Origin: Anolis carolinensis
Lineage: Eukaryota
Direction of reading: 5' to 3'
Length of the DNA stretch: 64,000 bases
Assembly (NCBI RefSeq): GCF_035594765.1
Contig: NC_085842.1
Location: 295,105,749-295,169,748 of the forward strand
The position numbers were made by a program, and so were the translations under genes. Positions within the stretch are counted from its first letter, which is position 1. Every line of letters begins with the position of its first letter. Shown here in pieces: positions 1 through 64,000 of the stretch. The notes below the pieces were generated by a model. The model worked only from the letters and a program-made list of their open reading frames with translations, had not been told where the DNA came from and made no database searches.

Positions 1-13637: not shown

Positions 13638-13798
13638 ATGTTTTCCTTATCTGTCAGCCACCGGTGGAAATGTAGTTCCCACCTCTCCCTCTTTTCCTCT
13701 CAAGCTGGAAAGGATGCTGAGATAGTGAAAAGGAAATCAGAAAGAGAAGGCAAAGAAGAGGAGAACAGGAGAATATGGTTTCCTTGGCAACTGTTACG
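13638..13798 (+). CDS. Candidate alternative first coding exon of the host PDE4 gene (MFSLSVSHRWKCSSHLSLFSSQAGKDAEIVKRKSEREGKEEENRRIWFPWQLL-R)
   Basis: ATG with A at -3 after an in-frame upstream stop; 53 open codons plus 2 nt, then donor ACG|GTGAGG. Phase 2, like PDE4 long-form first exons. Not repeat-derived. Confidence 0.5.
13778..13791. promoter_or_regulatory. RFX X-box-like palindrome
   Basis: GTTTCCTTGGCAAC; overlaps the candidate exon. Confidence 0.35.
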
Positions 13799-14046
13799 GT
13801 GAGGCAGTCAGAGGTGGCATCTGTCTCGTCATTTCTTAAATCAAAATGTGTGTGTATGTGTGTTGCAGTAGTGTAGAAAGTTAGGCAATTGTTTTGCAAA
13901 TGGGTCCCCATCTTTTTGTTTTTAAAGAACTTTAATTTTTATTATCTTGCTCTAAAGCAGTATGTGATAATTATACTATAGTCTTGAAGACTCCTACTAG
14001 GGAGAAAGCTTGCTTATGACCTACTTCAGAGTAAACATGCCTATGA

Positions 14047-14263
14047 GGAAGCAAGTGTGGTGTAGTGATTTGAATATTGGACTTTGAGTCTGGAGATTAG
14101 GGTTCAAATCTCTGTCTCAAGCACTGATTGATCTTGGACAAGTCCCACTCTCTCGGCCTCAGAGGAATGCAGAGGCACCCCTCAGAACAAATCTTGCCAA
14201 GAAAACCCCACGATAAGTTCGCCCTAGGATCACCATAAATCGAAGGCACAGAACCACAACAAA
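14047..14263 (+). mobile_element. tRNA-derived SINE (MIR-like head)
   Basis: A-box TGGTGTAGTG and B-box GGTTCAAATC; related copies at 48975 and 59005. Confidence 0.8.
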
Positions 14264-15005
14264 CATGCACATATTTACACTTTAAAAGTGACATGTGTCA
14301 GATGACAGGAACATGATAAATGATGACCTAGTAAACAGATAGTAACCTCTGACAATTACTATGCACTGGATATAACCAAGTATTAAAAACAAAATATGAA
14401 AACTATCCTGGGAAATGAGACATCATTGCTACATGGATCCTTTCTACTTAATATTATTTAAACAATAAATGTACACAGGGTCTGGAAATCCACTCCAAAT
14501 TTATTTATTTTAGTTTAAAGGAAAGAAACCACATATTGCGTCCTATAGCCATGCTTTCTTAATAGTAGTTCCCATTCAGTGTCCCCCACCCCTTGTATAT
14601 AAGCATAGAATTTCAGACATAAAGGGTTTTTTATCACTTTCTTTGCTCTTGGAAAACCCACTAATTATGTGAATTTTTTCATTGTCAGTAATGGTTACTG
14701 TGTCAAAAAGATTGCAATATGGAAGATAGACATTGTTTAAATTAAGAAATATACTAATTAACACCCATTCATACTAGAATTTAATTGGAGAAACATGCCA
14801 AGAGGAAGTCACATCAAGCAAGCCCTTATTGGGACCGCCTTCCATCTGGAAATGGATGTCCTCACTGTGATAAGCCATGCCAGTCCAGAAAAGGTCTCTA
14901 TAGACACTTGCTGACCCATCGTCAAGACTACTTCTGAAAGACAATCATACTAGGTCAGAAGGGATTGTGGAGAAGGAGGAGGAGGGGGGGGTTATTTTCT
15001 ATTTA

Positions 15006-15267
15006 CAGCCAGCCCTCCAGATTCACATAGCTTAGGAACGCAGGACACCAGGAACGCATTATTCTATAGTCAACTTCTGTTGGATACTGACCATAGAATC
15101 ACATCTGAGGACCTAGAAAGGTGTTCTTTAGGTCCTCAGAAAGACTATCCAGTCACACCTAAAGAATGCCCTGGAGAACCTAGAGATTCATGGGGAGAAT
15201 ATTTTAGTCAAATCCGGGAATAATCAAATCTGTAAAAGTCAAGCCCACCAATGTGTAGGGCTGACAG
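15006..15267. mobile_element. Tigger/pogo-like MITE
   Basis: TA-CAGCCAGCCCTCC...GTAGGGCTGACAG-TA. Confidence 0.65.
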
Positions 15268-16053
15268 TATTTCTGTGGTATGCGGAGATAGTTTTTAGAG
15301 ACTGAATCCTTGCAGAACCCAGAAGAATAAAATTGCTGACATCCCTTGTTACCAACATTTGATATAAATCAATGCCACAGCTCTGGGAATGCCTGAGGCA
15401 ACCTAAAAGCCAGCTTCCTCACAAATTCCTCACAAATTCAACTGACAATGAATGTGCATGTGCTTTTAATCTTGTCAGGGCAAGTTCAGGCTTAGAGTCA
15501 CAGGAAAAACATGACTGTATTTTATTCCTTCTGAAGACGTGTTTTCTTAGGTGTTGAATCCATTCCATGGCCTTTGAGATCACACTCTTTTATGAGAAGA
15601 AAATAGTGCCTCTCCTAGAAATAACATGTTCAATTAGCGCTACATAATCTAATGCATTGAGAGTAAATGCCAGCTATGACATGCCCATTAGTTTGTGTGA
15701 GTGCCCAGTATGTTGGCATTTGCTTTGGGCCATTTCACAAGCAGTGAATTGTTTGGAGGGCTAATTAATAGACTGAATCTGACCTAATAGTATGCTAGCC
15801 ATAATAGACATTCTCAGTTACCTGATTGTTTCTTCCCATGTTGTATGTTCTCTTTGCTGTGCACAACTGTGTATCTGCATTCAAGTTGTCTGTTGTCTTA
15901 AAGTGACCCAAAGAATTGAATAAGATTTCCTTAGACAGAGATTACATCGAATATAGTCTACAGCACCTAGCATTCCCTGGTGGAATAGATCTTTTGTAGT
16001 TAGTTCGTGGGAGTTATAGTTTACTCATCTTCCAAGATTAGATGGGTATTTAG

Positions 16054-16335
16054 GATTTTTTTCCGTGTCAGGAACGACTTGAGAAATTGCAAGTTGCTTC
16101 TGGTGTGAGAGAATTGGCCGTCTGCAAGGACGATGCCCGGATGTTTTGATGTTTTTACCATCCTTGTGGAAGGCTTCTCTCATGTCCCCGCATGGAGCTG
16201 GAGCTGATAGAGGGAGTTCATCCACGCTGTCCCCGGGTTGGATTCAAATCAGCAACCTGCAGGTCAGCAACCCAACCTTCAAGTCATCAGTTCTGCCAGC
16301 ACAAGGATTTAACCCACTGCTCCACCGGGTGCTTT
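16054..16335 (-). mobile_element. Anolis tRNA-derived SINE
   Basis: tRNA-like head at the right end; 9-bp TSD GGTATTTAG at 16045-16053 and 16336-16344. Confidence 0.85.
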
Positions 16336-16506
16336 GGTATTTAGTATTTTCTCTTACCTATATCACCAGATATTTAAAACCGATTTCTCTCTCTCTTCTA
16401 TAGCAAACTAGCAGTAAGTTCATTTTAAGGGATGAACTTTCATAGAAGACTAAAGTCGAAAGAGCACCACAACAATGAAGTATTAATTATTTAGGGCAAT
16501 TATTTA

Positions 16507-16716
16507 GGGCTGTGGCGCAAGCTGGTGAGCAGCCGGCTGCAGCCAGCTGAGACCAATCACTCTGACCAAGAGGTCATGAGTTTGAGGCCAGCTCGGAGTC
16601 TTTGTTCTATGTCAAGGCATTGAATTTGCCTTATATGTGTAATGTGATCCGCCCTGAGTCCCCTTCAGGGTGAGAAGGGCGGAATATAAATGCTGTAAAT
16701 AAATAAATAAATAAAT
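16507..16716 (+). mobile_element. tRNA-derived SINE with L2-type tail
   Basis: GGGCTGTGGCGCAAGCTGG head, GAGTTTGAGGC B-box, CCGCCCTGAG...AGGGCGG stem and (TAAA)n tail. Confidence 0.85.
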
Positions 16717-16787
16717 ATTGCATGGTAGATCTTGGAGTATAATATGAGTAGCACTAGTGTTGTTATTTCTACTTCATTTGTTGAAAT

Positions 16788-16922
16788 GCTGGTTGGAGTT
16801 TGACGGGAGACTGCCCATGAATCCCAGGTGCTGTAGGTTCGTGCTGTAGGCTATCTTTCAGAGGAAGAAACTACCTATTGGTACACCTTGTCTAAGAAAA
16901 ATCTTATGAAATTCATGGGGGC
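16788..16922 (+). mobile_element. 5S rRNA-derived SINE3 fragment
   Basis: 'gggagactgcccatgaatcccaggtgctgtagg' resembles the 3' half of 5S rRNA and is followed by a SINE body. Confidence 0.65.
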
Positions 16923-18345
16923 CTTTAGAGTTAAAATCACAAGATTCTGTAGCATTGAGGTATCGCAATTAAAGTGATGCCCAACTGCATTGATTTTACA
17001 AGCCAGATGCACCCAAAGTTAAATAGACCACATTAAATTGATCAACTTGAATGTTAAAATACATCTAAATTATGTTAACTCATGTAATCATCCTGGGAAA
17101 AGAGAGTGTCAATCCAAAAAAGGTTAAAAATATGAGATCACCTTTCCACCTTATCCATCAAATTGCCTTTTCTGTTTGCTGAACATTTCTTCATGTGCAT
17201 GACAGTGTATGATATGCTAAAGATTTGTTAACAAGGCAGTGAGGCAGAAACCTTGTGAGAAAATAACACATAGAAAGACAAGATTATACATATATTATTT
17301 TTTAAAAGCAAATCAGCCGTACCTTTGCTATATAACATTCAGCTATTGCTTAGTCTCCCATGCTTGAAATGAAAATTATGATAATGCTGACAATAATAAT
17401 GTTGATGATGTCCTTGGGAATAGAAGATGAAATCCCTAACTCTGCCTACTTTTCTGGTGGTTTAGAGCTAAACAATAAAAGTGAGGTCCTTGTGTATAAA
17501 CTTTCTTACTATAGCAACACAGCCGTTTCAAAGTATTTTGTGTTCTGATGATTAATGTTTTATTCCTACTTCCCCAGTGACACACACACAATGTGCACAA
17601 TATTCAGGGCTCATCAAATTAATTTGGAACCTGAGGCACAAAATCTAACCATTATCCTTCTCCAAAATCTACCCATCTCAATCTCCAGCAGTAAAAATGC
17701 AACAATAATGAATTACCGAAACAACAACATACTGCAGCCTCCCAATTACGTTGCACTCTCAATCAGATAGGAAAGATAGGACTCTTGCAGGGAACTGGGA
17801 ATACAGCAGATTATATTTTTAAAAGAAAAGAAACAGAAGTAAATATATTGGTCCACAAGTACAATAAAATGCACAGGTAAACAGTACATTTATTTGGACT
17901 ACCCAAAATGCTATTGAAAAGAATCCATGCTTATTTTCTATTTCTAAAAATATTTCTGGTTCTGATATAGAATTCTTCCTAGTGCCTTAAATAAAACATG
18001 ATAAATATGTGTGACAGCTTGTTAACCCACATCACTGTGATATAGACTAGAATTAAAGTCTCTTCTCAGCCTAAAAGGAAGGCTAAGAAAATGTTAGTAT
18101 AAAATCACCATAAACCAAAACATTAATCACCTCAAATTGTGAGAAGCCATAGTTTGTTCTAAGTATGGTTGAAACAAAGGAGTCAATCTCAGTTTGATAT
18201 CCTGGTTTGTTAACTAACTATTGTTAGAATAACAATACTTAGAATAACAAGTTTTTCATACTGTGTGCTTACTAGAATGTAATGTACACCTTTTTTACTC
18301 AATTACATAGCCAAAAGTGAGGTCCACATTACATTTGATGTACTC

Positions 18346-19637
18346 ACAAAGGCAGTCCCTCGTTGTCCGAGTATGATGGTCCTCCAAGTTTAGTTTCTTG
18401 GCGGTGGGTACATAGGTATCTGTGAAGTCCTAATTTTGACCTGCATATTCTTCCACAGTGAGGGCATCTGTGGAAGGTGGTTCTGGTCAAGGTTGGCTTG
18501 ACGTGCCTTCCTCTTGGCATGTTTTTCCCTTTCGCCCTCCATTCGTGCCTCTTCAAATTCCACTGCACTGCTGGTCACAGCTGACCTCCAATTAGAGCGC
18601 TCAAGGACCCGGGCTTCCCAGTTTTCGGTGTCTATGTCACAGTTTTTGAGGTTAGCTTTATGCTCATCTTTATATCTCTTTTCCTGTCCACCAACATTCT
18701 GTTTTCTATTCTTGAGTTGGGAGTACAGTAACCACTTTGGGAGATGGTGATTGGGCATTCGGACAATGTGGCCAGTCCAACAGAGTTGATGGCGTAGGAG
18801 CATTGCTTCAGTACTGGTGGTCTTTTCTTCTTCCAGCACGCTGACATTTGTCCGCCTGTCTTCCCAAGAGATTTGCAGGATTTTTCAGAGGCAACGCTGA
18901 TGGAATCATTCCAGGAGTTGAGTGTGACATCTGTAGACAGTCCCCATTTTGCAGGCCTATAACAGGGTTGGGAGGACAACAGCTTTATAAACAACCACCT
19001 TGGTATCCCTATGGATGTCCTGATCCTCAAACATTCTCTTCTTCATTAGGAAAAATGCTAGGCTCACAGAGCTCAGGCGGTATTATATTTCAGTGTCAAT
19101 GTTGACTTTTGTGGAGAGGTGGCTGCCAAGGTAGCGGAAATGGTCAACATTTTCTAATGTTACACCATGAAACTGTATTTCTGGCATTGCAGAGGGATTG
19201 GCTGGTGCCTGCTGGAAGAGCACTTTGGTTTTCTCAATGTGCAATAAGAGGCCAAGCTTCTTGTATGGTTCTACAAATGTGTTTAGAGTGGCTTGTAGGT
19301 CTTCTTCTGAATACACACAGACAACATTATCATCGGCATTCTGGAGTTCTATAACAGATATTGTTGTGACCTTGGTTTTGGCTTTCAATCTGCTGAGGTT
19401 AAATAGCTTGCCATCTTTCCAATAGATGATTTCCACTCCGGTGGGAAGCCTCTCATCAACAAGATGAAGTATCATAGTGATGAAGATGGAAAATAAGGTT
19501 GGAGCAATAACACAATCCTGTTTGACATCTGATTCCACCTTAAATGAGTCACTTTTGGAACCATTGCTGTCCAGACTGTTGCTATCATGTCATTGTGGAG
19601 GAACTGCAGGATGTTCACAAATTGGTCAGGGTATCCA
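18346..19637 (-). mobile_element. 5'-truncated, degenerate RTE-clade LINE (RT C-half plus C-terminal zinc finger)
   Basis: ORF pieces 'VKQDCVIAPTLFSIF...ELQNADD...VDHFRYLGS', 'LCWTGHIVRM' and 'CPHCGRICRSKLGLHRYLCTH', broken by stops and frameshifts. Confidence 0.95.
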
Positions 19638-19649
19638 ATTATTATTTTA

Positions 19650-20010
19650 TGTAACCTGCCTATGTCCCTCCGTCAGGCTGAAGCTATCAAACCCGCGAGC
19701 CTCGTCCTGATGGAGGAGTGGCAGCTTCCCAACTGACCTTATTCATTCCCCTCTGCCAAGCAGAGGCTGGTGGGTTTGTCAGCCTTGGCTTGATAGGGGG
19801 TGCCCCTCCTGGCCTCTCAACTGAAAGGAAAGGAGAAGTGGTAACATTCCACCAAGCAGAGGCTGGCGACTTCATCTTGCCTCCTGAGATGCAAGGAGAA
19901 GGAGTACCCCCTGCCAAGCCAAAGCACATGAACTTTGTTTTTGTAATGTGCACATCAAAATTAAGGTGCTCATTAGAATCAATGGTGCACTAGACAAGTA
20001 AATACAGTAT
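19650..20010. mobile_element. Tc1/mariner-pogo-like DNA transposon remnant
   Basis: Terminal 'ggtgctcattagaatcaatggtgcactagacaagtaaatacag-ta'; internal repeat CCAAGCAGAGGCTGG x2. Confidence 0.45.
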
Positions 20011-20377
20011 TTCGATGTAATTTGAACAATATTGGTGATTGCCGTTTACATTTCTGATTGCCTTCTCATTGTATATGAAGGAGGAGGGGACTTTTAATGT
20101 AATAAAAATGTTTCCCATTACATTTGAATCCGTCTGATTTTCTCCAACACAGCTCTTATGTTCAAGATGCTATCAATGTATGGAAATGTATGAGGACAAT
20201 AAATAAATACATGAAAAGGAAAGGGTTGAACAGAAAAGAAAATACAATTGATCCACAACTTTCAGGAGCATTAAGAACTCAAAATCTCTATGAAAGTGGG
20301 AAAGCCATGAACATTTTGTGCTTCAGACTTTGCTGCTGCAAAATAAATAAATAAATAAAATCTGCCTTTCTCTAGTA

Positions 20378-20512
20378 CAGTGGTTCTCAACCTGGGGTCC
20401 CCTGATGTTTTTGGCCTTCAACTCCCAGAAATCCTAACAGCTGGTAAACTGGCTGGGATTTCTGGGAGCTGTAGGCCAAAAACATCTGGGGACCCCAGGT
20501 TGAGAACCACTC
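20378..20512. mobile_element. hAT-Charlie MITE
   Basis: TIR CAGTGGTTCTCAACCTGGGGTCCCC; TSD CTCTAGTA/CTGTAGTA. Confidence 0.92.
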
Positions 20513-22742
20513 CTGTAGTATATAGCTCTTCTTTTTTTGGGGGGGGGGGGGGGCTATATTTTCATCACTTCTTACTTTCCTCCTCACTGTTTCATTTCCT
20601 GGCCTAAACCATGACCCATACCTTCCTCTCCCACCTTGGGACTATGATGTCTCTGCCTCATTCCTACACAACCTTTGCTGCCACCATTCCACCTCCCTGC
20701 TGCGTCCTCCCCACTCTGCCACTGCTTCTGCTTCTCAGTCATCACCTTCCTCCTCTTCCTCTCCCTTGATTTTTGTGTCCTTAGACCTTTTTCCTACCCC
20801 AAATTTCCCCATTATAGTCATATGCTGGCATAACGGAGTCCATCATAGGTTTTCCCGTGATACAGCCACTTCTGGTGTCTGTGTGTTGAAATCTGTCTCA
20901 CCAGCATGAAAAGATAAGAAAAAAGTCCATTTTCAGGTATCGGGTGTTCTCCCGACTTCAGATAGAAGACAGCAGCAGGAAGCAGGGGAAAGCGGGGAAA
21001 CATCATTGGATGGCTGGCCATCCCTGAAATTGTGTCTTACCAGGGATGGTCATGTCCCCAATGTTAAGGGTGCTTTCCTCCGCTTCCTCTCCCCCTCCTG
21101 CCCATGGGATAACGTCACTGCTGCTTGCTCACTCAATAGCCAGACTGGTCACAGAAGTATGGAAGGGAGTGTGCATGTGAGAGACTGTGGACACTCAGTG
21201 AGGAGCCTGGTGGTGGCCATAGAAGCTGCTACGGTCATAGCAAAGTCTGGAATTTCTTTTGGAGATGTGAGACACCCCTACCTCTCCTGTGGATGGCCTT
21301 CTGTGCCAAATTCCTCCGGATACAGGTCTTTTGATTCTTCTGCTGCAACTCCAAGCAAGGATAAATGTAAGCATGCCTTTCTACATAGGATAAAGGAGGA
21401 ATTGGTGCCTAAATTAATGAAGTTAGGTGAGAAATGTTGTCTTCAGGACATTTTGATTTCCTAAACTTGCTGTGCCCCAGTGAGAGCTGGCTCTGACAAG
21501 AGGGAGGTTATATAGTGTCTGGAGTGCTGGGATAAGCCAGATTTGTATCCAGTTGAGGAACACAACCCATACCTTCCAGTTGTCCTGATATTGCATGGAT
21601 AATCCTGATTATAACTCTTATCATTTTATTCCTTGGATTATGCCTAAACAACCTACAACCCTCCAGGTGTTTTGGACTACAGCTCCCTGAATTCCTTGTC
21701 ATTGGAACAGCTGGCTAGGGCTTCTAGGATTTGGAGGCCCAACCTGGAGGCAAGGAAAAGTAGAAAAACAGCCCGAGATCCTTCTAATTTCCATGGCCTT
21801 CATTACTGGTGGGAAAGAGCTGGAAAGATATTGTTCCTTGCATTCCGATCAGCAGGCAAACTGTTCACCTTTGCCTAATGAATCTGCTGGTGGTAAAGTT
21901 GGGCTTGGTGTTCATGTGCATGGCCTTATAATAAGATTATGTAGATTTACTGAATATGGAGCAGTCATGGATCCCTATCTCTAATTTGGGAATCTGTAAG
22001 TGCAATGCAGAATCCCAAGGTAATCTGATTTAGCTCCACAAAATATTACAACATTGATACAAATCTGGCTAGAAGTCCTAAAAATGGTAGCATAAAAGAA
22101 TAAAGCATTTTTAAAGAAAGGATATTTTAAATGCTGTTTTAGGCATCAGCATTATAGTGGGGAGCTAAAGAATGCTTTCCATTCTTCTAATTCAATTTTT
22201 CAAGTACTTTCCAAAATTACAAGCCATTTCTAAGGTCACATTGATCTTCCCCACAAGAGGTATCTTCTTTTAAAAGGTATTTTATGTTCTTTGCAATACC
22301 TAGGACACAACTGGAGCTTTATTAGAACATAAAGTTGATCTTGGTGTCATCTCAATTTACTTGTGCAGAAACCGCAAAGCAACTTATTAGTTCAGTTTTC
22401 AGAGGCATTTTATGTACTGTATACATACAATATTTTTGCAATTGTAATATCTCCTAGGAATATGACTGTGACCTTTTGTTCCAGCTGTGTTTGTTTTATG
22501 GCTGCTTTTCTCTCTTTTGCCTTTCTAGTAGCATTTAGATTCTCCAATAAGTGTAGGCTTTTAAAATCAGTATGTGCCCTACTTGACTTTTCCACTTTAG
22601 TTTGTTTTATTCCTCTGCTATGCATGTAATAAATGCCAGGATATCTATGCTGTCATCAGTAACAATTTGATGAATGGTCATTGATAGTAATAACATTTTC
22701 GTTGTTACACTTTCTGCATTTTAGAATGTATGATTTTTGATT

Positions 22743-22930
22743 GATAGAATCTTAGAGTTGGAAGAAACCAAAATGGCAATCTAATTCAACCCCTGCCATG
22801 CAGATATATGCAGCTATATCAATCCAGAAAGATGTCAGTTCAAAAGATCTTCAAAATGGAGTGCCCACAACCCTTAGAGGCAATGTATTCCACTGTCAAA
22901 CAGCTCTTTCAGTAAAGACATTCCTAACCT
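22743..22930 (-). mobile_element. CR1 LINE 3' end
   Basis: 'atagaatcttagagttggaag' is the reverse complement of the CR1 3' tail. Confidence 0.75.
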
Positions 22931-23664
22931 TATTGTTCATTACAGTGGCAATATTTAATTCCCAACTTTGTATCTATAAATGCTTCCTCATTTCTTTGGA
23001 TGTGCACCATTGTATTTGCTCTCAGCTCACATCAGTTCTCTGTGAACTTGTACAGAAACTCTTTCACACTAAACTTATAATCCTTGCACCTGCAAAAAAA
23101 AATATTTTAGCAGATGAAAAGATGGCCCATAGAGTGGAAATTGAGCTTAGAGCCTGGTTTCCCTTGAACCCAATTCCACCCCACACGAGTTTGAACAGCA
23201 AATCTTTTATAAGTGTACTGGTGTAATTGTCATGATCCAGCCTTATTCAGCTGCATGACCCTTCAGATATTCCTTCATCTTACAGCTGCTGTGATTGCAC
23301 ATGTGTTTGTGCCTTTTTGTATAATAAAATATTCCCAGTCACAGCTGGGCTCTTTTTACCTTTCTTATTATTTGCCATTCACAATTGGATTCATTTTGTT
23401 TTCCGGCAGCATTCAAGCAAGAGACAAGAATTTCAATATATATTTCATTTTTCAATGCACAACTCAAAGACAGAAAAGAGATCCCATCCATATTGTGATC
23501 TTAACAAGTATGGCTTTGAATGTAGAATGAGTGTTTCCAGAACCAATGCCACTTTGAACCCAGTAGAGGCTGGTGGCTCCAATATCAGTGGGACAGTAAA
23601 AAAATTAAAGGAGTAACCTAAGAAACTGTAGCCATTTAAAGTTCGCTAAAGTATAGAACAGACC

Positions 23665-23888
23665 GGGTTGTTGTATGTTTTCCGGGCGGTATGGCCCAGA
23701 AGTATTCTCTCCTGATGTTTCGCCCACATCTATGGCAAACATCCTCAGAGGTTACCTCACAACCTCTGAGGATGCCTGCCATAGACGTGGGTGAAACGTC
23801 AGGAGAGAATACTTCTAGAACATGGGCATACAGCCCGGAAAACATACAACAACCCTGTGATCCCGGCCATGAAAGTCTTCGACAACAC
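23665..23888. mobile_element. Penelope-like element, inverted pLTR fragments
   Basis: Inverted arms 23665-23753 and 23761-23855; 12-bp direct repeat ATAGAACAGACC at 23653-23664 and 23889-23900. Confidence 0.9.
23763..23803 (+). ncRNA. Minimal type I hammerhead ribozyme motif (Penelope-associated)
   Basis: CCT-CTGAGGA-T-GCCTGC(catagac)GTGGGT-GAAA-CGTC-AGG; predicted cut after GUC at 23800. Confidence 0.7.
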
Positions 23889-24713
23889 ATAGAACAGACC
23901 CATTGTTCCAATGATGTTGGCGATATCAACCTCCATTGTCAGGTCTTCTCCAGCATCCATGTGCATTAAAACTTGGTCTTGAAGGTTGGGAAACTTCCTG
24001 GAGCAAATTTTGAAGCATGAATGAAGGCAGGAAAGCAAGGGGAAGGAACTTCAAACATGCACAGATGGTCACTAATATGCTGTTGGATTTAGACCCACCA
24101 CCATTGCACACTCTTATCATTTTCCTTTTCTTTGCTAAAAGAAAAGGAGCAGTAGTAATCTAATGAAGAAAGTCATGAGCACTTCTGTTGAGTGGCTGGC
24201 CAGTGAATAACCAGAAGCCACTTGTCCACAAAACAAAGCTTTAAGAAACTGCCATATCTAAGGCTCTTAGAAAAATACCAGGCTCTATAAATGTATAATG
24301 TGCTAGCACCCAATGGGAGGTAACACTTTGACATTTCTTTTAATTGCAAAACACATGCATATTTTTAAAAATGTTTATTTGTTTGGGTCAAACAAGTAGA
24401 GTATAACATAACCTCTCTTCCTCGTGAGGAAGTTAAGAAGATAACATAGGCGATGTATACAGCAAAAATAAACAGTAGAGTCTCACTTATCCAATATAAA
24501 TGGGCACATGACTAATAGACATACTTGAATGTTGGGATATTGCTCCCAGCAGCACTGGACACTTTTCTCACAATGCTACAGAGTTACAGTAGATCAGGCA
24601 ATGTGGGAAATTTAAATACAAGGTTTTAATGCTGCTTGGAGTGCTGTACATACAATGGAGGCTTGGGTATCAATAATAATAATAATAACAACAACAACAA
24701 CAACAACAACAAC

Positions 24714-24995
24714 TCAGGACCTCAAGATTGAACTTCAAAGACTCTGGCAGAAACCAGTTCAGGTGGTCCCGGTGGTGATGGGCACACTGGGTGCCGTGCC
24801 AAAAGATCTCAGTCGGCATTTGGAAACAATAGACATTGACAAAATCACGATCTGCCAACTGCAAAAGGCCACCCTACTGGGATCTGCACGCATCATCCGA
24901 AAATACATCACACAGTCCTAGACATTTGGGAAGTGTTCTACTTGTGATTTTGTGATACGAAATCCAGCATATCTATTTTGTTTGCTGTGTCATAC

Positions 24996-25055
<60 letters not shown>
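24714..25055 (+). mobile_element. Dong/R4-clade LINE 3' end with (AAT)n tail
   Basis: Encodes 'DLKIELQRLWQKPVQVVPVVMGTLG...LQKATLLGSARIIR' (restriction-like endonuclease C-terminus); flanked by (AAT)n/(AAC)n. Confidence 0.92.
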
Positions 25056-25190
25056 TTCTTAACTGCCTGTCCTCATGGCTCAAGGGTGGTTACTACATAA
25101 TTAAAACACATAAACATTGTAAAAATCTATAAATACACATATTAAAATGTATTTCTATAAAATACATATTAAAATACATAGAAGTTAAAC
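25056..25190 (-). mobile_element. L2-type 3' tail
   Basis: Reverse complement shows the L2 3' stem-loop; similar to 54781-54960. Confidence 0.6.
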
Positions 25191-27074
25191 ACAAGGCAGG
25201 GATTTACCATTGTGCTTAGGTGTATTTAAGCACAGGACCCTGTTTGCTTATGTGGTGCAGTTCTAAATTTGAAGGTGTTCTTTTTCGGAACAATTTCAGA
25301 CATAATGATAGAGTTTATAGTCTATGGGAGTGTGCCACATAGGCTATGGGTAGTGTTATCCTCCTGGGCCTACCTCCTTCAGGGCCCACATAAGGAGCCT
25401 CATAACTTAACTAGCACAGAACCTCATTTCTCCTAAATCCAGCACTGGAATCAAGGGAGCAAAATTATGATACTGATTGTATTAGTTCGTATAAGAAGTA
25501 CTTCGACATCAACACAACCTGTTGAACAAAATGGCAAGATTCAACATTGATGCCTTGAAGGAAATGTGAGGATGACAAAGTGTTTAGAAACCCTCTTCTC
25601 TAAATTCAGCCTAAGGTGTCCTGTAGAGTGTTGACTGTTTCCCTAAGAGATAGACCCAAAGAGAATTTTGCAGATATTTCCTCCCCTGTCCCAGATTGCT
25701 TCATATGTTCTGTCTGAGCTTGCCACACATACCATGAACCACTTGTTAATGTGGAGTTCCTGCTGGCACTAGTATGTTTTTTTTTCCTGGTTGGCCATTC
25801 ATTTATTTTCATACATACTTTTTGCTAAAAGGCTACAGAGCAGCCCAAGTATCACACCTTTTTAAATTGTGCTTTTCACAGAGATTGGATAAAAAAAATA
25901 GATCTTCTGATCCCTGCAGGATGACATTTACCAAGGCCCATTAGTAGAGGTCCAAAGCAGGTCCCATGACGCAGTCCTCTGTGACATTTTGCTTGTAAAG
26001 GTATAACTGTGTTCGCTGGTTACAGAAAGAAGCTTTGTAGGAAGAGAAGTACAGCAACACCTTAAGATGACTCATTTTGCTTTTGGCAAATATCAGACTA
26101 CCCTTTCACGCTTTCTCTTTCTCTTGGGTGTTTGTGTTCTGCTGTGGCCTCCCTAAATCACCAGGTGTGTTATAGCACCATGCGGTCAGTAGACATTTTA
26201 TCTGGTGATAATTGGCAGGGTAACGGCATAAAACATCTGGAAGGTAACAGTTTGAAAATGGCTATTCTACAGACATATTGTTACCCTTGTATGTCCTCCA
26301 CCTTAATGTTTTTGACTGTTTACAGAATAGCTTCCAGGGTTTTCTTTTTTTAATTCCCTAAGCATTCAGGCAATAGATAAAACAGCAAGTAGAAGTGGAG
26401 TGAGGAGCCCAGAAAGTATCTTTGTGTCCTTCAAATGGAGCTGCTCGACTGAGCTCAGACAGACATTTTTTATCTCACAGCAGGTGGCAGTAAACCATTT
26501 GGTTGTATCTGAAATGCCCAGCATGCTTAGTTTGTAAAGGAAACTGCTGGATCCAGCAGTGATAAAATGAGAAGCTTTTTGGACTGTAATGAGATGGCTT
26601 GTGACAGAAGGATTTCTTGAGGTGTGACAAATGGTGTAGCAGTGATGTAGCAACAGGCATGTTAGAGTCCCCCATTAAAACACAGACATATAAGCAAATA
26701 AATGTGCAGAAAGAAGTATTTAATAAGCTATGATTGTTCTATGCAAATTTGATTCATATGGCATTATAATGAATAACTGTAGCCAGGTCAATATTTTTAA
26801 ACGAGGGACATTATGTTGTCTTTTGATTCCAGAGGAATTGTCATATTTGTTTGTTATAAAAGAGAAATAATTTGGCCAGAATTGCCAGCTCTTTGTGAAC
26901 TGCCTTAAATTTAAGATATTTGCTATGCTTCCCTCAGTCTCCTGACAGAGAGACACATATCAAAGTAAGCGGTGCTGAGGGGAATGTTTGATTTTTATTT
27001 CTGAAGTGGCTTTAAAACTTGGGCATCAACCTCTGTCAGGTCTTAGCTGAGTACAAAGGAAGTCTGTCATTCTG

Positions 27075-27640
27075 GCTTCCTTGAGAAGGGAGTTCCAGAG
27101 TAGAGGAGCAACCACCAAGAAGGCCTGTTCTCTCATTCCCAGCAACCAAGCTTGAGATGAAGGTGGGACCAAGAGAAGGGCCTCTCCTGAAGATCTCAGG
27201 GCTCGGGCAGGTTCATATAACCTTGACCTGAACTGTCTAGGGCTTTAAAGGTCATAACCAGCACTTTGAATTATGCCCAGAAACAGACTGGCAGCCAGGG
27301 GAGCTGCTGTAACAGGGGGGTTGTCTGCTCCCTACAACCAGCCCCAGTTAGCAACCTGGCTGCAGCTCTTTGGACCAAGCACTCTTCAAAGGCAGCCCCA
27401 CGTAGAGTGTGTTACAATAATCCAGACGTGATGTAACTAAGGTACATATCATTGTGGCCAGATCTGACTTCTCAAGGAATGGGTGCAGTTGGCACACAAA
27501 TTTTAATTGTGCAAAGGCGCTCATGGCCAGTGCAGATACCTGGGCCTCTACGTTCAATGCTGAGTCCAGGAGGACCCCCAAACTGCAGACCTGTGTCTTC
27601 AGGGGGAGTGTAACTCCATCCAGCACCAGCTTAAACTCTT
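27075..27640 (-). mobile_element. L2 LINE ORF2 C-terminal fragment
   Basis: ORF 'LDGVTLPLKTQVCSLGVLLDS...LVTSRLDYCNTLYVGLP'. Confidence 0.92.
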
Positions 27641-30271
27641 TTCCCTGATCTTCTGTCTGACATTTGTCTTGTCTGGAATAGCAACTCAGTGTCCTTTGAT
27701 AGATAGTGCCAAGGGATATTACTCTGGGGATGCCATTTTGCGGCATAAATTTTCATGAACTGGAGTATAGTTTGTCAGATGCAGATTATCCCCAACCAAA
27801 TACATGGCACAGAGTTCTTCTTTTGTGAATTTTGTGGGAGTCTTAAACAAAGAAAACCATTAAACATCTGGCAACCTGTATGTGTGAGAGAGAAATTGTT
27901 CAATGAAACTTCCTTTTAGTAGCACTATTAATGTAGCATAGCTGTGCCAAATGTTGAAATGATTCATTCACTAGAGCAAGGGTCTTAAAAATGTCAAATC
28001 TAAGGTACATAGAAAAGTCTGGAAGGATAAAGCAAGGGAGATCTGCTGGCAGCAGACAAGAATCATTGTAAAGGCACGGTTTTGTCAAGGAGAGAGTTCG
28101 GAGTATGTGATATAAAAGAGAACATACAGCTGGTTGGATAAAGAGGAAAGCATGGCATGGCAAATGGCATATATTTTGGGAACGATATCAAAGAGAAAGC
28201 AAAAGAGCCTTTTGGAAGCAAAGCAAATGAAAATAAGAGGAGATGAGGGAATCGATTTTATAGGTAGTACGATAAGAGGAATAATTGCTTGTGGTGTGGA
28301 TATTCATTACACCATTGTCAAACAAGATTTGCAGTTGTGTAGTGAAGCAGGAACACAGTGGAGTGAGCTTGTGCTATGCTTTGCACAGCAGGCATACCAA
28401 AGGTATCTGCCAGAGCAGAAATTGGCAGGGTTTCAATCTTTCATAAAAAGACAGCTCTGGTCTGGCATAGGTTGACTTTCATGGTAGGCTAGGTCCATGG
28501 CTAACCCAGTGACAACTCACAGCTTTGCAGGCAATCAGAGATGGAGCCCAACTCCTATAGATTCCTATGAGTTGGTCATCTCTCCACCCCAAAGTGCACC
28601 ATAGGTATAAGTCTAAGATTGTAAGCCTTTCGACTGACAGTATCAGTGCCCACTTACACAGTCCCAAACATCAGTATCCTTGTGCTGTGTTTTTCCCTGC
28701 TCAAGCATGTTTCAAAGAGTAGGTGTGTTCTTTTTGCAATTGAATGGGTGGGGAGAGACCTTAGTGGCTGGGAAACAGCATAGGGCATCCAGGCAGACTC
28801 AGATTGCAGCAGGGTAAAAAAGAACAGCTGTCTCACTTGCACATCTTCTATGTACACATAGATCTGGGAAGGAAAACAGGTCCTGTTTCTTCTTTGCTGC
28901 AGGTATGCACCTAAATGTTGTACAAGTGTCCCGTGCCCTCCCTTGGTCACTAAATAGCCACTGGGGCACAATTCACACAGAAGTCTGCCTTCTGCATGGA
29001 AACAACACATCTGCACAGACTGAACATTACACTAAATGCAGGATCTCAGCCATAGCCTGTAATTTCTTGGACAAGGAAGAAAAGATGGAATAGAAACATC
29101 ATAAAATAATGTATTGATAAGCAATTAGCAGTCATATTTCAACACTCCGGAATGTAATGTTATCCACGTTGAAACCCCAAATACGCTTACTGTTACTTCA
29201 AAGTGAATCCCTTTGAACTGAAGAAGGATTACTTCTGTATATAAACATGTAGGTTTGCAATCTTATTTAGATATGTCACTTTGCCACTTCTTTCCTTTGG
29301 GCTTGTTTTTTTTCCCTGCTTGAGTTGCTCAAGCTTTTCTTTATATGAATACTCATGGGAGGAAATTAAGTTTAATCTACTTTGCCTGAGTGCTTGCTAA
29401 TACGTTCCAGATAGCATCTATCACTGTAATGGTATAAATGCTCAATGTTTTAATTATGAATCAAATCATCATAAAAAACAATGTCAGTTTATGTATCCAT
29501 GTAATGAATGTGCAACAGATCTTAGAGAATACACAGGTGGTATAGAGATAACACCACAAAATATGTGCACCTTTACATAGGTTTTTACTGTTGCTTCATA
29601 CAGAATAGCCTAAAGCAGTCTTCTCCAGCTGGGTCCCAATCAAATCTTCTAGGTTAGACATCATATTAACCCCCAAAGCATGAAACTAATGGGAGTTGTA
29701 GTCCCATATATACAGTGTGTGTGTGTGTGTGTGTGTGTATTTGAGTTGCCTGTTGACCTATAAATACCATGGGGTTTTCTCTGGCATAGACACAAGTAGA
29801 AATGTATGTTTTAGTACCCATTCTCATCATAAGACTGGCGGGAGTGGCATAAAGGAATGGTGTGATAAGACCATAAATATTTCACAAGCTAATATTGGGA
29901 TCCCAGAAGGCTTGCAAGATTTGTCCTCCCCTGGGAGTCTTGCAATGGCTGAAGCACAGCCATCAGCATGCTCTTCACCCCCATCAGGCAAGTCAGCACC
30001 TCAGCAGGCGCAGTTGTCGGCCAGCTCGCTTGCCACAAAGATGCCCCCTTGACTAAGTACATTGGGGTCACATTGCATATTTCCATATTATATCTATGCA
30101 GATAAAAATGTCTTCTGGGGGTCAGAACACTGAGCTAAAGGGGATTTTATAACAAATGCATTTTAATGAAAATGTAACTTGCTCACTGTAGCAAAATTTG
30201 TAATAAGTAAAGGAGTAAATAAAATTGAACCTCTTTCCGTAAATACCCTATTAGAAATCTTCCAGAAAGAT

Positions 30272-30588
30272 AAAAGGTAAAAATTTCCCCTTGACATTAA
30301 GTCTAGTTGTGTCCGACTCTGGGGGTTGGTGCTCATCTCCATTTCTAAGCCAAAGAGCTGGCATTGTCCATAGACACCTCCAAGGTCATGTGGCTGGCAT
30401 GACTGCATGGAGCGCCGTTACCTTCCCACCGGAGCGGTACCTATTGATCTACTCCCATTTGCATGTTTTCAAACTGCTAGGTTGGCAGAAGCTGGAGCTA
30501 ACAGTGGGAGTTCACCATGCTACCTGGATTCAAACCAATGACATTTCGGTCAGCAAGTTCAGCCGCTCAGCGGTTTAACCCACTGCGC
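30272..30588 (-). mobile_element. Sauria SINE
   Basis: Full body with AGGTAA tail remnant at left and tRNA-like head at right. Confidence 0.95.
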
Positions 30589-31110
30589 AAATATGAACAT
30601 CAAAAATTGATAACATTGTATTGGTACAAATGATTAACACTTGCAAATATTTAATTGAAATAAAAGTTAAGTATTGCACATAAACACAGTATGAAAAGAT
30701 ATTAAGATAACAGCAATCATGTACAAAACAAAGTATGGATGATTCAGTTTTAACAAAATGAATGCATAATTCTGAAGGAGGATTCCTTAAAGTGATTGCA
30801 CACCAGGTATATTGTGTTCATGCTTTGGTAATCACCAAGAATTGAAAATTCCACATATAACTGTCATGATCTGTTATGCTATTGTTTTGGAGAAATATAT
30901 TTACTTAGCTAACCTTTTTGCAATCTATTATTGTTCTGTTTTTTGGGGGGGAAATCGGGTTTGGTTAATTTTTGGAGAGGAAGCTACATCTAGACTCCAG
31001 CCAGTTCTTAATTTCTGTGGTTTGAACTCTGAGCTTATCCAAAGAGTAATGAGGGAAACAAACTGATAAACTCAAAGATCACAAGTATGAAATTTGAGTT
31101 AAAAGCACAA

Positions 31111-31153
31111 TGTTTCACATTTTTATAATTCTTTCTCTTTTTTATAGGTAAGT
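31111..31153 (+). other. Recursive splice site (ratchet point) TAG|GTAAGT, junction 31147/31148
   Basis: Branch-like TTCAC (A at 31117), ~40-nt AG-free zone, tract TTCTTTCTCTTTTTTA, then TAG abutting a consensus GTAAGT. Confidence 0.75.
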
Positions 31154-31269
31154 ACTTCATTCTTTATTCTTCTTCTTTAAGCTGACAGAAAATACATGAC
31201 TTGCCTGAATTGTATTTCTAACAAAGTATATAAAAGCAACCAAATGAGTGAAATATGTTGTCTACTCAG
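31148..31269 (+). other. Putative 122-nt RS-exon (poison exon)
   Basis: Ends at strong donor CAG|GTAAGG (31270-31275). Length is not a multiple of 3; inclusion after a phase-2 exon gives an immediate TAA. Confidence 0.65.
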
Positions 31270-31927
31270 GTAAGGATTTCAAAACATTATCACAATGTCC
31301 TTGTTTATTTATGAAAGTTGGTATCAGAAAGTTTGTTTGTCAGAGTTTGTTGTGCGGAAATAGAAAATATAGTTGATTTTCATGATACATTAACTTCTGC
31401 CTCTTGACTGCCCACAAGAAAAAGAGGTGCTCTTGACTCTGCTCTGAAAGGACCAATTGGCTATTAATCATGGAAGCACACTTTCCTTCTTTGTCAAAAC
31501 AGAAGGAGGAAAGGAAATGGTTTGGAAACAAAATGTTATTGCATAGTAAGGAAACTCTGTGGCCCAAAGGTTCCAGAAACATCCCACAGTGTATTTTTAG
31601 TCTAAGATGTGTTCAACAATGACTTTAAAATTTTCTATTCTTCAGGGTCATCTTCCACATCTTTTGTGGAGAAGACCCCCAAACGCTTGTGTGTTTTGGA
31701 AAATTCTGAGGAGCATTTCTTTCAATTAATATTATTATAGGATACTATATTAACTTGTTGGATCAGATTTTTTCCTTATAGGAACTAAATTTGAATATCC
31801 AATGTATAGTTGCACCTTGCATAGGAAGATGGGTGTTGGCAAGCAGGCAGGCATCAGGGATGAGGAAAAATGCTTGGGGAAGATTACCTGTTTTAAAATT
31901 ATTGGTTTTCTATACCATATATATACT

Positions 31928-32249
31928 GATGGTGCAGCAGGTTAAACCGCTGAGCTTCTGAACTTGCTGATGGAAAGGTTGGCAGTTCGAATCCGGGGGG
32001 TGGGGTGAGCTCCCGCTGTTAGCCCCAGCTTTTGCCAACCTAACAGTTTGAAAACATGCAAATGTGAGTAGATCAATAGGTACCATTCCGGCAGGAAGGT
32101 AATGGTGCTCCATGCAGTCATACCGGCCACACAACCTTGGAGGCATCTATGGACAATGCCGGCTCTTTGGCTTAGAAATGGAGATAAGCACCAACCCTTA
32201 GAGTCAGACACAATTAGTCTTAATGTCAGGGGAAAACCTTTACCTTTAC
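31928..32249 (+). mobile_element. Sauria SINE
   Basis: tRNA-like head with GTTCGAATCC; (ACCTTT)n tail. Confidence 0.95.
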
Positions 32250-33104
32250 TATACCATGTACATTGTTTTGAGGGAGAGGGGGTATTTGCTGCTTTGCCTC
32301 AGACAGCAAAATGTCTTGTATTTGCTCTGCTTTCAGGGAAACTTGTCTGCCATTACTGAGCTTCTTAGTGGAGCACATCTGATAAACATTTGAAGAAAAA
32401 TAGGGTTCCTTAAATAGGTTTCAAAAATAGTGATGACTTTACAACATAATTTCGTCTGCTTGAGCTTCCATAATGGTCATTCACAAAGGTGGACTGAACA
32501 AAATCTCTCCCCCCGCCCCTATTTTACTATCCTTTTTCTTAACTGTTGAAGGTAGGGAGTATAACAAGAATATTTAGAGGAATAGAGTTCAGGGTTTTTA
32601 AAGGTGACAGCAGTCAGTGAGGGTGGCCACATTTTTCTTGACACCAACATGGGACAACCCTTTCCATTGCCTGACCAGTTGAAGACATGCTAGACAAGCC
32701 TATATAAAGTCCGCCTCAGATCTTATGAGAGACAGATCTAATATAGACCTCTATGAGAGGTGCACATTACATTAGCCTGCCATGTGTATTCCCTCCCTAT
32801 CCAATAGAGTTGGGAGCAGAAAGAGCAGATGTTGACTGGGGTTGGCAGAGTGAAAACTGAATATGGTTTCTGTACTTTTAATTATTATGTAGAAACAGGA
32901 ATTTCAGCAAGTGTTGGTTTAATCTGTTTATGGGACAACCAATGCTCACTTATATTCCATGTTCCACACAACTATTCAAGATAAAGAAGCCTTCTCCAGA
33001 TTTCACTCTGGCAGCCTTAGCTGCTGGTCACATTTGCATGATAGATAGAGTCCTATCTGAGATCATTTTGCTGCATACTAAGAGCTTCAGGATCAGTGTA
33101 TTAT

Positions 33105-33585
33105 GAGCCCAGCTTACCTGTCCGAACGTATCTTCCCTTATGAACCACCTCGAAAATTAAAATCATCTGGGGAGGCCCTGCTCTCGGTCCCACCTGTTTC
33201 GCAAGCACGGCTGGCGGGGCCGAGAGACAGGGCCTTCTCGGTGGTGGCCCCTTGGCTGTGGAACTCCCTAGCGATATAAGATTGGCCCCCTCTGTCCAAG
33301 CCTTCAGGAAGAAAGTGAAGTCCTGGCTCTGGGACTTTGGTTTAGAGTGTAGTGCAATAATTCATGTATATTTGTGCGACAATCATGGAACGGCTTAGAC
33401 TCTCGGATGGCGTGATTTTAATTGACTGTTAGGTTTTAATGTTATTTTTTAACTTTAATTTTGTAAAAATGTTAATATGCTGGTTATGTGTTTTATATGT
33501 ACTGGACAAGTGCCTGTGTAAGCCACCTTGAGTCCCCCTTGGGGTTGAGAAAGACAGGCTACAAATGTGGTAAATAAATAAAGAA
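33105..33585 (+). mobile_element. L2 LINE 3' end
   Basis: 'gagacagggccttctcggtggtggccccttggctgtggaactccct' motif plus 3' stem-loop and TAAA tail. Confidence 0.88.
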
Positions 33586-34825
33586 TAAAATACACCTGGT
33601 ATCTACTTTTGAGAGGAGCAGATGTTGCTACACTTATAACATACGAACCCTGGAACAATTGGTCTAAGATGAGGAGCTATCTGTTGTGAGTGTGCGGGGC
33701 GCCTGTGCTTTCTTCTCCCAGCTCTTGTGTTGACTGAGAAAATAACTCATGAGGCACAATTTAGGCTGCTGTACCCTGCCAGCCAGGGAGGAGAAAGAAA
33801 GATTGTGCTACACAAACCACAATCTTTGAAGACCTTATTTACCAAATTACTTTTAGTATCAAATGCTCTAGGGTTGGTATGTCAAGAAGTATGGGACTTG
33901 AAGCATGCTGTACAACATTGATATGGAACTGCATTTCAAGCCCCCAAATATGGAAATGGGAGACAATGGGACACCTAGAAACCTTAGTGACAGCTGACTG
34001 GTGACTACTAGTTTTATTTCTCCAGATTCCCATCTCTGCAACTAATAGCTCTTAAGCAATTGTCCAGTTGTGTTCTTTTGGAATGTTGTATTGCCATATT
34101 CCATTCCCATGGCAGCTATGTATATATGTGCATATCTGTAAAGCCAGTTAGTTTTATTGTTCCCAGGGTCTCCTACCTTGCCTGTATTATATTACTTTTC
34201 AGATTTTACTGCTGATAGATACCTATTCCTGTATGCTACTGCCAGGAACTGAGAATGTAGTTCCATTCCTTTTCCATTTTTTAAAAAAACCTAAGGTGCT
34301 CTTTCTTTATAAGAAATTTTTGGATATTGTTAATCATCTCACACTGATGCCTTCCCAATAAATAAAAATATTTAATATTCTAATGAGGCCATAACTGTAA
34401 AAATTGGTCCTTACTGATATTAAAGTTATTGATAAGGTATTTATGCACTGTATACAGAAATATTGTTTTTGTGTCCTTTAATATAGATGTTGCATATACA
34501 TGCTCTCCATTACTGTCGAGATGTACCCCTAAAACTGAATGAGTCGTGGAATTGGATTAAAAAATAATGGCCAACTTCTGATAGCTAAACATCATGAACA
34601 GAAAATGTTAGAAATGATGAAAGTCATTTTCTGAAAACTTTTCCACCACCAAATTGAATTTGGCATTGGGTTAGATGTATATGTTGCTTGCTGGATTATT
34701 TGCAAATGAATACATAATTTGTCCTAATGGAAGCTACGATCATTAGATACATATCCCAACTGAAATAATGTTTTGAGCAGAAATGGTATGATAACCATTT
34801 CCTGTGCATTTCCCATTACTTTTTG

Positions 34826-35129
34826 CACTATGTAACATGGTTTTTGTTCCTGGATTATAAATGTCATTTCCTAAATGGTTCTTTCATTCAAAAATGGAAA
34901 AAGTTTATTAAACTGCCAAGACTTTATTTTTGTGGGACTTCCTGCAATGCATTTTGCTATAGCTTTTCAATGAATATCTCATAGAATCTCTACCAATTTT
35001 GTGACAGCCACAAAAATGAAGTTTCTGGAGTATAACAATTATTTTCGAAGTAAGTGCTGCACAATTAAACAGGAAATAACACATTCAAATCCTGAACAGA
35101 TTTTTTTTTTCAAATTTTGTTACATAATG
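34826..35129. mobile_element. Non-autonomous DNA transposon, Chapaev3-like termini
   Basis: CACTATGTAAC...GTTACATAATG inverted ends. Confidence 0.6.
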
Positions 35130-36699
35130 TTATGGTTGTAAAGAGAAGAGCATGCACATGCAAATGTTTTTCTAATTCCCTAGTAGTTTTCCTCAGTACC
35201 TGGTAATCAGAACTATATTGATTGAAAATGCGATTACTAAAGACTTACCTTCCAGCATTGATTTCTCCAAACCATTTTAAAGCTAACCATGTGCTAGTGG
35301 TAAAAGGCTTGAAAAAAGTTTCTGTTCTGCACTCTAGTTCCTACATTGAGTGTAGATTCTGGGAGATACAATCTTTATAAAGGAATGTCTCCAAGCTTTC
35401 AATAATAGCTGTATCGCTGAGCTTAAATGTCCTGATCCTTTCCCTAAGAAAGTATGTTCTTCATTATTTTTTCTAGCTCCAAACCTTTTCAAACTCTTGA
35501 ATATGCTCCACAGTATGAGACCACCAGAACTGGAAAATATATTTAAGGTGTGATTTCATTTGAAAATTTACATGAAGACTTTTTTGGTTCATGCCAATTA
35601 ATTTTGTTAGCTCTTCCTGGCTCTGGTTCCAGTCATTCCTAATAGTGAATATCAAGCTGACTTGATTTTCTCAGTCCATCTAAAGTTTCTTCTTCTGAGT
35701 ATTCAGGAGCCAATCTAACCTTTATGTTAATTACATTTAACAGACTTTATATAAATGGACTTTGCTGTGTGTGTATGCACATATTGGTGTCTGTCACTGT
35801 GTGTAGTTCACAGAGGAAGGCTCTCTTGTTTCTTGGCTTATTATGAGCCTTGATTGGCAAGTGTTATGTGACTAAGAACAGAGTACCTGCTGAGAGAAAT
35901 GTTAAGAAGCTGCTGATCAAAACAGAGACGCTGGGCTCGTGATGAGAAGTGCATGGAAATTCCTGAAAGAGGTCAAAGGAATGGGTGGCCAATGACTGTG
36001 AGCTCAAAACTAGAAGCGACTGCCAAAGCCTGAGGCTGGAAATGAATACCTGGTGGAAATGCCACTGCATTGCTTAGTTCTGCCACCCACAATCTTGACT
36101 ACTCTCTACCCCATTTTCCTGCCTCCAAATAGCAGAGTCGGGGTATGGTGTTGCCATCAGGACTGTAGCCAACCAGCGTCACTAAAAAAATGTATGGTTG
36201 ATATATGTAAAAAAAACCTAGGAGACAAATCCCAAATAGAGTGGAGAGTGTCTGAACATCAAAGAATGTAGTGAAAGAGATGAGGCAGTGCAGTGAGATG
36301 GCTGACTAGAGTGCTGATCAAGATGAAATATCTTTGAACTTTTTATTGTGTTCCAACTTGGATCAATTTATATAGAATATCTTTTGTGGTTAGGATCTAA
36401 TCAGTCTGGAACTGCTCCTTGCCTATGGAGGAATGGGAAGTCTGTCTTATTGGCCCATTTCAGAGTCTAGTTCAACCTGAGGCCCTCCAGGTATTTTGGA
36501 CTTCATCTCCCAGAATTCCTGACTATTGGACAAGCTGGCCAGAATTTCTGAGATTATGAGATTATTCTCATATTTTTATAAAACTATATAGATTTCTTAG
36601 CAAAATAGTGTTAAAAGTGGAAGCACTGAAAGAGCAGGTAGGTTCTTCTGTTGTTTTAGACTGGTCCTACTGGTGGGTGAGCAGTGCTTCTGCACTTGT

Positions 36700-37430
36700 A
36701 GGAAAATAGTATAAGGAATGTAAGAAAAGCTCTGCTGGTCCAGCTAAAAAGCTATCCAACTCAGCATTCAATTTGCATAGTATCCACCCAGTTGCCAATA
36801 GCAAGTCCACCAGCGGAACATGAATGAAAAATAGAATGATGTTGCTCATATGTTCTTCAAAAACCAACATTTAGAGACACTCTCCTGTGACATTAATAGA
36901 AATAGCCTTCATTATTAGGAGCCCTTGGCAGCTTTAACCCCTGTGGGTGGGTCTAATACTGTAAAAGTGTTTAGTTAGTTGAACACATGTATATATTTCA
37001 GTGGCAAATTCAGAGGTTTTACCAACCCTGGTGTGAAAATGTACTTCCTTTTATCTATCCTAAATTCCCTTCAATTCTGCTACAATGGATGACCTGGGTT
37101 CTTGTGTTATAAAAGAAAGAAAGACTTTTCCTATCCAGTTTCCCCATGACATGCATAACTTTATATATCACTAGCATATCTTCTCTTTAATTCATCTTGT
37201 TATAAGCTTAACAGTGTTAAACATTATAATCCTCAGAGGAAGGCTGCTCTGGTCTTTTTGATCATTTCAGTTACTCAGTCTGTACTTTTTCTGTCATTGC
37301 AGTGTCCTTATTCAAAGTGAAGGGGCAAGAACTTACTCACTATTCATAATGTGTCCATACTATAGATTCATGTGAGAGGAGGATAGCAAGAGTTTCCTTT
37401 TCAGTTCCTTTTCTAATTAATGCCCCCAAA
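36700..37430 (-). mobile_element. Old CR1 LINE 3' portion
   Basis: Degenerate reverse-complement CR1 ORF2 C-terminus and 3' UTR. Confidence 0.6.
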
Positions 37431-37618
37431 TCGTGCTCAACCTGGGAGAAATGGAGCAGATGATGCAGTAGGGGAAATGCAGGACAGAATAAGTAAAGAT
37501 GAATACCTAACAAGTCTAGATGAACTCAGCTCTCCATGATCAGACAAACTAAATCCAACAGCATTGAAAGAATTGGCAGACATATTCACAGAGCCACTGG
37601 CAGTAATCTTTGGGAATT

Positions 37619-38504
37619 TGTTAGGTCCCAGCCAGCTAGGGCACCAAGGCCTGCAGCATTTCGGGACCTGAACTTTGACATAGATAATGATGAGGAATTC
37701 ACTGACATTGCACCCTCCACAGAGGGGCCTTTACAGCTGCAGGTGCCTGAAAATGTTGACGCTGGAGATTTGTTAATAGGAGAGGATTCTTCTAGTTCTC
37801 CCTCACAGACAGAGCCAGATGTGGAAGAAATGCCAGGGAACGGGGTGTTTAATCGTAGAGATTTTGTGACTAGACAAAGAAGTGCAAAACAGGAAATTTG
37901 CCGCAGCCAGAGACTGGCAAACAGATGGGAAAATGGATAGCGTTCCCTTGAGAAAGTTTTGGGAGTTTGTACTCCCCAAATTCTGAACAGAACAGAATCT
38001 GTTAAAAGTGTGTTGTTCGGTAGATTCCTTTGCGGTGTCAACAATGCTTTCTGGAGAAAGGTTTCTCCATTCCTAGTTCCTGTTTCAAGCCAAGTTTCCA
38101 GTTTCCAGTCGGGCTGTGACAGGCCGCGACTCTCAAGTAGACCTTGACTTTACTTCGGATGTTATTCTTTGTTCCTGATTCAAGTTTGCCTCAGCTTTAA
38201 CAACTTGTTTACCTTGATTGCTATGAAGCATTTCCAGTGGATAGAACTCTGTTTACTGCCAGTCTTGTTTCCCTTCATGGACTTGATTTCTTGGCAGAGC
38301 TAACGAGTTCTCATTTTGGATTATAATATCGGGGCTTTTCCTTCACACAATTGAAACCGTCATTGACTTTCTGAAAAGAACTATTCCTTACTCAGACTCT
38401 ATACCTAATTTCTTTTGGACTTATAATTGTTTTAATAAAGATATAGTGTGTTATATTGGCTTTTGTCTGGTTTTCGAGTGCTCACACTGCCTTGGGGTGC
38501 AACA
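37619..38504 (+). mobile_element. Solo LTR, 886 bp (Gypsy- or BEL-like)
   Basis: TGTT...AACA termini; 5-bp TSD GAATT at 37614-37618 and 38505-38509; AATAAA at 38434-38439. Confidence 0.9.
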
Positions 38505-38524
38505 GAATTCCTGAAAAGAGAAGT

Positions 38525-38747
38525 ATTATTTTAATGATGTTTTTATACTTTATTGTTTTAATTGTATATTAGCTTGTTATAGCTTTACCTGCATTTTAAA
38601 TGTGTTTTATTTGTTAACTCTGTTATCATTAGGCTTGGTCCCGCTTGTAAGCTGCCCCGAGTCCCTTCGGGGAGATGGTGGCAGGATATAAAAATAAAGT
38701 TGTGATGATGATGATGATGATGAGGATTATTATTATTATTATTATTA
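38525..38747 (+). mobile_element. L2 3' tail inserted in CR1
   Basis: GCTGCCCCGAGTCCCTTCGGGGAGATGGTGGCAGG followed by (GAT)n(ATT)n. Confidence 0.85.
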
Positions 38748-39351
38748 CCAGCAAACTGAAAAAGGACAAATGCATTTGCCTTTAAAAAGAGGATCCAAAA
38801 AATTACCGCCTAATCAGCCTGACATCAATAACAAGAAAGATTCTAGAGGAGATAATTAAACCAGCAGTCTATAAGCACCTAGGAATTCTGTGATCACTAA
38901 GAGTTAACATGAATTTCTCAAAAACAAGTCATGACAGCCCATTCTTATCAGTTTTTTGATAGAGTTGCAGATTGGTAGATGTCAAACGTGCTGTGGATGT
39001 AGGGTATCTTGATTTTAATAAGGCCTTTGACCAACATACACAGCTCCCCATGATATTCTTGCAAACAAGCTATTCAAATGTGGGCTAGACATTAGGTATT
39101 GGTTAGGTATTGGTTTACTAGCCAAACACAAAGGCTCCTCCTCATGCTGAAGAGAAGTGACCAGTGTGGTGCCACAGGGTTCTGTTCTGGGCCTAGTGCT
39201 ATTCAACATCTTTCTTAATGACTTGGGTGATAGAATAGAAAGCATGCTTATATTTAAAAGGACCTTAACAGATTAGAGAGCTGGATCAAAACTAATAAAA
39301 ATAATTTTAACAGGGAGAAATGTAAGATAGTGCACTGGCAAAAAATAAATA

Positions 39352-39744
39352 CAGTGTTCCCTCGCTACTTCACGGTTCATTTTTCGCTCCCTCGCTGTTT
39401 TGCGGGTTTTCAATAAATATTAATGTAACCATTTATCATGGTATTTTTGCTGTTTCACAGGTTTTTGCGATGTGCAAAGGGTTTTGGAAGGGAGGAAAGG
39501 GAGAAATAAAGGAAGAGGGGGGAGGGTAGAGAAGGGTTGGAAATAAAAAAGGGTTATTTAGCTTCCATTCTTCTTCTCTGCTGGTGTACTGTATATTGTA
39601 ACTGCTAAAATAAAGTACAGACTGCATTGTTGTAAGTAGTCTGTGGTTTGCTCTCCTCCACACATAGAATAAATATAGTGTCCCTACTTAGTGGATTTTC
39701 ACTTATTGCGGATGGTCCTGGAACGTAACAGTGAGGGAACACTG
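39352..39744. mobile_element. Tigger/pogo-like MITE nested in CR1
   Basis: TA-CAGTGTTCCCTC...GAGGGAACACTG-TA. Confidence 0.9.
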
Positions 39745-40779
39745 TACCCTCAAAATGAAATGCACAGATATAGGATAGGGTCTCTTCCAATGCTTTGATT
39801 ATATGAAAATTGGTTTATTAATGAGGTCACAGCATCCATAGCTTTGTTATACTCTGAGGGAAAAAAGGATATAATATTGACTATTTTTCTATCCAGCAAA
39901 TTAGGATAATTTCCATTGTACTGTGTGTGTTTCTAAATATTTATGTGTGTATTTATGAATGTAAGAAAAAAATTGTGATGTTTGAAATCAGCCTACAGAG
40001 GGCATTATAATACTTTGCTGTTGTTATTGTGTAAGCCACTGTTCTACAGTATCGAAGACTATATACAGCTGAGTAGGTTCATATTTTTCTAAAAAGAATA
40101 ATCTAGTAGGACAAAATCTCCCCTATTGTGTGCTACTAATATGCATAAAGAAGGGAGGGAGGGAATCACTGTATATCAATGAGACATCTGAACAATGCTT
40201 AATTTTACAGGGAAGAGAAACAATGTGTATACAAATCACTATATATGTGAATAGAATATTTTTGTTAGTTATAAGAAAATGCATAATGTAGAAATCCCCC
40301 TAGGTGAGGGCATAAGTGCCACTGTCTTCAGATATGAGGTGCCAAGAATTTTCTTGATTGCATTTCTTTCAAATCACTCTTGACATGAAGACAGATTGTG
40401 TGCTAAAAACAGCTGCTGTGTTCCTCAAACTACAACATATGCGGAATGCTAATTTGTTGGATTAATGCTTCCAAAATCTGGATCCACAGATATTGATAGC
40501 ACTCTACCTGAGCCTGACTTGAACCTGAAATTCTGTGACTCATTTCAGATTTAGAGGAAAACCCATCCTCCGGGGCTGGTGCAGAAATTCTCCAGTGCTG
40601 CCAAGTGAGTCAGGAAAAGGAATGTCAAATTCTGTGGTGCGAATTCCCTCCTTTTCCCCTCAGGGTTGTAATGTTGGAAGAAAAAAAAAAACTGCCAACT
40701 TCCACGCTGTTTTGCATCTGATATTTTTCAATCTCCACATGTAACTGCTATTCTGTGGGCTGAAAATACCTCCAAGTTG

Positions 40780-43256
40780 TCCTGAACAAATCACTTTCTG
40801 GTCAGGGCTAGTATCACAGCTACAACTAACCCCTGCAGGGGTGGACCTATTAAAATGATCTGCTCTCGAAGGCTAATGGATCCTTTGAGATTCCAGGAGG
40901 CCTTAGAGGGCTCTATGGCTGGCATAACTGACTATCTTGTTGAATCCCTGGTCAATAATTGGAATAAAAATCTAACCAGATCTATCAAAACAGTTGCTCC
41001 CATATGTCCTCTCCGAATTGTTACAAATCATGCTCCCGGTATACAAAGACCCTCAGGGGAAATGAAATGGCAAGAACAACTAGAGTGCAGATAGTGGAAA
41101 ACCTGACTTTTATGTGACAAGACAAGATATATTGCCTCATCACACTCGAGCATGAATCCTCTTTAAATCTGATTTCTGCCTCCTGCAGAATTTTGGGGGT
41201 TGTAGTTTGGTGAGGCCCAGGACCTGTCTGGCTGAGCTGTTTAAAGCCCCCTCCCTAAAGCGGATTTAAAGTGGATATAAATTGGATCCAAGCTCTAGTG
41301 TGATGAGGTCCATAGAGGATGTTTTCGCCCCTATAAGGTGGCAATACACGTAGCGAAGAAAGCTGTCTTCTCTGCACACATGGCACCTGCAGATTCATGT
41401 CCAGCTGAGCTGTTCAGAGTAATGAGAGGCTAAATTCAGGTGCCCTCCCCTCCAAACCCATTGCTATGTCTTTAATAAACTTTTTGCAGATAAAATCTCA
41501 CACAAAAAATGACTTAGATGATTTTATTGGAGCAGAAGTCAACGGCTAGGTGTCCAGCAACTCTGTGAGTAGGATTACACTGGATCAGTTTCAATTAGTA
41601 AGTACTGTTGATGTGGACAAGCTGCTAGGGCAAGTAAGGAGGAAAACCTGCATTCTTTATCCCTGTCCTTCTTCGCTGATCATCCAGGGAGAGAATGCAG
41701 TGAAATCTCAAATAAAATAAATTATCAGTGCATTTCGCAGGGAAGGGAATTTTCCACCTTGTTTAGAAGAAGTAGTAGTTAGACCACTGCTGAAAAACCC
41801 TGGATCCCTTGGACCTTAATAATTACAGACCAGTGTCTAACCTTCTTTTTTTGGGGCAAGGTGTTTGAGAAGGTGGTTGCTCTCTAATTCCAGACATACT
41901 TCCTTGACCTATTTCAAACTGGCTTCAGAGCAGGATACGGAGTTGAGACTGCTTGGTCGCCTTAGTGGATGATCTTCATCTTAACATGGACAAGGAGTGT
42001 TTATCCCTGTTGGTGCATTTAGATTTCTCAGCTGCTTTTGATACCATCAACCATGGTGTCCTTCTGGAATGTCTTGAGGGTTTAGGAATCAGAGGTACTG
42101 TGTTGCTATGGTTCCAGCTGTACCTCTCAGACAGCTTCCAAATGGTGGTGCTTGGGGATAGCAGCTGCTCAAAATAGGAGATGTTATATAGCATCCCACA
42201 AATTGCCATTCTATCCCCAATGCTTTTTAACATTGGCATGAAACAGCTGGGAGAGATCATATGGAGGCGTGGGGCGGGGTGCTACAAATATATTTCTCCA
42301 TGCCTTCAAAATCAGCTCTTGCTAACATGTTCTCTGAAGGAAGCAATGGGCTGGATGAGGAAGAACAAATTGGAACTGAATCCAGACAAAACAGAAGTGC
42401 TTGCCATGAAGAGTCCTAATCTGCGGATGGAGATATGTCAGCCAGGTCTGGATGGGGTTACACTCCTTCTGAAAGACTGTGTTCACAGTTCCAAGACTGT
42501 AGGAATGCTCCTGGATCTGTCTCTTCAAATGTCAGCTCTGATAGATGTGATGGTCAGGAATGCTTACTACCAGCTTCGGCTGACCTGCCAGCTGTCCCCC
42601 TTCCTAGAATCCGAGGACCTGAAGATGGTAGTACATGCACTGGTAACCTCAAGGTTGGGCTTCTGCAATGCGCTTTACATTGGGCTACCTCTGTACCAAG
42701 TTTAGAAACTCCAATTTGTTCAAAATGCAGCAGCCAGATTGGTCACAGGAACACCAAGGAATAAGCATGTTACACCTATTCTAAAGTCGCTCCACTGGTT
42801 GCCAGTTTTTTTCTGGGCAAAGTACAAAGCGTTGGTTTTGAGTTTTAAAGCTAGGGCTTGGGTCCAGGTTACCTGCAGGATTGCCCTCTCCCCTACAATT
42901 TGCCCCAAACACTTAGGTCCTCTGAGGGGCATATATTCTAACCTGCCAGAACCTGACTGGCAACTGTTAGCCAGAGGACCTTCTCAGCAGCTGCCCCAAG
43001 ACTGTGGAATGACTTGCTGGAAGAGCTCCGACAGCTAGATCAGCTGTCAGAATTTAAGACACAACTGAAGATCCATCTCTTCTGGCAAATCTACACAGTC
43101 AATTTTAAGTTGTGCATTTTAATCTGCACTTTATCCATGGATTTTAACTCATATTTTAACTCTGTGTATGTATTTGTATGTCTTTTAACCGCATTATATT
43201 TCTTGCTTTAATGATGTTGTATCCCGCCTCAACCCACAGGGAGAGGCAGGTATTAA

Positions 43257-43307
<51 letters not shown>

Positions 43308-43325
43308 CATCATCATCATCATCAC
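40780..43325 (+). mobile_element. ~2.5-kb degenerate L2 LINE (end of APE, RT, 3' tail)
   Basis: ORF pieces 'NYRPVSNL', 'LDFSAAFDTINHGVLL', 'LELNPDKTEVL', 'LVTSRLGFCNAL' and 'HVTPILKSLHWLPV'; (ATT)n tail. Confidence 0.95.
41133..41310. mobile_element. Harbinger-like MITE nested in L2
   Basis: GCCTCATCACACTCGAG...CTCTAGTGTGATGAGGTC. Confidence 0.85.
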
Positions 43326-43501
43326 TAAGTGCATTCTTAAAAAACTGCCTGCAAATTGCAGACTCATTTAATGTATTGAAGATTTGACTTTTAGAAATGT
43401 GTGATTGAATGTATGAGCTTTACATACATGTGGAGATTCAAAGTAGATTTAATGAAGAGGGGTGCTATAGAGATGCTGAATCTTTCCCTCATCCTTTACT
43501 T

Positions 43502-43843
43502 CAGCAGTTCCCAAACATTTTCAGTCATGAAAACCTTTAGAAAACTTTTTTCCTGCTAAATCCTACATCTGTCTCTGATTTTCTGACAGAACCTTTACCC
43601 TGCCCCTAGACATTTTGAACCTACCAAGTTCTTCTTTCTTTCCTCTTTTGTATAATGTAGTAGGTTTAGAAATAAAGAGATTAAAATTTCATCTGTAAAG
43701 CTGAGGTTCACTAAATTTTAATAAGATCTTTATGCTCGGGCACAGGCTTTAAAAAAGCTTTTTAAAAAATTAGGATTTTTCATGGAACCTCTGATGATTT
43801 TGTGGAATCTAGGGTTCAGAGGAACACAGTTTGGGAATGGCTG
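43502..43843. mobile_element. hAT-Charlie non-autonomous element
   Basis: TIRs CAGCAGTTCCCAAAC / GTTTGGGAATGGCTG; TSD CTTTACTT/CTTTACTG. Confidence 0.8.
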
Positions 43844-46429
43844 CTTTACTGTTAACCTTTGCTTAGATTTTACCAGAGCTGGGTCAATGATCAGAATTAA
43901 AGGTTAGAAAGGAGTGTGACTATGATAGATATGGAGAGATAGATTCAGCATCAAACATACAGCACTACCAGGCCACAGAAAAGTTCCTCTTTCAAAATTT
44001 AGCTCCCAGAATCTCACAGCCAATGGCCATATGGGTGGGTTGGGTGCTAGAAGTTCAGTCTAAGAAAGTAACTCTTCTGGGCTCAGCTCCTTTCCCACTG
44101 ACCACTTTTTTTTAAAACAATCTCTGTGTGATGTTGAGTTCAGTTGTACTTCTAGGCTACATTTTATTATCACTTTGTTTTATTTTGTATTTGTAACCTA
44201 TCCTAAAATCACAAGTTACAAACACTAAACACAAAAATGAATTATACAATTAATACGCATTTTGGAGAGTCCACCAGTAAATACAATAATGGGCCAGTGA
44301 TTTAATCCAAATGCACAGCTGCAACATATTTCCTACTAATGCTGCAGGATGGACTGAAGTGAAATATTTTATACTTTGGATTAAATGTTTGGTATTTAAG
44401 GTGAGTGTGAGCCCCATAGCAGCTGTTCTGTAGATCAAAATGATAGCTTCTTTGCTTAGGATTACACAAGTCCCTTTTGCTTATTCTTCGCAACACCATT
44501 CTGATATTTGTAGGGCCAGATAAATTGCAAATATTTGTATAGCATTAGGCAAGTACTAGGCAACAAAGCTTTCTTTCTTTATCATATTTCTGCACAATAT
44601 AAATTACTGATAGGCAAGTATCATCAATAGCTTATTTGCATAGTGTTATCTCAATTATTCAAATATGTACTTATAGCTTATTAAAATTATTTTCTCATTA
44701 CTTGCTGGTAAGCAGACGAAGAATCTACTAACTCAAGCAGTAACCAAGAATTCATATATGCTATGAGATGTCATATCAGTAGGCTAGGATTTTGTTGTAA
44801 AGAAATATCTTAGATCTCTGAAAAGTCATTGTAGATGTCTAAGTAAGAAGTAGACTGTGTTTCATGAGCAAAAGATGAAAACTCAAATGATATAGAATTA
44901 ACTGGAGGATAGATGTGATTAAAATAATTTGGTGGGTCTTGCATAGATTGAATCTGGAAAAATGAGAGCAAGTCATATTTGCATAGCACATTGATAATAC
45001 AATTGTGTAGTCAGATAAAGAATAAAATAATAAATAAATTGAAATCTATATAGGTTAAATTCAGGACACACCTTGGTACCATAAGATCCATTTATTTGTC
45101 TTTTTGGTGGTTCATGCTATCTGCAAATCCCTTCCAGCATCTATAACTATTTCTTACTTACATCCTCAGTTTTGATAGATGACTGAACCAAGCTTGTTTT
45201 ATTGTGTATTTCAATCCATATACCTTTGCTATAGAGGTCCTTCATTTCAGCAGGAAGTTGTAGATGCATGTTCATAGGGACTGCTAATGCAGCCTAGAGC
45301 TATAAATTACTCTGTGGAGCCAATAAGTCCCAGTCTCTTTTGTAAGCCAAAAGTCTAGAAACATAAAATGTCAGTCAGATCGGGATGTGCTGAAGAAAAG
45401 CTGGATTCCATTTCTCTGTGATATAGGACTCAAAACAAAAATGTTAGAGCTAGCAAAGAATGCCTCCACCTTGAAGGAGTACAAATGTTGCTTTCTGCAT
45501 CTGAACTGCATTTGCAGTTCTTCCATAATGACCGATTAATTATCAAGAACAGGTGGAGCAGTTCCCACTGAGCATCAGGTATCTGTAGTTTGCTCTTATG
45601 CTGGGCTATTCCTCAAAGACAGTCGCACTGCTGTCATCTCAGAGGGAGGTGGAACATAGAAATGGTCTCAGCTTAACATCACATAGAAAGCCTCAAGGTC
45701 CAACAGAAGCATTTGGAGCCTGGCATGTTCAGGAAAGCTGTGCAGTGGTCATTTCTCTATCACAGCATAGTTGTAGCACAAAATCAGCTGGCATGCTTTC
45801 CTGAGAGCCTGCCTATCTAGTGTTGGATGTTGTTATTTGCTACAGTTGGGGAGTAGCCAGAAGCTTATACAGAGGAGTGGCAAGGGGAAGAGCCTGCTCA
45901 GCCATCCTCACCTGATATTCTGAACAAGACTGGCAGATGTTCCATGGAGCCCACACCAACAATTGCCAGAGGTAGCAAAATGCGGGTGAGATTTTTTGGA
46001 GCAGCAGCATTGGTCCACCCAGCAGGTGGGAGGAAAATGAGTCACCATCTCTCACCCTACTATCACCTGGGGCAAAGTATTCTGTTCATGGCAGTGCCAA
46101 CCTTGAGCCTATGGGTGAACAGTTGGACAGGAAAAGATGGTATGTGCAATTTTGGAACTGGCCAAACTGTTCAGATGGGCCCGAAGTCGGGAGATATTCT
46201 GAATTCTTGGCCAGAATTTGGATTGTCCTCCAACTTTGGTTAAAGTGGAGTTCTTGTGGGATTTGGCCACCACTGGGTGATCAAGGCCTATTCTGAGCTA
46301 AATGGTCAGTACAGACATTCCCTAGCACTTGGAAGGGCAGCTATGAAGGACCCTGAAGTGTAAATATATGTTTTTAGTAATAAAGTAAGGACTGACCATG
46401 ACATCGTATTCCCAATTTATTTGCATTTT

Positions 46430-46828
46430 TGTGACAGCTGAATGAGGAAAGTTGGTAGGAAGAAAATCAATTTTACTTGAAATGTGGTGTCAACAAAAAG
46501 TTCTACAGATAATGTCAAAAAGACAAATATTTTCTGGAGAAAATCAAGTCTGAACTGTTCCTAGAAATCAAGGTGACTAAACAGAGGCCATTGTACATTG
46601 GTCATATCATAAGAAGATATGGCTCATTAGAAAGGATAATGTTTGATTAGATAGAAGGCAGTAGAAAAAGAAGAGAACTGTATTACAGAAGTATAGACTC
46701 AATAAAGAGAGCCATGGTCCTGAATTTGCAAGATCTAAGCAGAGCTGTTGATGGTAGAGTGATTTGGAGGTCTTTTATTAATTGGATAATCATAAGTCAA
46801 AGTCAAGTTGATGGCAATTAAGAAGAAT
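46430..46828 (+). mobile_element. RTE/BovB-like LINE 3' end
   Basis: Remnant 'LYIGHIIRRYGSLERIM...EGSRKR' and a BovB-type 3' end. Confidence 0.8.
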
Positions 46829-48189
46829 TACACATGGACGTGACCATAGGATTGCAACAATAGTTTCTAAATTGCTTTGTTTACTTAAGAGTTTGTTTCA
46901 TCCAGTTCAATAGGTCTTACTTCTGAGTAAATCTAATTAAGCATGAATTGTTAAGATCATCATTTTGAAATTCTCTGTTTTACTATTTAAATGGACAGTT
47001 GGTAACTAGTCAAACTTTTTAAAATAGTATTTTATTGGTGGAAATCCTTTTCTCTTCTTACTAATCTTCCTGGTAACTAAATGGTTGATGGCAGAGGAAT
47101 AATAGGAGAAAATCTTGTTTAGCCATTAATTGTTAATTTGGAATATAGAAGAGGTGAATAATGTGTTAAAAGACACATACATATTCTGTTTCCATGCATA
47201 TCAATTATCCTAAATTAGGAAGTAAATCCATGGAAGGTGATATTACATTAATAACTGGATAACATGCATATTTAAAAACAAGGCAGCCAGTCTCCACAGA
47301 AAATGCAAATTTAATTTTCAACAGTTGATACACCATGTGCCTTGAAATTGATATACATTAACAATAGGTTTTGCTGACCTAACATTTCTAAAATGTCTTT
47401 ATTTTGCTTATGCAGTAAGCAACATTTGTGCCACAACTTAGTTATTCTAAACTTAGGAACAACAGCTGATATTCACACATTATATTCACTAAGGACAATG
47501 AATAATCACAATTGTTCTGCTATGGAGCTGCACCAATATGCTACACATGTATTTTAATGAGTAACCTTATGCACAGTGGCAGCCATGGGTCAAAAATTGA
47601 GTTCATAATAATTTTTCCTAACACAATGATATTGTCCAAGATTTCTAGTTGCCTCACATTTTGCAGTTATGTCATTTTTTCAAAAGTAAAAAAAAGAATC
47701 CAGGCTATATTCTGTATACCCAAGCTATGATCATTAGACCAATTTCTTTGATAACAATATGGATAAAAGATTAAGAACATCAGAATGCACAGTCCCCTAC
47801 CTAGTACCATATTAGACATAAAATTCAAGGTCTTTAATCATCTTGTTATAATGCAATTCAAATCTTTTAATAGATGTCTTCCCTTTCACTATACTCTACA
47901 TAAAAATATTCCTTACCTTGTTAATCAAAGCACTTAACAAAAGGTTGATGAGAAATTCTTACTGGCACACCTGTTGGCATTATCTTTGCAAAGACTAACA
48001 CATTTCTAATATGTTGGTACATTTCATGACCAAAATCGCTAAAGTGTATTTATTGCTCCATTAAGGGCTTTTACTGTTCAAAACGGATAGAGCATTCAGT
48101 TAACCAAGTCACCATGAGCTTTGCATGGTTGGGCTTTGCATGACTATGTTTAGAACTATATTAGGAAATCTGTGTGGATGAGGGACCAA

Positions 48190-48790
48190 GACACAATAAT
48201 ATAATATTTATTTTCCCTTCCTGCTTTGTCTATTTGATGTATGTTCTGTTTTTATATAGAGACTCTTTTTATCAGTTTGATTGTTTGCCCATTTGTGTCC
48301 ACATTGGACCTTTTAATGCTGTGGATGATTATTTATATTTCCTGCTCTTAATTATGTTTTCTTAAACTATTACTAGTTTAATTTGTTTTTAAATGTGATG
48401 CTTGTTGTTTTAACTGTTTGATTTTATGATGTTATGGGATTTGTATTGGGCTTGTCACCATGTGAGCCTCTCCGAGTCCCCGTTGGGGAGATGGAGGCGG
48501 CATACAAAAATGTTGTTGTTGTTGTTTTTATAACTTTATTCTTATAACCTGCCACCATCTCCCCGAAGGGACTCAGGGCAGTTTACATGGAGACCAAGCC
48601 CAATAAACAAGGAGTTCAAAATACAAGAGTTAAAACATAGAACAATATAAATTAAAACCATTCAGCAATTCACGGATACAACAGATTAAAACACATCTAA
48701 AAACATCAGACTGGAAGTGGGACTATTGAGGATTATATGGGAAGGGCAGGGCTTGTGCAAAACAAGGCCCATCTTCCTAAATGTGCAATG
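48190..48790. mobile_element. Two L2 3' tails in tail-to-tail orientation
   Basis: Stem-loops at ~48465-48500 (+) and ~48548-48582 (-), joined at (GTT)n. Confidence 0.75.
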
Positions 48791-48974
48791 AATGTACTGC
48801 ATCTCATGTCCTCCCCCACTCAACCAGTGTTTTGGCTATATGATGTTATGAACAATATCATGGCCTATATCCAGTGGTTAGTTCAATGATGGCAGTCAGC
48901 TGAAACCACAGACTTTACATAAATATTTACAAAGTCCTAATGGATTCAGTTGGTCCACTGTGGTTGGGACTAAA

Positions 48975-49160
48975 GAGCCAGTGTGATGTAGTGGTTTGAG
49001 CGCTGGATTACAACTCTAGATTCGAGGGTTCAAATCCCCACACGGCCATGGAAGCTTACTGAGTGACTTTGGGCAAGTCACATTCTCTCAGTCTCAGATG
49101 AAGGCAAAGGCAAGCTCCCTCTGAACAAATTTACAACACACACACACACACACACACACA
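48975..49160 (+). mobile_element. tRNA-derived SINE followed by (CA)n
   Basis: A and B boxes; homologous to 14047-14263. Confidence 0.8.
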
Positions 49161-49404
49161 AACAAGTTGCCTTGCTTTACATCAGAACCATCTGTTGGTG
49201 CCTCTTGGTGACTTTTAGGGCTTAAATCTCCATTCTCTCCATTTTTTTCAGTTGAGGGAAATTTTGGTCCCTATCTGGAGGGATTACTTTTGGGACCTCA
49301 TGCTTCTTTTAGAAAAGAGGAGAAAATCGTTAAAGTGGAAGTTGAAAGTCAAAGTCAAGAAAGTTACATTTCTCCAGATGTCTTTTAGGTTCAGCTAGAA
49401 TGTA

Positions 49405-49625
49405 CAGTAAGATCCTCTTATTCATAGATTTAATATCCATAGTTTCAGTTACCCACACTCCAAAAAATATCCCTCCCTTAAATGTTTGTGGGTCTTTCTG
49501 GTCCTCCAGTGCAATTCTATGATATGCTTCCAGATCAAATATAATCAAAATATAAGGTTTACTATAAGCTGTGGTTTCAGATAACTTCGGGAGGTTGTGG
49601 AACATATCCCCTATGGGGTTATTGT
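49405..49625. mobile_element. Decayed Tigger-like MITE
   Basis: TA-CAGTAAGATCCTC start and degenerate ...ATTG-TA end; shares internal motifs with 15006-15267. Confidence 0.5.
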
Positions 49626-51529
49626 AGGTTAAGAAAAGCTAGCCAAATTGGCACTCGCCTGAGTTTTTTCCTAATATGCAAAGTCAAGTAAGCTACTAGA
49701 AGTAAGAAGGCTTAATTCTAAAAACTTTTGTGCCCAAATGAGAAAAGTAAAATGAGATGTAAATGTATTTAAATGGCACAAATGAATTTACGTCTATAAA
49801 AGTTTGTGATTGATGCTAATTAGACAGCTTGAAAATAAAATTAGATAAATTCTTGGAGAGCAAAGGCAACAATGAGTACTGGTTATGTTGGCTATATTAT
49901 TGCCTCCACTATCCAACACACAGCAACCATCTCACAAAGGCTGCTTTTGCAACCCTCAGTCATTACACAACCCCCATCAAAACTAAATTTTGATTTACTG
50001 TTTTAGGAAGCATGTTGGTGCTGCTTGTTCTATAGTATATGAAAAATTGCCTGGTTACTCCCCCCAAGCAACACTAACCATAGAAAATCCCCAAATTACT
50101 CCACAAAAGCAGCATTTCAGGTGGAATTGTAGGATTTAATTGATAAATGTTGCACATCACACTGAAAAATCGTACTGATGAACAATTGAAATGCTAAAAA
50201 TGAATAATGTCACATTGTTTTACACAGAAAATAATTTTACAGATAAGATACTTACTTGCAACCTCTCACTTCCAAGTAGGTCTCATTTTACTGGAGCAAG
50301 ATATTCTGCAAAACTAAGCAAAACAAAATAGTTTTTTTATTTCTGGAAAAAATGTTTGAGGCTGCCCAGAAATTTGTCTTAGTGTCATAGCCTTTCCCCT
50401 TATTTCCCAAACACTGTTACACCACGGGGTGGGGAATTCAGTAATGCTCTAGTGTGCTGGAAGACCTGAATTTGCAATCCCTCTTCAGATTTTCCATTAC
50501 AAAGAGCACCATATCTTATTCATACTAGGCTTAACAGTACTTTGCTAAACAAGTCAGAACATGTGCTCACAATCCTGCCCAGGTAGCCATCCCTTATTGA
50601 AATGGCTAAGCAGTAGTGAATCCCACTCTGTCCACCTTTTGCACAGGATTTTTTAAACAGCTGCTTTACCCTTAACTATTAAAGTTAGAACATTATTCTT
50701 TAAGGACACCCTAAATTATCTGCTTCTATGTCATGTATGGAATAACAAGGAAATAGAAAAAAAACTTACAGTGGAACCATAAGGAATCAAGCATTTTTAC
50801 AAAATGCATTTGGAAACTTTGTTTGAAAGTTCCTTTTTACAAAAAAATATTTTCAGATTCAAGAATGAACAAACATAATGAAGAAGAACTGATTTTATAT
50901 GTAATGTTCATTACATTTAAAGTTTAATATGGATCATTGTAATTGCCTTCCCCACAAAATAAAATCTACAAATACTTTCTTGAGAACAGGCTTTATGTTG
51001 AAAGAGAAAAAAGTATGAAGACAGATATGCAGACTGTATGGTCTAAAAGTTTTTAAAGTTGACCAGCAATCACAATCAGTATATTCTTGCCTAAATGGAA
51101 AACTAGCCACAGGTCTAAAATTGCTGTGTGTGTGTTTTCAATCCATCTCTTGTATCTTCAAGAAAAACCGAACACCATCTCTATTGAAGAGATTGTTAGT
51201 TACCCCTCCAAGTTTTGTATCATCTGCAAATCTGATAAGATTTCTCATCATTTAAATCAGAGCTTTACAACTTTTTATGTTGGTGACATGTTTTTTAGAC
51301 ATGTATCCTTTCATGACACAGTAACTCAGTTTTACTGTCAAACTGGTTAAACCAACCACTTATAAGTTGTGTGTGTGTGTATACACATATACATGTGTGT
51401 GTATACATTTGATAATTTATATATAAGTTTCATATAATCTTTACTGTATAAATGAAGCTTGGATTTTTCCCCCTTTACACTTGTGTACTATAGTTGATTA
51501 TTGTGTAGTTTTCTCTATAGCTGCACCAG

Positions 51530-51796
51530 GGGGGCAGTGGGGTGAACCCATTGCCCCATCACCACACCCTTGCAGCGATGCTTCCCCTATCACACGTGAG
51601 AAGCGTCTCCCAAGTGGTGAGGATCCGTTGAAGCTAGCACAATACAGGCAGGCTTCCATGTTAGGAGGAAAGCATCATATGACTCTTCCACTCCAGTTGT
51701 GGGTGGGGCCTTGGCCAGACGTCCAGTGACATTGTGGGATGGGCATCGTGCCCATCCATCATTGGACACTTCCCGGGCTTCATCTGATGAGGTCCC
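51530..51796. mobile_element. Harbinger-like element fragment
   Basis: TCTGATGAGGTCCC end; inverted homology to ~470-548. Confidence 0.6.
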
Positions 51797-52467
51797 TAAT
51801 TAGAAACTTGTTAGAAGTATTAGAAAATATTGAAGAATATTGGCCCCTGTTTGGCACTCCATTTCAGACCTCCTTCCAGTTTGACACCAACTCATTGGGC
51901 CAGTTGACACCAACTCATTGAGCACAGTTTTAAAACAATGATGTTTCAATATATTCCATATTTATCCAGAAAAGGATACAGAATATAGATGTTAATGTTT
52001 ATGATAAGTCCCATATTTTGGAGAAGAAGCAGGTACGTGTAAAAAAGCATGAATGAATACCCCACAGTATTGTGTTAGATTAGTGTGCAACATCTTCCCA
52101 CGGTATCTGCACTGTATAAACCTTCTTGTGGGAATTCACTATTGACCATGCTTTCTGCTTGAGTTCTGCTTTCTACTTGAGTGTGTGGTTAAAAAAGGAG
52201 GAGGAGGAGGAGAAGGAGGAAAAGAAGAAGTATAAAAAGAAGCTATGTGGCTTTACAAACATTATATGGTAGAAACAGATGAATGGAAACCATTTATCAT
52301 GAAGACATATGAATTATGTGTGTGTGTGTGTGTTTGTTTTAGGTTTACTTTATGCTATATTGGCCATATATACGCTGACTAATCTGTTTGTAAAATGCAT
52401 CTGAAGAGGGTTTTCCAAGAAAAAAAGTTTCTGTAAATCTAAATAAGTAATCTCTCACTGGAGTGAG

Positions 52468-52494
52468 CGTCATCTGCAATCTGCAGTATAAATA
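52468..52494 (+). promoter_or_regulatory. CRE half-site plus TATA box of the downstream first exon
   Basis: CGTCA at 52468-52472 and TATAAATA at 52487-52494, ~390 bp upstream of the ATG, in repeat-free DNA. Confidence 0.6.
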
Positions 52495-52876
52495 GTCCAT
52501 CCCAGCCACCTCTTGTTGCTTTGTAATTGCAGGAGTGACTTTTGGAGAGACTGAATTCACAGCCGATCAAGCTGTGCTCAACGTCTGTTGGAAGTGGAGA
52601 GGTGGGGGAGTGGAAATGAGCTCTGGAAGGCTTGCCATTGTATCGTTTCCCTGCTCTCTGCTTGCACGCCTGACTTTGAAGGGATCTAAGCTGCTGCCAG
52701 TCCATCAGGGTGAAGGCAGCAGCTGAAGAGACAGGGACCCTCTCCTCTTTTTCTAGTTAGTACAGCAGTGCAAATCCCACTAGAGTTGGATCCATTTAGC
52801 CAGCTCTTTTGTTTCCAGATCTCCCAGGAATGTTCCCTTTCTGCTATTAGCTTTTTACAGCTTGCACCCGGATAAA

Positions 52877-53001
52877 ATGAGTTTGCCATCCAGCTGTGAG
52901 CACCTGACTCTGGAGAAAGTGGCTAGATTCCGAAGCGCCTTCATTCACGGATCACCCTATGCTATTAACAAGCCCATTGATATTAAGCAGCAAAGGAGAC
53001 G
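52877..53001 (+). CDS. PDE4D: Isoform-specific first coding exon of a long PDE4 isoform (MSLPSSCEHLTLEKVARFRSAFIHGSPYAINKPIDIKQQRR-R)
   Basis: AAAATG start; 41 codons plus CG, then donor GTAACT (phase 2, fits the R-FDVDNG junction of the shared exon). The 'MSLP...GSPxAxNxPIDI..RRR' pattern is one I recall from vertebrate PDE4 N-termini. Confidence 0.78.
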
Positions 53002-54780
53002 GTAACTTGGTTTCTCTTTCCTCTTCTGTTATTTTCAATAACCCTTCCTATTGCAAACAGTGTGCTGCTTTCTGGTCTTTAGTGTCTTGAATTATTTTGA
53101 ATATGTTATGTGAGGGGAACAGTCACAGTTGCCATTGCCACTTATTTGGACTTGAAAAATGGGATTGGGAAATTATTATTGCATTTTAAGGTGTCTGAAA
53201 AAGCCACACATAACTTGCTTTGAATGCTTGTTGATGAATTCGTATGTAAAAGGATGAATGATAAGGGAGACAAAGCAGCCATAAGTAAATCCTATTGACT
53301 TGAATAGGATTGATGCATTGATGTAACTGGAGAAACGGTTAGAGCCAAATATAATGCCCAGTCATTGTTCCCATCCTTTGTTCACACAGACCAGCTATTT
53401 CAAGGGGAAGCAATACCAAAGTTATGTTTTAAATTAAAAGGTCAGTTGTCAGGATCCAAAGAGCTGCCCAGTTGAGCTTGCCTAAAAGGACTTTAGGTTT
53501 GTACTTCTCATATGTTGCTGGGAAAACCATTTTTTCAAATGGAAGTGATTTTCAACAGGATTTTTTTAAAAAAAATTAAAATCTTATTCCGACGAAAAAT
53601 AAAATTGTTGTTGCCATTGCTGTTGCACAATCAATGTACACAGCATAGTTTCTTATAGAATGGTATAAGCAACATGGAGAGGCCTCTGCTTTCGGGAAGC
53701 TTACACTATAACAGAGCTGTTGATATGACATGGGGGAGTTCAAATTAGCCCTGATGTTAGAAATGGGCCAAAAAATATAAAACTGCCCATAAGTGTAAAA
53801 ATACAATTTGCGGTCTTGCATAAAATAAAGACATAGAAGGTGCACACACTATGTCAGAGCTCAAAACACAAGGGTTCAACATTGTTTGGAATACTCTGAC
53901 CTTATTGCTGTTATAATCTGTGTGAGATATTTGGTTCAAGTACCCAAGTACTGAAATGCTTCTGTAACACTTCATAAACACCATCCTGCTATAGACGTTT
54001 CAGGAGCTCAGTGTTCCCACAGTTTTTCACACGTTTGCCTACTTACTTTCTGTTGTTGTTATTGTTTTCTCCCAACACACACCCATGCATGAAAACCTAT
54101 GATTTCTTAAACACTAGGTTGGGGGATTTATTCTTGGACTTCGTAGGAGTTTAAAAGTGAGACTTTATTTTTTATTCTGTTGGTAGGTATCAAAATTCAG
54201 AATAAACATTCTTTTTAAAAAATGTCCAGTGAGTTTGTTACATGCAAAAAAGCTATGGCTTTAATATGAAATTGAAATCTCCTGAGGAAGAGAGAATGGC
54301 TGGGATTCTATATCACCTGTTTGGTTAAGTATACGTAATGATCATTAACTTAATTTAATGATTAACTTAATGAACATGGCAATAGAGTCATAATAATCAC
54401 TAGTGATGGTGAATATGAAACATTTACAGATGAGTAAATCTAGGTAACAATTTCATGCTCACAATTGTTATTTAGTCATGATTTTGACACTATTGCAACA
54501 AAAATATCCACCCCACAATCTTACTTTACATGGGGAAAAGGAGATCCAGTCTGCATGAGTAAATGACATTTCACTCAGATTTGAGGTGTTGGGTAACCAT
54601 TCTCCTTAATGGACTTCTTAGGGCCTATTCACATTACATAATTATAGCACTATGTTTCCATATTAACTCCCATGATTCCATTATGTGGAATCCTGAGGTT
54701 TGCAGCCTGGTTTTTGTTTTGTTTTGTTGGATGGGGGATGGAGTTGGCTGTTTCGGATAAAAAGAGGCCAAAAATATGTC

Positions 54781-54781
54781 C

Positions 54782-54837
<56 letters not shown>

Positions 54838-54960
54838 TCTTACTCACCTCTCCCTATGGCTCAAGGCGGGTCACAGCGCAGTCAAAAACACACAAATACT
54901 ATAAAAATTCTACAAACACACATATTAAAATGCAGTTCCATAAAAGATACATATTAAAGC
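54781..54960 (-). mobile_element. L2-type 3' tail with (TTA)n microsatellite
   Basis: (TTA)n at 54783-54836 followed by the reverse-complement L2 stem-loop. Confidence 0.75.
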
Positions 54961-55708
54961 ATCCGACCCATCATCCCCCTTATTCTGTCCAAACAGATAC
55001 ACCAAGGCAGCCCCAATTTGTCAAACTTAACATTTAGACTGTCATTCCCAAAATTTTCTAGCCATATGGCAGGGTGGGGATGGGGTCTGGTAATTGCAGC
55101 CTCAAAAAAGTAATTTTTGAAGCTCTGGTTCTCATGGAGGGCAAAAATGCAAAAGCTCCACCTAGCTGTTAGACCTGTGATGGGAATCATGTAGCCTTTT
55201 AGATATTGATGAACTTTAACTCCCAGCAGTCTTGACCATCGTAGACAATGATGATGAATGCTTGCAGCTGCAGCTCAATACTTTTCATCCAATTATTTCC
55301 AGAATACACTTATTGGATTTAATGAATGTTGTATGTTTTTATTTCTGTCCATTTTCTTTTCTTTTTTTGAGAAAAAAGCACTTTATTTACTTGTATTTTT
55401 GTTTGGTTCAGTAAATACAAAAAGCTGCACATTTCAATTAGTCAGCAGCCTGACTACTGAGCTGATCTTTTTAATGATTTCATTTCTATGGGTATTCTCA
55501 GCCAATCCAGATCCCATTAACTGCTGGCTTATGTAAAGGTCACTTTTGGTGGGTTATAACAAACATGTGAATGATCAGATAGAGAAAAAGTGGGCTTTTC
55601 TAAAACCTTCAGAATGGTGAACCTATCACTTAGGATGGAAAAAGTGGTCAAATGCATGTCAATGAGTGCTAAAAGTGGTAAGTAGACAACCAACACAAGA
55701 GTATAGAC

Positions 55709-55843
55709 CAGGCATGGGCAAACCTCGGCCCTCTAGGTGTTTTGGGCTTCAACTCTCACATTTCCTAACAGCTGGTAAGCTGGCTTGGATTTCTGGGAGT
55801 TAAAGTCCAAAACACCTGGATGGCTGAAGTTTACCCATGGTTG
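55709..55843. mobile_element. hAT-Charlie MITE
   Basis: CAGGCATGGGCAAAC...GTTTACCCATGGTTG with palindromic body. Confidence 0.85.
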
Positions 55844-55854
55844 GTAGGCATTGT

Positions 55855-56265
55855 AATTGGTAACTGCCATCAATGGAACCCTGTGAATGAGAGAGCTCCA
55901 TCACCCTTCCTCAACAGCCCTGCTCAGATGTTGCAGACTCGGGGCTATAGCTTCCTTAGTTAGTCTAGCCATCTGCAATGAGGCCTTCCTGTTTTCCTAC
56001 TGCCCTCCATTATACCAAACATTATCATCTTTTTCTAGTGATCCATGTCTTCTTATAATATGGCCAAAGTATACTCAGTATCTTGGCTCCTAGGGAGAGT
56101 TCAGGCGTTGGTTGCTCTAGGCTCATTCATTGGTCTTTTTAACTGTTCATGATATCTGTAGAACTCTTCTCAAGCATGTTTCAATAAGTTGATTTTCTTC
56201 CTATCAGAGTTCTTCAATGTCTAGCTAGCTTTCAGTCATATACAGAAAAGGGAAAAACATGGCCA
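55855..56265 (-). mobile_element. RTE/BovB-like LINE 3' end
   Basis: Reverse complement reads 'YFGHIIRRHGSLEK'; related to 46430-46828. Confidence 0.8.
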
Positions 56266-57043
56266 TAGGAGTGTGACAAAGGCAAAGATGATTGGGCTGG
56301 CCCAGTACAAAGAGCATAGGTGAAATGATAGGCACTGAATAGCTGGGTAGCTAACTTCTAGACCTGCTTCTGTTTCACTGACTGTCTTAGCACCAAGTTC
56401 ACTGATTATATATTTTGTCTCTTGTCTGGTATATTTACGATGTACTGGAAATTTTGTGATGAAACCAGTCCTTACCTTTTTAAAAAATATGGTTGGGAAA
56501 GGCCTGAGTTTCTATAGTTATATCAAGTGTGATGTTTTCATTATCAATGTTAGTTTTGCTGTTTTATATAGCGTTTCTTAAAAAGGATGAGATTACAGAA
56601 CTAATAGTGTGTGCCAGACTTTTCAAAGGGTATTATTCTAAAAATGACTACTAGTTTTTGTAATGTGTCAAGATTTGATTCTATTAAGATTTTAGGCTGT
56701 AAGAGTTTTTATTTTGAAAACAAAGTATAGTGTGCTGTTTTGGTTTAAAGCCATTCATAAAAAGAATATCAGATCCATTAATAATGTATATGTGCTCATC
56801 AGTCTCAAGATAATGTTCTGTCTCCTCTCTCTTTCCCATCACTGCTAATCTTGCAACGTCACAGTGTCATTTTTTAAAATGTTTGCAGCTGGTCTGTGTA
56901 CCTGGAAAAACTCAATTGTAGCATCATGTTTCTCTGAAGCCCACCTGTATTCCTGTTTCCACATTTTGTTCATATCATTTTGCAAGATATATTTTTTGTT
57001 CTCCATGAAAATTCATTCATACTGGAAGCAGTATTGAAATTCT

Positions 57044-57215
57044 TATTTATTTATTTATTTTTTCACATTTATATCTCACCCTTCTCACCCGAAGGGATTC
57101 AGGGCGGCTTACAACAACGGCAACAATTCGATGCCCATACAAATCAATATAAAACAGTACATAAAACAGTTAAAACTATTAAAATAGATTATAAATTACA
57201 AAACATACAAAATTC
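57044..57215 (-). mobile_element. L2-type 3' tail
   Basis: (TTTA)n followed by CCCTTCTCACCCGAAGGGATTCAGGGCGGC. Confidence 0.8.
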
Positions 57216-57327
57216 TTCCTATCTTAGGCCTTTTGTACACGTTTTCTTCTTTGACTAAAACATTTTTGTATATTTTACAGTTATCTGTAGTTTAGCCATT
57301 TGGATTTTAAAATATCTTATGAGTAAT

Positions 57328-57646
57328 GTAAAGGTAAAGGTTTCCCCTGACGTTAAGTCCAGTCATGTCTGACTCTGAGGGTTGGTGCTCATTTCCATTT
57401 CTAAGCCAAAGAGCCGGCGTTGTCCGTAGACACCTCCAAGGTCATGTGGCCGGCATGACTGCATGGAGCGCCGTTACCTTCCTGCCGGAGCGGTACCTAT
57501 TGATCTACTCACATTGGCATGTTTTTGAACTGCTAGGTTGGCAGGAGCTGGAGCTAACAGCAGCTGCTCATGCCGCTCCCGGGGTTTGAACCTGGGATCT
57601 TTCGGTCTCCAGCTCAGTGCTTTAACGCACTTCGTCACCGGGGCTC
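57328..57646 (-). mobile_element. Sauria SINE
   Basis: Full length; TSD TTATGAGTA at 57317-57325 and 57647-57655. Confidence 0.97.
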
Positions 57647-57691
57647 TTATGAGTACAGAACCTCTAACATGGGCACATTTCCAAGGTAACA

Positions 57692-57900
57692 GTCCCCTTT
57701 GCACTCTTCAGTTCTAGCGCTACAATTCTAGTTTAACTGCCATGGCTGCATCCTATGGAATCCTGGGACATGTAGCTTGATGAGGCACTAAAGAATATTA
57801 AATATTCCTCTCCATGCTCCAGATCCCAAACTTCTATAGGATGGAACTGTGGTAGGTAAAGTGGAATCATGCCACTATAGTTGTTAACATGAATGAGGCC
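57692..57900. mobile_element. Harbinger-like palindromic MITE
   Basis: Same internal arms as 7375-7593. Confidence 0.65.
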
Positions 57901-58105
57901 AAGTTCTAGTTTATCTCACAAATCTTAGAAGGTGTAACATTTATACACTGAAACCACTAATACTGAATCAGGCAGAACAATACCTGGGACAATATTAGTC
58001 AGGACCAACTCTAAGTTCGATGAGGCCTCTGGCAGATCTGCCTGGTATCCCACTTATGTCAGTTGGGCCCTATTGTTGAGTTTTCTTGGCAGCTGTAATG
58101 GACAC

Positions 58106-58885
58106 TAGAGATGGGCTTTCAAGACTTACCTTGTTCTGTTTTGTGTCCTGGCTTTCTTCGAGGCCCTGATTTGTTTTCGTCTGACCTCCCAAAATTGGAT
58201 GGTCAGACATTTGTTTTGTTTTGCTTTGTTTTTTGTTTTCGGAGGGGGCGGGGAAGTGCCGGCCAAGGCCACAGCTAGTGCTGCTCAAATGCCTGGTAAG
58301 GAGCCGGGCAAAGGGAGAGGAGGGAGGCACAGGACGACCCAGCCACCCCCAACCTCCCCCCCTGCCAGGCCTGTGCAAGTAGGCCCAAAGCCTGCACCCT
58401 TAAGGCACAGGCTTTGGGCTATACCTAGCCTGGCCTCGCAGGGCCTACAGACGATTGTCGAGTAAGGATTGCTCCTTTCTTGACAATCGTCTTTAGGCCC
58501 TACGAGGCCCGGGTGCGTAGGCCCAAAGCCTGCTCCCATAGGCCCAAAGCTCCCAGGCCTACGGGTGCATGCTTTGGGCTTAGGCACCCGGGCCTTGCTG
58601 GACCTACAACCGATTGCAGAATAAGGAGTGATCTTTACTCAGCAATCGGCTGCAGGCCCTGTGAGGCCCGGGTGTGTAGGGCCTACAGGTGCAGTTTTTG
58701 GGCCTACACACCTGGGCCTTGCAGGGCCTACAGCTGATCGATCTAAAAGGCAGGCTTGGAGCTGATATCGGCTCCCGCCTGCCTTTTGTTTCATTGGGGG
58801 TCTTTCTGTTTTGTGCCATCCAAATGGATGATACGAGACAGAAACATGAATGAAACATGTGAGACAGATACCGCGCACATCTCTA
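58106..58885. mobile_element. Non-autonomous hAT (Ac-like) element with internal GC-rich minisatellite
   Basis: TIRs TAGAGATGGGC / GCACATCTCTA; perfect 8-bp TSD ATGGACAC at 58098-58105 and 58886-58893. Confidence 0.92.
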
Positions 58886-59004
58886 ATGGACACATTAACA
58901 TTTATCTTGGTGCCAAGCCTGCCATTTGTACCTACTGAAGCAATACCAGCTGAAAACTAGCATGGTCCACAGTTTGGATATTAAACTACTATTCCAGACA
59001 GCAA

Positions 59005-59180
59005 AGCTGGAATCCCTACTCAGCCATGGAAACCCACTGGGTGACCTTGGGCAAGTCACATCTCACAGTTTCAGGGGAAGGCAAAGGCAAACCCTCTGAA
59101 CAAATCTTTCCAATAAAACCCCATGAAACCCTTAGGATTGCATTGGATCAGAAATGACTTGTAGACACACAGCAGCAATA
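59005..59180 (+). mobile_element. 5'-truncated tRNA-derived SINE
   Basis: Homologous to 14047 and 48975 copies. Confidence 0.75.
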
Positions 59181-60793
59181 ATACAATACTACAAAAGGAA
59201 TATTATTCTCAAAGTGATTGTTTCTGTGTAGTAAAAGTCACCGAATGCATTTCAGAAAATAGTATTCTTCCATGAAGGGCAGACTGATAAAATATGTAAA
59301 GTCAGCTTTCCCAGATGAAATTAATAACAGTTTTGTGCCTAATGAATACACACGGGGACTCTGAGAACTGTTGGTATTGCTTCATACTTGGAACTACCTT
59401 TTCATTTCATTGTTTAAATGTAAGGCCAGGACAGATGTCACTGGTGGGAAGCCATGTGACCAAAGCTGCCACATGCTAATGACAGTACCTGATGTGGGAG
59501 CACAAAGTGTACCTGGAACCTTTGAGACTTGAATATAGTAATATCTCTTCTTTTTTAAAAAAACATTTTTATAATCAGGAACCACTGGCTAATAGCACTA
59601 GTCTTGGAGCAGAAAGACCTTGCAATACAGGATAATTTCATGCCATCAACCTTCTCGTTGTCTTGTCAAAATGGTATCTATGGAAATGAATCAATACTAA
59701 TAGCCTGTTGGTAGCAGCCGAGGTCCAAACCATGGTGTAGTGATTAGCTGTGCTTTAGTGCCTCTAAAAATAGAAAGAAATAATAAATGGGGGCCAAGAT
59801 ACTTCCTGTATACAATAGAATGAGCTTTATTGAAGAAAACATGTTTTGAGAGATAGAAATTTTTACAAATGGGAACTGTGAGCAAACAAACATTATTGGA
59901 AGTTTGGAAATGGACCAAGAAAAGTGCAGCTCACCCCTTTTCTGAAGCAAGGGCCCTGGATTGTGTCCTATTTTAAAAAATTTACCAATAGCAGATAAAC
60001 ACACCTCTTCCAGTAAAAGCATTATTTGGTGGTTGGGAAATAGAATTAGTCCTTTTAAAATTATAACATCCTCCCTCCCTTTTTGCAGAATCAATGAAGC
60101 AATTTCTATCTGTTGAAAGGTTGACATCTCTTAAACTGTAATTTCTTATGATACTCTAGTGTCTAAATGATAGTTTTCCTCCAGCTGCCAACATTTAGAA
60201 AAAATGATGACTTTTCTTTTGGTATAAAGAGAAAATACCATTACATTTTTTATCGCACTTCTGTCAATTTAATATGTGGACTGGGAGTTCTTCTTGGATT
60301 GATGATGGCATAGTTGAGGAAAGAAACATTACTTTATTGCTGCATGCAGTCCTTTGTTCCTTCTGAATTGTCTTGTAAACTTAAACCAAAGAGAGGCATT
60401 ATCCTTACTATTGGATTGACCTTTTGGCATTCAGATAGATTGTACTTTAAAGTTCAGTAAATTTTAAATTATGTTGACAGACAGGAACTCAATTTGATGT
60501 AAATATGTCTATATTCACAGGAGCCTCCCAATTACTTTGGAGTCAGGGTATATCTACATGATGAAATTGATAGATGTAGCAGAAATTAATTTATTGTTAG
60601 ATAAGAGAATTTTGCAAAGACTGGAAATCCCTTACAGACTTTTGGCAAAAAAGAAAGAAAAGCAAAGGACTTGAAAAGTTTTGGATTTGATGACTAAAAA
60701 AATAGGCCATTAAAAGAGGGGATTATGTGGAAATTTCATTGAGAGAGGCATGAATAACTATATGTCTAAGATATAACCATGCTGGTCTGGAAT

Positions 60794-61127
60794 CAGAGGC
60801 GGTTCAACCACCAGGCCAACTAGGCAGTTGCCTGTGGCGCCATCTTGTTGGGGGTGCCATTGAGGCAACTCCTGTCTCCTGCAGCCTGCCTCCACAAGGT
60901 ATTGAACTGCTTTTTCTGCTGATTTGTTGTAAAACATGATATTTATTGCTTAATTTGTAAAATCCTAATGTAATTTGATGTTTAATAGGCTTTTCCTTAA
61001 TCCCTCCTTATTATCAAACATTTTCGCTTATCCAACGCCTTTATTTTTCAGTGATTGGTTTTTTTTTGGGGGGGGGGCGCCAAAATTCTGTTCGCCTACA
61101 CTTGAAAAATACCTAGGGCCGGCTCTG
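60794..61127. mobile_element. Non-autonomous hAT element carrying a Tigger-like internal segment
   Basis: TIRs CAGAGGCGG / CCGGCTCTG; perfect TSD TCTGGAAT at 60786-60793 and 61128-61135. Confidence 0.9.
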
Positions 61128-61135
61128 TCTGGAAT

Positions 61136-61245
61136 ATCAGCATGCAGAGGAATCTTGTAGTATTTCAGAGAACAAAGTTGATACGAAAGCTTATGCTACC
61201 AACTTTGTTGTATTAGTCTCCAAGATGCTACAATATCCCATTATA
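61136..61245. mobile_element. Penelope-like (Neptune-type) inverted remnant
   Basis: 'tacgaaagcttatgctacc...ttagtctccaagatgctacaa' plus an inverted partial copy; only the GAAA half of a hammerhead core remains. Confidence 0.55.
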
Positions 61246-61247
61246 TA

Positions 61248-61324
61248 CAGGGTGTTTGAAAAAGAACTCCCTATTCACTATTTAATTTAAATGGTGAATA
61301 GGAAGTTCTTTTTCAAACACCCTG
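61248..61324. mobile_element. 77-bp mariner-type fold-back MITE
   Basis: TA-CAGGGTGTTTGAAAAAGAACT...AGTTCTTTTTCAAACACCCTG-TA; near-perfect palindrome. Confidence 0.92.
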
Positions 61325-63336
61325 TATATGAGACTTGGTATCTGCTAGGATTTGGTTCCTGGCTGTCCCATGGATACAAAAATCTGTGTGATCCAACAGC
61401 CAGTAGAGTGTCTGCTGTGGACTCATCTTGTTGTGTTTCAAATAATATAATAATAACAACAACAACTATTTATACCCCGCTCCATCTCCCGAAGGACTCG
61501 GAGCGGCTTACACTGGGACAAGCCCAAAACAGTATTACATCAATAAAACAGTAACACAATAAAGTAGATAGCCAGTAACACAATAGATACGTAATAGCTA
61601 GCTAGCTTTGAGGTAGGAATTCATTTAAAAGGCCAATTTAAGAATGCCTGGATTGCCTGAACCAAGTCTACTGTGCCCATACTCTCTGTAAAAAATAACA
61701 ATAAGAAAACATTAGATGCTTGGGAGTAGTAGTTAGTTGGTAATACAAAAAAAAAAAACCCAAAGAGTTTGATGGCAGATTAAAGACAAAGCAGTTTCAA
61801 ATGATATAATTCATTGTGATCGAAATAGGCATGTGCCAAATAAGATCTGTTAGTCTTTATCACCCAGCAAGACCGCTTATTTTGTTTGTTCCAAGATGCC
61901 TATATGAGATCAAACCACATTTACTTTTAAAGAAAGCTATTTTAAAATATGTGTTTCTCCAATAAGTTTGTTTAAGTGGGCCAACAAGTTCTTTGGTTGT
62001 AGTTGTTCATTATTCGATTCCCAAAGTAGAAAATATGCACAATAAACACTAAACTCACCTAGCCTACAGGTATGAACTGTGTGCTATGTTAATAAATTAC
62101 TAGAGAGATATTAACAGTTTTAGCCAGCCTCGCCCCAAACTGAAACCGGCCAAAGCTGTGATAAATTGCAAGATACATGAATTGTAAGCACAGAATAGGA
62201 TTGTATATTGCCTTAACATCTCATTAATTCTCAATAGCAGCTTAGACAAACAGCCATTAGCTGAGGTTATTGGATCTTAAGACTTAACCAACAAATGTCT
62301 TGCAAAAAGCAAATATTAACGACCAGCTACAGAGCAACAGATGTTGGCCATTGGATAAGCCTTGCACTTTTATGCTTATTGCATTCCCATTATTAAATTC
62401 AAAGCCTCTAGTGTTTAAATAGCATTACAGTTATGAAACAAATGAAAACAAATACCTAGAAAAACCAAGATTAAGAGTAACATTTTGGGGGAGAGTTCAG
62501 AAATGTCCAGTTTGTTTGAAGAATCTAAAGAAGGGTAAATTTAATGTATCTATCCTGAACCAATTGTAGTCCAAAAGGCTTTTTTCATATCATTTTTAGC
62601 TCAGCAGACTACAGTTCGCAATTCGCCTGGGCTGTGAAATTCACAGCCCATACAATGTCGCTTTTCCAAGCTCTGAACCAGACAAATACACTCTCAATAT
62701 AAGATTGTTTTCTAACCCTCACCTCAGCAGCTCTGGGCAACCCTATGTAAACCTGATTTTACTGTGCAGTCACTCTTTATTAAAACCAAATAGCCTGTTT
62801 TAAAAACCCTCTTCAAAGCATTTAGTAACTAATTAAGACACTGCTCTAACAAGCATTTATAAATGGGCATTAAGAGACAGCTTTGAAATTTACAAGATCA
62901 AATAAGGCAGCTATCCAAAGCAGAGCACTGTGTAATTTCTGTTTAGAATTAATAAAAGCCTAAAAGCTTTTGGTTTTTGGCCTACCACCTATATGTTACA
63001 TATAATTATGTGGTTCTTTTTCTTTGGATTTTTAAAAGCTAGTCAAGGTGCCAAATGCTTTCCCCAAATAGGTTCAGCACCTTGGATACTTCCTTTAAAC
63101 ATTTAGGCTGAAGCCTAGCATGAATTCACCATCCTGAGTTGGGTGCCTTCAATAAGAAAACAACTCCAGAAGAAAGGCTTTTTGAGCAGAAAGATGTCTT
63201 TCAAGAAAAATATTAAGCAGCTCCTTACAAAGATTTTGTTCAGAAATCTAACCTTCTATTAGTCCTTGTGCATTTTGGGAGTTTGGAGAGGGACCAACAT
63301 TATGTAAAAATACCATATTGCTATATGGCATGTATA

Positions 63337-63671
63337 GGGGCCTCCAGTGGAACAGTGGGTTAAAGCGCTGAGCTGCTGAACTTGTGGACCAAAAGGTTGC
63401 AGGTTCAAATCCGGGGAGCAGAATGAGCACCCACTGTTACCCCCAGCTTCTGCCAACCTAGCAGTTCGAAAACATGCAAATGTGAGTAGATCAATGGGTA
63501 CTGCTCTGCTGGGGAAGGTAACGGCGCTCCATGCAGACATGCCAGCCACATGACCTTGGATGTTTTCTATGGACAACGCTGGCTCTTCGGCTTAGAAATG
63601 GAGATGAGCACCAACCCCCAGAGTCGGACACAACTGGACTTAACGTCAGGGGAAACCATTACCTTTTTATT
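63337..63671 (+). mobile_element. Sauria SINE
   Basis: Full length; TSD TGGCATGTATAG/TGGCATTTATAG. Confidence 0.97.
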
Positions 63672-64000
63672 TGGCATTTATAGTTTGGCTTAGACTACTT
63701 GGGTTTGAATTGTTATGGAAGTTGAACCTAAATGCAGTTTCTATTGCTGAATAGCTGGTCACCATTTATGTAAATCACACTGACACAATTATCTCTAATT
63801 GGGTCTACTCTTTAGATTAGGCTAATACATTACATATTAAAAATCCTAAAACATCAACAAGAGCTAGCTCTTACGATGTTCTTGAATTTCAACTTCTGTC
63901 AATCCTAAACAGAATTGGTGGGGGGAATACCACAAATGCTTTGAAGAAGTGCACCTTGAGAAACTATAATCCTAGAATCTCTCCTATCCTTGCCTTGGTC

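Follow-up and report, generated by a model that had tools for sequence, protein, structure and literature searches.

Within the 64-kb window (the whole stretch of DNA analysed, 64,000 nt), we identified a candidate recursive splice (RS) site enclosed by two SINEs in opposite orientation. Our preferred reading, to which we give a probability of roughly 60%, is that this is a likely ancient RS site with a 122-nt stop-containing exon in a probable long plus-strand intron, possibly that of Ntm, that two Sauria-type SINEs probably inserted around it independently and by chance, and that the predicted pairing of the two copies would leave the spliced mRNA materially unchanged. The SINE bracket is probably incidental, a tolerated and near-neutral coincidence at an RS site.

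The candidate recursive splice site and its exon

The candidate site lies on the plus strand at 31147/31148, where a polypyrimidine tract and 3' splice site (31110 to 31147; 85% pyrimidine over the 20 nt that precede AGGT, the AG itself lying at 31146-31147) run directly into GTAAGT (31148 to 31153), the 5' splice site that would be reconstituted after a first splicing step. Together they form the composite TATAG|GTAAGT (YAG|GTAAGT). The likely RS-exon, 122 nt long (31148 to 31269, plus strand) with stops in all three frames, is closed by the donor CAG|GTAAGG (31267 to 31275, plus strand; junction at 31269/31270). When splice signals were scored with a rough matrix of splice-site frequencies, this donor ranked first of 3,441 plus-strand GTs, the RS acceptor ranked eighth of 4,246 plus-strand AGs, and the exon had the top score among the 17 candidate exons in the window (6 plus, 11 minus). 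A pattern of polypyrimidine tract plus AGGTRAG, composed post hoc once the site was known, matched once in 64 kb, at the RS site, against 0.01 expected and a match in 1 of 100 shuffles. AGGTAAGT by itself occurred at chance level in the window (3 seen vs 2.19 expected).

Several further features of this kind were observed. Runs X6 and X1 of the sequencing data described below carry a TCTC insertion allele at 31133 in the acceptor's polypyrimidine tract (~half of X1 depth), and the tract is strong in both alleles. A second pyrimidine tract lies within the RS-exon (31154-31188), with AGs at 31180-31181 and 31187-31188 that could give 88- or 81-nt exons with the 31269 donor, without the recursive GTAAGT. 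Weaker AG|GTRAG sites preceded by pyrimidine-rich sequence were found at 4990 (minus) and 12271 (plus); the latter lies within a repeat copy and is probably repeat-derived.

The plus strand of the window has an excess of G and T (z 3.1 and -3.7), as is expected of a non-template strand. Pfam was searched with 69 frames, namely 67 chosen among the 175 of at least 70 aa and two candidate exons, and no host-gene match was found among them; 67 frames had no match and two matched RVT_1, one of these below the curated cut-off. An Rfam search of the window returned no matches. Judged by its composition and content, the window looks intronic and is probably part of a long plus-strand intron; vertebrate RS sites are expected in introns of >50 kb.

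The published RS profile, from a mouse set of 20 RS sites in long introns of neuronal genes, consists of AGGTAAGT plus a polypyrimidine tract (PMC8797253, in the part of the paper available), and the motif at 31147/31148 fits it. Two of the 20 mouse sites end in ...TTTTTAT before AGGT: Cadm2, with GTGAGT, a 73-nt exon and a TGG donor, and Ntm, with GTAAGT, a 123-124-nt exon (chr9:29674281-29674404) and a CAG|GTAGGT donor. Compared by eye, Ntm is the only one of the 20 to resemble the lizard site in three respects: ...TTTTTAT before AGGTAAGT, an exon length that differs from 122 nt by no more than 2 nt, and a CAG|GTA donor. The lizard and Ntm sites also share a strong tract and a probable long intron free of coding exons. 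They differ in that the exon upstream of the Ntm site ends in AAG, whereas the exon joined to the lizard site seemingly lacks a terminal AG, and in that the lizard site is enclosed by inverted squamate-specific SINEs. The ungapped match to mouse Ntm is 10 of 20 nt in a low-complexity tract, the comparison covering the 20 nt of mouse flank given in that part of the paper. The lizard site may be the ortholog of the Ntm site, which we treat as the best lead only.

Mouse RS-exon primers for Cadm2, Hs6st3, Ncam1 and Lsamp did not match the lizard exon by eye, and a full-text literature search for the 14-nt junction motif returned no papers. Candidate orthologs were also sought among metagenome contigs with a pattern of RS site plus donor; the four matches were set aside as chance, none of them resembling the lizard exon (z -1.85 to 0.12; best blastn E 0.23).

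Assembled contigs from 24 sequencing runs, none recorded as RNA, were available, and contigs from four runs (X1, X4, X6 and X14) were aligned to 30560-33100. One contig, X4 record 19 (176 nt, depth 3.3), aligns to 31147-31311 from its letter 12 and extends 42 nt beyond the 31269 donor. Its first 11 letters, known by number and not by sequence, are unmatched and directly abut the RS site on the 5' side. Five X4 contigs are listed in unique sequence, and of their 10 ends the one at 31147 alone is unmatched; X4 depth in the bins around the RS site comes entirely from this contig. This suggests the shape of an exon-to-RS-site splicing intermediate, as seen in a single contig at depth 3.3 from a run whose RNA status is guessed. 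Since the alignment begins at 31147 and not 31146, the joined exon would not end in AG. X6 record 25 (30957-31715) crosses the RS site unspliced, and X1 appears DNA-like, with a single 1.4-kb contig at 33.5x and both SINE heads present.

A different account of the same motif is that AG|GTAAGT does not work as an RS site and either marks an exon of cryptic or poison type or goes unused, with the SINEs forming an ordinary intronic inverted repeat that perhaps keeps a cassette exon skipped. Stops in all frames, a strong donor of its own and the second pyrimidine tract with its two AGs would suit such an exon; the metagenome contig search retrieved no ortholog, and junction support comes from one contig. 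That contig, however, runs past the donor, neither stopping nor joining there, as an RS intermediate would, and the motif profile and the resemblance to Ntm fit an RS site. We consider the cryptic-exon account unlikely and regard the recursive site at 31147/31148 as probably functional. The label of recursive splice site was an inference of the preliminary description; the motif anatomy and the one contig support it, short of proof.

Three further points concern the sequencing runs. A saw-tooth step was considered as the reason why runs X4 and X5 hold ~0.6 of the loop words, and was dropped: X4 contigs have depths of 3.7-3.8 upstream and 3.3-4.9 downstream, and contig depth cannot show level. 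An A>G difference at 31709, in the loop outside the SINEs, is present in X4, X6 and X14 and not in X1; it is probably part of a SNP haplotype rather than an edit, because in X4 and X6 it is linked to 31685 G>A and to a 3-nt deletion at 31501. Finally, a contig from X14, a run labelled as a different organism, runs into the S2 head (see below) with only two differences (31700-31960), so that either the organism shares the insertion or the label is loose.

The inverted SINE pair and its predicted helix

Both SINE copies were located by repeat search and blastn. S1 (30272 to 30588, minus strand) is full length, with its head toward the loop, and would form the upstream helix arm on the plus-strand transcript; S2 (31928 to 32249, plus strand) is also full length, has the 3' end ACCTTTACCTTT and would form the downstream arm. 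The repeat search placed the arms at 30273-30586 and 31934-32247, 314 nt that are 85% complementary with 1,347 nt between them, and blastn gave 84.7% over 314 nt, confirming the inverted pair that had been described by eye around the RS site and RS-exon. It is the longest of the 164 inverted pairs in the window. The count of four copies in 64 kb was likewise confirmed by blastn; all are full length, at 30.3 kb (minus), 31.9 kb (plus), 57.3 kb (minus) and 63.3 kb (plus). The latter two, S3 and S4, form a second inverted pair at 57325-63670 (85%, 5.7 kb apart) that could serve as a natural editing control, and S3 carries a clean 10-nt target-site duplication, CTTATGAGTA.

Sauria SINEs are marked by an (ACCTTT)n tail, a target-site duplication starting with T, and a stretch of T ~10 nt upstream, and the Sauria/Squam1 reference clone ACA-1-15 is 333 nt long (PMC13295347, in the part available). 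S1 and S2, at 314-322 nt, agree with the ~330 nt expected of this Bov-B partner family, and both have the tail, S2 ending in ACCTTTACCTTT and S1 in TTTACCTTTT. The S2 duplication is the 9-nt CTATACCAT (8-nt TATACCAT when counted from T), at 31910 to 31918 on the left and 32249 to 32257 on the right, both on the plus strand, with the T-rich stretch TTATTGGTTTT just before the left copy. No clear duplication was found in the flanks of S1, in which it differs from the family signature. Copy number is very high: besides the four copies in the window, 29,124 contigs of run X1 align to 30560-33100, and depth reaches millions over S2 vs ~33 in the unique flanks. ARAGORN found no tRNA genes in the window, a result that is uninformative for a decayed SINE head. 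Family membership rests on tail, length, duplication and abundance, the two copies being placed by signature; on these features the Sauria identity proposed in the preliminary description is supported.

Folding 30272-32249 gave a stable, imperfect predicted duplex of ~285 bp, in line with the earlier suggestion that the two copies pair as dsRNA. The minimum free energy structure has 286 inter-arm pairs (-822 kcal/mol) and the ensemble 284 expected pairs; flipping S2 raises the energy to -517 kcal/mol, and the loop by itself folds at -306. Exact complementarity between the arms extends over at most 24 consecutive nt, or 40 if G·U is counted. The helix begins 559 nt ahead of the acceptor and 658 nt beyond the donor, and the RS-exon is predicted to sit in an open loop of 1.35 kb. 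The pair has the geometry of inverted Alu repeats, with opposite orientation, high identity, short distance and a stable predicted helix. The predicted probability of being unpaired with both SINEs, with the loop only and with S2 flipped was 0.24, 0.22 and 0.25 at AG|GTAAGT, 0.18, 0.20 and 0.17 at the 31269 donor, and 0.40, 0.43 and 0.54 in the polypyrimidine tract. The helix is accordingly predicted to leave the accessibility of the RS site and donor unaltered.

In the preferred reading, the upstream exon would splice to 31148, the 31269 donor serving to define the RS-exon. The GTAAGT thereby reconstituted would then be used to remove the remaining intron. S2 ends 1,101 nt past the RS site, a distance transcribed in tens of seconds at typical Pol II rates, and since S2 would be complete 1.1 kb past the site, pairing of the arms can probably precede the first step of splicing. 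That step would take S1 away in one lariat, and S2 would follow in the next.

The helix would probably be A-to-I edited, as other intronic inverted SINEs are. Some editing is likely because lizard brain is heavily hyper-edited, with 122,793 unique sites, 8,663 of them in SINEs (PMC5625713, in the part available). A>G and T>C differences within S2 were examined as candidate edits and rejected: they occur in all four aligned runs including the DNA-like X1, five of them at S2-private positions, and on both grounds we take them to come from other SINE copies. The S1 head end is present in X1 and X4 (records 1 and 17), and flank-anchored contigs run into S2 in X1, X6 and X14. The latter list no A>G in S2, reaching only ~20-30 nt into it, and S1 coverage is ~30 nt, so that they are uninformative on editing.

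Chance, selection and the effect on splicing

The preliminary description had allowed that the arrangement could be a chance placement. For any one point, the probability of lying between the arms of an inverted pair no more than 1,347 nt apart is 0.0009 at the A. carolinensis density of Sauria elements, taken as a stand-in (78,442 copies per 1,799 Mb; PMC13295347, in the part available), 0.0018 at the density of the window and 0.0011 by simulation. Because this per-site chance is low, a chance reading needs a look-elsewhere argument. Over 20 RS sites the chance is 1.7-3.5%, rising to 21-39% if gaps of up to 5 kb are allowed; ~2,300 such inverted pairs are expected genome-wide at the A. carolinensis density, and four random copies in 64 kb give an inverted pair this close in 12% of cases. 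When all repeat families are counted, 4% of the window lies in loops of at most 1.5 kb (the S1/S2 loop included) and 15% in loops of at most 5 kb. The arrangement is uncommon at any one site and unsurprising once across very many windows scanned.

The arms themselves were without sign of selection for pairing. S1 and S2 are 84.5% identical, and the other five pairs of the four copies range from 81.1 to 87.0%. The 48 non-Watson-Crick positions between the arms include 19 G·U and 20 A·C (p=1.0), a balance that shows no preference for pairing. Of changes private to one copy, S2 carries 21 and S1 carries 10. S1 and S2 share 12 of the 21 two-versus-two columns, four of the 12 in the poorly aligned tail, and we read the shared columns as subfamily differences, since each of the two alleles at 32049 is found frequently in further copies. 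Another explanation considered was gene conversion between S1 and S2; it was set aside given the many private changes and the commonness of the 32049 alleles elsewhere, although with four copies an old conversion may still have contributed. Among the matches listed (15 of 44 joints), no joint corresponding to an empty S2 site was found.

An effect of the helix on splicing could take several forms. In one, the helix competes with definition of the RS-exon and measurably lowers RS use in this lizard lineage by looping the exon out, giving more one-step removal of the intron in a manner tunable by ADAR or other dsRNA-binding proteins. There is precedent in the inverted Alu pairs around exons, for which close pairs are associated with skipping (PMC13019944) and minigene deletion lessens skipping (PMC2533698; both in the parts available, with the TBXT case cited there). 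The lizard pair resembles them in having two opposite ~300-nt SINEs, ~85% alike, each within ~0.6 kb of the exon and with a long predicted duplex; it differs in that the elements are Sauria and not Alu, that the exon between them, an RS-exon, is non-coding and could be skipped with no change to the mRNA, and that editing and skipping in the lizard case are putative. No passage on distance dependence was found in PMC3941102. The closeness of the ~285-bp predicted helix to both splice signals, the low per-site chance of bracketing and the X6 contig that is unspliced across the RS site all fit this looping out. Against it, a junction-shaped contig exists in X4, neither splice signal is masked in the predicted fold and both are still near consensus, and a signature of selection for pairing is absent. 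We judge such a reduction in RS use to be unlikely, though of the alternatives it is the one to be taken most seriously.

The proposal of the preliminary description that the SINEs may have rewired the RS site found no support, given an RS-like junction in X4, a run in which the upstream SINE, at least, is present, the lack of selection for pairing, and a predicted accessibility that is the same with the helix. Under the chance reading that we prefer, the helix might sometimes hide the RS-exon, and the intron would then be removed in one step to give an identical mRNA. Because looping out leaves the mRNA the same, the insertions would be tolerated rather than selected. Reduced recursive splicing need not be neutral, however, since cadm2a mRNA was halved when RS was blocked in zebrafish (review PMC5126111, in the part available).

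The helix could instead drive back-splicing of the 122-nt exon, from 31269 to 31148, and yield appreciable circular RNA, which we consider very unlikely and a weaker rival than looping out. The geometry is that of the textbook, a strong acceptor and donor with an inverted repeat on either side; the inverted-repeat circRNAs ZKSCAN1, HIPK3 and EPHB4 likewise have complementary repeats in their flanks and consensus splice sites, and repeats of 30-40 nt suffice in minigenes (PMC4201285, in the part available). In that same part of the paper, however, ZKSCAN1 exons of at most 400 nt circularised poorly or not at all, the smallest quoted successes being 336 and 360 nt, and the lizard exon has 122 nt vs at least 336 nt for the quoted working single inserts. 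Forward splicing, of the kind suggested by the X4 contig, would moreover be expected to consume the acceptor. No 31269-to-31148 joint was present among the matches listed (15 of 44 joints, 12 of 58 table rows and 24 of 550 loose ends), which carries no weight as absence.

Least probable of all, we think, and barely to be expected, is that the helix promotes recursive splicing and has been retained for that, either because Pol II is slowed just past the RS-exon or because the first lariat is tethered. Reporters with inverted SINEs showed impaired Pol II elongation (PMC5080714, in the part available), and the end of S2, 1,101 nt past the RS site, would be suitably placed; yet the arms lack a selection signature, and mouse RS sites of the same type work without Sauria SINEs.

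Timing, precedent and neighbouring repeats

If the preferred reading is true, the gain would be modest: a probable lizard example of a mammalian-type RS site that tolerates a long enclosing RNA helix. S1 and S2 lie in different halves of a putatively recursively spliced intron, so intramolecular pairing would be confined to the interval between S2 transcription and the first splicing step, and as pairing would be limited to that interval, the level of S2 editing would report the timing of recursive splicing. The locus would in this way be a natural experiment on RS timing and on the sensitivity of RS-exon definition to looping. A bolder version, which we hold to be doubtful and somewhat less probable than a simple lowering of RS use, is that a lineage-specific inverted SINE helix gates a deeply conserved RS site, probably that of Ntm, and determines how often a giant neuronal intron is removed in two steps rather than one, perhaps by way of a helix stability that depends on temperature or on ADAR, with S2 editing as a clock for the first step.

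The components are known separately, namely vertebrate RS sites with an RS-exon, Sauria SINEs, and inverted SINEs around an exon. SINE-modulated recursive splicing, which the preliminary description had thought undescribed, was found neither in our literature searches nor by Alu or SINE terms within RS papers; these searches had thin coverage of subscription journals, and preprint supplements could list an orthologous site. The link between recursive splicing, skipping and circles is called open in a review (PMC5126111, in the part available).

Other repeats were also observed in the window. Decayed LINE fragments account for the RVT_1 matches, at 18393-19589 (minus) and 42178-43035 (plus), with E-values of 9.5e-09 and 0.0055. 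Short hairpin-forming elements at 20379-20511 and 23691-23823, with 56-nt arms (95%) and 63-nt arms (87%), are probably MITE copies. At 58380-58738 there is a GC-rich palindromic array with 133-nt arms 11 nt apart (75%) and further direct and inverted copies, which looks to be of MITE or foldback type.

What the first reader, a model, noticed from the sequence alone, without database searches (positions are those of the whole stretch)
31105..31275. Recursive splice site with a poison RS-exon in a lizard giant intron
Seen: branch-like TTCAC, a ~40-nt AG-free pyrimidine tract, TAG immediately followed by a perfect GTAAGT, a second U/C-rich tract at 31155-31178, and another strong donor CAG|GTAAGG 122 nt later. 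Known: this RS-site plus RS-exon layout defines vertebrate recursive splicing, and PDE4D was among the human genes reported with such sites (Sibley et al. 2015; Duff et al. 2015). Inference: PDE4 long-form first exons end in phase 2, so joining one here either rebuilds a strong donor (e.g. ACG|GTAAGT, recursive skip) or includes the exon and reads NNG-TAA at once (NMD). Only promoters upstream of 31 kb face this checkpoint; the 52.9-kb exon bypasses it.
Basis: partly seen in the sequence, partly recalled or inferred. Interest (0 to 1): 0.85.

Follow-up and report, generated by a model that had tools for sequence, protein, structure and literature searches.

The report
Lizard PDE4D recursive splice site
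A hidden splice site in the giant intron of a lizard PDE4D gene really is used to cut the intron out in steps; it is most likely the lizard copy of a site already mapped in human and mouse, so it extends a known mechanism to reptiles rather than revealing a new one.

Summary
The finding holds. Window 31105-31275 has a 40-nt AG-free tract, TAG|GTAAGT at 31148 and a second donor CAG|GTAAGG at 31270. The exon at 52877-53001 identifies the gene as PDE4D. In one public run (a guessed RNA run, contigs only, depth 3.5-5.3) a PDE4D4-type first exon is joined exactly to 31148. This rebuilds ACG|GTAAGT and reads a stop at once. A second contig joins the 122-nt exon end to foreign sequence that most simply begins with another GTAAGT, probably the next recursive site. 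The motif, a branch-like A at -30, an exonic block and a downstream donor are conserved in woodrat, 26 kb upstream of the same exon. Flanking sequence and exon order fit the middle PDE4D recursive site already catalogued in mouse (chr13:109550007) and human (chr5:58764261). So the mechanism and probably the site are known; the lizard evidence is new as far as I found. Not shown: the second cut at the rebuilt donor, saw-tooth coverage, and nonsense-mediated decay. The in-frame stop is a by-product of GTAAGT itself, and the 52.9-kb promoter probably meets its own site downstream, so a promoter checkpoint is unproven. The scan noted the flanking SINE pair on this window only.

The parts
31114..31118 (+). 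Branch-point-like motif, A at 31117, 30 nt before the acceptor end; use not tested
   Evidence: a U-n-A-C motif with its A also at -30 lies at L001:22835-22838 in woodrat
31119..31144 (+). Polypyrimidine tract inside a 40-nt AG-free zone; a 4-nt insertion allele exists behind 31133
   Evidence: table 4
31145..31147 (+). 3' splice site TAG, used: a PDE4D4-type first exon is joined to 31148
   Evidence: run X6 record 2 and table 7
31148..31153 (+). Recursive donor half GTAAGT; after the join it reads ACG|GTAAGT; contains the phase-2 stop TAA at 31149-31151
   Evidence: MaxEnt 11.81 for this 9-mer in PMC8797253 S4
31148..31269 (+). RS-exon, 122 nt, 30% G+C like its flanks, stops in all three frames, shifts frame on phase-2 entry
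31155..31178 (+). Second U/C-rich tract followed by inner AGs at 31180-31181 and 31187-31188; use of these inner acceptors not seen
31181..31208 (+). Purine-rich block conserved with woodrat; candidate exon-definition enhancer (inference)
   Evidence: best match in 53 kb of woodrat DNA lies 30 nt after the woodrat motif
31267..31275 (+). Downstream donor CAG|GTAAGG; probably used in one contig
   Evidence: record 4; MaxEnt 11.08 for this 9-mer; woodrat has CTG|GTAAGC at 130 nt
30273..30586 (+). Upstream arm of an inverted SINE pair (Sauria-SINE-like, named from memory and from note s1-528389)
31934..32247 (-). Downstream arm of the inverted SINE pair, 85% complementary, 1347 nt between arms
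52877..53001 (+). Alternative first coding exon of PDE4D (41 codons plus 2 bases, phase 2, donor at 53002); landmark for gene identity and synteny

Best explanation
This is a vertebrate-type recursive splice site with a cryptic RS-exon in the long 5' intron of PDE4D, orthologous to the middle of the three known mammalian PDE4D sites. Step 1 (shown): transcripts from upstream promoters splice their first exon to the acceptor at 31147. Step 2 (shown as sequence, inferred as function): the join rebuilds a very strong donor, ACG|GTAAGT for a PDE4D4-type exon. Step 3 (inferred from the known mechanism): this donor usually beats the exon's own donor at 31270, so the 122 nt leave with the next piece of intron and nothing stays in the mRNA. 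Step 4 (one contig; fate inferred): sometimes the 31270 donor wins, the exon is carried on to the next site, and a stop right after the first exon should send that RNA to decay.
For:: run X6 holds a 151-nt contig made of 23 foreign letters plus 31147-31274 with no mismatch; the foreign letters read S-S-F-Q-G-Y-R-R, against SSFQGLRR at the end of PDE4D4-type first exons, and no such exon end is in the window. The same run has unspliced read-through past 31270 and a contig that leaves the window at 31274; the only strong tract + AG|GTAAGT in 49 kb of woodrat DNA upstream of the same landmark exon; the exon body alone, without the motif, finds its best match right behind it (0 of 4947 and 9 of 4955 controls reach the score); the woodrat tract resembles mouse chr13:109550007 more than the other two mouse sites (by eye); another such motif lies downstream of the landmark exon in turtle and arapaima, and no PDE4D3-type exon lies within -52 to +33 kb, giving the order D3, this site, landmark exon, third site, D8, D9; human sites at 58981769, 58764261, 58678237 with saw-tooth.
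Against: Both junctions come from one run at depth 3.5-4.5; three other runs show only unspliced pieces. Runs are guessed RNA and contigs only, so no level, strand or saw-tooth. An upstream junction is also the first step of ordinary cassette-exon splicing. The two donors are nearly equal (11.81 against 11.08). Assignment to the middle site rests on order, spacing and a 20-nt low-complexity tract, not on a direct alignment to mouse or human.
Confidence: 0.8

Rival explanations
1. It is mainly a conserved poison cassette exon: it is either included through both outer splice sites (leading to decay) or skipped by direct splicing, and the rebuilt donor is little used.
For: Downstream donor almost as strong as the rebuilt one; both outer junctions are seen in one run at similar depth, 4.5 and 3.5; stops in all frames; an inverted SINE pair could tune inclusion.
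Against: GTAAGT plus the next four bases are identical in woodrat while exon length (122 against 79 or 130 nt) and frame are not kept; the likely mammalian orthologue shows saw-tooth; the downstream partner looks intronic, not the coding exon that begins FDVDNG.
Confidence: 0.12
2. It is a real recursive site but not one of the three catalogued PDE4D sites (a fourth site), or it matches the first or third site.
For: No direct alignment to mouse or human was made. The mouse table lists ACG for the exon ending at 109442353, the same three letters that end the landmark exon, which would put the middle site downstream of it.
Against: That mouse exon sits where PDE4D3 is expected from the human spacing, and no PDE4D3-type exon is near the landmark exon; the woodrat tract shares its TGTGTTT core and TAG with the middle mouse site only.
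Confidence: 0.1
3. The region supplies a coding piece: an 81-nt in-frame exon from the inner acceptor (31189-31269) or a new 24-codon N-terminus from ATG 31196.
For: The frame is open and ends in phase 2; the inner AG is kept in woodrat; contigs of two studies begin at 31185-31186.
Against: ATG, length and frame are not kept in woodrat; none of the roughly 110 PDE4 N-termini listed has this peptide; no junction to the inner AGs was seen.
Confidence: 0.04
4. Chance motif with stray cryptic splicing or assembly chimeras.
For: The 9-mer is expected about once per window; contig depth is low.
Against: Exact exon-end junction in the right gene and phase and positional conservation with a rodent independent of the motif.
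Confidence: 0.02

Closest known systems
Middle PDE4D recursive site: human hg19 chr5:58764261 (RS2 of Zhang et al. 2018, PMC6110456) and mouse chr13:109550007 (Moon and Zhao 2022, PMC8797253)
   Same: Same gene, same place in the order of first exons (inferred), TAG|GTAAGT, rebuilt donor ACG|GTAAGT, upstream junction evidence.
   Different: The lizard exon has a near-consensus downstream donor at 122 nt and one contig using it. The mouse table lists a weak donor (-1.09) and no downstream junctions, but it counted only joins to annotated exons, so joins to the next recursive site would be missed. The lizard has a flanking inverted SINE pair.
Vertebrate cryptic RS-exons in CADM2, NTM, LSAMP, OPCML, ANK3, CADM1 (Sibley 2015, as tabulated in PMC8797253 and discussed in PMC6224609)
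   Same: Strong acceptor directly followed by a donor, a cryptic exon ending in a competing donor, low-level inclusion.
   Different: Those inclusion junctions go to annotated exons; here the partner seems to be another intronic GTAAGT site.
Drosophila ratchet points with cryptic RS-exons (kuz, Bx, Ubx; PMC8605326)
   Same: Donor competition decides between zero-nucleotide splicing and exon inclusion; several sites in one intron.
   Different: Different lineage and genes; competition was tested there by mutation and is only inferred here.
Poison cassette exons coupled to nonsense-mediated decay
   Same: Inclusion adds a premature stop.
   Different: The exon body is only patchily conserved, and the stop is part of the donor consensus.

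Membership tests
Vertebrate recursive splice site with RS-exon | Strong 3' splice site directly followed by a 5' splice site consensus (AG|GT) | tested here: met
   MaxEntScan itself was not available, donor scores are taken from PMC8797253 for identical 9-mers
Vertebrate recursive splice site with RS-exon | Lies in a long intron of a long gene | tested here: met
   At least 31 kb to any upstream PDE4D first exon and 21.7 kb to the next; full intron length not measurable in the window
Vertebrate recursive splice site with RS-exon | Junction from an upstream exon to the site, rebuilding a donor | tested here: met
   one run, one contig, depth 4.5
Vertebrate recursive splice site with RS-exon | Downstream donor defining an RS-exon | tested here: met
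Vertebrate recursive splice site with RS-exon | Evolutionary conservation of the site | tested here: met
   woodrat; no other reptile or bird sequence reached the site
Vertebrate recursive splice site with RS-exon | Saw-tooth read coverage at the site | not testable with these tools
   Only contigs were available; in X6 and X9 contigs lie only downstream of the site, which is suggestive at most
Vertebrate recursive splice site with RS-exon | Second cut at the rebuilt donor (lariat starting at the site), exon mostly absent from mRNA | not testable with these tools
   No lariat or raw-read data
Orthologue of the middle mammalian PDE4D site | Aligns to mouse chr13:109550007 / human chr5:58764261 | tested here: inconclusive
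   Indirect: woodrat orthologue, tract resemblance and exon order; no direct alignment
Poison exon (splicing-coupled decay) | Premature stop on inclusion | tested here: met
Poison exon (splicing-coupled decay) | Included form reaches mature mRNA and rises when decay is blocked | not testable with these tools
   No such data

The most novel reading that the evidence does not exclude
The RS-exon's own donor is used at an appreciable rate and splices onto the next recursive site, so a stop-carrying exon is relayed from site to site. With near-equal donors, the last three bases of each upstream first exon, and perhaps the lizard-specific inverted SINE duplex, would set how much RNA from each long PDE4D promoter is lost to decay. 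Published searches counted only joins to annotated exons and would miss this relay.
Probability: 0.25. Interest if true: 0.55.

Novelty: new member of a known kind. Interest (0 to 1): 0.33.

Why it matters
It gives junction-level evidence that stepwise removal of the PDE4D intron also happens in a reptile and that the site dates back at least to the amniote ancestor. I found no paper reporting recursive sites in Anolis. The one possibly new point is the exon-to-next-site join, which can be looked for at once in existing human and mouse total-RNA data.

Tried and rejected
Sibley 2015 and Duff 2015 are not held; I used Zhang 2018, Moon and Zhao 2022 and a review instead. Two pattern scans of metagenome contigs for bird or other host copies gave nothing, then 39 chance hits with no flanking similarity; none was taken for human. 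Turtle, hoatzin-sample and fish loci reach only 5-10 kb upstream of the landmark exon and do not include the site; the duck locus had no DNA. No Rfam match. No stable local fold, z = +1.14. No back-splice joint despite the inverted SINEs (table 5). Coding use of the inner frame rejected. No human sequence was compared, only published coordinates.

Full report
Observation. All described features are at the stated places: a branch-like TTCAC with its A 30 nt before the acceptor end, a 40-nt AG-free zone, TAG|GTAAGT with G at 31148, a second U/C tract, and CAG|GTAAGG at 31270. The bare 9-mer is expected about once per window. The composite is rarer, 0.043 per strand in local shuffles, but one also occurs on the minus strand. 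The motif alone therefore does not prove function.

Gene. The exon at 52877-53001 encodes 41 residues plus two bases. Its relatives are N-termini of PDE4D in duck, deer, seal, catfish and arapaima, followed by FDVDNG and the UCR domain in the duck and mammal proteins. No PDE4D3, D4, D5, D7, D8 or D9-type first exon is in the window. All long-form first exons join the same next exon, so they share phase 2 (inference). The species is probably the green anole, taken from earlier scan notes and not tested by me.

Use. Fifteen runs of one organism hold the stretch; none is on record as RNA. I laid four of them on 30600-31920. Run X6 has three contigs. The first is 23 foreign letters plus 31147-31274 without mismatch, depth 4.5. 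With the shared G the foreign letters read S-S-F-Q-G-Y-R-R and end in ACG. PDE4D4-type first exons end in SSFQGLRR. This is the predicted upstream-exon junction: it rebuilds ACG|GTAAGT and reads Arg then TAA. The second contig is unspliced read-through past 31270, depth 5.3. The third follows the window to 31274 and then continues with 24 AT-rich foreign letters starting with T, depth 3.5. The simplest reading is a splice from the donor at 31270 onto another site that begins GTAAGT; no GTAAGT context in the window matches it. A deletion allele or chimera is not excluded. The other three runs hold only unspliced pieces. Contigs give no level or strand, so saw-tooth was not testable.

Conservation. 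A woodrat contig gives 49 kb upstream of the same landmark exon. Its only strong tract + AG|GTAAGT lies 26.2 kb upstream, against 21.7 kb in the lizard. The two sites share 13 bases across the junction, a branch-like A at -30 and a purine-rich block. The lizard exon body without the motif finds its best match in all 53 kb exactly behind the woodrat motif; 0 of 4947 and 9 of 4955 control pieces reach that score. Woodrat has downstream donors at 79 and 130 nt, and its exon also carries stops. Exon length and frame are not kept.

Which known site. Human PDE4D has three sites with saw-tooth at hg19 chr5:58981769, 58764261 and 58678237; two were reported by Sibley and the middle one was new in Zhang 2018 (PMC6110456). 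Mouse has three at chr13:109333510, 109550007 and 109614417 (PMC8797253). The woodrat tract resembles the middle mouse tract and not the other two, judged by eye. A further tract + AG|GTAAGT lies 31.6 kb downstream of the landmark exon in turtle and 2.2 kb downstream in arapaima, before the D9-type exon. This fits the order D3, this site, landmark exon, third site, D8, D9. The assignment is indirect, about 85% likely.

Mechanism. Shown: first cut and rebuilt donor. Inferred from the established donor-competition model (PMC6224609, PMC8605326): the rebuilt donor (11.81) usually beats the exon donor (11.08; both values from the mouse paper's table for identical 9-mers) and the exon is removed without trace. 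The margin is small, which fits the one inclusion contig. Included RNA has a stop right after the first exon and should be degraded; this was not tested. The stop is contained in GTAAGT itself, so it is no sign of selection for a checkpoint. The mouse study found no downstream junctions for Pde4d but counted only joins to annotated exons, so a relay from one site to the next would have been missed.

SINE pair. Two 314-nt copies, 85% complementary, bracket the exon with 1347 nt between them. The family has four copies in the window, so the arrangement is somewhat unlikely by chance, but it was noticed after the fact and is absent from woodrat. No back-splice joint was seen. I laid reads only between the arms, so editing was not tested. 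I treat it as a lineage-specific accessory of unknown effect.

Limits. Loose-end letters and joined sequences were not sent to any search; no human sequence was compared; no contig was taken for human.

Verdict. A real and well-supported recursive splice site, most likely the lizard orthologue of a catalogued mammalian site. New member of a known kind, interest 0.33. The exon-to-next-site relay is the one lead worth a cheap follow-up.

Noticed in passing
window 62156-62446 and 59670-59784: Non-coding stretches conserved with turtle (77% over 292 nt; 72% over 115 nt); the first also matches the hoatzin-sample contig L007. Candidate enhancers.
   Followed up: no
L002:41697 (turtle): Tract + CAG|GTAAGT 31.6 kb after the landmark exon, with donors 41, 115 and 221 nt later; likely the third PDE4D recursive site. 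It resembles the foreign 3' letters of run X6 only loosely, by eye.
   Followed up: partly
L005:12259 (arapaima): Tract + TAG|GTAAGT 2.2 kb after the landmark-type exon and before the D9-type exon; suggests a PDE4D recursive site in a bony fish.
   Followed up: no
window 31185-31186: Contigs from two different studies (X8, X9) both begin here, close to the inner AGs at 31181 and 31188; may be filtering or loss of low-complexity words.
   Followed up: no
window 31189-31269: Open phase-2 to phase-2 frame of 81 nt with ATG at 31196; not kept in woodrat.
   Followed up: yes
window 31133: A 4-nt insertion allele lengthens the pyrimidine tract in run X5 and probably X8.
   Followed up: no
window 12272 (+) and 4990 (-): Two more pyrimidine-rich YAG|GTRAG motifs, untested.
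   Followed up: no
window 52877-53001: This PDE4D first exon is conserved from fish to mammals but is not among the six long-form exons listed in PMC2929239; I could not establish its isoform name.
   Followed up: partly
window 18390-19538, 27348-27746, 42181-42764: ORFs that look like LINE reverse-transcriptase fragments, judged from memory.
   Followed up: no
window 32840-33016: Imperfect inverted repeat, 80-nt arms, 70% complementary, 17-nt loop.
   Followed up: no
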